Positions 1 through 64,000 of a DNA stretch of 64,000 nt are shown here, piece by piece. Where the stretch lies: assembly GCF_055900595.2 (NCBI RefSeq), contig NZ_CM148325.1. One strand, written 5' to 3'. A program made the position numbers and the translations under genes. The notes below the pieces were generated by a model. The model saw nothing but the letters and a program-made list of their open reading frames with translations. It was not told the origin of the DNA and did no database searches. Numbering within the stretch: position 1 is the stretch's first letter; every line of letters begins with the position of its first letter.

Positions 1-1330
<1,330 letters not shown>

Positions 1331-1336
1331 TAATAA

Positions 1337-2635
<1,299 letters not shown>

Positions 2636-2644
2636 GCAATCAAT

Positions 2645-2674
2645 GTCGGATGCGGCGCGAGCGCCTTATCCGAC
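2645..2674. repeat. REP-type palindromic element between lacY and lacA
   Basis: Palindrome gtcggatgcggcgcgagcgccttatccgac, REP-like. Confidence 0.6.
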
Positions 2675-2700
2675 CAACATATCAGGACGGAATGATCAAA

Positions 2701-3312
2701 ATGAACATGTCGATGACAGAAAGAATAAAAGCAGGAAAGCTATTTACCGATATGTGCGAAGGCTTACCTGAAAAAAGACTTCGTGGGAAAACATTAATGT
2801 ATGAGTTTAATCACTCGCATCCAGCGGAAGTTGAAAAAAGAGAAAGCCTGCTTAAAGAAATGTTTGCCACGGTAGGGGAAAACGCCTGGGTTGAACCACC
2901 TGTCTATTTCTCTTACGGCTCCAACATCCATATAGGCCGCAATTTTTATGCAAATTTCAATTTAACCATTGTCGATGATTACACGGTAACGATCGGTGAT
3001 AACGTACTGGTTGCCCCCAACGTTACCATTTCCGTTACGGGACACCCTGTACACCATGAATTAAGAAAAAACGGAGAGATGTACTCTTTTGCGATAACGA
3101 TTGGTAATAACGTCTGGATCGGCAGCCATGTGGTCATTAATCCAGGCGTCACCATCGGGGATAATTCTGTTATTGGCGCGGGAAGTGTCGTCACAAAAGA
3201 CATTCCACCAAACGTCGTAGCTGCTGGCATTCCTTGTCGGGTTATTCGCGAAATAAACGATCGGGATAAGCAATATTATTTCAAAGATTTTAAAGTTGAA
3301 TCGTCAGTTTAA
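2701..3312 (+). CDS. lacA: galactoside O-acetyltransferase, 203 aa
   Basis: ATG at 2701 (MNMSMTERIKAGK...), hexapeptide-repeat acetyltransferase; the ORF-track start at 2650 is an upstream in-frame extension. Confidence 0.93.
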   Translation: MNMSMTERIKAGKLFTDMCEGLPEKRLRGKTLMYEFNHSHPAEVEKRESLLKEMFATVGENAWVEPPVYFSYGSNIHIGRNFYANFNLTIVDDYTVTIGDNVLVAPNVTISVTGHPVHHELRKNGEMYSFAITIGNNVWIGSHVVINPGVTIGDNSVIGAGSVVTKDIPPNVVAAGIPCRVIREINDRDKQYYFKDFKVESSV

Positions 3313-3324
3313 ATAAGCAAAATT

Positions 3325-3395
3325 GCCTGATGCGCTCCGCTTATCAGGCCTATAAGTTCAGTGATCTACGTAGGCCGCATCCGGCGTAAACAAAG
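3325..3395. repeat. REP pair (BIME) between lacA and cynX
   Basis: gcctgatgcgctccgcttatcaggcctat ... gtaggccgcatccggcg, inverted REP copies. Confidence 0.7.
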
Positions 3396-3414
3396 CGCAG
3401 GAACGAGCGTCGCA

Positions 3415-4569
3415 TCATGCCTCTTTGACCCACAGCTGCGGAAAACGTGCTGGTGCAAAACGCAGGGTTATGATCATCAGCCCAACGACGCACAGCGCAT
3501 GAAACGCCCAGTCCATCAGGTAATTGCCACTGATACTACGCAGCACACCAGAAAACCACGGAGCAAGCCCGGCAATGATAAAACCGATCCCCTGCATAAA
3601 CGCCACCAGTTTGCCAGCAATAGCGGGTTGCGCAGAGTGATCGAGCGCCAGCAGCAAACAGAGCGGAAATGCGACACCCAGACCTAACCCACACACCATT
3701 GCCCACAATACCGGCAATTGCAGCGGCAGCCAGATAAAGCCGCAGAAACCCACCAGTTGTAACGCCAGTGCCAGCATTAATAGTTTGCGCCGATCCTGAT
3801 GGCGAGCCATAGCAGGCATCAGCAATGCCCCTGCGGCTTGACCAAGCGTCATCAACGCCAGCAAGGAACCGCTGTACTGCGTGCTGGCACCGATCTCAAT
3901 ATAGAAGGCGGGTAACCAGGCAATCAGACTGGCGTAACCGCCGTTAATCAGACCGAAGTAAACACCCAGCGTCCAGGCGCGGGGAGTGAAGACTACGCGA
4001 ACCGGAGTGGTTGTTGTCTTGTGGGAAGATACGACCTCGCGGGAGCTTTGCCACCACCAGGCAAAGAGCGCAATAATGGCAGGCAGCGCCCACCAGGCGA
4101 GAGTCTGGAACCAAATCTCGCTGTGTTGAACTAACCAGGGCGTCAGGGCGGCACCAAGTCCACCGCCGCCCATCAGAGCCGCAGACCACAGCCCCATCAC
4201 CAGTGGCGTGCGCTGCTGAAACCGCCGTTTAATCACCGAAGGCATCACCGCCTGAATGATGCCGACCCCCACTCCACCGAGCAGTGCGCTGCTAAGCAGC
4301 AGCACACTTTGAGGGTAAAGCTCTCGCATCAATGCGCCGACGGCTATCAACAACAAACTGATGGCGACGCTGCGACGTTCGCTGACATGCTGATGAAGCC
4401 AGCTTCCGACCAGCGCCAGCCCGCCCATGGTGACCACCGGCAGAGCGGTCAACAGGGCAGCCACGCTAAAGCTCATTCCGCTCGCCTGGCGCAATTGCGG
4501 TAGCAGTGGCCCGACGGAGGTGAGCAGTGGTCGCATATTAAGACCAATCAGCACCAGAACCAGCAGCAT
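3415..4569 (-). CDS. cynX: cyanate transporter (MFS), 384 aa
   Basis: Hydrophobic ORF; N-terminus MLLVLVLIGLNMRPLL matches CynX; ATG at 4569 chosen over ORF-track start 4596. Confidence 0.9.
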   Translation of the reverse strand: MLLVLVLIGLNMRPLLTSVGPLLPQLRQASGMSFSVAALLTALPVVTMGGLALVGSWLHQHVSERRSVAISLLLIAVGALMRELYPQSVLLLSSALLGGVGVGIIQAVMPSVIKRRFQQRTPLVMGLWSAALMGGGGLGAALTPWLVQHSEIWFQTLAWWALPAIIALFAWWWQSSREVVSSHKTTTTPVRVVFTPRAWTLGVYFGLINGGYASLIAWLPAFYIEIGASTQYSGSLLALMTLGQAAGALLMPAMARHQDRRKLLMLALALQLVGFCGFIWLPLQLPVLWAMVCGLGLGVAFPLCLLLALDHSAQPAIAGKLVAFMQGIGFIIAGLAPWFSGVLRSISGNYLMDWAFHALCVVGLMIITLRFAPARFPQLWVKEA

Positions 4570-4601
4570 CGTGAACGTCTTTTGATGGTCGCGCATGGCT
4601 G

Positions 4602-5090
<489 letters not shown>

Positions 5091-5102
5091 TTAAAAATAA
5101 GG

Positions 5103-5762
5103 TTACGCTGCGGCCGGCTGGCGTAGCGGTATGGCACAAACGCAAGGATTAGCGGCCAGTGGCACAAACTGGCGGGTTGCGCCGTCAAAGGCTGCGATAC
5201 TTCCGCTTTCAATGTCGTAGACCCAGCCGTGCAGAGCGATCCGCCCCTCTTCGAGCGCCAGGCGCACCGATGGATGAGTTTGCAAATTAGCCAACTGAGC
5301 AATGACGTTTTCACGTACCATCGCCGCAGCTTTTGACGCTAAATCGGAATGCGGGCGCGCCTCATTAACGACGCGAGCTGAATCGGCATAACGCAGCCAG
5401 TGGGAAACAGCTGGCATATGGTCCATGCACTGACAGCTGGCAATGGCAGTCATCGCGCCACAGTTGGAATGACCGCAAATCACAATGTCAGATACCCGAA
5501 GCGCAGCGACGGCATACTCCACCGAAGCAGAAACGCCACCAGGTTCCGGTCCGTAGGAAGGGACGATATTGCCCGCGTTGCGAATCACGAACAGATCGCT
5601 AGGTTCGCGTTGCGTCACCAGCTCAGGGACCAGACGGCTGTCGGAGCAGGAGATAAAAAGTGTGCGCGGGCTTTGCTGTGTCGCCAGCTGTTTAAACAAG
5701 GCTTCCCGCTTCGGAAATGCCTCGCGCTGGAATTTAAGGAATCCATCAATAATCTCTTTCAC
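5103..5762 (-). CDS. cynT: beta-class carbonic anhydrase, 219 aa
   Basis: [16 protein letters not shown]...; CSDSR and HSNCG motifs; GTG start at 5762. Confidence 0.93.
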
Positions 5763-5871
5763 CGTTAACCTCTGTCTGTCTCTGGAATGAGAGGCAGACT
5801 ACTCGCCGATTGCCATAAGGTAAAAGACTCATTTATGATTAGTTCTATTGGATTTACTTATAGGTTGGCGA

Positions 5872-6771
5872 ATGCTCTCTCGACATATCAATTACTTTCT
5901 TGCCGTGGCTGAACATGGCAGCTTCACCCGTGCCGCCAGTGCGTTGCATATCTCCCAGCCTGCGCTTTCCCAGCAGATTCGCCAGTTAGAAGAGAGTTTG
6001 GGCGTACCGCTGTTTGACCGTAGCGGGCGAACGATTCGTCTCACCGATGCGGGAGAAGTCTGGCGACAGTACGCCAGCCGTGCGTTACAGGAACTGGGGG
6101 CGGGTAAACGGGCGATTCATGATGTTGCCGATTTGACGCGAGGATCGCTGCGCATCGCCGTCACCCCCACCTTCACGAGCTACTTTATCGGCCCTTTAAT
6201 GGCGGATTTCTATGCGCGTTATCCCGGCATCACGCTCCAGCTACAGGAAATGTCACAGGAGAAAATCGAAGATCTGCTTTGCCGCGACGAGCTGGATGTT
6301 GGGATTGCCTTCGCGCCGGTGCATTCGCCGGAACTGGAGGCAATACCTTTACTGACAGAAAGTTTAGCGTTAGTCGTGGCGCAACATCATCCACTGGCAG
6401 CCCATGAACAGGTGGCGTTGAGTCGCTTGCATGATGAAAAACTGGTACTGCTCAGCGCGGAATTTGCCACCAGAGAGCAAATTGACCACTACTGCGAGAA
6501 AGCGGGGCTACATCCACAGGTGGTGATAGAGGCGAACTCAATTAGCGCAGTTCTGGCGCTGATTCGCCGCACTTCCCTTTCCACATTGTTGCCAGCAGCG
6601 ATTGCCACACAACATGACGGGCTTAAAGCTATTTCTCTTGCCCCACCGTTACTGGAGAGAACGGCGGTTTTGTTGCGGCGGAAAAATAGCGGGCAGACAG
6701 CCGCCGCAAAGGCATTTTTGCAAATGGCGTTGGATGAATGTGCGGTTGTTGGCGGGAATGAATCACGGTAG
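5872..6771 (+). CDS. cynR: LysR-family activator of the cyn operon, 299 aa
   Basis: Divergent from cynT; LysR HTH N-terminus [43 protein letters not shown] at 5872 inside ORF 5848..6771. Confidence 0.92.
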
Positions 6772-6799
6772 CCGCTGACACAGGTCAGCGGCTGGAATT

Positions 6800-6865
6800 G
6801 CCTGATGCGCGACGCTTATCAGGCCTACGAGTTCAGTGCAAGGCGTTCAAGCCGCATCCGGCATA
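6800..6865. repeat. REP element(s) between cynR and codA
   Basis: gcctgatgcgcgacgcttatcaggcctac and gccgcatccggc motifs. Confidence 0.6.
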
Positions 6866-6891
6866 AACTACGCTCGCTGCAACCCAGCCGA

Positions 6892-8175
6892 TTACCGTTT
6901 GTAATCGATGGCTTCCGGCTGCTCCAGATACACGGTGGTTTGTGCCGGTTGCGTGGTGGCAATCACCTTACCACCACGTACCGAATAGCGTACCGGAACC
7001 TGACGGCGCAGCGCATCAAACCCATTTTCAGCCGGCAGGATAATCAGGTTAGCGCTGTTTCCGGCGACTATGCCGTAATCCTGCAAATTCAACGTCCTGG
7101 CGCTATGGTGGGTGATTAAATTCAGGCCGTCGTTAATCTGCCCGTAGCCCATCAACTGACAAACATGCAGCCCCATATGCAGCACTTGCAGCATATTCGC
7201 CGTTCCCAGTGGATACCACGGATCGAAGACATCATCGTGACCAAAGCAGACGTTAATGCCGGACTCCAGCATCTCTTTAACGCGCGTAATACCGCGACGT
7301 TTTGGATACGTATCGAAACGCCCTTGTAGATGAATATTGACCAGCGGGTTGGCGACAAAGTTAATACCGGACATTTTCAGCAAACGGAACAGGCGCGAGG
7401 TATACGCCCCGTTATAGGAGTGCATTGCCGTGGTGTGGCTGGCGGTGACTCGCGCGCCCATGCCTTCACGGTGAGCCAGGGCGGCAACGGTTTCGACAAA
7501 GCGCGACTGTTCGTCATCGATCTCATCACAGTGAACATCGATGAGACGGTCGTATTTTTGCGCCAGGGCGAAGGTTTTATGCAGCGACTCCACGCCATAT
7601 TCACGGGTAAATTCAAAATGCGGAATCGCCCCCACTACGTCAGCCCCTAAGCGTAACGCCTCTTCCAGCAACGCTTCACCGTTGGGATACGACAAAATCC
7701 CTTCCTGCGGGAAGGCGACGATTTGCAGATCAATCCACGGCGCGACTTCCTGCTTCACTTCCAGCATCGCTTTTAGCGCAGTCAGGGTTGCATCCGAAAC
7801 ATCGACATGGGTACGCACATGCTGAATGCCGTTGGCAATCTGCCATTTCAGCGTTTGCCATGCGCGTTGTTTCACATCGTCATGGGTTAATAACGCTTTG
7901 CGCTCGGCCCAGCGTTCAATGCCTTCAAACAGCGTGCCGGACTGATTCCAGTTCGGTTGCCCGGCGGTTTGCGTGGTATCCAGGTGAATATGCGGCTCCA
8001 CAAACGGCGGTAAAACTAAACCTTGCTCGGCATCCAGGCTGTTTTCTGTTACGGGCATCACGCCGGATTGCGCATCAATGGCGCTGATTTTTCCGTCCTG
8101 CAGATGAATCTGCCACAGCCCCTCTTTGCCAGGTAACCGGGCGTTAATAATTGTTTGTAAAGCGTTATTCGACAC
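6892..8175 (-). CDS. codA: cytosine deaminase, 427 aa
   Basis: [16 protein letters not shown]... amidohydrolase fold; GTG start at 8175 preceded by GGAGG; overlaps the codB 3' end. Confidence 0.93.
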
Positions 8176-9424
8176 TGTTAGCCTCCACATGCGTCATTGC
8201 TGCTGTCGTTTTACGATTCAAAATCGGGTTAAGGATCAGATAGCTCAGCGCACCACCTAATACCGCGTTGACAGGAACAATACCCGGTAACCAGTGGCCT
8301 GCGGCAATCCCCAGCGCGACCGCCAGAATCGCCACCCAATTGACACTCATCATACGCGTGGTCGCAAAGTGCTCATAGCGGCGACGGTTCATCAGATAGT
8401 CGGCGATGATCACGCCACCCACCGGAGGAATAGCAGCCGAAAGGAAGGTTAGCCAGCCGACAAAATTGTTATACAGCCATAGTGCGCAGACCGTGCCGAT
8501 AATACCGTTGATTACTGAAAGAGTTTTGCTCGACATACCGGTAATGTTGGCGAAACCTAAACCCGACGCATAGAGTGCGTTATCGTTGGTGGTCCAGATA
8601 TTCAGCCCCAGCACCACAATCGCAGGCAGCAGCAGGCCCTGAGCAATCATCACATCAGAGATATCCGCCATCCCCAGTGCTGCAGCGCCCGCTGCACCGA
8701 AAATAAACATCAACGAGTTGCCGAGGAAAAAGGCCACCATCGCCACCAGCACCGCCAGTTTGGCATTGCGACCAAAGCGGACAAAGTCAGCGGTGAGCGT
8801 GCCCGCGCTGATAAATGACCCCACAACCAGCGCCAGCGCGACATTGAAATCTAACGGTTGTGCGGGAACGACCGCTTTTAATGCGTCCAGGCCGCCCATG
8901 CCGTTAACGGCCAGCCACACGGAATAACCGCCAAGACAGGCGATAGCCGGAACCGCAATCACCGAAAGAACTGTCAGCGCCGAAATGCCAAAGAAGACGG
9001 TGACGGTCATCAGTAAACCGGAAACGGCAATCAGCAAATTAATATCCAGCCCGGTTGCCTTGCCCACCGGAATAGCAAACATCGCCACGCCAACGCCAAA
9101 CCAGCCAACCTGAGTGCCGCCCAGCAGCAGTGAAGGCAACCATGAGCCTTTAACACCAAACGAGAAGCGAGCAAGAAGATGAGTGGTCAGGCCGGTTTTT
9201 GCGCCAATGTAACCAAGAAATGAAGTGTAAATACCGAGGAGAAGATTACCGATGAGGACTGCGAGGAAGAAATCATGATAGCTAAGACCGGTTCCGAGAG
9301 TGCCGCCGGTCCACATACTGGCGGAAAAGAAGGTTAATCCCAGCATGACGAACGTCAATGCCAATACCCCTTTCCGCGCCGACTGCGGGACTGGCCCCTG
9401 GCTAAAGTTGTTATCTTGCGACAC
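8165..9424 (-). CDS. codB: cytosine permease (NCS1 family), 419 aa
   Basis: 419-aa polytopic membrane [32 protein letters not shown]...; upstream of codA in the same operon. Confidence 0.93.
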
Positions 9425-9589
9425 GAAATTCCCCCTTTTTGCTGTTTGAAACCCAAAAAATCCGCCGCATTCTATTCATCTGAAGATAAAAAGCAATCGT
9501 TTTCGTGGGGGAATATATTTTTTATATGAATGAGTGCAAAAAGGTGGGGGAAAAATTATCGGTGTAAAAACAGTGGGTAGGCATAATAA

Positions 9590-9655
9590 GACGCGGTAAG
9601 CGTCGCATCAGGCATCGGCGCATGGTGTCGGATGCGCCACACGACACATCCGACA
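9590..9655. repeat. REP-like palindromic elements between codB and prpE
   Basis: cgcggtaagcgtcgcatcaggc and gtgtcggatgcgccacacgacacatccgaca palindromes. Confidence 0.5.
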
Positions 9656-9660
9656 ATACC

Positions 9661-11547
9661 TTACTCTTCCATCGCCTGGCGGATCTGATCCAACGACGCA
9701 GGATCATCAATAGTCGTCAGATCTCCCGGATCGCGTCCTTCACAAATCGCCTGGATCGTGCGGCGCAGCATTTTTCCGGATCGCGTTTTCGGTAATTGCG
9801 AGACAAACCAGACGTGCGCCGGGCGACCAAAGTTGCCAATCTGGCTGTCTACCAGCGCCATAATCGCCTTCTCTTGCGAGTGCGCCACCTCACGGTCTTC
9901 AAGACTGTCGCTTTCTTTCGGAATGACAAACGCCACCGCCACCTGCCCTTTCAGCGCATCTTTCACCCCAACCACCGCCACTTCAGCAACGTCCGGATGA
10001 CTGGAGATACTCTCTTCAATCTCGCGTGTGCCAAGCCGATGCCCGGCAACATTAATCACATCGTCAGTGCGCCCGAGAATAAAGTGATAACCGTCAGCAT
10101 CGCGGATGCCCCAGTCAAAGGTGGCGTACACCGGACGGGAAAACAGCGACCAGTACGTCTTCACAAAACGGTCGTCGTCGCCCCAGATGGTCTGAATACA
10201 GCCCGGCGGCAATGGCCCTTCCACCACCAACATCCCTTTCTCATTGACGCCGCACGGTTCGCCGGTGACTTCATTGAGCAACTGCACGTTGTATCCATAC
10301 ATCGGCACGCCGGGGCTTCCCAGACGTGTCGGCCTGTCGTCCAGACCGCGAGCAATCGCCATAATCGGCCAGCCGGATTCGGTCTGCCAGTAGTTGTCGA
10401 TGACCGGCACATCCAGCGTATTGCTCACCCAACTGGCAGTCGGCTCATCCAGCGGTTCTCCCGCCAGATAGAGCACTTCCAGCGACGAGAGATCGTGTTT
10501 GCGAATTTCAGCGGTAGGGAATTTTTTCAGCACGCGGATGGCGGTCGGCGCTGAGAACATCCGGCTCACCTGATATTTCTCGACGATTTTCCACCACACA
10601 CCGCAGTCAGGATAAGTCGGCAATCCTTCGTAAACGATAGTCGCCATCCCCGCCAGCAGCGGCGCGTAGACGATATACGAATGCCCAACTACCCAGCCGA
10701 TATCCGACGCACAGAAGAACACACCGCCCGCTTTACCGCCAAAAATGGTGTCCATTGAGGTCGCCAGCGCCACCGCATAACCGCCGACGTCACGCTGTAC
10801 ACCTTTTGGTTTGCCGGTCGTGCCGGAGGTGTAGAGAATGCAGGAGGTTTCGTTGGATTCCAGCCACGCCACCGGTACCCGCGCACCGATGTGTTGATGG
10901 CGCAACGACGCGAAATCGACATCCCGCCCGCTGACGCGCGCCATTTTCGCCAGCCCGCGATCCACCAGCAAAACATGGCGCGGTTGATGCTGCGCCTGGC
11001 TTATCGCATCGTCGAGCAATTTTTTATAGGGAATGATTTTGCCACCGCGCGCTCCGGCATCTGCCGAGACAATCAGCACCGGTTTAGCGTCATCAATCCG
11101 CGCAGCCACGCTGTGCGAGGCAAATCCACCAAACACTACCGAGTGAATAGCGCCAATGCGCGCGCAGGCCAGCAGGGTAATATGCGCTTCGGCAATCATC
11201 GGCATATACACCAGCACCCGATCGCCACGCCGTACGCCCAGTGAGCGCAGCATTGACGCCACCGCGTTCACTTCGTCATGCAACTGGCGAAAGGTAAAGA
11301 TGCGCTCTTCTTCTGTTTCCGAAGAGACGGCAATTAATGCCAGCGCCTCTGGCTGTTTCTCCAGCCAGCGGTCGATGGCGTTGTGGCACAAATTGGTTCG
11401 GCCTTCACAAAACCAACGGGCAAACGGCGGATTGCTGTGATCGAGCGTTTGCGTAAAGGGCGTCTGCCAGTCAATACGCCGGGCCTGCTCGGCCCAGAAT
11501 TGCTCCGGTTCGTTAATCGAACGCTGATAAAATTCGCTAAAAGACAT
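9661..11547 (-). CDS. prpE: propionyl-CoA synthetase (acyl-CoA synthetase family), 628 aa
   Basis: 628-aa AMP-forming acyl-CoA synthetase (YTSGTTGKPKG motif); last gene of prpBCDE. Confidence 0.94.
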   Translation of the reverse strand: MSFSEFYQRSINEPEQFWAEQARRIDWQTPFTQTLDHSNPPFARWFCEGRTNLCHNAIDRWLEKQPEALALIAVSSETEEERIFTFRQLHDEVNAVASMLRSLGVRRGDRVLVYMPMIAEAHITLLACARIGAIHSVVFGGFASHSVAARIDDAKPVLIVSADAGARGGKIIPYKKLLDDAISQAQHQPRHVLLVDRGLAKMARVSGRDVDFASLRHQHIGARVPVAWLESNETSCILYTSGTTGKPKGVQRDVGGYAVALATSMDTIFGGKAGGVFFCASDIGWVVGHSYIVYAPLLAGMATIVYEGLPTYPDCGVWWKIVEKYQVSRMFSAPTAIRVLKKFPTAEIRKHDLSSLEVLYLAGEPLDEPTASWVSNTLDVPVIDNYWQTESGWPIMAIARGLDDRPTRLGSPGVPMYGYNVQLLNEVTGEPCGVNEKGMLVVEGPLPPGCIQTIWGDDDRFVKTYWSLFSRPVYATFDWGIRDADGYHFILGRTDDVINVAGHRLGTREIEESISSHPDVAEVAVVGVKDALKGQVAVAFVIPKESDSLEDREVAHSQEKAIMALVDSQIGNFGRPAHVWFVSQLPKTRSGKMLRRTIQAICEGRDPGDLTTIDDPASLDQIRQAMEE

Positions 11548-11586
11548 AATGCTCTCCTGTTGAACTTACGCCTTACCGCCGTTTAC

Positions 11587-13038
11587 TTAAATGACGTACA
11601 GGTCGAGATACTCATTGACCGGCATCTGTTCCAGGCGAGCTCTGTCGAGAGAAACCTCCAGAATGCGCTGCTGTTGGCGAGTCGGGAACTGGCGCGCGAG
11701 ATTGATTTTGAATTTATCCACCAGTTTTGGAATACCATCCTGACGGCGGCGAGCATGACCAATTGGGTACTCCACCACCACTTCTTCAAATCGCGTGCCG
11801 TCGGTGAACTCAAGGGTTATGGCATTGGCGATGGCGCGTTTTTCCGGGTCGTGGTAGTCAGCGGTAAATGCCGGATCTTCAAAGCAATTGATCTTCTCGC
11901 GCAGGGCGTCGATGCGTTTATCTTGCGCAACGTTGTCTTCGTAATCTGCCGCCGTTAAGCGCCCGAATAACAGCGGGATCGCCACCATGTACTGAATGCA
12001 GTGGTCGCGGTCAGCCGGGTTATTGAGCGGCCCTTTTTTGTCGATGATGCGAATACAGGCTTCGTGGGTGCGAATGGTCACTTTTTCGATATCCGCCGCC
12101 GTTTTGCCTGCTGCCTGCATCTGTTCATAGAGCGTCATCGCCGCTTCAACTGCCGTCTGAGAGTGGAACTCCGCCGGGAAGGAGATTTTGAACAGCACAT
12201 TCTCCATGACGTAAGAACCGTACGGACGCTGGAAGCGGAACGATTCACCTTTAAAGGAGACGTCGTAGAAGCCCCATACCGGCGCGGTCAGGGCTGACGG
12301 GTAACCCATTTCGCCCGTTTTCGCCATCAGTGCCAGACGTACCGCGCGGGACGTGGCATCGCCCGCCGCCCAGGATTTACGCGTGCCGGTGTTCGGCGCA
12401 TGGCGATAGGTGCGCAGCGACTGACCGTCCACCCACGCCAGCGAAACAGCGTTGAGAATTTCCTCGCGGGTCAGGCCAAGCATTTCGGCGACCACGGCGG
12501 TGGAAGCCACTTTCACTAACAGAACGTGGTCGAGGCCAACGCGGTTAAAGGAGTTTTCCAGCGCGATGCAGCCCTGAATTTCATGGGCTTTGATCATTCC
12601 GGTTAGCACCTGTTTCATGGTCAACGGCGCTTTGCCGCTGGCGACCGCGTTGCGCGAAAGCCAGTCCGCCGTTGCCAGAATGCCGCCGAGGTTGTCGGAA
12701 GGATGGCCCCACTCCGCCGCCAGCCAGGTATCGTTGAAATCGAGCCAGCGGATCATCGCGCCAATGTTAAATGCCGCCTGGACGGGGTCGAGCTGGAACT
12801 GAGTTCCGGGAACGCGCACGCCGTTAGGTACGACGATGCCAGGAACAATTGGCCCCAGCAGTTTTTTACAGGCCGGGTATTCGAGAGCTTCAAGACCGCA
12901 GCCGAGGGTGTCGAGCAGGCAGTAATGTGCGGTGTCGTAGGCTACTTTGGAGCTAATTTCGTAGTTCATGACGTAATCGACAATATCAATAATTTCGCGG
13001 TCGAATTCCGGGCGGATGTTGTTGATTTGAGCTGACAT
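11587..13038 (-). CDS. prpD: 2-methylcitrate dehydratase, 483 aa
   Basis: 483-aa [26 protein letters not shown]...; MmgE/PrpD family; operon position. Confidence 0.94.
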
Positions 13039-13071
13039 TGGGTACGTTTCCTTCTTGTTATTCGTAGAGGT

Positions 13072-14241
13072 TTACTGGCGCTTATCCAGCGCGACAAACT
13101 GGCGGTCTTCAGGGCCAACATAATTGGCGGAAGGACGGATAATTTTGTTGTCCTGACGTTGTTCGATAATGTGCGCCGCCCAGCCGGTGACGCGGGCGAT
13201 AACAAACAGTGGCGTGAACATCTCGGTGGGAACGCCCATCATGTTGTAGGAAACAGCGGAGAACCAGTCGAGATTGGGAAACATTTTTTTGCTCTCCCAC
13301 ATCACCGTTTCCAGGCGATCGGCGATGTTGTACATCTTCAGCGAGCCGCCTTCCTGCGAGAGCTGCTTCGCCACACGTTTGATCACCTGATGACGCGGGT
13401 CGGCGATGGTATAAACCGGATGGCCAAAACCAATCACCACTTCTTTGTTTTCAACCCGCTTGCGGATATCGGCTTCGGCTTCGTCCGGCGTTTCGTAGCG
13501 TTGCTGGATCTCCAGCGACACTTCATTCGCCCCGCCGTGCTTCGGCCCGCGCAGTGCACCAATCGCGCCAATAATCGCGGAATACATATCAGAGCCGGTG
13601 CCCGCAATCACCCGGCTGGTAAAGGTGGAGGCGTTAAACTCGTGTTCGGCGTACAGCACCAGCGAAATATGCATCGCCTTTTCCCAGCTTTGCGACGGCT
13701 TTTCGCCATGCAGCAGATGCAGGAAGTGACCGCCGATGGAATCGTCATCGGTTTCCGGCTGGATGCGTTCGCCGTTGTGGCTGTAGTGATACCAGTAGAG
13801 AAGAATCGAGCTCAGCGACGCTAATAATTTGTCGGCAATATCCCGCGCGCCAGAGACGGTATGCCCCTCTTTTTCTGGCAGCGTGCAGCCGAGCGCGGAA
13901 ACGCCGGTGCGCATGACATCCATCGGATGCGACGCCGCTGGTAAGGCTTCCAGCACGGTACGCACGTTAGCCGGTAAACCGCGCAGGGCTTTCAGTTTTG
14001 TTTTGTAGGCGGCGAGTTCGTCACGGGTCGGCAGTTTGCCGTGGATCAGCAGATGCGCCACTTCTTCAAATTCGCAATGTTCCGCCAGGTCAAGAATATC
14101 GTAGCCGCGGTAATGCAGGTCATTGCCACTTTTACCCACGGTGCAGAGCGCCGTATTGCCCGCCGGAACGCCAGAAAGTGCCACAGATTTTTTCGGTTTA
14201 ATGACATGGGTACTGTTTTGCAGGATCGTTGTGTCGCTCAT
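13072..14241 (-). CDS. prpC: 2-methylcitrate synthase, 389 aa
   Basis: Citrate synthase family [56 protein letters not shown]... Confidence 0.94.
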
Positions 14242-14285
14242 GTTGTCCTCGTCATTTGTAGGGTCGAGATATTTTTCGTTGTGTT

Positions 14286-15176
14286 TTATTTCGTCTGGCT
14301 ACGGGCAAACAGGTCGTCGAGCTTTTCTTCGTACTGGTAGTAGTTAATGCTTTCATACAGCTCGTTGCGGGTCTGCATGGTGTCGATGACGCTTTTCTGC
14401 GTGCCTTCCTGGCGCAGGACGTTGTAGACATGTTCAGCGGCGCGGTTCATTGCGCGGAAAGCAGAAAGGGGATACAGCGCCATTGCGACATGGGCGCTGC
14501 GTAATTCGTCGGTGGTAAACAGCGGCGTGGCACCAAATTCAGTAATGTTGGCAAGGATCGGCACCTGCACCGCATCGGCAAACTGGCGGTACATGGCGAG
14601 TTCGGTAATTGCTTCCGGGAACAACATCTCGGCACCCGCTTCAACATAGGCCTGCGCACGCTCGATCGCCGCATCCAGCCCCTCTACCGCCAGCGCATCG
14701 GTGCGCGCCATGATCACAAAATCAGGATCGGTTTTCGCATCCACCGCCGCGCGGATCCGATCCACCATCTCTTCTTTCGAGACGATCGCTTTGTTCGGGC
14801 GATGACCGCAGCGTTTTGCTCCAACCTGATCTTCAATATGTAAGCCCGCCGCACCGGCTTTAATCATCGATTTCACGGTGCGGGCAACGTTAAAGGCCGA
14901 AGAGCCAAAACCGATATCCGCATCCACCAGCAGCGGCAGCGAGCAGACGTCGGTGATACGACGAATATCAGTCAACACATCATCAAGAGTAGAAATACCG
15001 AGATCCGGCAACCCCAGCGAACCTGCCGCCACACCACCGCCGGAGAGATAAATCGCCTGATATCCGGCACGCTGCGCCAGCAGCGCATGGTTGGCGTTAA
15101 TGGTGCCGACAATCTGCAATGGATTTTCTTTAGACAGTGCAGCGCGAAACGCTTTACCTGGAGAGTGTAGAGACAT
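14286..15176 (-). CDS. prpB: 2-methylisocitrate lyase, 296 aa
   Basis: Isocitrate lyase/PEP mutase family ORF; first gene of the prp operon, downstream of a sigma54 promoter. Confidence 0.94.
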
Positions 15177-15223
15177 AGCCCATCCTTTGTTATCAACTTG
15201 TTATTTACGTTGATAAACTCAAA

Positions 15224-15239
15224 GCAAGGGGTGTGCCAC
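15224..15239 (-). promoter_or_regulatory. sigma54 (-24/-12) promoter of prpBCDE
   Basis: Minus strand reads TGGCAC-ACCCC-TTGC-TTT, matching TGGCAC-N5-TTGCW; about 48 nt upstream of the prpB ATG; divergent sigma54 activator prpR adjacent. Confidence 0.8.
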
Positions 15240-15312
15240 AATTACCTGGATGAAATTAAATGTTATATTTCAATTTGTTATAGATAAAGCCATGAAGTAA
15301 TCCGCAAATATG

Positions 15313-15371
15313 CGTTTCAGTTAACGTTTCAGGCAATGTTTCACTGCGTTTCATTGCAACAATTATGAAAC
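15313..15371. promoter_or_regulatory. Putative PrpR enhancer (UAS): phased GTTTCA repeats ending in a GTTTCAT-N10-ATGAAAC palindrome
   Basis: Four (C/T)GTTTCA copies at about 12-bp spacing; 7-bp inverted repeat at about 15348..15371; lies 75-150 bp upstream of the sigma54 promoter. Confidence 0.55.
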
Positions 15372-15414
15372 AAGACTAAACCCAATATTCGGTTTCTTAA
15401 CTTTGCGGTGCGCT

Positions 15415-17001
15415 ATGGCACATCCACCACGGCTGAATGACGACAAACCGGTTATCTGGACGGTATCTGTAACGCGGCTGTTCGAGCTGTTTCGCGATAT
15501 CAGTCTCGAGTTTGATCACCTGGCGAATATCACCCCTATTCAGCTTGGCTTTGAAAAAGCGGTGACCTACATCCGCAAAAAACTGGCCAGCGAACGCTGC
15601 GACGCCATCATTGCCGCTGGCTCTAACGGTGCGTACCTGAAAAGCCGCCTGTCGGTACCGGTGATTCTGATAAAACCGAGTGGCTACGATGTGTTACAGG
15701 CGCTGGCAAAAGCCGGAAAACTCACCTCTTCTATCGGCGTTGTCACCTATCAGGAAACCATTCCGGCACTGGTAGCGTTTCAAAAAACCTTTAATTTGCG
15801 CCTCGACCAACGTAGCTACATTACCGAAGAAGACGCACGCGGGCAGATTAACGAGCTAAAAGCTAACGGCACCGAAGCGGTGGTCGGTGCGGGGCTGATT
15901 ACCGATCTGGCAGAAGAAGCCGGAATGACCGGAATTTTTATTTATTCCGCCGCCACCGTGCGCCAGGCGTTCAGCGATGCGCTGGATATGACGCGCATGT
16001 CGTTACGCCATAACACTCACGATGCCACCCGCAACGCCCTGCGTACTCGTTACGTGCTGGGCGATATGCTCGGTCAATCACCACAGATGGAACAGGTACG
16101 GCAGACTATTTTGCTGTATGCCCGCTCCAGTGCGGCGGTGTTGATTGAAGGGGAAACGGGGACGGGCAAAGAGCTGGCGGCCCAGGCGATTCATCGGGAA
16201 TATTTTGCCCGCCACGATGCGCGACAGGGCAAAAAGTCGCATCCGTTTGTTGCCGTCAACTGCGGGGCGATTGCTGAATCTCTGCTGGAAGCGGAGCTGT
16301 TTGGCTATGAGGAAGGAGCGTTTACCGGCTCGCGACGCGGAGGACGCGCCGGGCTGTTTGAAATCGCCCACGGTGGCACGCTGTTTCTTGACGAGATAGG
16401 CGAAATGCCGCTGCCGTTGCAGACCCGGCTACTGCGGGTGCTGGAAGAAAAAGAGGTCACTCGCGTCGGCGGGCATCAGCCTGTTCCGGTGGATGTGCGG
16501 GTTATTAGCGCCACTCACTGCAATCTCGAAGAGGATATGCAGCAAGGGCGTTTTCGCCGTGATCTGTTTTATCGACTGAGTATTTTGCGTCTGCAATTGC
16601 CGCCGCTACGCGAGCGGGTGGCGGATATTCTGCCGCTGGCGGAAAGCTTTTTGAAAGTGTCACTGGCGGCACTTACTGCGCCTTTTTCTTCCGCGTTACG
16701 TCAGGGATTACAGGCAAGTGAAACTGTGCTATTGCGCTACAACTGGCCGGGAAATATTCGTGAACTGCGCAATATGATGGAACGACTGGCGCTATTTTTA
16801 AGTGTGGAACCAACGCCGGATTTAACGCCGCAATTTTTGCAGTTGCTACTGCCGGAACTGGCGCGCGAGTCGGAGGAAACTCCCGCTCCACGTTTACTGA
16901 CGCCACAACAGGCACTGGAGAAATTTAATGGCGATAAAACTGCCGCGGCCAATTATTTAGGTATCAGCCGAACGACATTCTGGCGGCGGCTGAAAAACTG
17001 A
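15415..17001 (+). CDS. prpR: sigma54-dependent transcriptional activator of the prp operon, 528 aa
   Basis: AAA+ sigma54-interaction domain ([13 protein letters not shown] motifs) and C-terminal HTH; ATG at 15415 ([15 protein letters not shown]) inside ORF 15403..17001. Confidence 0.93.
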
Positions 17002-17004
17002 AAT

Positions 17005-17040
17005 GCCGAATCCAGCGCGAACGCCTTATCCGGCATAAAT
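17005..17040. repeat. REP element downstream of prpR
   Basis: tgccgaatccagcgcgaacgccttatccggca. Confidence 0.5.
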
Positions 17041-17098
17041 TTCAATAGATGATCACCGATAAACTTACGCATCGGGCATGTTTACATGGGGTGCAGAA

Positions 17099-17374
17099 TT
17101 ATTTCTTCTTATAAATATTTGCCGTGCCGTGGATCTTATTGTCAGTTTGACCAGAGGTCAGCACCAACACATCTGCCCCTTTTTCATCCGCTTTTTTGAT
17201 CAGATCTTCTTTCGCATCTGCAGTCGACATTTCATTACTGGTTGAAATATCACCTATTTTTTCGTACTGCGATGCAACTTTTTCAAATTCCGCTTTGGTC
17301 ATTAATTCTGCGGCATAAACGTTGGTAACGGCAAACGCTAACGCACCGATTAACATTTTAGAGATTATTTTCAT
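17099..17374 (-). CDS. yahO: small periplasmic DUF1471-family protein, 91 aa
   Basis: Signal peptide [23 protein letters not shown] followed by a small soluble domain; position next to prpR as in K-12. Confidence 0.85.
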
Positions 17375-17558
17375 ATTACGGCTCCAGAGTTGTTATCAAA
17401 CTATCACCCACCCATATTATTGGGTTGATTAATAATTAGTTCAGTCAGGGCATAAACGCCAGTAACCGGAAATAAGACACTTTGTGATCTCTCTCGCATC
17501 CGATTACTTTTTGTAGAAATATGATGAAGTTACTTCACTTATTTATGGATCAAATCAC

Positions 17559-18191
17559 ATGGATCCCTTGCACGCCGTTTACCTGACCGTAGGACTGTTC
17601 GTGATGACTTTTTTTAATCCGGGAGCCAATCTTTTTGTGGTGGTACAAACCAGCCTGGCTTCCGGTCGACGCGCAGGAGTGCTGACCGGGTTGGGCGTGG
17701 CACTGGGCGATGCGTTTTATTCCGGGTTGGGTTTGTATGGTCTTGCGACACTCATTACGCAGTGTGAGGAGATTTTTTCGCTTATCAGAATCGTAGGCGG
17801 CGCTTATCTCTTATGGTTTGCGTGGTGCAGCATGCGCCGCCAGTCAACACCGCAAATAAGCACACTACAACAACCGATTAGCGCCCCCTGGTATGTCTTT
17901 TTTCGCCGTGGATTAATTACCGATCTCTCTAATCCACAGACCGTTTTATTTTTTATCAGTATTTTCTCAGTAACGTTAAATGCTGAAACACCAACTTGGG
18001 CACGTTTAATGGCCTGGACGGGAATTGTGTTCGCATCAATTATCTGGCGAGTCTTTCTTAGTCAGGCGTTTTCTTTGCCCGCTGTGCGTCGTGCTTATGG
18101 GCGTATGCAACGCGTTGCCAGTCGGGTTATTGGTGCAATTATTGGTGTATTCGCGCTACGCCTGATTTACGAAGGAGTAACACAGCGGTGA
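17559..18191 (+). CDS. yahN: LysE/RhtB-family amino-acid exporter-like membrane protein
   Basis: 210-aa hydrophobic ORF; an upstream ATG pair at 17521 is out of frame and hits a stop after 21 codons. Confidence 0.85.
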   Translation: MDPLHAVYLTVGLFVMTFFNPGANLFVVVQTSLASGRRAGVLTGLGVALGDAFYSGLGLYGLATLITQCEEIFSLIRIVGGAYLLWFAWCSMRRQSTPQISTLQQPISAPWYVFFRRGLITDLSNPQTVLFFISIFSVTLNAETPTWARLMAWTGIVFASIIWRVFLSQAFSLPAVRRAYGRMQRVASRVIGAIIGVFALRLIYEGVTQR

Positions 18192-18316
18192 GCAGATAAT
18201 TTACTCTCTACGTAATCAACCTGATTTGCCGAATCCCGCTCATCGGCGATGATACCCCCCGTAATGCGTGGTCCTTATTTCCGATAAGTTTACTTGAGTC
18301 TTTAGCTTCCCATTTC

Positions 18317-18346
18317 AGCCCACTCTCCCCTGTGTGGGCTTTTTTC
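18317..18346 (+). terminator. Rho-independent terminator about 125 nt downstream of yahN
   Basis: agcccac-tctcccctgt-gtgggct hairpin followed by TTTTTTC. Confidence 0.7.
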
Positions 18347-18437
18347 ATTTGTCTGCTTCAGTGAGTAGCTGGCCATGCTCCATCCACTCTGCAAGGATGA
18401 TAATAAGAGGATCTGATTCAGAAGAGTTTTGAAAAAT

Positions 18438-18518
18438 TGGACCGCCATCGAGGCCTCGAACCCCGTACCATACAACAATCCTGGTTGTCGTCTGCTCTTC
18501 CTGATGAGCTAATGGCGG
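18438..18518 (-). ncRNA. tRNA-like element (degenerate; possible pseudo-tRNA or integration scar)
   Basis: Minus strand: perfect 7-bp acceptor stem CCGCCAT/ATGGCGG, D-arm GCTC-ATCAGGAA-GAGC, T-arm CGGGG-TTCGAGG-CCTCG, discriminator T then CCA; anticodon arm non-canonical (loop CAGGATT, no U33) with 4 extra nt before it. Confidence 0.45.
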
Positions 18519-18820
18519 TTTGTGATATGAGCCTTACAGCATATTGTCTGTCAGGCTTGAGTGCGATGCGTAAGATACAGAAAAGACCCCACACAAACAT
18601 GATGGAATTATGATTTTTTTCATATGAATGTCAACCAACACATTCATAAAACACTCGCACAAGTTCACTTTTTAAGCAACATGACGCCGATCACAACAAA
18701 ATATCGGCGAAAAAGGAGGGTAAATGCCATTTGACGTAGAGATAAGCAGATGAAATGATTACCCGCTTTGCGATTCACTCTCTGATGGAATAACAAATTG
18801 GAGATGGAAAAGTTTCTAAA

Positions 18821-19636
18821 CTAAAGAGTGTAGCGTATTTTAACGTGCTTATTTACAGGATAATATTTGTCACCTAATTCCTGCACTCTATTAGATACCC
18901 ATTGATTTAATCGTGCATCATCTCTGTATGTTTTCACGTTCAGAACGGAGAGCAATAACATCACTAGCGATTCAGGAAAAACAGGGTAAATATTTTTTAA
19001 GTGCAATAATAATTCATACGCAAGCGCCTGCTTAATAGGTGCGTCTGCATCCGGAATGCGCGACATTTCGCGAAGCCATTTTTCTACATGCTCACATTCT
19101 TTCCCTTCACGGAAAAGTCTCAACAAAGGCATATGGTGCTCAAGAAGAATGCATTTGCAATCTGTTCGTACTGAATCGATAAACTGCACTAATTTCTTAA
19201 GTCCGGTGAAGCGTCCGGCATGGATATTCTCTTTAATATCAAGAAACACGTCATCCTGATCATATACCCAAACGGTCCCTTTTTGATTTTCAAGTATCCG
19301 AAAAACAAACTTAATCGGGTAATCAGGGTAATCCACCCAGTCATAAACTCCAGGGAAATCATTAAACTGCACATTTATGGTAAGCGCATTGTCGGCTGCC
19401 CACTCGCAATCTCGTACGGCAGCCATGAGATAAATGAGTTTATCATCATCGACTAAATCATCACGACAATCATAAGGATAATCATAGTATTGTTTAATCA
19501 AAACCTTGAATATATCGACACAAGAAACCAGTGTACTTCTGATATCTTCAGGTAACTGATTGTTTTTAAACGTATTGTGTACGCTTTGTTTCGTATATAG
19601 CAACAAATTATTGTGCGGCGCTTTTAATGGTATCAT
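18821..19636 (-). CDS. yahL: uncharacterised protein, 271 aa, in an AT-rich segment
   Basis: Long ORF with clear ATG in a visibly AT-rich stretch; position between yahN and yahK. Confidence 0.75.
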   Translation of the reverse strand: MIPLKAPHNNLLLYTKQSVHNTFKNNQLPEDIRSTLVSCVDIFKVLIKQYYDYPYDCRDDLVDDDKLIYLMAAVRDCEWAADNALTINVQFNDFPGVYDWVDYPDYPIKFVFRILENQKGTVWVYDQDDVFLDIKENIHAGRFTGLKKLVQFIDSVRTDCKCILLEHHMPLLRLFREGKECEHVEKWLREMSRIPDADAPIKQALAYELLLHLKNIYPVFPESLVMLLLSVLNVKTYRDDARLNQWVSNRVQELGDKYYPVNKHVKIRYTL

Positions 19637-19878
19637 TGCGATCTCTCTTAAATAAAAATAAACGTCGCAGATAATAAAGCCCTGATTAAACCAGGCACTA
19701 TCAGAAATCGCTCATAACTAACGAGTGAAGTATTGTGTACTGGAGGGAGTTATTTTAACAATTTGAATTTACGTTATAGGTTTTACCGCTACTTTGATAT
19801 TATTTCGCTCTCCTTAACTAAAAAGTTAAGTGGAGAGCGAAGTTAATATGTTAAACCACAGGGTATTTATTAATTGTT

Positions 19879-20928
19879 TCAGTCTGTTAGTGTGCGATTA
19901 TCGATAACAAAACGATATTTCACATCTCCTCGCAGCATTCGCTCATAGGCTTCATTAATTTGATCGGCCCGAATCATCTCTATATCAGCCACGATGCCAT
20001 GTTCGGCGCAAAAATCGAGCATCTCCTGTGTTTCTGGAATGCCGCCAATCATAGAGCCGGCTATCGCGCGGCGTTTCATGATCAGGTTGAAAACTTCCGG
20101 CGATTTATGCGGTGTCGCAGGCGCACCAACCAGCGTCATGGTGCCATCGCGCTTCAGCAAGGTGGTAAAATCGTCGAGATTATGTGGCGCAGCTACGGTA
20201 TTCAAAATGAAATCGAAACTCTTCACATGAGCCGCCATCTCATCGGCATTGCGCGAGTTAACAACTTCATCGGCCCCAAGGGCTTTTGCCGCTTCGCGTT
20301 TTGACTCAGACGTGGTAAACGCCACTACATGCGCCCCCATCGAGTGGGCCAGCTTTATCCCCATATGCCCCAGACCGCCAATGCCGACCACTCCCACTTT
20401 TTTACCCGGCCCGGCCTGCCAGTGACGCAGCGGCGAGTACGTGGTGATCCCTGCACACAATAAAGGCGCCACCGCCGCCAGTTGCGCTTGCGGGTGACGA
20501 ATACGCAGAACATATCGCTCGTGAACGACAATCTGTTGTGAGTAGCCGCCCAGCGTATGGCCCGGTTCGTCCGGCGTCGGCGAGTTATAGGTGCCGGTCA
20601 TGTGATCACAGTAGTTTTCCAGCCCGTCTTCACACTCTTCGCAATGTTTACAACTGTCGACAATGCAGCCGACACCGACCAGATCGCCCGGCGCATATTT
20701 TTCTACCTGATCACCAACGGCTACCACGCGCCCTACAATTTCATGGCCCGGCACGCAGGGATAAACCGTCCCCGCCCACTCGGAACGGACCTGGTGGATA
20801 TCGGAATGGCAGACGCCACAGTAAGCGATTTCAATTTTGACATCATGCGGTCCCGGTTCACGCCGGGTAATATCCATCGGTTCCAGCGGTTGTTTAGCGG
20901 AATATGCACCAACAGCTTTGATCTTCAT
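19879..20928 (-). CDS. yahK: zinc-dependent alcohol dehydrogenase family aldehyde reductase, 349 aa
   Basis: MDR/ADH motifs (GVCHSD, GHEIVG, GIGGLGH); 349 aa. Confidence 0.9.
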   Translation of the reverse strand: MKIKAVGAYSAKQPLEPMDITRREPGPHDVKIEIAYCGVCHSDIHQVRSEWAGTVYPCVPGHEIVGRVVAVGDQVEKYAPGDLVGVGCIVDSCKHCEECEDGLENYCDHMTGTYNSPTPDEPGHTLGGYSQQIVVHERYVLRIRHPQAQLAAVAPLLCAGITTYSPLRHWQAGPGKKVGVVGIGGLGHMGIKLAHSMGAHVVAFTTSESKREAAKALGADEVVNSRNADEMAAHVKSFDFILNTVAAPHNLDDFTTLLKRDGTMTLVGAPATPHKSPEVFNLIMKRRAIAGSMIGGIPETQEMLDFCAEHGIVADIEMIRADQINEAYERMLRGDVKYRFVIDNRTLTD

Positions 20929-21014
20929 TGTGTTTACTCCTGATTAGCTATATGTATTTGGCGATGACTGAAATGCCATCGCAGCAAAACGCGTCCATTG
21001 AATATAGCCAATAT

Positions 21015-21971
21015 TTAAACCACCCGATCCAGTCCCAACATGCCGCGAGCCTGAATGAAACAGAGCAGCAACGTTCCCCATAAGGCCATCGTCAGGTAGG
21101 GGCTTATCCCGAGAATATTGAAGCCGCTTTCAATAATTTGCAGAAGAAACAGCGCCAGCACCATACCAATTATCCGCCCGCTGCCGCCGTCCGGATTAAC
21201 CCCGCCGAGTACTGCCGCGAGGATTGACACCAGCAAGTACGATTCGCCATAAGAGGCCTTAGCCGAGTTGAGTTTCGACATCATCAAAAATGCCGCTACC
21301 GCACAAAGCAAGGCGGAAATGACATACACCCATATCAGCACCCGACGCGTGTTAATACCGGAGTAAAGTGTTGCTCGTTCGTTAGAACCAATCAGATAAA
21401 TGGATTTACCGAGCGGCGTTTTCTCCAGCAATATCCACAGCCCCAGCGCCACTGCGGTAAACAACCACATCGGTAGCGGAATACCGAACCACTGTGCATG
21501 ATTCAACCACAGCACCCATGAGGGATAATTGGCAATGGCGCTACCGCCTGTCACCAGAATATTTACCCCTTTGAGCAACGTCATCATCCCAAGCGTTGCA
21601 AGAATTGGCGACACTCGAATACCGGCAATCAATACGCCATTACATAAACCAATTATCACCGCCGCACCAGCGCCCGCCAGCAGCGTAGCGACAACCGTAG
21701 TAATACCCGGCGGATACTGAGTCGCCACCCACGCCATCACCAGTGAACAGGCGTTAGCGGTAGCAATAATTGACAAGTTAATGCCGCCACAAAGCATGGT
21801 CACCGCCATAGCCAACGCCAGAATGCCCAGCACGGGCATTTGCGAAGCGACAGACTGGAAGTTACTTATCGACCAGAAAATCTCCGGCATAGTAATGCTG
21901 AACGCGGCAACAGTTAGCACCAGCAGGCCGATCAAATAAAACTCAACGTTATTACGCCACGATTTTTTCAT
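21015..21971 (-). CDS. sugar ABC transporter permease (CUT2 family, RbsC/LsrD-like)
   Basis: Polytopic membrane ORF; ATG at 21971 overlaps the stop of the upstream permease (ATGA coupling); ORF-track start 22001 is a GTG extension. Confidence 0.8.
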   Translation of the reverse strand: MKKSWRNNVEFYLIGLLVLTVAAFSITMPEIFWSISNFQSVASQMPVLGILALAMAVTMLCGGINLSIIATANACSLVMAWVATQYPPGITTVVATLLAGAGAAVIIGLCNGVLIAGIRVSPILATLGMMTLLKGVNILVTGGSAIANYPSWVLWLNHAQWFGIPLPMWLFTAVALGLWILLEKTPLGKSIYLIGSNERATLYSGINTRRVLIWVYVISALLCAVAAFLMMSKLNSAKASYGESYLLVSILAAVLGGVNPDGGSGRIIGMVLALFLLQIIESGFNILGISPYLTMALWGTLLLCFIQARGMLGLDRVV

Positions 21972-22939
21972 AGCAGACTCCGGTTCTGATGCTGACTCCA
22001 CGCCGTGGCGCTAATGCTGGCAACGATGATGATGCCTGTGATCAATGTTTGCCAGTAAGACGAGACTCCCAATAAATTTAGCCCGTTTTGCATCACTGCC
22101 AACAACACCACGCCGAGCAAAGTACCGGTTAACGTGCCGCGCCCGCCGAGCAAACTAGTGCCGCCAAGCACCACCGCAGCCAGTACTGTCAGCTCATAAC
22201 CCAGAAGAGAATCGGGGGCGACAGTCATCACCGTCCACGACTGCACTACACCCGCAGCACCAGACATCAATCCCATATAGCCGTAAACGAAAAGTTGCAG
22301 TTTCAGCACGCTAAAGCCGATGCGACTGGCTGATTCACGGTTCCCGCCAAGGGCATAAATTTTGCGCCCTACACTGGTGAAATTCATGATAAACGCTGTC
22401 AGCAGCACCACCGTAATCATGGCGATCAGCGGCAGACCAAGGCCATAGTCATAGCCGTCAGCATCGGTGTACTTGAACAACATTACCCCCTGCTCAAACC
22501 ACGGCGGAAAGTCGTACAGCCACACACCTTTACTCAACCATAACAGCAGGCCATAGAAAATATTCAGCGTCGAAATGGTGATGATGATAGAAGGCACCCG
22601 TAGGCGATTAACCAGTAAGGCGTTTATTAAGCCAAGTAAAATGCCGATGCCGCCCGCCAGGGCAAACGCGACAGCAAAGTTGCCACCCATTTTTTGTAGC
22701 AACAGCACCATGCCGTATTGCGCAATGATGGTCATTGCCGGAAACGAAATATCAATTCCACCGGAAATTAACACCACAAACAAACCACAGGCGAGAATAG
22801 TCAACATGGCATAGTTATTGGCGAGATCGTACAAATTACCGAATGTCAGAAACTCGTCGCTGCGCCAGGCAAGGCCAACAAACAGCACTATAATCAGTAA
22901 TGCCAGCCAGAATTCATGGCGTTTTTTCAGTTCAGCCAT
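21968..22939 (-). CDS. sugar ABC transporter permease (CUT2 family, RbsC/LsrC-like), 323 aa
   Basis: Polytopic membrane ORF; start overlaps the ATPase stop. Confidence 0.85.
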   Translation of the reverse strand: MAELKKRHEFWLALLIIVLFVGLAWRSDEFLTFGNLYDLANNYAMLTILACGLFVVLISGGIDISFPAMTIIAQYGMVLLLQKMGGNFAVAFALAGGIGILLGLINALLVNRLRVPSIIITISTLNIFYGLLLWLSKGVWLYDFPPWFEQGVMLFKYTDADGYDYGLGLPLIAMITVVLLTAFIMNFTSVGRKIYALGGNRESASRIGFSVLKLQLFVYGYMGLMSGAAGVVQSWTVMTVAPDSLLGYELTVLAAVVLGGTSLLGGRGTLTGTLLGVVLLAVMQNGLNLLGVSSYWQTLITGIIIVASISATAWSQHQNRSLL

Positions 22940-24416
22940 TTACCACCTCCGCAATCCTGGCCTGAGAACTGCTGTCAGGCAGGAAGCTATGGGTGATCTG
23001 ACCTTTTTGCATTACCAAAATCCGGTGGCTTTGATACCACGCTTCTTCAATTTCATCGCAGATCATCAATACCGCAATGCCATGAGCCGCCAGATCGCTG
23101 ATAATGCCGTATATTCCTGCTTTGTTGGCGATATCAACACCGACAGTCGGGCTATCGAGAATCAACAGTCGTGGCCCAATCGCCAGCCATTTGGCGATCG
23201 ATACTCGCTGCGCGTTACCCCCGGAAAGCGTATTCACCGGGAGATGTGGGTCAGAGACTTTGATGGTCAATGCCTTAATTAGCCTGTCCACCAGGTCACG
23301 CACTTTAGCTTCACTCAGAAAGCCGAAGCGATCTTTTACCTTGTGAAAAACAGTGCTAATGATGTTGTCTTCAATAGATTGCGCCATCACCAAACCGCGC
23401 GACATGCGATCTTCCGAAACATAACCAATACCGTGGCGGATGGCGTCCTGGTTACTATGCAGTGTAACCGGCTGACCGTTGATGAGGATCTCACCAGCAT
23501 CCGGTCGGGTCATACCAAACAGACTCAGACATAATTCCGTGCGCCCCGCACCAAGCAGGCCAACAATCGACACCACTTCGCCCGCTTCCACCCGCAAGTT
23601 AATATTTTGATATTCCCCATGACGACTTAAATTACGCACCTCCAGCACTGGGGTGCTGGATTTTCCCTGCCACAACTCTCGCACCTGATATTCAAACTCC
23701 TGGCCGGTCATCAGGAAACCGAGTTGTTTTGTGGTCATCTCTGCAGCCGGAAAGGTCCCGACCAGCTCACCATCTTTCAACACTGAAATACGGTCGGAAA
23801 CTTCCATCACCTCTTCCAGACGATGACTGACGAAGACCACGCAGATCCCGCGTTCCCGCAATTGATGCACCACCTGTAATAACCCTTGCACTTCCTGATG
23901 GGTCAGCGAAGCGGTTGGTTCATCCATCACGATCAACCGTGCGTCCTGCGCCAGTGCACGGCAAATTGCCACCAGCTGACAGCGGGCAATTGAAAGCTCA
24001 GAAACGAGCGTATCCAGTGGCAATGTGACGTTAATACTGGTCATTGCCGCCTGCGCCACCTCACGCAGACGACGTCGGTTAACAAACAGTCCGTGGTGAT
24101 AGTGATTCACGGCGATATTCTCCCAGACACTCAGGTTAGGAAATAAAGAGAGGTCCTGATAAATCACCTGAATCCCCTGCGCCACCGAAGCGGCGGGTGT
24201 CAGCTTTGACCAGTTTTTCCCACCAAGCGTAATTTCCGCCCCCTCATCCGGGCGATAAACACCGGACATAATTTTAATCAACGTCGATTTACCACAGCCG
24301 TTTTGCCCGGCAAGGCAGTGCACCTCACCCGACATAAAGTCGAGAGAAACATCGCGCAGCGCTCGCGTGGCATGAAACGTTTTGTTGATATGACGAAGGG
24401 AAAGGAAGGTTTCCAT
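22932..24416 (-). CDS. sugar ABC transporter ATP-binding protein with duplicated ABC domains (RbsA/LsrA-like)
   Basis: Walker A GQNGCGKST, signature LSGGNAQR and a second ABC domain; ATG at 24416 (METFLSLRH...) preferred over the TTG at 24431. Confidence 0.85.
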   Translation of the reverse strand: METFLSLRHINKTFHATRALRDVSLDFMSGEVHCLAGQNGCGKSTLIKIMSGVYRPDEGAEITLGGKNWSKLTPAASVAQGIQVIYQDLSLFPNLSVWENIAVNHYHHGLFVNRRRLREVAQAAMTSINVTLPLDTLVSELSIARCQLVAICRALAQDARLIVMDEPTASLTHQEVQGLLQVVHQLRERGICVVFVSHRLEEVMEVSDRISVLKDGELVGTFPAAEMTTKQLGFLMTGQEFEYQVRELWQGKSSTPVLEVRNLSRHGEYQNINLRVEAGEVVSIVGLLGAGRTELCLSLFGMTRPDAGEILINGQPVTLHSNQDAIRHGIGYVSEDRMSRGLVMAQSIEDNIISTVFHKVKDRFGFLSEAKVRDLVDRLIKALTIKVSDPHLPVNTLSGGNAQRVSIAKWLAIGPRLLILDSPTVGVDIANKAGIYGIISDLAAHGIAVLMICDEIEEAWYQSHRILVMQKGQITHSFLPDSSSQARIAEVVNG

Positions 24417-24464
24417 AGCATCCCCTGGCAATAAGAATCGGGGCTTTCGCCCCGAAGAAATGGA

Positions 24465-25451
24465 TTAATAAAGTGAGTCAATATTGTCTTTGTTGACCAG
24501 TAATACCTTATGGAAACGGATAATTCGCTTATCCATATCTACGTCGGCCTTACCGAGATTCTCCATTTCTAATCCAGGTTTGATCTCTTCACCCTTCAGC
24601 AACGTGCTGGCGACGGCCGCGAGTGCGTAACCTGCAGAGGCCGGATCGTAAGTAATCCCTTCGGTGATATCACCACTTTTAATCAATGATGCCGCCTGTG
24701 AAGGGATCATCATGCCATAGACTGCGACTTTATTTTTCGCCCGTTTCTCTTTCACCGCACGTCCCGCGCCAATCGGACCGTTTGAACCAAAGGAGACAAC
24801 CGCTTTCAAGTCAGGATAGGTTTTCATCAGGTCCAGTGTGGTACGACGTGAGTCATCCACACTCTCGGCAACCGGCATGCGGCGGGTAACTTCATGCATA
24901 TCCGGGTAATGCTCTTTCTGGTATTTCACCAGCAAGTCAGCCCATAAGTTATGCTGCGGCACGGTCAAACTACCCACATAAATCACATAGCCGCCCTTGC
25001 CACCCATGCGTTTCGCCATATGTTCAACATATTCAGCGGCAAATTTTTCGTTATCAATGATTTCGATATCCCAGTTAGCACTTGGCTGACCGGGGGATTC
25101 GTTGGTCAGAACCACAATTCCGGCATCTCGCGCTTTTTTGAATACCGGTTCTAGCACGTTGGCATCGTTTGGCACGATAGTAATTGCGTTAACCTTACGA
25201 GCGATTAAATCCTCAATAATTTTAACCTGTTGCGGAGCATCAGTACTTGAAGGTCCCACCTGTGACGCATTAACCCCAAAGGCTTTACCTGCCTCGACCA
25301 CACCTTCGCCCATGCGATTAAACCACGGCATACCATCGACTTTAGAGATATTCACCACGACTTTTTCCGCTGCCTGGAGCGGCGAGGAAATTAGCGCAGC
25401 GCCTAATAACAGCGAAGACACCATATTGATAACAAAACGTTTATTCATCAT
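24465..25451 (-). CDS. periplasmic sugar-binding protein (RbsB/LsrB-like), 328 aa
   Basis: Signal peptide MMNKRFVINMVSSLLLGAALISSPLQAAE; type I periplasmic-binding-protein fold; C-terminal NKDNID motif resembles LsrB as recalled. Confidence 0.8.
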   Translation of the reverse strand: MMNKRFVINMVSSLLLGAALISSPLQAAEKVVVNISKVDGMPWFNRMGEGVVEAGKAFGVNASQVGPSSTDAPQQVKIIEDLIARKVNAITIVPNDANVLEPVFKKARDAGIVVLTNESPGQPSANWDIEIIDNEKFAAEYVEHMAKRMGGKGGYVIYVGSLTVPQHNLWADLLVKYQKEHYPDMHEVTRRMPVAESVDDSRRTTLDLMKTYPDLKAVVSFGSNGPIGAGRAVKEKRAKNKVAVYGMMIPSQAASLIKSGDITEGITYDPASAGYALAAVASTLLKGEEIKPGLEMENLGKADVDMDKRIIRFHKVLLVNKDNIDSLY

Positions 25452-25701
25452 TTCAGCCTCATTGCAGGGTAGTCAGGAAGTGTTCGCCCAAATTAGCGCG
25501 CTGGAGAGAATAAGAATTTTCGAATATTTTTATGCAGAATAAACAGCCCTATTTCAGGCAGCTATTAAAAATTTGGTTATAAATATGGACAAAACGGGCA
25601 GTAACAATAAGTGTGACAATCATCACGTAAAAAATAGCAAAATAAACAAAATTAGCGATACTTTATGTTTATGAGCTTATTTCGCGTAGAAAAATAGTTA
25701 T

Positions 25702-26112
25702 CTACACAATGTCAATAAGGGCATATTCTTCAAAGATAACGTCCATTTCGGGTGAATAGCATCCTTCTGCCTGGAAAAAACGACGGTGTTCATTACGCCA
25801 ATATTCAAGACTGAGGTCACCTTCACCTTCCTTACGGGCAAGCTCCGCGGTGACATCAGAAAAGCGCAGTAAATGCAGGCCAATAACTCTGATAACACAT
25901 ACAGGCTCACCACGGCTATTTTCTACAATCTTATACTCACCAATCATCGGAAATGCGTTGTCTTCAATACATCCCGCCAGCGAACCACAGGAAGCTGTTT
26001 TAACACCAGTCGCAATCAACGTTGCGAGGTGATCGGCCAACGCTTCTGAATCGCCAAAAGTACAAAAGGAAGCATGGGGATATTTTTGTGAGATTTTTTC
26101 TTTTATGGTCAT
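25702..26112 (-). CDS. ASCH-domain-like small protein
   Basis: ORF 25702..26145; ATG at 26112 (MTIKEKISQ...) or GTG at 26145; assignment by sequence resemblance only. Confidence 0.5.
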   Translation of the reverse strand: MTIKEKISQKYPHASFCTFGDSEALADHLATLIATGVKTASCGSLAGCIEDNAFPMIGEYKIVENSRGEPVCVIRVIGLHLLRFSDVTAELARKEGEGDLSLEYWRNEHRRFFQAEGCYSPEMDVIFEEYALIDIV

Positions 26113-26408
26113 GAGAATATTTTCGCGATTACGGAAAAAAATCACATCTTAATTACTGTTGATAACCATCAGCAAGAGGATCATTGGTTTTTCTATGTTT
26201 AATCTTTTTTATCCGAAGCAGGTCACATTTATGGCTTGATAAATACCTTTGTTAAAACTCACTTTTGTGTATTTCTCTCAAATAATCCCCTGGAAATTAT
26301 GCCGGGAGATTATAAAGTTCAGGATCATTCATTAACAAACCATTCCCGCCCCACTCCCTGGGGCTTAAATCTCTTACTATTCACCGTTGCAGGCGTTTCA
26401 AATTCGTA

Positions 26409-27791
26409 TCAACCTGCCACACTCCCCCACACCATTTGCCCTTTATGGAACGTTGCGGTTCTCGGCGAGATACGCGCCACCGCCTCGGCGGAACAGGAGG
26501 CGTCCACCAGCACAAAGCTGGCGTCATCCTGCGCTTTAGGCCAGACGCGCTCGCCTTTTTCGTTGAGCGGCAATACATCACCAGTGGCTAAAAACAGCGA
26601 GCGGGACAAATTCTGTTCGTTAGGACGAATATAGAGCTGCGCGTACAGATTGGCTTTTTCCAGCATGTCGCCCAGGCCGTAAGGCGACCAGTGGTCGATA
26701 ACGCTGTCGGTGCCGGTCATCACTTTTACGCCTTTGTCGTGCAGCTGTTTGAGCGGCATATGCAACGTGCCAATCGGCACCGTCGAGGCGATCGAGATTT
26801 GCTGCGCCGCCATCCGGTTCGCCAGTTCATCTACTTGTTGCTCGTTGAGGGTAGCCAGCGCAAAGGCGTGGCTGATGGTCAGCTTGCCTTTTAGCTGCGG
26901 CGTTTTCTCCACTGTTTCAACCATATAATTGATGGCTGCCACGCCCGCCGGAGTGGTTTCGTGCAGATGAATATCGACGCCTTTGTCGTAGTCCAGCGCA
27001 ATCTGGAACATGGTGTCGAGGGATTTTTCCATCGCGCCATCAACACTGGTCGGGTCCAGCCCGCCGACGTAATGCGCGCCTGCCTGCATTGCTTCACGCA
27101 TCAAGGGTTCCGATTTCGACAGCAGCAAACCGTGCTGCGGGAAGGCGACGATTTCACACTCGAAGCCCGCCTGACGTCGCGCCAGCACCGCCTGCAAATT
27201 TTGCAGATTTTTCAGGCCGGAAACCGGTTCGATATTGCAGTGGCTGCGGGCAATGGTGGTGCCTTTCGACTGCAATAAATCGATCAGTTTTTCTGCCCGC
27301 TCCTGCGTGTAGGGTTGCAGTTCCGGCAGCATTTTTTGCTCGAGTTTGATCATGTCCTGGATAGTGGTGCCTGCCGGGCGATTGAGCGAGCGCCACGGCC
27401 CACCGTAAAAGGTTTTGTCGAGATGAATATGCATGTCGCGGGTGGTGGGCAGCATCAGCTTACCGCCAGCGTCATAGTGCGGCAGCGTGGCGTCCGGATG
27501 CTGCTTGTTCTCGCGCAGCGCGACAATTTTGCCGTCCTGAATCTCCACGGTCTGGCGCGCCGTGCGGGTCTGCACCGCCACGCCATTTTCATAGTCAAAA
27601 CCGGTTTCCAGCAGCACGTTGTCGAGATAGTAGTGCGGGTCAGTGATTTTCATGGTGTTATTCGCGTCGCAGTGGGTGGTGCCAGAGACCTCCGCATGGG
27701 CGAATGGCACAGAGGTACCAAACAGCGCGGCGGCGGTGACCATCTTACCGCTCTGGCTCAAAAACTCACGACGGCTATTGTTTTCTTTCAT
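26409..27791 (-). CDS. yahJ: Tat-signal amidohydrolase/deaminase family protein, 460 aa
   Basis: N-terminal twin-arginine motif SRREFLSQSGKMVTAAALFG; metal-dependent amidohydrolase fold. Confidence 0.85.
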   Translation of the reverse strand: MKENNSRREFLSQSGKMVTAAALFGTSVPFAHAEVSGTTHCDANNTMKITDPHYYLDNVLLETGFDYENGVAVQTRTARQTVEIQDGKIVALRENKQHPDATLPHYDAGGKLMLPTTRDMHIHLDKTFYGGPWRSLNRPAGTTIQDMIKLEQKMLPELQPYTQERAEKLIDLLQSKGTTIARSHCNIEPVSGLKNLQNLQAVLARRQAGFECEIVAFPQHGLLLSKSEPLMREAMQAGAHYVGGLDPTSVDGAMEKSLDTMFQIALDYDKGVDIHLHETTPAGVAAINYMVETVEKTPQLKGKLTISHAFALATLNEQQVDELANRMAAQQISIASTVPIGTLHMPLKQLHDKGVKVMTGTDSVIDHWSPYGLGDMLEKANLYAQLYIRPNEQNLSRSLFLATGDVLPLNEKGERVWPKAQDDASFVLVDASCSAEAVARISPRTATFHKGQMVWGSVAG

Positions 27792-27800
27792 CTTACGTCC

Positions 27801-28751
27801 TTACGTTTTAATAATATGGGTGCCCGTCTCGCCACGCAGCGCCGCGGGCAGGCATTCCGGCGTGGTGATAATCACTTCTTTGCCGCCCTGTTCTAAAAAT
27901 GTCAGGCTGGCGATGATTTTTGGCAACATGCTGCCAGGCGGGAAATGCCCTTCCTGCATATAGCGGGTCATGGTGGCAATATCCACCCGATCCAGCGCCT
28001 GCTGCTGCGGTTTGCCAAAATGAATACAGACTTTTTCCACGCCGGTGGTGATCACCAGAATGTCGGCGTGAATTTCGCGGGCCAGCAGCGCGGTGGAGAG
28101 ATCTTTGTCGATAACCGCGTCCACGCTTTGGTAATCTCCCGCGTCAGTACGCACCACCGGAATTCCGCCACCGCCCGCACCAATCACCACAAACCCTTGT
28201 TGGATCAGCGCTTTAATGGCAGGTGCTTCAACAATACGTTTCGGTTCCGGCGAGGCGACCACGCGGCGATAGCCGCGTCCGGCATCTTCAACAAAACGCC
28301 AGTCAGGGTTTGCCTTTTGTAATTCGTTACGCTGGCTTTCACTGAAGAATGCGCCAATGGGCTTGGTGGGGTGAGCAAACCCCGGATCGTTTTTATCCAC
28401 TTCCACCTGAGTCACCACAGTGACGGCTTTTTTCTCGCCGTGGCGCGCCAGCCGATTGTTCAGCGCCTGTTGGATCAAGTAGCCAATGCCGCCTTGCGTA
28501 TCTGCCACACAGTTCGCCAGCGGCGTTAAGGGCAGCCCTTCGCGCTCGTGGGCAATCTCCGCACGGCGTAGATCCAGCCCAACCTGCGGCCCGTTGCCGT
28601 GGGTCAGCACAATGTCGTAATCGGAAGCCAGCATTTCCAGCACCGTCTCGGCGACGGCCTTCACCGCCTCCGCCTGATGCTCAATCGACTGGCTGGCGTT
28701 ATCTTTGATAATGCTGTTGCCACCAATGGCAACGACCACAAGTTCTTTCAT
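27801..28751 (-). CDS. yahI: carbamate kinase-like protein, 316 aa
   Basis: Amino-acid kinase family N-terminus MKELVVVAIGGNSI... Confidence 0.85.
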   Translation of the reverse strand: MKELVVVAIGGNSIIKDNASQSIEHQAEAVKAVAETVLEMLASDYDIVLTHGNGPQVGLDLRRAEIAHEREGLPLTPLANCVADTQGGIGYLIQQALNNRLARHGEKKAVTVVTQVEVDKNDPGFAHPTKPIGAFFSESQRNELQKANPDWRFVEDAGRGYRRVVASPEPKRIVEAPAIKALIQQGFVVIGAGGGGIPVVRTDAGDYQSVDAVIDKDLSTALLAREIHADILVITTGVEKVCIHFGKPQQQALDRVDIATMTRYMQEGHFPPGSMLPKIIASLTFLEQGGKEVIITTPECLPAALRGETGTHIIKT

Positions 28752-28789
28752 GTTGTTATGTCCGCTACAGAGGGTGATGGGGTTATGAC

Positions 28790-29160
28790 CAACGCCAGAC
28801 AGCCTGATGCGCTACGCTTATCAGGCCTACAGATTCTTGTGCCATTCGTAGGCCGGATAAGGCGTCCACGCCGCATCCGGCAATGGTGACAAATGCCTGA
28901 TGCGCTACGCTTATCAGGCCTACAGATTCTCGCGCCACTCGTAGGCCGGATAAGGCGTTCACGCCACAACCGGCAATGGTGACAAATGCCTGATGCGCTA
29001 CGCTTATCAGGCCTACAGATTCTTGCGCCACTCGTAGGCTGGATAAGGCGTTCACGCCGCATCCGGCAATCGTGACAAATGCCTGATGCGCTACGCTTAT
29101 CAGGCCTACAGATTCTTGCGCCACTCGTAGGCCGGATAAGGCGTTCACGCCGCATCCGGC
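28790..29160. repeat. Tandem BIME/REP array, 4 copies of a 93-bp unit
   Basis: gcctgatgcgctacgcttatcaggcctac recurs at 28802, 28895, 28988 and 29081, each followed by an inverted REP gtaggccggataaggcgttcacgccgcatccggc; ORF 28748..29263 across it is a translation artefact. Confidence 0.9.
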
Positions 29161-29183
29161 AGAGACAACGCGCACTTTGCAGG

Positions 29184-30602
29184 TCAGACACCGTAACGTT
29201 CGCACCAGCCAAGAATGGCTTTTTCGAAGCAGGCGAATGGTGGATGCACAATGCCCGCGCCAATCATGCCGACGCCCGCATCTTTATGGGCAATGGCGGT
29301 GTTGATCACCGGCAGAATGCCACTGCTACCCACGCGGGTGATGTCGATTGCCGTCGGCACACCCATAAAACCGAGCAGCGGAATGGTCACGTTGGGGTTT
29401 TCGCCGAGAGTGATTTCGCGCATCTGACGGGAGAAATCGATAGCCTCTTCCACCGTACCGCCCACCAGCGCGACGATTGCAGGCGCGGTCGCCATCGCAA
29501 ATCCACCAATGCCGTAGGTTTCGGTGATGGCGCTGTCGCCAATATCCAGCCCCGAATCTTCCGGCTTATAACCGGCAAACATCGGGCCGATGACCTGTTG
29601 CGCCGGGCCGGTAAACCACTGCCCCGGCAGGCCGCTGACTCGCAGGCCGAACTCGACACCGTTACGCGCCATGGTGGTCACCACGGTGCTGTATTCAATG
29701 CCGTGCGCCGCATCCATCGCTGCTTTACACATTGCCATCCACGTCGGGCCGGAGAAGTAATCGCTGCTGGCGACAAACTCAAACACTTCACGCTGTTGCT
29801 CGACAGAATAGCCCGCCTGAATAATCCCCGGCGTCAGCGCCTGAATCAGCAGCGTCGTCCCGGCGTTATTGCGGTTATGGCATTCATCTCCCATATGCAG
29901 CGCCTGCGCCAGCATTAAGCGCAGATCGATTTCGCCGATAATTTTCATCGCGTCGCGCAGCATGGGCCCCTGCACATCGCGCATCCAGTTGAGGCGGTCA
30001 ATCACGCTCTGATCGTTGGCACCCATACGCAAAATCTTCGCCATCTGCTCGCTCATATTGGTGTAAGCGATGTTGCCGTAGGTTTTGTTTTTCACGATGT
30101 GCATAAACATCGAGGCCGAGGTAACACCCGCCATCGAACCCACGCAGTCGTGCTCGTGGCACGGCGAGAAGGTGATCTCCCCGGAAGCCGCCAGTTCGGC
30201 CGCCTCGTCGAGATCTTTCGCCAGCCCTTCGAACACCAGCGCCCCGGTGACCGCGCCTTTCATAGCGCCGCACATTTTTTCCCAGGTCACTGGTGGCCCG
30301 GCGTGAAGAATGGTTTTCGCCGTCATGCCAGGCACCACGTTAATCGCCTGATCAAAACCAATCAGCACCGGATGCGACTGGATAATGCGTTCCAGCGCCT
30401 GCTGGTTAGCGGCGGCGATTTTGTCTGCCAGCGGCGAATCGGCAATGTTGTCCAGCGCCTGCACCACCTGCATATTGCCCTGCCCCGGCGGCGTCCAGTC
30501 GAGTTGGGTCACTTCTACATGCTGCTTTTTCAGATCATCGCTAAACATGGCGATGCCGACGTTAATAACGTTCAACGGTTGGCTAAACAGTGACGGACTC
30601 AT
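29184..30602 (-). CDS. yahG: DUF1116-family protein, 472 aa
   Basis: ATG overlaps the yahF stop (ATGA); paralog of ylbE-type proteins. Confidence 0.85.
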   Translation of the reverse strand: MSPSLFSQPLNVINVGIAMFSDDLKKQHVEVTQLDWTPPGQGNMQVVQALDNIADSPLADKIAAANQQALERIIQSHPVLIGFDQAINVVPGMTAKTILHAGPPVTWEKMCGAMKGAVTGALVFEGLAKDLDEAAELAASGEITFSPCHEHDCVGSMAGVTSASMFMHIVKNKTYGNIAYTNMSEQMAKILRMGANDQSVIDRLNWMRDVQGPMLRDAMKIIGEIDLRLMLAQALHMGDECHNRNNAGTTLLIQALTPGIIQAGYSVEQQREVFEFVASSDYFSGPTWMAMCKAAMDAAHGIEYSTVVTTMARNGVEFGLRVSGLPGQWFTGPAQQVIGPMFAGYKPEDSGLDIGDSAITETYGIGGFAMATAPAIVALVGGTVEEAIDFSRQMREITLGENPNVTIPLLGFMGVPTAIDITRVGSSGILPVINTAIAHKDAGVGMIGAGIVHPPFACFEKAILGWCERYGV

Positions 30603-32149
30603 CAGGCTTCCTCCCCTTTGCAGATAAATTCACGCGCCAGCAATCCGGTGTTGGTGCTACTGCTCGCCAGAATCACTCCGGCATCAAGCAGCATCTGGCT
30701 TTGTTGTGCTAACGATGGCGTATCGAGATCGGTACCCAGCACATAGGCGAGAATGATCAACTCGCGGCCTTCGGCGGCAGCGATCGCTTTCGCTTCTTTG
30801 ATCGCCTTGATGGTGGAACCGACCGGATCTTCATGCGATCCAAATCCGAGCACAAAATCCATCACGATCACCGCCACTTCTGGATCACGTGCTTCTTCGA
30901 TCAAGCGACTGATGCGATTGGTCGGGTCAATCATTGGATGCGGCTTGCCGTTGGTGAAGTCGTCATCGCCAAAGTCGAGGAAGGTATGTTTGATGCTGCG
31001 GTTGATATCTTGCAGGCGGAATTCAGGATCGGGCTGGATGTTGCTGTAGACATCGCCGTGTTTTTCCATCACTGCGAACATGGTTTCGTCGCACAGTGTG
31101 CCGCCGCAGAACAGGCCACGAATGTATTTCTGCTGCGGTTGCAGGCGAGCGCGCACATCCGCAATCAACGGCTGGTTCAGGGTATGCAGGTCGAGATGTT
31201 CTTGTTTCACGCCGGAGAGCATCACCGCTTTCAGTGCCGCCTCTTTGCTGCCGCGAGCAAACTGTAGCCCCTGCTCATCCACTGGCGTTTCGCCACGACC
31301 GAGGAAGCAGACCACCACCGGCTTGCGGCAGGCGCGTGCGCGTTCCAGCACTTTGCGGGCCACCGCAGGCGCAGGCGGTTTGGAGATAAGTACAATGATT
31401 TCAGTTTGCGGATCGTTTTCCAGCATCCCGATAGCGTCGAGCATCATCAGGCCGCCGATTTTCTCGCTCAGGTCGCGCCCGCCGGTGCCAATCAGTTGCG
31501 AAACGCCGCCGCCAAATTCATGAATACGGACGCTCAGTTCCTGGCTACCGGTGCCGGATGCGCCAACAATACCGATGTTGCCGCGACGCACAGCGTTACC
31601 AAAGCAGAGCGCCGCGCCGTTGATAATCGCCGTGCCGCAGTCTGGCCCCATCATCAGCAGCCCTTTTTCGTGGGCCAGTTGCTTGAGCGCCAGTTCATCT
31701 TCAACTGAGACGTTATCGGAAAACAGCATCACGTTAAGATCGTTTTGCAGCGCCTGACGCGCTTCGCGAGCGGCAAACAGACCGTTGACCGAAATCACTG
31801 CCAGGTTACTTTCCGGGATATGCTTTTTGGCGCTGGCAATAGTGGCGTAACGCGCCTCGTGCGAGCCACTTTGCGCTTTGCTGTTGAACAGTTCTTCAAT
31901 CTCCACCAGCAACTGCTCGTTGTCTGCGCCCGCTTTGCCGTTGATGACAATCATCAGGTCGCCGTTTTTCGCCTGCTCCAGCTCCGGCGTCAGCAGCCCT
32001 AAATTCTTCAGCACGCCTTTGTTCATTTCGGTCGCCATCGCCACAAATGCCTGCTCGACGCCGTCGAGTTTATTTGCACGCGTGGAGATAGACATCAGCG
32101 AGACAGAATCAAAATAGGTATTCGGTTTAATGACTATTTTAACTGACAT
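30602..32149 (-). CDS. yahF: FdrA-like CoA-binding protein (succinyl-CoA synthetase alpha-like fold), 515 aa
   Basis: 515-aa ORF resembling FdrA; translationally coupled to yahG. Confidence 0.85.
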   Translation of the reverse strand: MSVKIVIKPNTYFDSVSLMSISTRANKLDGVEQAFVAMATEMNKGVLKNLGLLTPELEQAKNGDLMIVINGKAGADNEQLLVEIEELFNSKAQSGSHEARYATIASAKKHIPESNLAVISVNGLFAAREARQALQNDLNVMLFSDNVSVEDELALKQLAHEKGLLMMGPDCGTAIINGAALCFGNAVRRGNIGIVGASGTGSQELSVRIHEFGGGVSQLIGTGGRDLSEKIGGLMMLDAIGMLENDPQTEIIVLISKPPAPAVARKVLERARACRKPVVVCFLGRGETPVDEQGLQFARGSKEAALKAVMLSGVKQEHLDLHTLNQPLIADVRARLQPQQKYIRGLFCGGTLCDETMFAVMEKHGDVYSNIQPDPEFRLQDINRSIKHTFLDFGDDDFTNGKPHPMIDPTNRISRLIEEARDPEVAVIVMDFVLGFGSHEDPVGSTIKAIKEAKAIAAAEGRELIILAYVLGTDLDTPSLAQQSQMLLDAGVILASSSTNTGLLAREFICKGEEA

Positions 32150-33002
32150 AATTCCCTCCGTAGGTTTGGCTCAGCGCACAACCATCGGCCATGCCATACA
32201 GCATGTCGCAGCCGGAACTGGAGCCAATATGTTTAATTTTTTCTATTGCCTGAGTTGCGTTCCCAGGTATGTCATAAATAATGTTATGAATAAAACGATG
32301 AATATTTTCCCGGCAGCGTTGTTGTAATGCGGCTTCCAGCGTTATGGCACTTAATAACGTGGTATTATTTCTGCCGCGTTGCAGACCGAGATAAAATTCC
32401 TCTTTGTATTTTTCCGCCGGATGCCCGGGAATAAATAAAATAAGCGCCAGACCTGTTAAATAATCGTCGGCTGATGGCGTAAGGCCAATCCCTAACCCCA
32501 TCATACTGACGACCGCTGAGGCGATATTTTGTTTATCGTTTACTGCCTGAATAACTGCCCGTCGTTTAATATGTAATTCTTTATTTAACGCCTGATAAAA
32601 CGGATTATCGCCACAATAATTAAACAGGGTTTCATTTTCCCCCAGGTGTTGATGAATAATGTCGTGCCACTGTTGCCAGGCGATAAGGTGAAAATTTTCA
32701 GCGGTCATTTGCAAAGCGGGGGACAGCCAACGCTGGCAATGACTCATCTCTATATGAAGATGTTGACCAACCGTAATACCTTGATCATCAAACTGAACCT
32801 TATCACCATGACGGAACAGACCATCAAAGTGAGTGAGTGCCAACCGACAACTGTTTGGCGCATTGTCGTACTCTTCACAAAGCAGTGTCAGCAACTGCTG
32901 GCGAGCCGGGATTGCGATATTTACCGCTCTGGCAAAGACCTGTTCAACTTGTCCTTGCCCCCGCTGCGCCAGAAAATCAGCATCCGCAGTTAGCGCCCAC
33001 AC
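32139..33002 (-). CDS. yahE: DUF2877-family protein, 287 aa
   Basis: 287-aa ORF with GTG start at 33002; overlaps the yahF start by 11 nt. Confidence 0.8.
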   Translation of the reverse strand: MWALTADADFLAQRGQGQVEQVFARAVNIAIPARQQLLTLLCEEYDNAPNSCRLALTHFDGLFRHGDKVQFDDQGITVGQHLHIEMSHCQRWLSPALQMTAENFHLIAWQQWHDIIHQHLGENETLFNYCGDNPFYQALNKELHIKRRAVIQAVNDKQNIASAVVSMMGLGIGLTPSADDYLTGLALILFIPGHPAEKYKEEFYLGLQRGRNNTTLLSAITLEAALQQRCRENIHRFIHNIIYDIPGNATQAIEKIKHIGSSSGCDMLYGMADGCALSQTYGGNYVS

Positions 33003-33041
33003 ACACCGTCTTTCTGGTGTGTTGATAGCAAACCTCCCGGT

Positions 33042-33647
33042 TTATGCGCCTGCGGCAATCAGCAACTGAGCAATCTCTTCAAAGCCCCGTTCCCGCGCCA
33101 GTTCCAGCGGCGTTTTGCCATATTTGTCGGTCAGATGCGGGCTGGCACCGTGCTCCAGCAATAACTGGACAATCGCCTGCTGTTTAATCCCGCCATCGTT
33201 AAGCACAATCGCTTCCAGTAGCGGCGTCCAGCCAACATGGTTGGTCTGGTTAACGTTAATATCCGTATGCGCCAAAAGCTCTTTTACAATACTTAAATGG
33301 CCTTTTTCACAGGCAGGCGTCAGGCCGACACCGCCGAAACGGGTTACACAATTAAGGTCTGGTTTAGCCGGTAAAATAATTCGTAGTAGCGTTAAATCAC
33401 CGTTCAGGCAACTCATTAAAAAAGGATTTAAACAGGTCTGGTCTTGTTTATTAATATCCGCACCGGCATCAATTAACGCCTGAACGCAAGCATATTGCTG
33501 ATATAAACTTGCCAGCGTAATTGCCGTTTTCCCCTGGCGATCGCAGGTATTTATATCTACCCCCAGAGCAAGGCAGGTTTTTACTTTATCGATATCACCC
33601 TGTTGTGCAGCCAATAAATAATCGGCAGGTAGATTTTTTATACTCAT
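33042..33647 (-). CDS. yahD: ankyrin-repeat protein, 201 aa
   Basis: Ankyrin repeats visible (GADINKQD..., TPLLEAIVLNDGG..., HGASPHLTDKYGKTPLELA); ATG at 33647. Confidence 0.85.
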   Translation of the reverse strand: MSIKNLPADYLLAAQQGDIDKVKTCLALGVDINTCDRQGKTAITLASLYQQYACVQALIDAGADINKQDQTCLNPFLMSCLNGDLTLLRIILPAKPDLNCVTRFGGVGLTPACEKGHLSIVKELLAHTDINVNQTNHVGWTPLLEAIVLNDGGIKQQAIVQLLLEHGASPHLTDKYGKTPLELARERGFEEIAQLLIAAGA

Positions 33648-33904
33648 TAACATTCCCCTGTTTTTTGTGGCTGTTTTCGATGAATTGAGAATAGCAACGA
33701 TAATCTGATAAAAGAACCCGCTTAAATTTAATTCGCCGTATTTCGCCTTTTTGTTGAATGATGTTCAACAATCTTTTCGCAGTGTGCGGTAGTGCAATAT
33801 TTGTTTCTTTGACCCGATACCCTTTCACTCAATCAGGTTTTATTTCTCTATAGTCTGCACATGTAAGAGTAGCTTTCGTCCATGTCTAACCAGAGGGGAA
33901 CAAG

Positions 33905-34402
33905 ATGAACGGACTCACGGCAACGGGTATAACCGTCGGTATTTGTGCAGGGCTTTGGCAGTTAGTGTCTTCACATGTCGGGCTCTCTCAGGGATGGGAA
34001 TTATTAGGAACCATTGGCTTCGTCGCCTTTTGCAGTTTTTATGCCGCAGGCGGCGGTAAATCGGGGTTTATCAGAAGCCTGGCGGTTAATTATTCCGGGA
34101 TGGTGTGGGCGTTTTTCGCCGCGCTGGCTTCCGGTTGGCTGGCCTCGGTGAGTGGGCTTTCCGTGTTCTGGGCAAGCGTGATGACTACCGTGCCTTTCTC
34201 AGCTGTAGTGGTCTGGCAAGGGCGTTTCTGGTTACTGTCATTCATTCCCGGAGGCTTTCTCGGCATGACGCTGTTTTTTGCCAGCGGGATGAACTGGACG
34301 GTGACATTACTGGGTTTTCTGGCGGGTAACTGCGTGGGAATAATTTCAGAATATGGCGGACAAAAATTAAGCGAAGCGACGACTAAACGCGACGGGTATT
34401 AA
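33905..34402 (+). CDS. yahC: small inner-membrane protein, 165 aa
   Basis: Hydrophobic 165-aa ORF divergent from yahD. Confidence 0.8.
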   Translation: MNGLTATGITVGICAGLWQLVSSHVGLSQGWELLGTIGFVAFCSFYAAGGGKSGFIRSLAVNYSGMVWAFFAALASGWLASVSGLSVFWASVMTTVPFSAVVVWQGRFWLLSFIPGGFLGMTLFFASGMNWTVTLLGFLAGNCVGIISEYGGQKLSEATTKRDGY

Positions 34403-34493
34403 AAGTTATTCAAAAATGATTATCTATCTTTAACCGATACCTCTACAGTCATAGCTGGAGAAATTCATAGTAGATAATGGCGGGAATGGTTTA

Positions 34494-35426
34494 ATGAACT
34501 CAATTTTTACCGAAGAGAATCTGTTGGCATTTACTACCGCTGCGCGTTTTAGCAGCTTCAGTAAAGCGGCAGACGAGTTGGGTTTAACCACTTCCGCCAT
34601 TAGCTACACCATCAAGCGAATGGAAACAGGGCTGGATGTGGTGCTGTTCACTCGCAGTACCCGCAGCATTGAGTTAACGGAGTCCGGGCGTTATTTTTTC
34701 CGCAAAGCTACCGACCTGCTGAATGATTTTCACGCCATCAAACGCAGCATCGATACTATTTCGCAGGGCATAGAAGCGCGTGTGCGTATTTGTATTAATC
34801 AGCTGCTTTATACGCCCAAACACACCGCACGCTTATTACAGGTACTGAAAAAGCAATTTCCAACCTGCCAGATTACCGTCACCACCGAAGTGTATAATGG
34901 CGTCTGGGATGCGATTATTAATAATCAGGCGAATATCGCTATCGGCGCACCCGACACGCTGCTGGACGGCGGCGGCATTGATTACACGGAGATTGGCGCG
35001 ATTCGCTGGGCTTTTGCTATCGCCCCGGATCACCCGTTAGCCTTTGTGCCGGAACCCATCGCCGAAAGCCAACTGCGTCTCTATCCTAATATCATGGTGG
35101 AAGACACCGCGCATACGATTAATAAAAAAGTGGGCTGGTTGCTGCATGGGCAGGAGTCGATTCTGGTGCCAGATTTCAACACCAAATGTCAGTGCCAGAT
35201 TTTAGGCGAAGGAATTGGTTTTTTGCCGGATTACATGGTCCGTGAGGCGATGGCGCAATCCCTGCTGGTTACCCGACAAATCCATAATCCGCGCCAGGAT
35301 TCACGCATGTTACTGGCGACCCAGCACTCTGCCACCGGTCAGGTGACGCAGTGGATTAAAAAACAATTTTCGCCAAATGGCATATTAACGGGGATCTATC
35401 AGGATTTACTGCATCGGGAGAATTAA
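34494..35426 (+). CDS. yahB: LysR-family transcriptional regulator, 310 aa
   Basis: LysR HTH N-terminus (FTTAARFSSFSKAADELGLTTSAISYTIKRME); 310 aa. Confidence 0.88.
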   Translation: MNSIFTEENLLAFTTAARFSSFSKAADELGLTTSAISYTIKRMETGLDVVLFTRSTRSIELTESGRYFFRKATDLLNDFHAIKRSIDTISQGIEARVRICINQLLYTPKHTARLLQVLKKQFPTCQITVTTEVYNGVWDAIINNQANIAIGAPDTLLDGGGIDYTEIGAIRWAFAIAPDHPLAFVPEPIAESQLRLYPNIMVEDTAHTINKKVGWLLHGQESILVPDFNTKCQCQILGEGIGFLPDYMVREAMAQSLLVTRQIHNPRQDSRMLLATQHSATGQVTQWIKKQFSPNGILTGIYQDLLHREN

Positions 35427-35467
35427 TCGCTGCCAACCTCCCGATGCGCTGTGAATAGCGGTTTACA

Positions 35468-36556
35468 TCAACCACCTGCTTTCATTACCCATTCAGAGAT
35501 AAATTTATTACCCGGTACCGGCGGAGAGTACAAATAGCCCTGCAAAAAGTGTACGCCTTTACCAATCATTAAATCCGCCTGTTCCTGAGTTTCTACCCCT
35601 TCCGCCACAATACTCAGACCAGGCTTACGCGCCAGTTCGACAATATTGTCCACAATATGACCGGAGATTTCGTCAACACTCGCCATTTGCACAAACGACT
35701 TGTCAATTTTAATAAAATCGACCGGAAACGCCTGCAGATAACGATAGGTCGCATAACCCGTACCAAAGTCATCCAGCGCAAAGGTAATGTTGTGCTGATG
35801 AAGGCTGTCAAATATCGCTCTGGCTTCTGGCGTTACCGGAATGGGGTTGCGTTCCGTTAGCTCAAGAACCAGCTTGATTTTATCGTTACCTAATTTCTTG
35901 ACCAGGTTCAGACACTCTTTTTCAAATCCTGCGGCCAAAAAACATCCTGCCGAGACGTTGATTCCAATATGGAAATTATCCGGCAGCAAATGTTTTACTG
36001 GCATCAGAATATCCGCAGTCTGTTTCATCAGCTGGCGAGTCATTATGACAATAAGACCGGATGACTCCGCCAGAGGAATAAACTGATCCGGTGGGATAAT
36101 TCCCGTTTGCGGATGTTCCCAGCGGACAAGCACTTCACAGCCCGTCAGTACCCCAGTCTGCGCGCAGAAAACCGGTTGGATCCACGGTTTGAATTCGTGA
36201 TTTTCCAACGCCAGACTGATGGCTTCAGGCGTGACGATATGGTGATAGTGATTATCATTAATATATTTGTGACTATTATTACCCGTGGCGGATATGATCT
36301 CCGGATTGTACTGAAAGAAAATATCCCGCCAGAAAGTAATATCGCTCTGAATCCCCAGTTTCTCAAAGAGCTGTTTCTTTTGATGTGAAATGGTCTTTGC
36401 ACTGCGATTTCTGTACTGTGATATTTCTGTTACAGACATTCCCTGCATCAGCAGCTTGAGTAGCAGTCGTTCTTTCTCGGATACGCTACCAGGCAATGAC
36501 AAATGAACCGTTGTACCGAACTCTTGCAGAAAAACACGAAAATCACATGAATTCAT
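35468..36556 (-). CDS. pdeL: c-di-GMP phosphodiesterase with N-terminal LuxR-type HTH and EAL domain, 362 aa
   Basis: LuxR-type HTH followed by an EAL domain (ELTE motif); ATG at 36556 (MNSCDFRVFLQEFG). Confidence 0.9.
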   Translation of the reverse strand: MNSCDFRVFLQEFGTTVHLSLPGSVSEKERLLLKLLMQGMSVTEISQYRNRSAKTISHQKKQLFEKLGIQSDITFWRDIFFQYNPEIISATGNNSHKYINDNHYHHIVTPEAISLALENHEFKPWIQPVFCAQTGVLTGCEVLVRWEHPQTGIIPPDQFIPLAESSGLIVIMTRQLMKQTADILMPVKHLLPDNFHIGINVSAGCFLAAGFEKECLNLVKKLGNDKIKLVLELTERNPIPVTPEARAIFDSLHQHNITFALDDFGTGYATYRYLQAFPVDFIKIDKSFVQMASVDEISGHIVDNIVELARKPGLSIVAEGVETQEQADLMIGKGVHFLQGYLYSPPVPGNKFISEWVMKAGG

Positions 36557-37431
36557 GAACACACCTTTTATCTTTTATCGCTGTTCAGTATGAGTGATTA
36601 CCTGTGGATTCCTGAGCACACATAAGGGGTAACCATAAACATTAGCGATGCCATACGTATAACATCCCACATCACTATCAAGAAGATTATCTTTACCTCT
36701 GATGCTCGCTCAAAAACAGTTACGCTAAATACCTTAAAAAGGTAATCACAAGTCAAACTCAGGAGATAATCACGCAAGAATGCAATATTAAAATTCAGAT
36801 ACTCATTTTTGGTAATAAAGAAGTAGTTGGACTATTTCGATATTTATAATTTCCCACTACGTATTGACGCCCATTCATGAGTAAAGGCGCATTATATGAA
36901 TTTAACAATCCAGATCAACTGAAAATACCTCAACCTCATAAACACATAGCGTCAACATTCAATGACATAATGAGTAAAGATGTTGGTTATGCATACACGT
37001 CATTACTCTATGCCAATCCCTTAACAACCTGCTTTTTAAGACTGAATCCATTCAGCAATAGATAGCCAACATTATAACAATGACAATAAAAACAATATTT
37101 AAAACAATCAATAAAATATCAGACACAAACAATTAAACCTTAAACAACAAACAGTTACATTGATTTTAGTTGATTTGCGCTATGCGTTCCCCATGAATAA
37201 AGCGTCATTTCAAATTAGCACCAATATTTACATTAAATAAGACTAAGCTTATTGAACATTCACAACAGTCCAAACGTAGTGTTTGGGCTTCAATAGTTCT
37301 TTTCTTTTTTATTATCTGTTGCCTGGCAATCATCAATCGATACTAAGGGCTTAACTGTACAGATATAACGTATCAAGAGGTAAGAGAAACCGCGCCATAT
37401 GCAGACATGGCGCGGTTTTATGCAATAACAA

Positions 37432-39465
37432 TCACGCGTCCGGGAACATCACGCTATGGCCCGGCGCTTCACGATGGAGATGGATAAAGTTAAGGTGCCG
37501 CTCGTACTGGTCGAGAATATCGGTGATCACCTGCTCTTTGCTGTAGTCCATCAGGTCGTTACCCTGGCTGCCTTCTAACAGGAAGGTTTCCAGCCGGTAG
37601 TAGGTCGATTTACCGCTACGTGCGCGGTAGGTAAAGCCCGGCACCGAATATTGCTGCGGCCAAATCTGATAGACAAAGTTTTGCTCTTCGCCCATATGCA
37701 CCAGCAAATCCAGATGCCCCAGATGTTCGCCCTCTTCCGGCGGCAGGCTTTTTAGCTCGACGTACGCACCGCGCAACCGCAGTTCCTGCGCCACTTCTTC
37801 CATTGCCGGATAACAGACGGTTTCCATCATCTGTTTGGTGTAACGCGTGCCCGGATAATTCATCAGGCGCGAGAGACGTTTTTTCCAGCTCAGGCGATCC
37901 TGAAGCCCCAGCGGTCGCGGTGCGGTATCACGGTTGGCACTTTCACGGCGGTAATCTTCTACCTTCAGAGATTTATACAATCCCGCCATCACGAAGAAAA
38001 TCACAAAGCTGAACGGCAGCCCCATGATTACCGTGGTGTTTTGCAGCGCGGATATCCCGTTGGTCATTAACATACCGAGCGTCAGCAGACCAATGGCAAC
38101 CGACCAGAAGACACGCAGCCAGCCCGGCGCGTCGCTGTTGATATCTTTAAGCTGCGAGGTGAAATTCCCCAGCACCAGCGCGCCGGAGTCCGCCGAGGTC
38201 ACATAAAACAGCAGGCCAGTAATGGTGGCCACGGAGGCGCTAAAGGTAAATGCCGGATACTGCGCCAGCAGGCTGTAGAAGCCGCGCTCCGGATGGACCA
38301 TCGCTTCCTCGGCAAATGCCGCGCCGCCGTGGATGATTTCATACAGCGCGCTATTGCCGAATACCGAGAGCCATAACAGCGTGAAGGTAAACGGAATAAT
38401 CAACGTCCCCAGTACGAACTGGCGAATGGTGCGCCCACGCGAGATACGCGCCAGGAACAGGCCAACAAACGGCGACCAGGCTACCCACCATGCCCAGAAA
38501 AAGAGCGTCCAGTTATTCATCCACTCAACCGGGCGGTCAAAGGCGAAACTGTTGAGCGTCATGCCCATAAAGCGATTCACATAGTCGCCGACGTTCAGCA
38601 CCAGCGCATTGAGCAGGAACGAGGTGTCGCCCATAAACAGCACGAACAGAATCAGCCCCAGCGCCAGTGCGACGTTGAGTTCAGACAATACGCGAATGCC
38701 TTTGTCGACACCAGATGTCACCGAGATAGTCGCGATGATTACCGACAGCGCGATCAGCACCGCTTTCGCCGCCATTGAATCCGGGATATCAAACAGTACG
38801 CTCAGGCCATAGTTAAGCTGCACCACGCCAATGCCGAGCGTGGTGGCAATCCCGAAGATGGTGCCGATCACCGCTGCAATATCCACCGAGTGACCAATCG
38901 GCCCGTTAATCCGTTTACCGAAAATCGGATACAGCGCCGAGCGGATGGTGAGCGGCAAATTATAACGATAGCTGAAGTATCCGAGCGCCATGCCCATCAG
39001 CGCATACATCGACCAGCCCGTTAAGCCGTAGTGAAACAGCGTCCAGACCATCGCCTGACGCGCGGCCTCAATCGTCTGACCCGCGCCTTCCGGCGGCTGC
39101 ATATACTGCGTTACCGGTTCGGCTACGGAGAAGAACATCAGGTCGATACCGATCCCGGCGGCAAACAGCATCGCCGCCCAGCTCAGCAGGCTGAACTCAG
39201 GCTTAGACTGCTCGGGCCCGAGTTTCACCGAACCAAAGCGCGAACAGGCAATGCAGACCACAAAGACAATATAGAGCGTTGCCGCTAACAGATAGTACCA
39301 ACCAAAAGTTTTAGAAACCCAGTCCAGCGTGCGGCCAATCCACAGAGCCGAGAAGTCGCGAAACAGGATCGTTGTCAGGGAAAACAACAAAATCAGTCCG
39401 GCGGAAGTATAAAACACCACCGGATTGATTTTGTCCTTTTCCCTGCTGTGCGAAAGGTCTGTCAT
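37432..39465 (-). CDS. betT: choline transporter (BCCT family), 677 aa
   Basis: 677-aa polytopic ORF with a long cytoplasmic C-terminus; divergent from betIBA. Confidence 0.93.
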   Translation of the reverse strand: MTDLSHSREKDKINPVVFYTSAGLILLFSLTTILFRDFSALWIGRTLDWVSKTFGWYYLLAATLYIVFVVCIACSRFGSVKLGPEQSKPEFSLLSWAAMLFAAGIGIDLMFFSVAEPVTQYMQPPEGAGQTIEAARQAMVWTLFHYGLTGWSMYALMGMALGYFSYRYNLPLTIRSALYPIFGKRINGPIGHSVDIAAVIGTIFGIATTLGIGVVQLNYGLSVLFDIPDSMAAKAVLIALSVIIATISVTSGVDKGIRVLSELNVALALGLILFVLFMGDTSFLLNALVLNVGDYVNRFMGMTLNSFAFDRPVEWMNNWTLFFWAWWVAWSPFVGLFLARISRGRTIRQFVLGTLIIPFTFTLLWLSVFGNSALYEIIHGGAAFAEEAMVHPERGFYSLLAQYPAFTFSASVATITGLLFYVTSADSGALVLGNFTSQLKDINSDAPGWLRVFWSVAIGLLTLGMLMTNGISALQNTTVIMGLPFSFVIFFVMAGLYKSLKVEDYRRESANRDTAPRPLGLQDRLSWKKRLSRLMNYPGTRYTKQMMETVCYPAMEEVAQELRLRGAYVELKSLPPEEGEHLGHLDLLVHMGEEQNFVYQIWPQQYSVPGFTYRARSGKSTYYRLETFLLEGSQGNDLMDYSKEQVITDILDQYERHLNFIHLHREAPGHSVMFPDA

Positions 39466-39593
39466 CCAGTATCCCCACTGTTATTGTTACCATTTAAAAT
39501 CAAATTAGTAACAATTAAGACACATTTTATATTGAACGTCCAATCAATAACGGCTTTAATAGATTAACAACGCTGATGAATGGAGTGGCAAAA

Positions 39594-40181
39594 ATGCCCA
39601 AATTGGGGATGCAGTCGATCCGGCGCAGACAACTGATCGACGCCACGCTGGAAGCAATAAATGAAGTAGGTATGCACGATGCGACGATCGCGCAGATCGC
39701 CCGCCGGGCGGGCGTTTCCACCGGGATCATTAGCCACTATTTCAAAGATAAAAATGGTCTGCTGGAAGCAACCATGCGTGATATCACCAGCCAGCTGCGT
39801 GACGCGGTCTTGAACCGCTTACACGCGCTACCGGATGGCAGCCCTGAGCAGCGATTACAGGCGATTGTTGACGGAAATTTCGATGAGACTCAGGTCAGTA
39901 ATGCTGCGATGAAAGCCTGGCTGGCGTTTTGGGCCAGCAGTATGCATCAGCCGATGCTTTACCGTTTGCAGCAGGTGAGCAGCCGCCGCTTGTTGTCGAA
40001 TCTGGTGAGCGAATTTCACCGCGAGTTACCGCGCCAACAGGCGCAGGAAGCGGGCTACGGACTTGCCGCGCTGATTGACGGATTATGGCTGCGCGCGGCA
40101 CTGAGCGGCAAACCGCTGGATAAACCTCTCGCACACTCGCTTACCCGTCACTTTATTACTCAGCATTTACCCACCGATTAA
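39594..40181 (+). CDS. betI: TetR-family repressor of the bet regulon, 195 aa
   Basis: TetR HTH ([21 protein letters not shown]); ATG at 39594 ([14 protein letters not shown]) inside ORF 39576..40181. Confidence 0.92.
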
Positions 40182-40194
40182 CCGAGGAGACGTG

Positions 40195-41667
40195 ATGTCC
40201 CGAATGGCAGAACAGCAGCTTTATATACATGGTGGTTATACCTCCGCCACCAGCGGTCGCACCTTCGAGACCATTAACCCGGCCAACGGTAACGTGCTGG
40301 CGACCGTGCAGGCCGCCGGGCGTGAGGATGTCGATCGCGCCGTGAAGAGTGCCCAACAAGGGCAAAAAATCTGGGCGGCGATGACCGCCATGGAACGCTC
40401 GCGCATTCTGCGTCGAGCCGTTGATATTCTGCGCGAATGCAATGACGAACTCGCTAAACTGGAAACCCTCGACACCGGGAAGGCGTATTCAGAAACCTCA
40501 ACCGTCGATATCGTTACCGGCGCGGACGTACTGGAGTACTACGCCGGGCTGATCCCGGCGCTGGAAGGCAGCCAGATCCCGCTACGCGAAACGTCGTTTG
40601 TTTATACCCGCCGTGAACCGCTGGGCGTGGTCGCAGGAATTGGCGCATGGAACTACCCGATTCAGATTGCTTTGTGGAAATCCGCTCCGGCACTGGCCGC
40701 AGGCAACGCGATGATATTCAAACCGAGCGAAGTTACCCCGCTTACCGCGTTAAAGCTGGCTGAAATCTACAGCGAAGCGGGCCTGCCGGACGGCGTATTT
40801 AACGTGCTGCCGGGCGTAGGTGCGGAAACCGGGCAGTATCTGACCGAGCATCCGGGCATTGCCAAAGTGTCATTTACCGGCGGTGTCGCCAGCGGCAAAA
40901 AAGTGATGGCTAACTCGGCGGCTTCCTCCCTGAAAGAAGCGACCATGGAGCTGGGCGGTAAATCACCGCTGATCGTTTTCGACGATGCGGATCTCGATCT
41001 CGCCGCTGATATCGCCATGATGGCGAACTTCTTCAGCTCCGGCCAAGTGTGTACCAACGGCACCCGCGTCTTCGTTCCGGCGAAATGCAAAGCCGCATTT
41101 GAACAAAAGATTCTGGCGCGCGTTGAACGCATTCGCGCGGGCGACGTTTTCGATCCGCAAACCAACTTTGGCCCGCTGGTCAGCTTCCCGCATCGCGATA
41201 ACGTGCTGCGCTATATCGCCAAAGGTAAAGAGGAAGGTGCACGCGTGCTCTGCGGCGGCGATGTGCTGAAGGGTGATGGCTTCGATAACGGCGCATGGGT
41301 TGCTCCGACCGTATTCACCGATTGCCGCGACGAAATGACTATCGTGCGCGAAGAGATCTTCGGCCCAGTGATGTCGCTCCTCACGTATGAGTCTGAAGAC
41401 GAAGTGATTCGCCGCGCCAATGATACCGACTACGGTCTGGCGGCGGGTATCGTCACGGCGGATCTGAACCGCGCGCATCGCGTCATTCATCAGCTGGAAG
41501 CCGGCATTTGCTGGATCAACACCTGGGGAGAATCCCCGGCGGAGATGCCCGTTGGCGGTTACAAACACTCCGGCATTGGCCGCGAGAACGGCGTGATGAC
41601 GCTCCAGAGTTATACCCAAGTGAAGTCCATCCAGGTTGAGATGGCTAAATTCCAGTCCATATTCTAA
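40195..41667 (+). CDS. betB: betaine aldehyde dehydrogenase, 490 aa
   Basis: Aldehyde dehydrogenase family; ATG at 40195 ([15 protein letters not shown]). Confidence 0.94.
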
Positions 41668-41680
41668 CCAGGAGGTTTAT

Positions 41681-43369
41681 TTGCAATTTGACTACATCAT
41701 TATTGGCGCCGGCTCTGCCGGCAACGTCCTCGCGACACGTCTGACTGAAGATCCGAACACTACCGTGCTGCTGCTTGAAGCGGGCGGCCCGGACTATCGC
41801 TTTGACTTCCGTACCCAAATGCCCGCTGCGCTGGCGTTCCCGCTACAGGGTAAACGCTATAACTGGGCGTATGAGACCGAGCCGGAACCGTTTATGAACC
41901 ACCGCCGCATGGAGTGCGGACGCGGTAAGGGGCTTGGTGGATCATCACTGATCAACGGCATGTGTTACATCCGTGGTAACGCGCTGGATCTCGATAACTG
42001 GGCGAAAGAACCCGGTCTGGAGAACTGGAGCTACCTCGACTGCCTGCCCTACTACCGCAAGGCCGAGACGCGCGATGTGGGCGAGAACGACTACCACGGC
42101 GGTGATGGCCCGGTAAGCGTGACCACCTCAAAACCGGGTGTCAATCCGCTGTTTGAAGCAATGATTGAGGCGGGCGTGCAGGCCGGTTATCCGCGCACGG
42201 ACGACCTTAACGGGTATCAGCAGGAAGGTTTCGGCCCGATGGACCGCACCGTCACGCCACAGGGCCGTCGCGCCAGCACCGCGAGGGGTTATCTCGATCA
42301 GGCCAAATCGCGCCCGAACCTGACGATTCGTACTCACGCTATGACCGATCACATCATTTTTGACGGCAAACGCGCGGTGGGCGTCGAGTGGCTGGAAGGC
42401 GACAGCACCATTCCGACCCGCGCGGCGGCGAATAAAGAAGTGCTGTTATGTGCAGGCGCGATTGCCTCACCACAAATCCTGCAACGCTCCGGCGTCGGCA
42501 ACGCTGAACTGCTGGCGGAGTTTGATATTCCGCTGGTGCATGATTTGCCCGGCGTGGGCGAAAATCTTCAGGATCATCTGGAGATGTACCTGCAATACGA
42601 GTGCAAAGAACCGGTTTCCCTCTACCCTGCCCTGCAGTGGTGGAATCAGCCGAAAATCGGTGCGGAGTGGCTGTTTGGCGGCACCGGCGTGGGTGCCAGC
42701 AACCACTTTGAAGCAGGCGGATTTATTCGCAGCCGTGAGGAATTTGCGTGGCCGAATATTCAGTACCATTTCCTGCCAGTGGCGATTAACTATAACGGCT
42801 CGAACGCAGTGAAAGAGCACGGCTTCCAGTGCCATGTCGGATCGATGCGCTCGCCAAGCCGTGGGCATGTGCGGATTAAATCCCGCGACCCGCACCAGCA
42901 TCCGGCGATTCTGTTTAACTACATGTCGCACGAACAGGACTGGCAGGAGTTCCGCGACGCGATTCGCATCACCCGCGAGATCATGCATCAACCGGCGCTG
43001 GATCAATACCGTGGCCGCGAAATCAGCCCCGGCGCGGAATGCCAGACAGATGAGCAGCTCGATGAGTTCGTGCGTAATCACGCCGAAACCGCCTTCCACC
43101 CATGCGGTACGTGCAAAATGGGGTACGACGAGATGTCCGTTGTGGATGGCGAAGGCCGCGTGCACGGGCTGGAAGGATTACGCGTAGTCGATGCGTCAAT
43201 TATGCCGCAGATTATCACCGGCAATCTGAACGCCACGACCATTATGATTGGTGAGAAAATGGCGGATATGATTCGCGGACGAGAAGCGTTGCCGAAGAGT
43301 CTGGCGGCGTATTTTGTGGCGAATGGGATGCCAGTAAGAGCGAAAAAACTGAATCGCGATTTGAACTAA
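41681..43369 (+). CDS. betA: choline dehydrogenase (GMC oxidoreductase), 562 aa as read here
   Basis: GMC family with GAGSAG Rossmann motif at residues 9-14; only start that keeps it is TTG at 41681, 5 nt after AGGAGG. Confidence 0.88.
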
Positions 43370-43565
43370 CGCAGGAACTTATAAGCTTGAGAGTTACCGT
43401 TCTACGATAAGGACCGAATCCTTATATAAAAAACATAGGTAACACTCATGCTTCATATCCAGTATTCATGATGCTGGTTTTTTGCTGATGTTTTTACCAG
43501 AATATTCCTGATACAGACTATTAATTCAAGCTTATCTGCGACAGATTTCATTTTCTGGATATATT

Positions 43566-44076
43566 ATGAGTGACAAATCAAACAGGATATCGATCTGATT
43601 GAAATTTTATTTTATCTGAAGAAAAAGATTCGTGTTATTCTGTTTATTATAGCTGTTTGTATGACAATGGTGCTATTATTTCTGTACATCAATAAAGACA
43701 ATATAAAGCTGAGTTACAGCCTAAAAATAAACCACACAACATCAGGCATACTTGTAAGCTGTGATAGCAATAATAACTTTGCCTGTCAGACCACAATTAC
43801 TGAAGATGTTATTCAGCGAATTACGAGTTTTTTAGACCAGTACTAATGCTAAAAATTGCCTTGTCAAAAAAATGGTAGATGAATACCAACAAAACTCTGG
43901 GCAGTAATAAACAGCATTCTGATAGAGAGTGCCTGTATAAAGCTGAAGTGACAATGACCGGGAAGGGAGCCCGTCTTCAGGAATGGATTCCTGTCTTTTT
44001 CACTGTAAATATCCTGGCATTATTAATGTCAGGATATTTACAGAAGTGCAGCATAACCATGACGGAACGGGGTTAA
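43566..44076 (+). pseudogene. ykgH: Fragmented ORFs at the position expected for ykgH; probable pseudogene
   Basis: ATG at 43566 reaches a stop after 10 codons; further membrane-protein-like fragments 43661..43846 and 43879..44076 in other frames; AT-rich. Confidence 0.3.
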
Positions 44077-44149
44077 GTCAGGTTGTCCTTAACGCTATTC
44101 ACAACCTCGTATACCGCCTTCAGGTTTATGTCCAGACTTCATATCTCTC

Positions 44150-44845
44150 TCAGCAATCCTCAATAATCAGATACACCGCTTTCACCGGACCATGAACCCC
44201 GACGACTTTGATAAGCTCAATGTCCGCCGTTGAACTAGGACCACTGATGATGTTAATACATGACGGCATTCGTTCACCGGCCTGCGCTTTCTGATGCAAT
44301 TTTTCTGCGAGTTGCGCTACACGCGGCAGGATTGTGCTTTTACGCAGGATAAAAAGAGAAGATTCCGGGAGCAAGCTCAATGAACGCCCGCGCCCGGCGG
44401 CGGAAAAAAGAACCACGCCACCCGATTCGGTTAAACCATATTCAGCATATACGACGCCCACTTTAGCCTGCTCTGCTTGTGATATGTTCTCAATACCTTT
44501 CGCCGGATCCCAAACAACGGCATTGCATTCCTGCTGCAAACGTTCGCTAATCCCCAATTCCTCCAGCCTCGTGTCACCGCTAATCACGACCGACTGCTCT
44601 CCCAGCTCTTTACACAGACATATTGCAGCTTCTGCGGCCTGCGCCTCGCTGGTCAGTTCACAGCGCGTCAACATAACATCGCTGGCAAACTGGATAAACG
44701 CGTCACAGCGCTGCTGTTGGTTAAGTTCGGTAAGCCGCTCGTTAGCATAGTTGTTAAGCGGCGCATCTTCTGCTTGCGGTTCAAGTCGCTGCGGGCGACC
44801 CAGTGCCTGAGCAACGTTATTCAAAAATTCGCTCCGATTATCCAT
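44150..44845 (-). CDS. ykgG: LutC-like lactate-utilisation protein, 231 aa
   Basis: ATG at 44845 (MDNRSEFLNNVAQALG...) 8 nt inside the ykgF 3' end; ORF-track 44150..44998 is an upstream extension. Confidence 0.88.
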   Translation of the reverse strand: MDNRSEFLNNVAQALGRPQRLEPQAEDAPLNNYANERLTELNQQQRCDAFIQFASDVMLTRCELTSEAQAAEAAICLCKELGEQSVVISGDTRLEELGISERLQQECNAVVWDPAKGIENISQAEQAKVGVVYAEYGLTESGGVVLFSAAGRGRSLSLLPESSLFILRKSTILPRVAQLAEKLHQKAQAGERMPSCINIISGPSSTADIELIKVVGVHGPVKAVYLIIEDC

Positions 44846-46265
44846 TCTTTTTCTCCTGCGCCTGATGTTTCTTAAACCAACTACGGAAACTCTCTCCGTC
44901 AGCTTCAGGAAGATCGCGTGCTTCCATCCAGTCGCTAATCGCGCCAAATTTGAGTGGTGTTTTGCCGCCATTGATAAACCAGCTTGCCGCATGAGCACCA
45001 GCCATCATCCCGACTTTCCACAATCCTGGATGACTATTGGCATAAGCGAACATTTTTATCGCCCGTTGCTCTGCTTTTGCGGTGATCCCTTTTTCAGCCA
45101 TCACCCGACGATGACGCAAAATCAGTTTTGACAGCGGAATACGCACCGGACACACGCTGTCACAAGCGGTGCATAAAGAGCAGGCGTAGGGTAAATCTTT
45201 AAAATCTTTATAGCCGCCAAGTAACGGGGAAATCACCGCACCAATTGGCCCTGGATAAATAGAGCCATATCCATGACCGCCAATATGGCGATATGCCGGA
45301 CAAGTATTCATACAAGCCCCGCAGCGAATACAGCGCAGCACATCCCGAAATTCAGAAGCCAGCACCTCAGAACGCCCGTTATCGACAATAACCAGATGAA
45401 ACTCTTCAGGACCATCAACGTGCCCCGCTTCGCGCGGTCCTGTCAGCCAGGTGTTGTATCCCGTCAAACGTGCACCAACGGCACTGCGCGCCAGCATGGT
45501 GATCAATACATCTACCTCGGCAAACGTGGGGGCAATACGCTCCATTCCCATCACTGCAATATGCGTTTTAGGCAGCGTGGTACACATTCGCGCATTACCT
45601 TCATTGGTCACCAGGCATACCGAACCGGTCTCTGCCACCGCGAAATTACAGCCGGTAATACCTATTTCAGCACTGAGGAAATCTTCGCGGATTTTTTGCC
45701 GAATGAATAAGGTCATCGCTTCAGGCGTTTCCGGCCCCTCATAGCCCAGACGTTCGTGTAGCACTCGACGGATCTGATGGCGATCTTTATGAATTGCCGG
45801 GACCACAACATGAGAGGGCGGATCTTGATCCAGCTGGAGAATGTATTCACCCAGATCGGTTTCAATCACCTGAATGCCTGCATCCTGCAACACATGATTG
45901 ACACCAATCTCTTCGGTCACCATCGATTTAGATTTCACCACCTTCCGGGCATTTTTGCGTTGGGCGACCTGTAAAATGTAGCGGGTGGCGTCTTCTTTAG
46001 TTTTTGCAAAATAGACGTGACCGCCGTTTTGCGTCACTTTTTCAGAGAGCTGGTACATATAAGCGTCGAGATTACTCAGAACATGATCACGTATCTGGGC
46101 GGCCCGATCGCGCCACTCCTCCCAGTGCCCCAATTCATCGACCATTTTTTGCCGATTTGCCCCAATACGCTGCTGCGCGTTTGCCACCGCTTTGCGCATG
46201 ATCGGATCTTCAATTTGCTGACGGATGCGTGTCTTAAAATCTGTATTACTGGTTTTGATCGACAT
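44838..46265 (-). CDS. ykgF: LutB-like iron-sulfur protein, 475 aa
   Basis: Two 4Fe-4S ferredoxin-type cysteine clusters (CIRCGACMNTCP, CSLCTACDSVCP); 475 aa. Confidence 0.9.
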   Translation of the reverse strand: MSIKTSNTDFKTRIRQQIEDPIMRKAVANAQQRIGANRQKMVDELGHWEEWRDRAAQIRDHVLSNLDAYMYQLSEKVTQNGGHVYFAKTKEDATRYILQVAQRKNARKVVKSKSMVTEEIGVNHVLQDAGIQVIETDLGEYILQLDQDPPSHVVVPAIHKDRHQIRRVLHERLGYEGPETPEAMTLFIRQKIREDFLSAEIGITGCNFAVAETGSVCLVTNEGNARMCTTLPKTHIAVMGMERIAPTFAEVDVLITMLARSAVGARLTGYNTWLTGPREAGHVDGPEEFHLVIVDNGRSEVLASEFRDVLRCIRCGACMNTCPAYRHIGGHGYGSIYPGPIGAVISPLLGGYKDFKDLPYACSLCTACDSVCPVRIPLSKLILRHRRVMAEKGITAKAEQRAIKMFAYANSHPGLWKVGMMAGAHAASWFINGGKTPLKFGAISDWMEARDLPEADGESFRSWFKKHQAQEKKNG

Positions 46266-46275
46266 CTTTATATCC

Positions 46276-46995
46276 TCAGCGGCTCATCAGCACTTCAGCA
46301 ATATGCATCACTTTGACTTTCTGCCCTTCCCGTTGTAATCGTCCACTGATGTTCAGCAGGCAACTCACGTCAGCACCAATTAAATACTCAGGGCGGACTT
46401 CCATCAGGTGCACAACCTTTTCTTTCACCATCTCGCCGGATATTTCGGCCATTTTGACCGAGAACGTGCCGCCAAATCCGCAGCAGGTATCCTGTTCAGC
46501 AAAGGTCAACAGCTCCAGTCCACGCACATTTTTCAGCAGCGTAAGTGGCTCGTCCTTCACCCCCAGCTTACGGGCCAGGCTACAAGATGGGTGATACACC
46601 GCTCTCCCTTGCAAACTGGCACCTACATCGACTACCCCTAATGTATTAACAATAAAAGAGGTGAGATCCTGCATACGCGCGGCAACCTTTTCGGCACGTG
46701 ATGCCCATTCAGGCTCATCCGCCAGATACGTTGGGTAACTTTTTACGGCATAGGTACAGGAGCCAGCCGGTGAAATAATGGGATCGTCGTTATCCTCCAG
46801 TGCGGCGATCAGATTTTTCATCCCTGGAATCGCTTCTTTGATATAACCACTATTGATCGCAGGCTGACCGCAGCATCCCTGTTTCTCCGGGAAATTTACG
46901 CGACAGCCGAGTTTTTCCAGTAGCAGCACGGAGTCTCGTGCCATTCTTGATTTCAGGGCGTCACCAATACAGGTGACAAAGAAATTGACATTCAC
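46276..46995 (-). CDS. ykgE: LutA-like cysteine-rich (CCG-domain) protein, 239 aa
   Basis: Cysteine-rich motifs (CCGQP, CCGFGG); GTG start at 46995. Confidence 0.88.
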   Translation of the reverse strand: MNVNFFVTCIGDALKSRMARDSVLLLEKLGCRVNFPEKQGCCGQPAINSGYIKEAIPGMKNLIAALEDNDDPIISPAGSCTYAVKSYPTYLADEPEWASRAEKVAARMQDLTSFIVNTLGVVDVGASLQGRAVYHPSCSLARKLGVKDEPLTLLKNVRGLELLTFAEQDTCCGFGGTFSVKMAEISGEMVKEKVVHLMEVRPEYLIGADVSCLLNISGRLQREGQKVKVMHIAEVLMSR

Positions 46996-47511
46996 AACTA
47001 ATACTCCATTACTTCATGCCCATTTATGCCCGATGGTTCCCCCACCAGGGGATCAATCATCAATAAATATGGCGTTCTTTTTTAATTGGCTAGCAACATA
47101 CCACCCCTCATTTGTATGACAAATGATAATCTTTCATCCAAACTTCAAATGCAATAACTAATTTTATTTCTTTCGGCATCGCTCACATTTTATAGGGAAA
47201 TCGACGATCATTTTTGGCATAAGAAATTCATTTAAAAAGGCCACATCCCTTATACCTATTCAGAGCTACTTATTCAGGGGTTGTTGAGATATACAATGAT
47301 GGTGTACTAACAAAATCACCGGCAATAATCAGGTATCAAGTAATAGTCGGCATTTTATTTAATTAAAGCAATTTAGTTTGCGTTTTTATTTACATACTGG
47401 GCCAGCATTCTTCAAAAAAACATATAAAACACAGTTGAAAATAGAAATAGTTGAAAGGCTCACAACACCCGGAATGCTGATTATCTTTGCTCCGATTCCT
47501 GGCGGTTTTAT

Positions 47512-59883: not shown

Positions 59884-60810
59884 TTAACTTTCTATTTTTA
59901 CTCTTTTCTCCACCATAAAATCAATAAAAGCACGAACTTTAGAGGGCATTCTCACCCGTGATGAAACATATATATAAAATCCAGAAAATGAAACGGCCCA
60001 ATCCTCAAGAATCGGCTGTAACTTGCCCGCATTGATATGTTCAGCGATTGCAAAATCCAGATGTTGAATGATACCCGTTCCATTCAGCGCCATTCGTATC
60101 ATGCTTTCGTCATCATTAGAAATATACTTACCTGACACCTCTATTTCGAACTCTTCATTACCCCCCACAACATTCGAAAACTCCCATGCTGAGAGTGCAC
60201 CGCTACTTTTATGCCGCAACCGAAGACAATTATGGTTACTCAATTCCTGAGGAGTTTCAGGAATACCGTGTTCTTTTAAATAATCTGGCGATGCCACAGT
60301 AACCAGTTTTATAAGCGGAGAAACAGGAACGGCAGTCATATGCTCATCCAGTCCTTGCTCAAGACGTATGCCCACATCACAGCCGTCCGCAATAATGTTA
60401 GATAAACCGTCATCCATAATGAGTTCTATCTTTGTTTTGGGGTAACGAGTAAGAAACTCGCCAATATGAGGCTCAATAAGCATCCTTGCTGCAACACGGG
60501 AGGAATTTATTCTCAACAGTCCTGTAGGTTCAAGTTGGGTATCACCGACATCTTTCAACGCATCATCAATTTGCCCCAAAGCCGACACCAGCACTTCATA
60601 CAGATGCTGTCCTTCCTCAGTAAGCGACATATTGCGGGTCGTACGGTATATCAGCTTGGTGTTAAGACGTTCCTCAAGAGATTTTAAATTCTGGGACAAT
60701 GCGGCCCGCGTAATACCCATTTCAGAGGCTGCCCTGGAAAAACTGCCGGCACGAACAATCAGCGCAAACCAGGCAAGAGAAGGCAAAATTGAAGGCTCTA
60801 TTTTCATCAT
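59884..60810 (-). CDS. LysR-family transcriptional regulator, about 308 aa
   Basis: LysR HTH; ATG pair at 60810/60807 (MMKIEPSILPSLAWFALIV...); divergent from the hydrolase gene. Confidence 0.8.
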   Translation of the reverse strand: MMKIEPSILPSLAWFALIVRAGSFSRAASEMGITRAALSQNLKSLEERLNTKLIYRTTRNMSLTEEGQHLYEVLVSALGQIDDALKDVGDTQLEPTGLLRINSSRVAARMLIEPHIGEFLTRYPKTKIELIMDDGLSNIIADGCDVGIRLEQGLDEHMTAVPVSPLIKLVTVASPDYLKEHGIPETPQELSNHNCLRLRHKSSGALSAWEFSNVVGGNEEFEIEVSGKYISNDDESMIRMALNGTGIIQHLDFAIAEHINAGKLQPILEDWAVSFSGFYIYVSSRVRMPSKVRAFIDFMVEKRVKIES

Positions 60811-60966
60811 TGTAAACCTTAACTTAACACTGTGATAGATATTAGACCATTGATGATAACCAATACAAGTCATACTATTACGCCGTTCGCGATATGAACA
60901 CGAATGCCAGTTGCGGATAATAGAAATGATATTTAAATCTGTTTAGGCAAATCCCTGGAGCTTGAA

Positions 60967-61887
60967 ATGAAAACGGTTTCGATAAAACACACTTACTGGG
61001 ATATAGCTGCTGATATCTATTTCCCTGACGATTTTAATAGTGAAAAAAAGTATCCTGCCATTATCAGTGCCCATCCAATTGGAAGCTGCAAAGAACAGAC
61101 ATCGGGTAGTGTGTATGGTGCCGCCCTGGCAAAAGCTGGCTTTATCGTCATTGCTTTTGATGCCAGTTTTCAGGGAAGCAGCGGTGGAGAACCGCGTTAT
61201 CTGGAAGATCCAACAATGCGAGTAAAAGACTTCAGCATTGTCGTTGATTACCTTACCACCTTACCTTACGTTGATGCCGGGCGTATTGGTGTACTGGGTA
61301 TTTGTGGTGGAGGTGGATATGCCATTAATGCCGCAATGACAGAACGTCGGATTAAAGCCATTGGTACTGTCACGGGTGCAAACTACGGGCGTCTTATGCG
61401 TGAGGGATTTACAGCGTTTAATCCTATCGGAGCACTCGAAGCAATGGCGCAACAAAGAACAGACGAAGCTAACGGCGCAAAACTTCGCGTAGATGATTTG
61501 CTCCCTTCTTCTCCGGAAGCAGCTCTTGAAGCGGGATTAACAGAAATAGACCTTTTTGAAGCAACAGAATATTATCGTTCACCACGAGGCTGTGCGCCTA
61601 ATGGGGTAAATCGTTCGCTATTTTCACATCAGACTGTTGCCGTGGGCTGGGATGCTTTTCATCTTGCAGAAGTCCTGTTAACTCAACCACTAATGGTTGT
61701 AGTGGGCGATAGAGTGGGCGCTTTTGGTGCCTATCGTGACGGCTGCGAAATTATTGGTCGTGCAGCCTCAAAACATAAAGAGTTGGTCGTGGTTGAAGGT
61801 TATTCACATTACGACCTGTATGATAAGCCAGAACCTGTGAAACAGGCGCTCGATAAATTAATTCCTTTTTATAAAACACATTTGTAA
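60967..61887 (+). CDS. alpha/beta hydrolase (dienelactone hydrolase-like), 306 aa
   Basis: GxCxG nucleophile elbow (GICGGG) and alpha/beta hydrolase pattern. Confidence 0.75.
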   Translation: MKTVSIKHTYWDIAADIYFPDDFNSEKKYPAIISAHPIGSCKEQTSGSVYGAALAKAGFIVIAFDASFQGSSGGEPRYLEDPTMRVKDFSIVVDYLTTLPYVDAGRIGVLGICGGGGYAINAAMTERRIKAIGTVTGANYGRLMREGFTAFNPIGALEAMAQQRTDEANGAKLRVDDLLPSSPEAALEAGLTEIDLFEATEYYRSPRGCAPNGVNRSLFSHQTVAVGWDAFHLAEVLLTQPLMVVVGDRVGAFGAYRDGCEIIGRAASKHKELVVVEGYSHYDLYDKPEPVKQALDKLIPFYKTHL

Positions 61888-62131
61888 TAATCTTACAGGG
61901 AGATTCCTTATCTCCCTGACATTTATCCTTTATTGACTACACAACAATAATGAAATTACTCAAAAAGAAATTTCATTAAAGAAACAAAAAAGCAGTAACT
62001 CAATCATTAAGATTATTAGAAACCCTTTGAAGGGATTATAAATAAAGCCAGAAATCTTGGTTCCAAAGCTGGCAACAACTAACCAGTTAAAACATACGCA
62101 TCAAAATCAGATAAACATTTGAGGTATTGTT

Positions 62132-63274
62132 ATGACAAATAAACACCCATCATTGTTTTCTCCTTTTATGCTGACAGAAAAAATAAAGCTACGTAATCGT
62201 ATCGTTATGGCTCCTATGACAACCTGGTCAGCTAATCCTGATGGAACCATCTCTGAGCAAGAACTCGAATTTTATAAACGTCGCTCACAAAATGTTGGTT
62301 TAGTAATAACAGGATGCACCTATGTCACGCCAAGCGGCATTGGGTTTACTCATGAATTTGCCGCGTATGACGACCGTTTCATTAACAGCCTTGAAAAGTT
62401 AGCTGCTGCAGCCAAAAGTGGCGGTGCTCCGGCTATTTTGCAGATTTTCCACGCCGGTAATAAAGCCATCCCGGAGCTTGTGCCAAATTACGATGTTATT
62501 AGTGCCAGCGCATCAAGCGTAAAATCTGGTGACTTTATGAAGAGAGTGGTACAAAGCAGGGAAATGACTGAAAACGAAATTCAGGAAACCATTAGAGCAT
62601 TCGGAGATGTCACAAAAAGGGCGATTAAAGCAGGTTTTGATGGCGTTGAACTTCATGGTGCGCACGGATTCCTTCTGCAGAATTTCTTCTCCCCTCTATT
62701 TAACCAGCGTAATGACCGATGGGGAGGAGATCTTGAAGGACGTATGCGCTTCCCGCTGGCCGTATTACAGGAAGTAAAAAATGTAGTCTATGAATATGCG
62801 ACAAAGCCCTTTGCCATCGGTTACAGAATATCTCCTGAAGAATCTGTAACAGGGGGTCTGCGGATAGAGGATACTTATAAACTCCTTGATCGGCTCATTT
62901 CATCCGGTATTTCGTATATACATACCTCGCTGGTCAGTATTAACGATAGCTACCCTGTTGAGTCGCCAAATGGCCCCCGAACTATTGAATTGATTTTAGA
63001 TCATATTGCAGGCAGAGTGCCGGTAATCGCCGCAGGTAAAATACGCACACCGTCTCAGGCTCAAGAAGCAATTTCCGCTGGCCTGCCACTTGTTGCAATC
63101 GGTAAAGGGCTGGTAATAAATCCAGAATGGGTGACTTTAGCTGAATCAGGTAGAAGTCATGAAATTCAAACAGCCCTTAATCCACAACGCGTTCCTGAAT
63201 TAACCATTCCGGATAAACTATGGGATCAAATTCAGGCATCGAAAGGAACTGGCTGGTTTCCGTTAATGGATTAA
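62132..63274 (+). CDS. Old Yellow Enzyme family NAD(P)H:flavin oxidoreductase, 380 aa
   Basis: OYE-type TIM barrel (MAPMTTWSA, HGAHGFLLQNFFSP motifs). Confidence 0.8.
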   Translation: MTNKHPSLFSPFMLTEKIKLRNRIVMAPMTTWSANPDGTISEQELEFYKRRSQNVGLVITGCTYVTPSGIGFTHEFAAYDDRFINSLEKLAAAAKSGGAPAILQIFHAGNKAIPELVPNYDVISASASSVKSGDFMKRVVQSREMTENEIQETIRAFGDVTKRAIKAGFDGVELHGAHGFLLQNFFSPLFNQRNDRWGGDLEGRMRFPLAVLQEVKNVVYEYATKPFAIGYRISPEESVTGGLRIEDTYKLLDRLISSGISYIHTSLVSINDSYPVESPNGPRTIELILDHIAGRVPVIAAGKIRTPSQAQEAISAGLPLVAIGKGLVINPEWVTLAESGRSHEIQTALNPQRVPELTIPDKLWDQIQASKGTGWFPLMD

Positions 63275-63746
63275 ATATCTATTACTCTCCCGAGAGTAAA
63301 ACTATCAAACCAATGAGTAACCGATACAGCCTCGCAAATTCTTTCAGATAATTAACCCGTCACTGCGGCACGTTCTCTCATAAGGCGTGCCTGCTGTGTA
63401 ATCCAGTATGTATCCGGCATACTTGACGGTTTAATAGAACTCAATTCCTTTCCCAGGTTACCAACAACGATATCTTGTATAACACCCCAGGAGATACGAC
63501 ATTATGATGAGATGAGGTATGCTCCTCAGCGCCAATCAACGCCAGGGCTGGGCCAGTTTTGAGATCAGACTCATTCCCGGACTGACTTCAGGCGACATAT
63601 ATCAATGACATTGGGGCAATAAAAGATAGCCGATGTAATACATCTATTCAAATTTGTGATACATGTCAAAAAATTGGTTGACCAAACTCGTTATTTATAT
63701 AAGGGCACTTACGAAGTGCACTCTTTTTTAAAGCGAGGAAGTACCA

Positions 63747-63848
63747 ATGAAAGAGAATAAAGTACAGCAAATCAGTCATAAACTGATTAATATCGTTGTT
63801 TTGGTAGCAATTGTAGAATACGCCTATTTATTCCTCCATTTCTATTAA
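63747..63848 (+). CDS. ykgR: 33-aa small hydrophobic protein
   Basis: GAGGAAG SD 5 nt before ATG; MKENKVQQISHKLINIVVLVAIVEYAYLFLHFY; matches my recollection of K-12 YkgR. Confidence 0.6.
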   Translation: MKENKVQQISHKLINIVVLVAIVEYAYLFLHFY

Positions 63849-64000
63849 TAACGGCAATAAACTGTTCATTTCAGCAATATTCAAAAGATGCATCCTCTCC
63901 CTTTTTTTTAAGTAATTATTATATCCGTGGGAGAGGAATACACGCTGTCAGGTAATCAATCAAACTGCGATAAATCATCGGCCAGTAAAGTGGAGATAGC

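Follow-up and report, generated by a model that had tools for sequence, protein, structure and literature searches.

UUG is one of the three canonical start codons and is used by approximately 3% of Escherichia coli genes (bioRxiv 10.1101/063800). In reporter assays, initiation at UUG ranges from 10 to 100% of the AUG level (bioRxiv 10.1101/063800), and an 8- to 12-fold reduction is cited elsewhere (PMC11445065). The closest described counterpart of the locus analysed here is betA of E. coli K-12 MG1655 (b0311, NP_414845.1, 325577–327247), which is annotated from TTG. So is betA in the window, by which we mean the whole 64,000-nt stretch of DNA under analysis (RefSeq assembly GCF_055900595.2, contig NZ_CM148325.1). 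The two loci have in common the TTG codon, the Shine–Dalgarno (SD) sequence AGGAGGT and the 13-nt gap after betB, and their genes stand in the same order, betT / betI-betB-betA. With high confidence, we take TTG 41681 to be the genuine, long-annotated initiation codon of betA, served by a strong SD sequence, and the C-terminal tail of the window protein to be an unrelated polymorphism.

Identity of betA and its start

The features of the locus are collected in Table 1. As annotation reference we used the RefSeq record NZ_CP098223.1 (E. coli Z0117EC0005), which is 100% identical to the window. Open reading frames and the PGAP annotation of this record both give the order betI-betB-betA, divergent from betT. 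BetB matches the NCBIfam equivalog PRK13252 with 911 bits (cutoff 593). The protein started at 41681 scores 1028 bits over its whole length against the NCBIfam equivalog TIGR01810 (cutoff 732.1), with residues 4–537 aligned to model positions 1–532 of 532, that is, with full coverage. PRK02106 adds 998.6 bits (cutoff 605) in an alignment that starts from residue 1, and the Pfam domains GMC_oxred_N (PF00732) and GMC_oxred_C (PF05199) occupy residues 3–300 and 393–524, respectively. Judged by these family matches, the predicted protein is choline dehydrogenase BetA, and its 96.6% amino-acid identity to the characterised K-12 enzyme indicates that it would convert choline to betaine aldehyde. As the alignments to the family models reach back to the very first residues, betA could start further downstream only at the cost of the FAD-binding fold, and there is no need for a start further upstream.

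Table 1 Features of the betB–betA region of the window
Feature	Position	Strand	Description
betB (betaine-aldehyde dehydrogenase)	40195–41667	+	490 aa, ATG start; PGAP on the identical record
Alternative in-frame TTG inside betB	41636–41638	+	rejected as betA start
betB stop codon TAA	41665–41667	+	read from the sequence
betB–betA intergenic spacer	41668–41680	+	13 nt, CCAGGAGGTTTAT; from the sequence, identical in K-12
Shine–Dalgarno AGGAGGT	41670–41676	+	7-nt complement to the 16S rRNA 3′ end
betA TTG initiation codon	41681–41683	+	annotated start in NZ_CP098223.1 and K-12 b0311
betA (choline dehydrogenase)	41681–43369	+	562 aa, stop codon TAA 43367–43369
GAGSAG, FAD-binding GxGxxG motif	41705–41722	+	BetA residues 9–14, inside the GMC_oxred_N match
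A6 run with extra C	43343–43349	+	1-nt length polymorphism; BetA of 562 or 556 aa

A previous reading of the window, made from the sequence only, had started betA at TTG 41681, 5 nt after AGGAGG and 13 nt after the betB stop. The PGAP start in NZ_CP098223.1 is this same TTG, as is that of K-12 b0311, and both distances are borne out by the sequence: TTTAT (41676–41680) forms a 5-nt spacer between the end of AGGAGG (41670–41675) and TTG, or 4 nt when the count begins at the end of AGGAGGT. The junction between betI and betB follows the same design, its spacer also being 13 nt long, and both spacers begin with CC, followed by the SD sequence. The sequence-only reading had further called 41681 the only start that retains the GAGSAG motif, which holds in part. 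Two in-frame start-type codons, TTG 41636 and TTG 41681, follow the in-frame TGA at 41621–41623, and the first also keeps the motif; 41681 is the sole start with a ribosome-binding site.

Conservation of the junction in E. coli

When the window is aligned with K-12, the betB–betA junction of K-12 (...ATATTCTAACCAGGAGGTTTATTTGCAATTTGAC...) proves equal to it base for base, TTG included. The bet operons of the two differ by 8.2% in nucleotide sequence, and a run of 87 nt across the junction (41620–41706) is 100% identical. This run and one of 155 nt (40168–40322) are the longest or near-longest stretches of perfect identity to K-12 in the operon, and they sit exactly on the betB–betA and betI–betB junctions, respectively. 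Such a placement, set against the overall divergence, suggests nucleotide-level constraint on the bet initiation regions, silent sites included.

The survey of E. coli covered 5,426 complete genomes, with the 67-nt junction 41640–41706 as the query. Of the 5,183 records in which the junction occurs, 5,146 match the query at every position, and K-12, O157:H7 and ATCC 25922 all have the junction of the window. Queries in which ATG or GTG replaces TTG return zero perfect matches in these genomes. Among the 37 records with a variant junction, the one that was inspected differs at two other positions and keeps the TTG. From these counts, the TTG start of betA is essentially fixed in E. coli. The sequence-only reading had implied that a TTG start was unusual for betA and had raised a sequencing error at 41681; neither idea survives, as K-12 has the same TTG, nearly all junction records are identical and an ATG or GTG form has no perfect match.

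C-terminal length polymorphism

BetA of the window is longer at its C terminus than the K-12 protein, as had been noticed from the sequence, with 562 against 556 aa. Alignment with K-12 demonstrates the cause. betA contains a single indel: in the window, the A6 run 43343–43348 is followed directly by an additional C at 43349, which shifts the K-12 TGA out of frame and adds the residues LNRDLN. The K-12 gene ends in GCG AAA AAA TGA, and that of the window in GCG AAA AAA CTG AAT CGC GAT TTG AAC TAA. O157:H7 BetA (WP_001159114.1) is likewise 562 aa long and has the same TTG and junction as the window, but its extra base is an A (A7), its tail reads MSRDLN rather than LNRDLN and its stop codon is TGA rather than TAA.

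Other strains are divided between these forms. ATCC 25922 and isolate 538 carry the K-12 form (A6 followed by TGA), and strain 2013C-4282 carries the A6C form of the window. Perfect matches among the E. coli records number 3,309 for the 556-aa K-12 allele and 307 for the O157-type 562-aa allele, the latter counted with an 80-nt query. In other genera, the C-terminal tail of BetA is not conserved. The difference at the C terminus is a benign natural length polymorphism, unrelated to the TTG start. The extension frame is still open in K-12, where one extra A would give a protein ending in AKKMSRDVN before a stop codon; on this ground, the short form of BetA seems to have arisen by the recent loss of 1 nt, or else slippage may be common at this site.

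Strength and use of the initiation region

With a duplex energy of −11.0 kcal/mol, the SD sequence of betA is the second strongest among the 45 annotated K-12 genes of the surrounding 49 kb, and betA is the sole gene of these 45 to start with TTG. RNA structure at the betB–betA junction is not significant (100-nt fold of −28.1 kcal/mol, z = −1.68, with 16 of 200 shuffles as stable), and the fold at the betI–betB junction is likewise unstructured.

Direct evidence for use of the codon comes from INRI-seq, a cell-free form of retapamulin ribosome profiling performed on a synthetic pool that represents every E. coli initiation region (PMC9825163). The K-12 betA TTG (position 327247) yields a peak in five of five replicates, with 104.8, 89.4, 84.6, 69.7 and 91.3 CPM (PMC9825163, Tables S2–S4). 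The betB ATG peak amounts to 29.3–52.0 CPM, with transcript abundances in the pool of 55.6 CPM for betA versus 97.3 CPM for betB, and no alternative start site is called for betA (PMC9825163). The K-12 and window initiation regions of betA are identical from −30 to +26. These peaks demonstrate that the identical K-12 TTG is used in vitro and that, taken as a whole, this initiation region is not a weak one. At the start of betB, tandem start-type codons GTG ATG are found (40192–40206), with a further ATG at codon 4 (MSRM), and Table S3 of the same study lists a minor alternative K-12 betB start at +9, at this codon-4 ATG (PMC9825163).

In vivo Ribo-RET gives zero signal across the whole bet operon because the operon was uninduced, and the one N-terminomics supplement searched (TRAINSPOTTER) has no BetA entry. 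The deep proteome of MG1655 lists BetA at 90.7 (2 peptides) and BetB at 143.1 (7 peptides), a BetB:BetA ratio of approximately 1.6 (PMC6544118, supplementary file 6); mild down-tuning of BetA could account for this value, as could simply a quantification bias for a membrane-associated protein. Use of the TTG in vivo rests on annotation, conservation and the in vitro data.

A gap of 13 nt leaves the SD sequence and the start codon roughly inside the footprint of a ribosome that terminates on betB. Because the gap falls within this span, translational coupling or re-initiation from betB to betA is likely; INRI-seq shows that the betA initiation region is also able to initiate on its own. We infer a mechanism in which the near-perfect SD sequence AGGAGGU would efficiently place either a free 30S subunit or a ribosome that is completing betB on the TTG, and the initiator tRNA would decode the codon as fMet. 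The strong SD sequence, together with its tight spacing, would offset the weaker codon.

Distribution beyond E. coli and test of selection

The distribution in other species was taken from a scan in which each GTDB species was represented by one genome; the start contexts of the best 80 betA loci were extracted and a BetA tree was built. These 80 loci come from outside Escherichia, which the separate E. coli genome collection covered. In the tree, one BetA clade of 39 sequences has TTG in 35 and ATG in 4. TTG lineages are Escherichia, Pseudocitrobacter, Enterobacter, Huaxiibacter, Lelliottia, Leclercia, Klebsiella (oxytoca group), Raoultella and Citrobacter (amalonaticus and sedlakii). Inside the TTG clade, ATG occurs in Trabulsiella, Pluralibacter and one MAG; it is also the start codon in the outgroups Cedecea, Pantoea, Kosakonia, Tatumella, Rosenbergiella, Pseudomonas and Moraxella. 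Most simply, ATG would have given way to TTG once, in the ancestor of this enterobacterial BetA clade, and TTG would then have been mostly kept, with a few reversions.

The rate of change of the start codon was compared by parsimony with that of 190 four-fold sites in the clade of 39 sequences that descend from the last common ancestor of the TTG taxa. The first base of the betA start undergoes three changes, all from T to A; the four-fold sites average 8.0. As 16.8% of the 190 sites change as rarely, the start T does not differ significantly from the neutral expectation. It is slower than average, as expected for a position at which only two of the three alternative bases give a usable start. 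A first conservation test took only the 35 TTG sequences and counted 4% of their four-fold sites as unchanged; it was circular, the group having been chosen by its TTG, and was rejected.

The surroundings of the codon were compared across the same orthologues. The GGAGGT core (−11.0 kcal/mol) is invariant in 35 of the 35 orthologues that start with TTG. The gap between stop and start is 13 nt in 27 of them and 14 nt in 7, and in the remaining one, whose sequence breaks off on the upstream side, the gap has no measurable length. ATG-start orthologues have SD energies from −5.2 to −12.1 kcal/mol and gaps of 12–29 nt, with one of 127 nt. SD strength differs between TTG- and ATG-start genes with p = 0.002 (Mann–Whitney), a comparison that is not phylogenetically independent, the TTG group being essentially one clade.

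Surroundings and lineage

The window is 93–97% identical to K-12 wherever the two align, and a 2.1-kb betA query finds only 8 of 5,189 E. coli records at ≥99% identity; the DNA accordingly comes from a divergent lineage of Escherichia that is filed under E. coli. We considered a local foreign import of the bet operon into an ordinary E. coli and rejected it, as the whole window shows 93–97% identity to K-12. The bet operon is also found in other settings. E. coli matches that lie on plasmids rather than chromosomes number 10 for the 67-nt junction query and 11 for the 2.1-kb betA query, so the operon is occasionally plasmid-borne. The betI-betB-betA block of Pseudocitrobacter vendiensis (locus L003, positions 1–4155) has 96.8% nucleotide identity to window positions 39181–43335 and 92.2% to K-12, with a divergence at four-fold sites of 0.069 and 0.259, respectively. 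The similarity between P. vendiensis and the window ends near the 3′ end of betA, and the bet block of P. faecalis is 88% identical. On sequence similarity, the bet operon seems to have been exchanged horizontally, and recently, between the Escherichia lineage of the window and P. vendiensis.

Several other parts of the window were noted in the comparison with K-12. Downstream of betA, ykgH (43565–43855) is shortened, with approximately 350 bp of the K-12 gene missing; the K-12 protein has 222 aa, and PGAP marks the remnant in the identical record as an incomplete pseudogene. A segment of approximately 5 kb on the minus strand (21015–26145) has no K-12 counterpart at the same position. It encodes a sugar-type ABC transporter, composed of two BPD_transp_2 permeases, a 499-aa double ABC ATPase and a Peripla_BP_4 binding protein, as well as an ASCH-domain protein. 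At 28802–29161, a tandem array holds 3.9 copies of a 93-nt unit built from REP-like palindromes (BIME-type), corresponding to the 'yahH' region of K-12 between yahG and yahI. Positions 51756–55450 and 56877–63182 have no match in the K-12 region compared.

Alternative explanations of the start

The rival that survives best accepts the TTG and gives it a purpose: selection would keep this codon specifically to lower BetA synthesis relative to BetB and thereby set the enzyme ratio. We consider this unlikely, and equally so the purposes it might serve, such as preventing a build-up of toxic betaine aldehyde by keeping BetA no higher than BetB, or limiting a membrane-associated flavoprotein. The essential fixation of TTG in E. 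coli and its retention across several genera speak for such selection, but the start base changes about as rarely as a sizeable share of silent sites, and Trabulsiella, Pluralibacter and one MAG manage with ATG in its place. TTG always comes with the invariant strong SD sequence and a gap of 13–14 nt (34 of 35 loci measurable), whereas ATG orthologues are variable; this association of SD strength with start codon is confounded by phylogeny. The excess of BetB over BetA in MG1655 in vivo (PMC6544118) points in the direction of tuning, but it is calculated from 2 peptides of a membrane-associated BetA, and in vitro the betA region out-initiates the betB ATG region. The lacI GTG codon offers a precedent for an adaptive non-ATG start (PMC11445065). 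Overall, the evidence leans against a strong tuning effect of the TTG. We know of no autoregulatory logic for betA. More doubtful still is an elaborated version in which TTG, the invariant GGAGGU SD sequence and the 13–14 nt gap would form a co-adapted module that caps BetA at or just below BetB; if so, toxic betaine aldehyde would never accumulate, and the few ATG lineages would have compensated elsewhere.

A second rival holds that the upstream TTG 41636 is the real start, which would give BetA a 15-residue N-terminal extension overlapping the end of betB. This codon is in frame, comes after the stop at 41621–41623 and retains the FAD motif, but it has no SD sequence upstream. It lies at −45, and the INRI-seq oligos carry 30 nt of upstream sequence, starting at −30, so that this in vitro method is blind to it; the method detects a strong peak at the annotated TTG. 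Among relatives, the same position is an in-frame stop in Klebsiella/Raoultella and holds no start codon in three Citrobacter species, and the BetA family models start at residues 1–4 of the 41681 protein, with no need for an extension. We regard a start at 41636 as very improbable.

An origin of the TTG in a sequencing or assembly error, or in a mutation of ATG confined to this strain, has a negligible probability: although TTG is a minority start codon both genome-wide and locally (1 of 45 genes), the E. coli population data given above, from the identical junctions of K-12, O157:H7, ATCC 25922 and the wider collection to the lack of any perfect ATG or GTG match, refute it, and the same TTG recurs in the genomes of at least 33 other species among the best 80 betA loci.

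Comparison with known non-ATG starts

Taking TTG 41681 as the genuine start of betA has its value in correct annotation: the start is placed correctly in a divergent Escherichia lineage, a sequencing error is ruled out, and the difference between 556 and 562 aa is explained as a harmless indel polymorphism. If tuning were true, betA would be one more case in which the choice of start codon sets the ratio of operon enzymes, a principle already established for other genes. Like the betA TTG, the GTG of lacI (PMC11445065) and the AUU of infC are near-cognate starts conserved across Enterobacteriaceae, and such starts could in principle set expression. Compared with an adaptive start of the lacI GTG type, betA lacks one testable defining feature, conservation above the neutral expectation, and it differs from both the lacI and infC types in that its initiation region is strong overall. 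The TTG start of betA is already known, with the same start codon, SD sequence, spacing and operon design as in the reference annotation.

Follow-up and report, generated by a model that had tools for sequence, protein, structure and literature searches.

The ykgH gene of Escherichia coli K-12 (b0310) encodes an uncharacterised, predicted inner-membrane protein and features in the literature mostly in metabolic and genome engineering papers, where it serves as a neutral chromosomal integration site. The intact protein appears to resemble the polysaccharide co-polymerases (PCPs) Wzz, WzzE, FepE, Wzc and KpsE: an N-terminal 'IDLxEL...K' motif leads into a membrane helix, a second membrane helix lies at the C-terminus, and the periplasmic part between them consists of an α/β base and a long helix. 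It differs from them in its length (222 residues compared with ~325-730), in a Pfam score that falls below the cut-off, in TM-scores of no more than 0.35-0.50 and in having no partner genes beside it in E. coli, and the copy described here is without most of the domain. The 3′ end of the K-12 gene has a literature of its own. RIL-seq led to the proposal of a 3′-UTR-derived, Hfq-associated small RNA at the 'ykgH 3′ UTR', for which chimeras were found (PMC5145812). In a follow-up study, also in K-12, RNA-seq reads were seen to pile up at the ykgH 3′ UTR independently of the gene, and northern blots with two probes did not detect the RNA (PMC8175672).

The window analysed here is the whole of a 64,000-nucleotide stretch of contig NZ_CM148325.1 from RefSeq assembly GCF_055900595.2. 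Positions 43370-44150 of the window make up the entire spacer from the stop of betA (43369, + strand) to the stop of ykgG (44150, − strand), the two neighbours that had been named in a preliminary description made from the letters alone. Upstream lies betA, encoding choline dehydrogenase, in a 562-codon form (41681-43369, +) that was taken from the open reading frame listing and has its counterpart in the PGAP betA (1689 nt, same stop) of a 99.8%-identical genome. The convergent downstream neighbour, ykgG of the LutC family, is intact (44150-44845, −; open reading frame listing, with PGAP coordinates transferred). By position, the start of betA in the window is a TTG codon at 41681, with an AGGAGG site ahead of it. 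The C-terminus of betA is six codons longer than in K-12, where the protein ends RAKK*; the K-12 stop comes earlier because K-12 is without one base after an A-run. A terminator-like hairpin and T-run lie 3′ of betA at 43459-43485 (+; CCAGTATTCATGATGCTGG then TTTTTTGCTG in the consensus scan). The hairpin sequence shows no variation among the aligned alleles, and a terminator role is suggested by its form. The region is AT-rich, as had been remarked, the GC content across 43400-43900 being 29-34% compared with 50-63% in the flanking genes. In B2, in O157:H7 and in one clade I strain, the spacer between betA and ykgH holds a fimX-hyxR-hyxA-hyxB island, and ykgH there lies directly 3′ of the hyxB autotransporter gene.

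At the syntenic position, K-12 (BW25113) carries an intact ykgH of 669 nt, or 222 codons, on the betA strand; the thought that the K-12 gene might itself be as short as the fragments in the window can thus be set aside. We carried out the alignment to K-12 ykgH that the preliminary description had proposed, adding 042, ST2747, RMDEC465 and other alleles; the lesions were judged by comparison with six intact alleles, that of K-12 among them. The sequence in the window is the ykgH orthologue by position, lying between betA and ykgG and oriented as betA, and it is homologous to the K-12 gene along the retained parts, with nucleotide identities of 91% in the first 250 nt and 98% in the final 56 nt. 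It shares with K-12 ykgH its position, orientation and AT-richness; it differs in being 327 nt shorter, in having a stop at codon 11 and in lacking residues ~93-205. What is left of the gene, 342 of 669 nt, spans 43566-43907 (+). The missing bases are distributed over three gaps (1 + 2 + 324 nt). One base is gone from codon 3 (GAA to GA) at 43572/73, shifting the frame; two are gone at 43824/25, a gap that belongs to the internal deletion; and 324 are gone at 43855/56, where the middle of the gene has been lost.

The original start codon survives at the head of a frameshifted 10-codon reading frame, MSDKSNRISI (43566-43598, +), recognised both in the sequence and in the alignment. It ends at TGA 43596-98, in agreement with the earlier remark that the ATG at 43566 leads to a stop after 10 codons. 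The information for residues ~4-92 follows in the shifted frame at 43574-43846 (+), ending in TAA at 43844-46, and the first canonical start that this frame offers, the ATG at 43661, falls within the first membrane helix. Between the 2-nt and 324-nt gaps lies the deletion junction segment of 31 nt (43825-43855), which is ~73% identical to the intact alleles. Because this identity is so low, the break points are uncertain by ~30 nt, as are the number and order of the events; the junction segment is likewise too diverged for the break points to be defined in a search for repeats or microhomology at the deletion ends. Beyond it, alignment identifies the last 16 codons of the gene, CLVKKMVDEYQQNSGQ, and their stop, TAA at 43905-07, as a retained tail (43856-43907, +). 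This tail shares a frame with the ATG at 43566, from which stop codons divide it.

No reading frame connects these pieces, and a functional ykgH open reading frame, of ~222 codons and with both membrane helices, is absent from the window. Projected onto the protein, the deletion costs it its long periplasmic helix, the greater part of its second membrane helix and a portion of the α/β base. To judge from its sequence, the locus would not give rise to a YkgH protein. The preliminary description had left a choice between a pseudogenised and a highly divergent ykgH. The first of these is upheld by the frameshift, the ~326-nt deletion, the identities of the retained parts and the synteny; the second is wrong, because no frame is continuous.

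The deletion junction proved to be shared. Of 5,426 complete E. coli genomes, exactly 15 match a 101-nt probe spanning it, the junction being identical in all, and it is these 15 to which the whole region also aligns without a break. Their hosts are dogs, humans, cattle, a goat and a pig, and they originate from Korea, Mali, the USA and elsewhere, covering several continents; around the lesion they diverge from one another by up to ~3%. The 1-nt deletion in codon 3 is also present in the carriers that were aligned. The junction site is labelled 'hypothetical protein' in all 15 carriers, and in the five inspected PGAP flags an incomplete or frameshifted pseudogene on part of the remnant. In one carrier, 2020CK-00188, the start codon has in addition been changed from ATG to ATA and a further 1-nt deletion has occurred; these changes, as read from the alignment, are continued decay of the kind expected of a dead gene.

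We compared the codBA-cyn and bet regions (window positions 5000-9000 and 39500-43369), which lie 35 kb apart, with the complete genomes, ~5,200 of which, outside the nearest group, contain these regions. The nearest relatives at both are the same ~18 complete genomes. Identity to this group is 96-100% in the bet operon and 98-100% at codBA-cyn, compared with ~94% and ~96%, respectively, to all other E. coli. A published list of complete genomes from Escherichia cryptic clade I includes two junction carriers, 2013C-4282 and EC42405; of this lineage 465 strains have been described, and its average nucleotide identity is at least 98.3% within the clade and at least 95.9% to E. coli sensu stricto (PMC10100065). 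Since the nearest group at two loci contains two published clade I strains, these identities place the window in Escherichia cryptic clade I and not in E. coli sensu stricto.

Three members of the group are without the junction. In clade I strains 100117 (L022) and 100248, a larger deletion joins the 3′ end of betA to paoC, and ykgH has gone together with everything between. The third, RMDEC465, has the fimX-hyx island and an intact ykgH of the mainstream type, which was evidently imported along with the island, to judge from the company it keeps. The YkgH of RMDEC465 (L024:2794-3462), otherwise intact, has Cys in place of Trp129, the sole invariant column in the family alignment described below. 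An intact ykgH of clade I type was found in none of the ~18 complete genomes of the group. The lesion is probably ancestral to the sampled clade, the sample being a small one of 18 complete genomes.

Among the 5,426 complete genomes as a whole, ykgH is present at full length in 4,892. Among six intact alleles, dN/dS lies between 0.11 and 0.34 in 12 of the 14 informative pairs, the other two giving 0.51 and 0.62; these ratios indicate that intact ykgH is a real gene under purifying selection. For the remnant in the window (codons 5-90), dN/dS against intact alleles is 0.13-0.23, and dN is 2-4 times that among the intact alleles. Since the ratio is still low, most of the divergence of the remnant would have preceded inactivation, and only loose bounds can be put on the age of the lesion.

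The gene has nevertheless been lost repeatedly. Among the alleles inspected, a single nonsense codon interrupts an otherwise full-length ykgH in B7A, 22AR0322 and 2015C-3163, which have G107* in common, and in O157:H7 strain 493/89, which has Q139*. ApSLC23 carries a 168-nt in-frame deletion, and IS1 insertions are found in two strains. These alleles resemble that of the window in being loss-of-function or truncating and in bearing either a RefSeq pseudogene flag or the name 'hypothetical protein'. They differ in having arisen independently, at other positions, in genes that are full length or nearly so. The clade I allele has both a frameshift and a large deletion, and a deep-branching lineage is fixed for it. 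The true frequency of ykgH pseudogenes is higher than the match tables imply, because the tables label nonsense alleles 'ykgH: protein YkgH'.

The broken frames might be laid to sequencing or assembly error in a strain whose ykgH is intact. The 1-nt deletion, taken alone, does resemble a common type of sequencing error, and the preliminary description had envisaged an intact frame returning once a homopolymer was corrected. However, the base is missing from an AA dinucleotide and not from a homopolymer run, its restoration would leave the ~326-nt deletion in place, and a 326-nt deletion is impossible as a base-calling error. Because the same junction recurs in 15 independent complete assemblies, from varied hosts and mutually diverged, sequencing error is excluded, and we give an artefactual origin practically no credence. 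Remodelling of the locus, with one or both of the short reading frames previously noted there expressed as new small membrane proteins, is also very improbable, if less so. Both frames exist, of 61 and 65 codons, and both contain hydrophobic stretches. The former (43661-43846, +) is a genuine fragment of ykgH, as had been supposed, its translation matching YkgH residues 33-92, and translation starting at the internal ATG at 43661 might in principle yield a truncated product; it would, however, begin in the middle of the first YkgH membrane helix, and no Shine-Dalgarno-like sequence is seen upstream by eye. The latter (43879-44076, +), which has a hydrophobic core, is not the ykgH fragment it was taken for: it runs over the ykgH tail and the 3′ UTR, mainly the latter, out of frame with the tail, and is open in all 11 alleles checked, including that of K-12. 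One RefSeq genome lists it as hypothetical protein WP_064735138.1, the only such PGAP call among the five carriers that were inspected. We rejected it as a real gene since, though open in every allele, its substitution pattern is not coding-like: its variable sites are distributed 11/3/9 over the codon positions, the majority of changes are non-synonymous, and a terminator-like hairpin at 43978-43993 lies within it.

A third account concerns the 3′ end, where the remnant might have been kept because the tail and 3′ UTR encode an Hfq-binding small RNA with its own promoter, deletions that removed this RNA being counter-selected; the coding part could still be a pseudogene. The 3′ UTR is intact (43908-44001, +) and corresponds to the K-12 'ykgH 3′ UTR' at which the putative Hfq-associated RNA was proposed, a correspondence drawn from the probe sequences and a sequence match by eye. 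The published northern probes (PMC8175672, supplement) map to 43951-43989, just upstream of and overlapping the hairpin at 43978-43993 (+), which the consensus scan shows to be followed by a T-run, TCTTTTTC. The intact probe-matching region and the hairpin speak in favour of this account, as do the gene-independent reads in K-12 and the final 57 nt of ykgH, which vary less than any other part of the locus (π 0.012, 14 alleles). The window thus shares with 3′-UTR-derived, Hfq-dependent small RNAs the candidate site and a terminator-like hairpin with T-run. Unlike the established members of that class, the candidate is without northern confirmation, both probes having been negative, and shows no excess conservation, the nucleotide diversity of the 3′ UTR in the 14 alleles being 0.047, compared with 0.027-0.032 in the coding sequence and 0.050 in the rest of the intergenic region. 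No σ70-like promoter was found in the retained tail, the promoter scan as a whole yielded no more sites than expected from shuffled sequence (4 as against 3.6), and other lineages lose the ykgH 3′ UTR region altogether. An exact 18-mer from the core of the 3′ UTR, searched against 100,044 species representatives, returned nine unrelated chance matches and no Escherichia; evidently the representative E. coli genome differs in these 18 nt or is without the region. We regard retention for the sake of a small RNA as unlikely. The sharper proposal, that the deletion halted 52 nt short of the ykgH stop because 43856-44001 specifies a regulatory RNA, bound by Hfq and transcribed on its own, which clade I continues to require, is a long shot and slightly less probable again; were it true, the gene would be dead and the small RNA embedded in its 3′ UTR would have outlived it.

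Other examinations of the 3′ end gave little. A comparison of the window with K-12 hinted at an unusually conserved 3′ UTR (96-98% as against 87-91% identity), and this was not upheld in the 14-allele sample. An Rfam scan of 43200-44400 produced matches at chance level only (E ≥ 0.18), far below the gathering scores, and the minimum-free-energy RNA fold of the 3′ UTR varies between alleles.

To consider what the clade has lost, we turn to the intact protein. No Pfam or NCBIfam family matches YkgH above threshold, and a word-indexed protein search with YkgH returned E. coli sequences only. An exhaustive HMMER search revealed a small family of full-length homologues with identities of 21-31%, whose alignment shows an N-terminal IDLxEL motif, two cysteines, an invariant Trp129 and a nearly invariant Tyr186 as shared features. 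K-12 YkgH scores 18.5 bits (E = 0.0025) against Pfam Wzz (PF02706), for which the curated cut-off is 25.5 bits, and sub-threshold matches to this family are given by 8 of 13 YkgH family members, the best with E = 4.6e-4. Pfam GNVR (PF13807) is matched by six of the 13 (best E = 5.1e-8; K-12 YkgH, E = 0.56), and is listed in the precomputed annotation of one homologue (P0060). When the family profile was run against PDB sequences, Wzz, FepE and Wzc came first, weakly (E = 0.003 to 7; Wzz 6rbg, E = 0.0031).

The predicted structure leads in the same direction. The AlphaFold2 model of YkgH has a mean pLDDT of 85, and in a Foldseek search of the PDB the first 33 matches were without exception Wzc, WzzE, KpsE or WzzB (E = 2e-4 to 2e-2, TM 0.29-0.50). 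The elements of the PCP fold, an α/β base, a long periplasmic helix and two membrane helices, are all present in the model; the resemblance is moderate, with a truncated periplasmic domain. From the model and the profile matches, intact YkgH looks like a miniature polysaccharide co-polymerase-like (Wzz/Wzc-like) inner-membrane scaffold. Because the scores do not reach the curated cut-offs and E. coli ykgH has no gene for a polymerase or exporter as its neighbour, formal membership of the PCP family is not established. Beside E. coli ykgH, whose neighbours are betA, hyxB and ykgG, we found no wzx/wzy, KpsMT, Wza or ABC-transporter partner. Distant homologues are encoded beside an autotransporter (L021) or beside a fimbrial operon that is accompanied by a PglL/Wzy_C-like gene and ScsC (L032), and only one of them adjoins a Wzy_C/PglL-like gene. 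Functionally, ykgH may belong to adhesin loci of the autotransporter or fimbrial kind.

Overall, we conclude that the locus is very probably a unitary ykgH pseudogene, disabled by a frameshift and a deletion and inherited within Escherichia cryptic clade I. An intact, constrained homologue occupies the same locus in relatives, and the lesions are reproducible. On this reading, ykgH would have lost one base of codon 3 and ~326 bases from its middle in an ancestor of the sampled clade I genomes, and with the deleted part would have gone the bulk of both the periplasmic domain and the second membrane helix. A ribosome starting at the original ATG would then halt after 10 codons, and the rest of the gene would be left with neither a usable start nor the C-terminal half. 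We infer that the loss was tolerated since ykgH is dispensable, which fits both the independent inactivations and the use of the gene as an integration site. The function given up would belong to a small inner-membrane protein that has two helices and folds like a polysaccharide co-polymerase.

The case is one of ordinary gene decay, and the pseudogene is already annotated in RefSeq. Its uses are modest and three in number. The 31-nt junction at 43825-43855 provides a simple marker, found among the 5,426 complete genomes in the clade I group only. The repeated and independent loss of ykgH, in clade I, in O157:H7, in strains of the B7A type and through IS1, suggests that the gene is dispensable in many settings and supports its use as a neutral integration site. 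Finally, a miniature PCP-like YkgH, often encoded beside autotransporter or fimbrial loci, would give this orphan K-12 gene its first testable idea of function.
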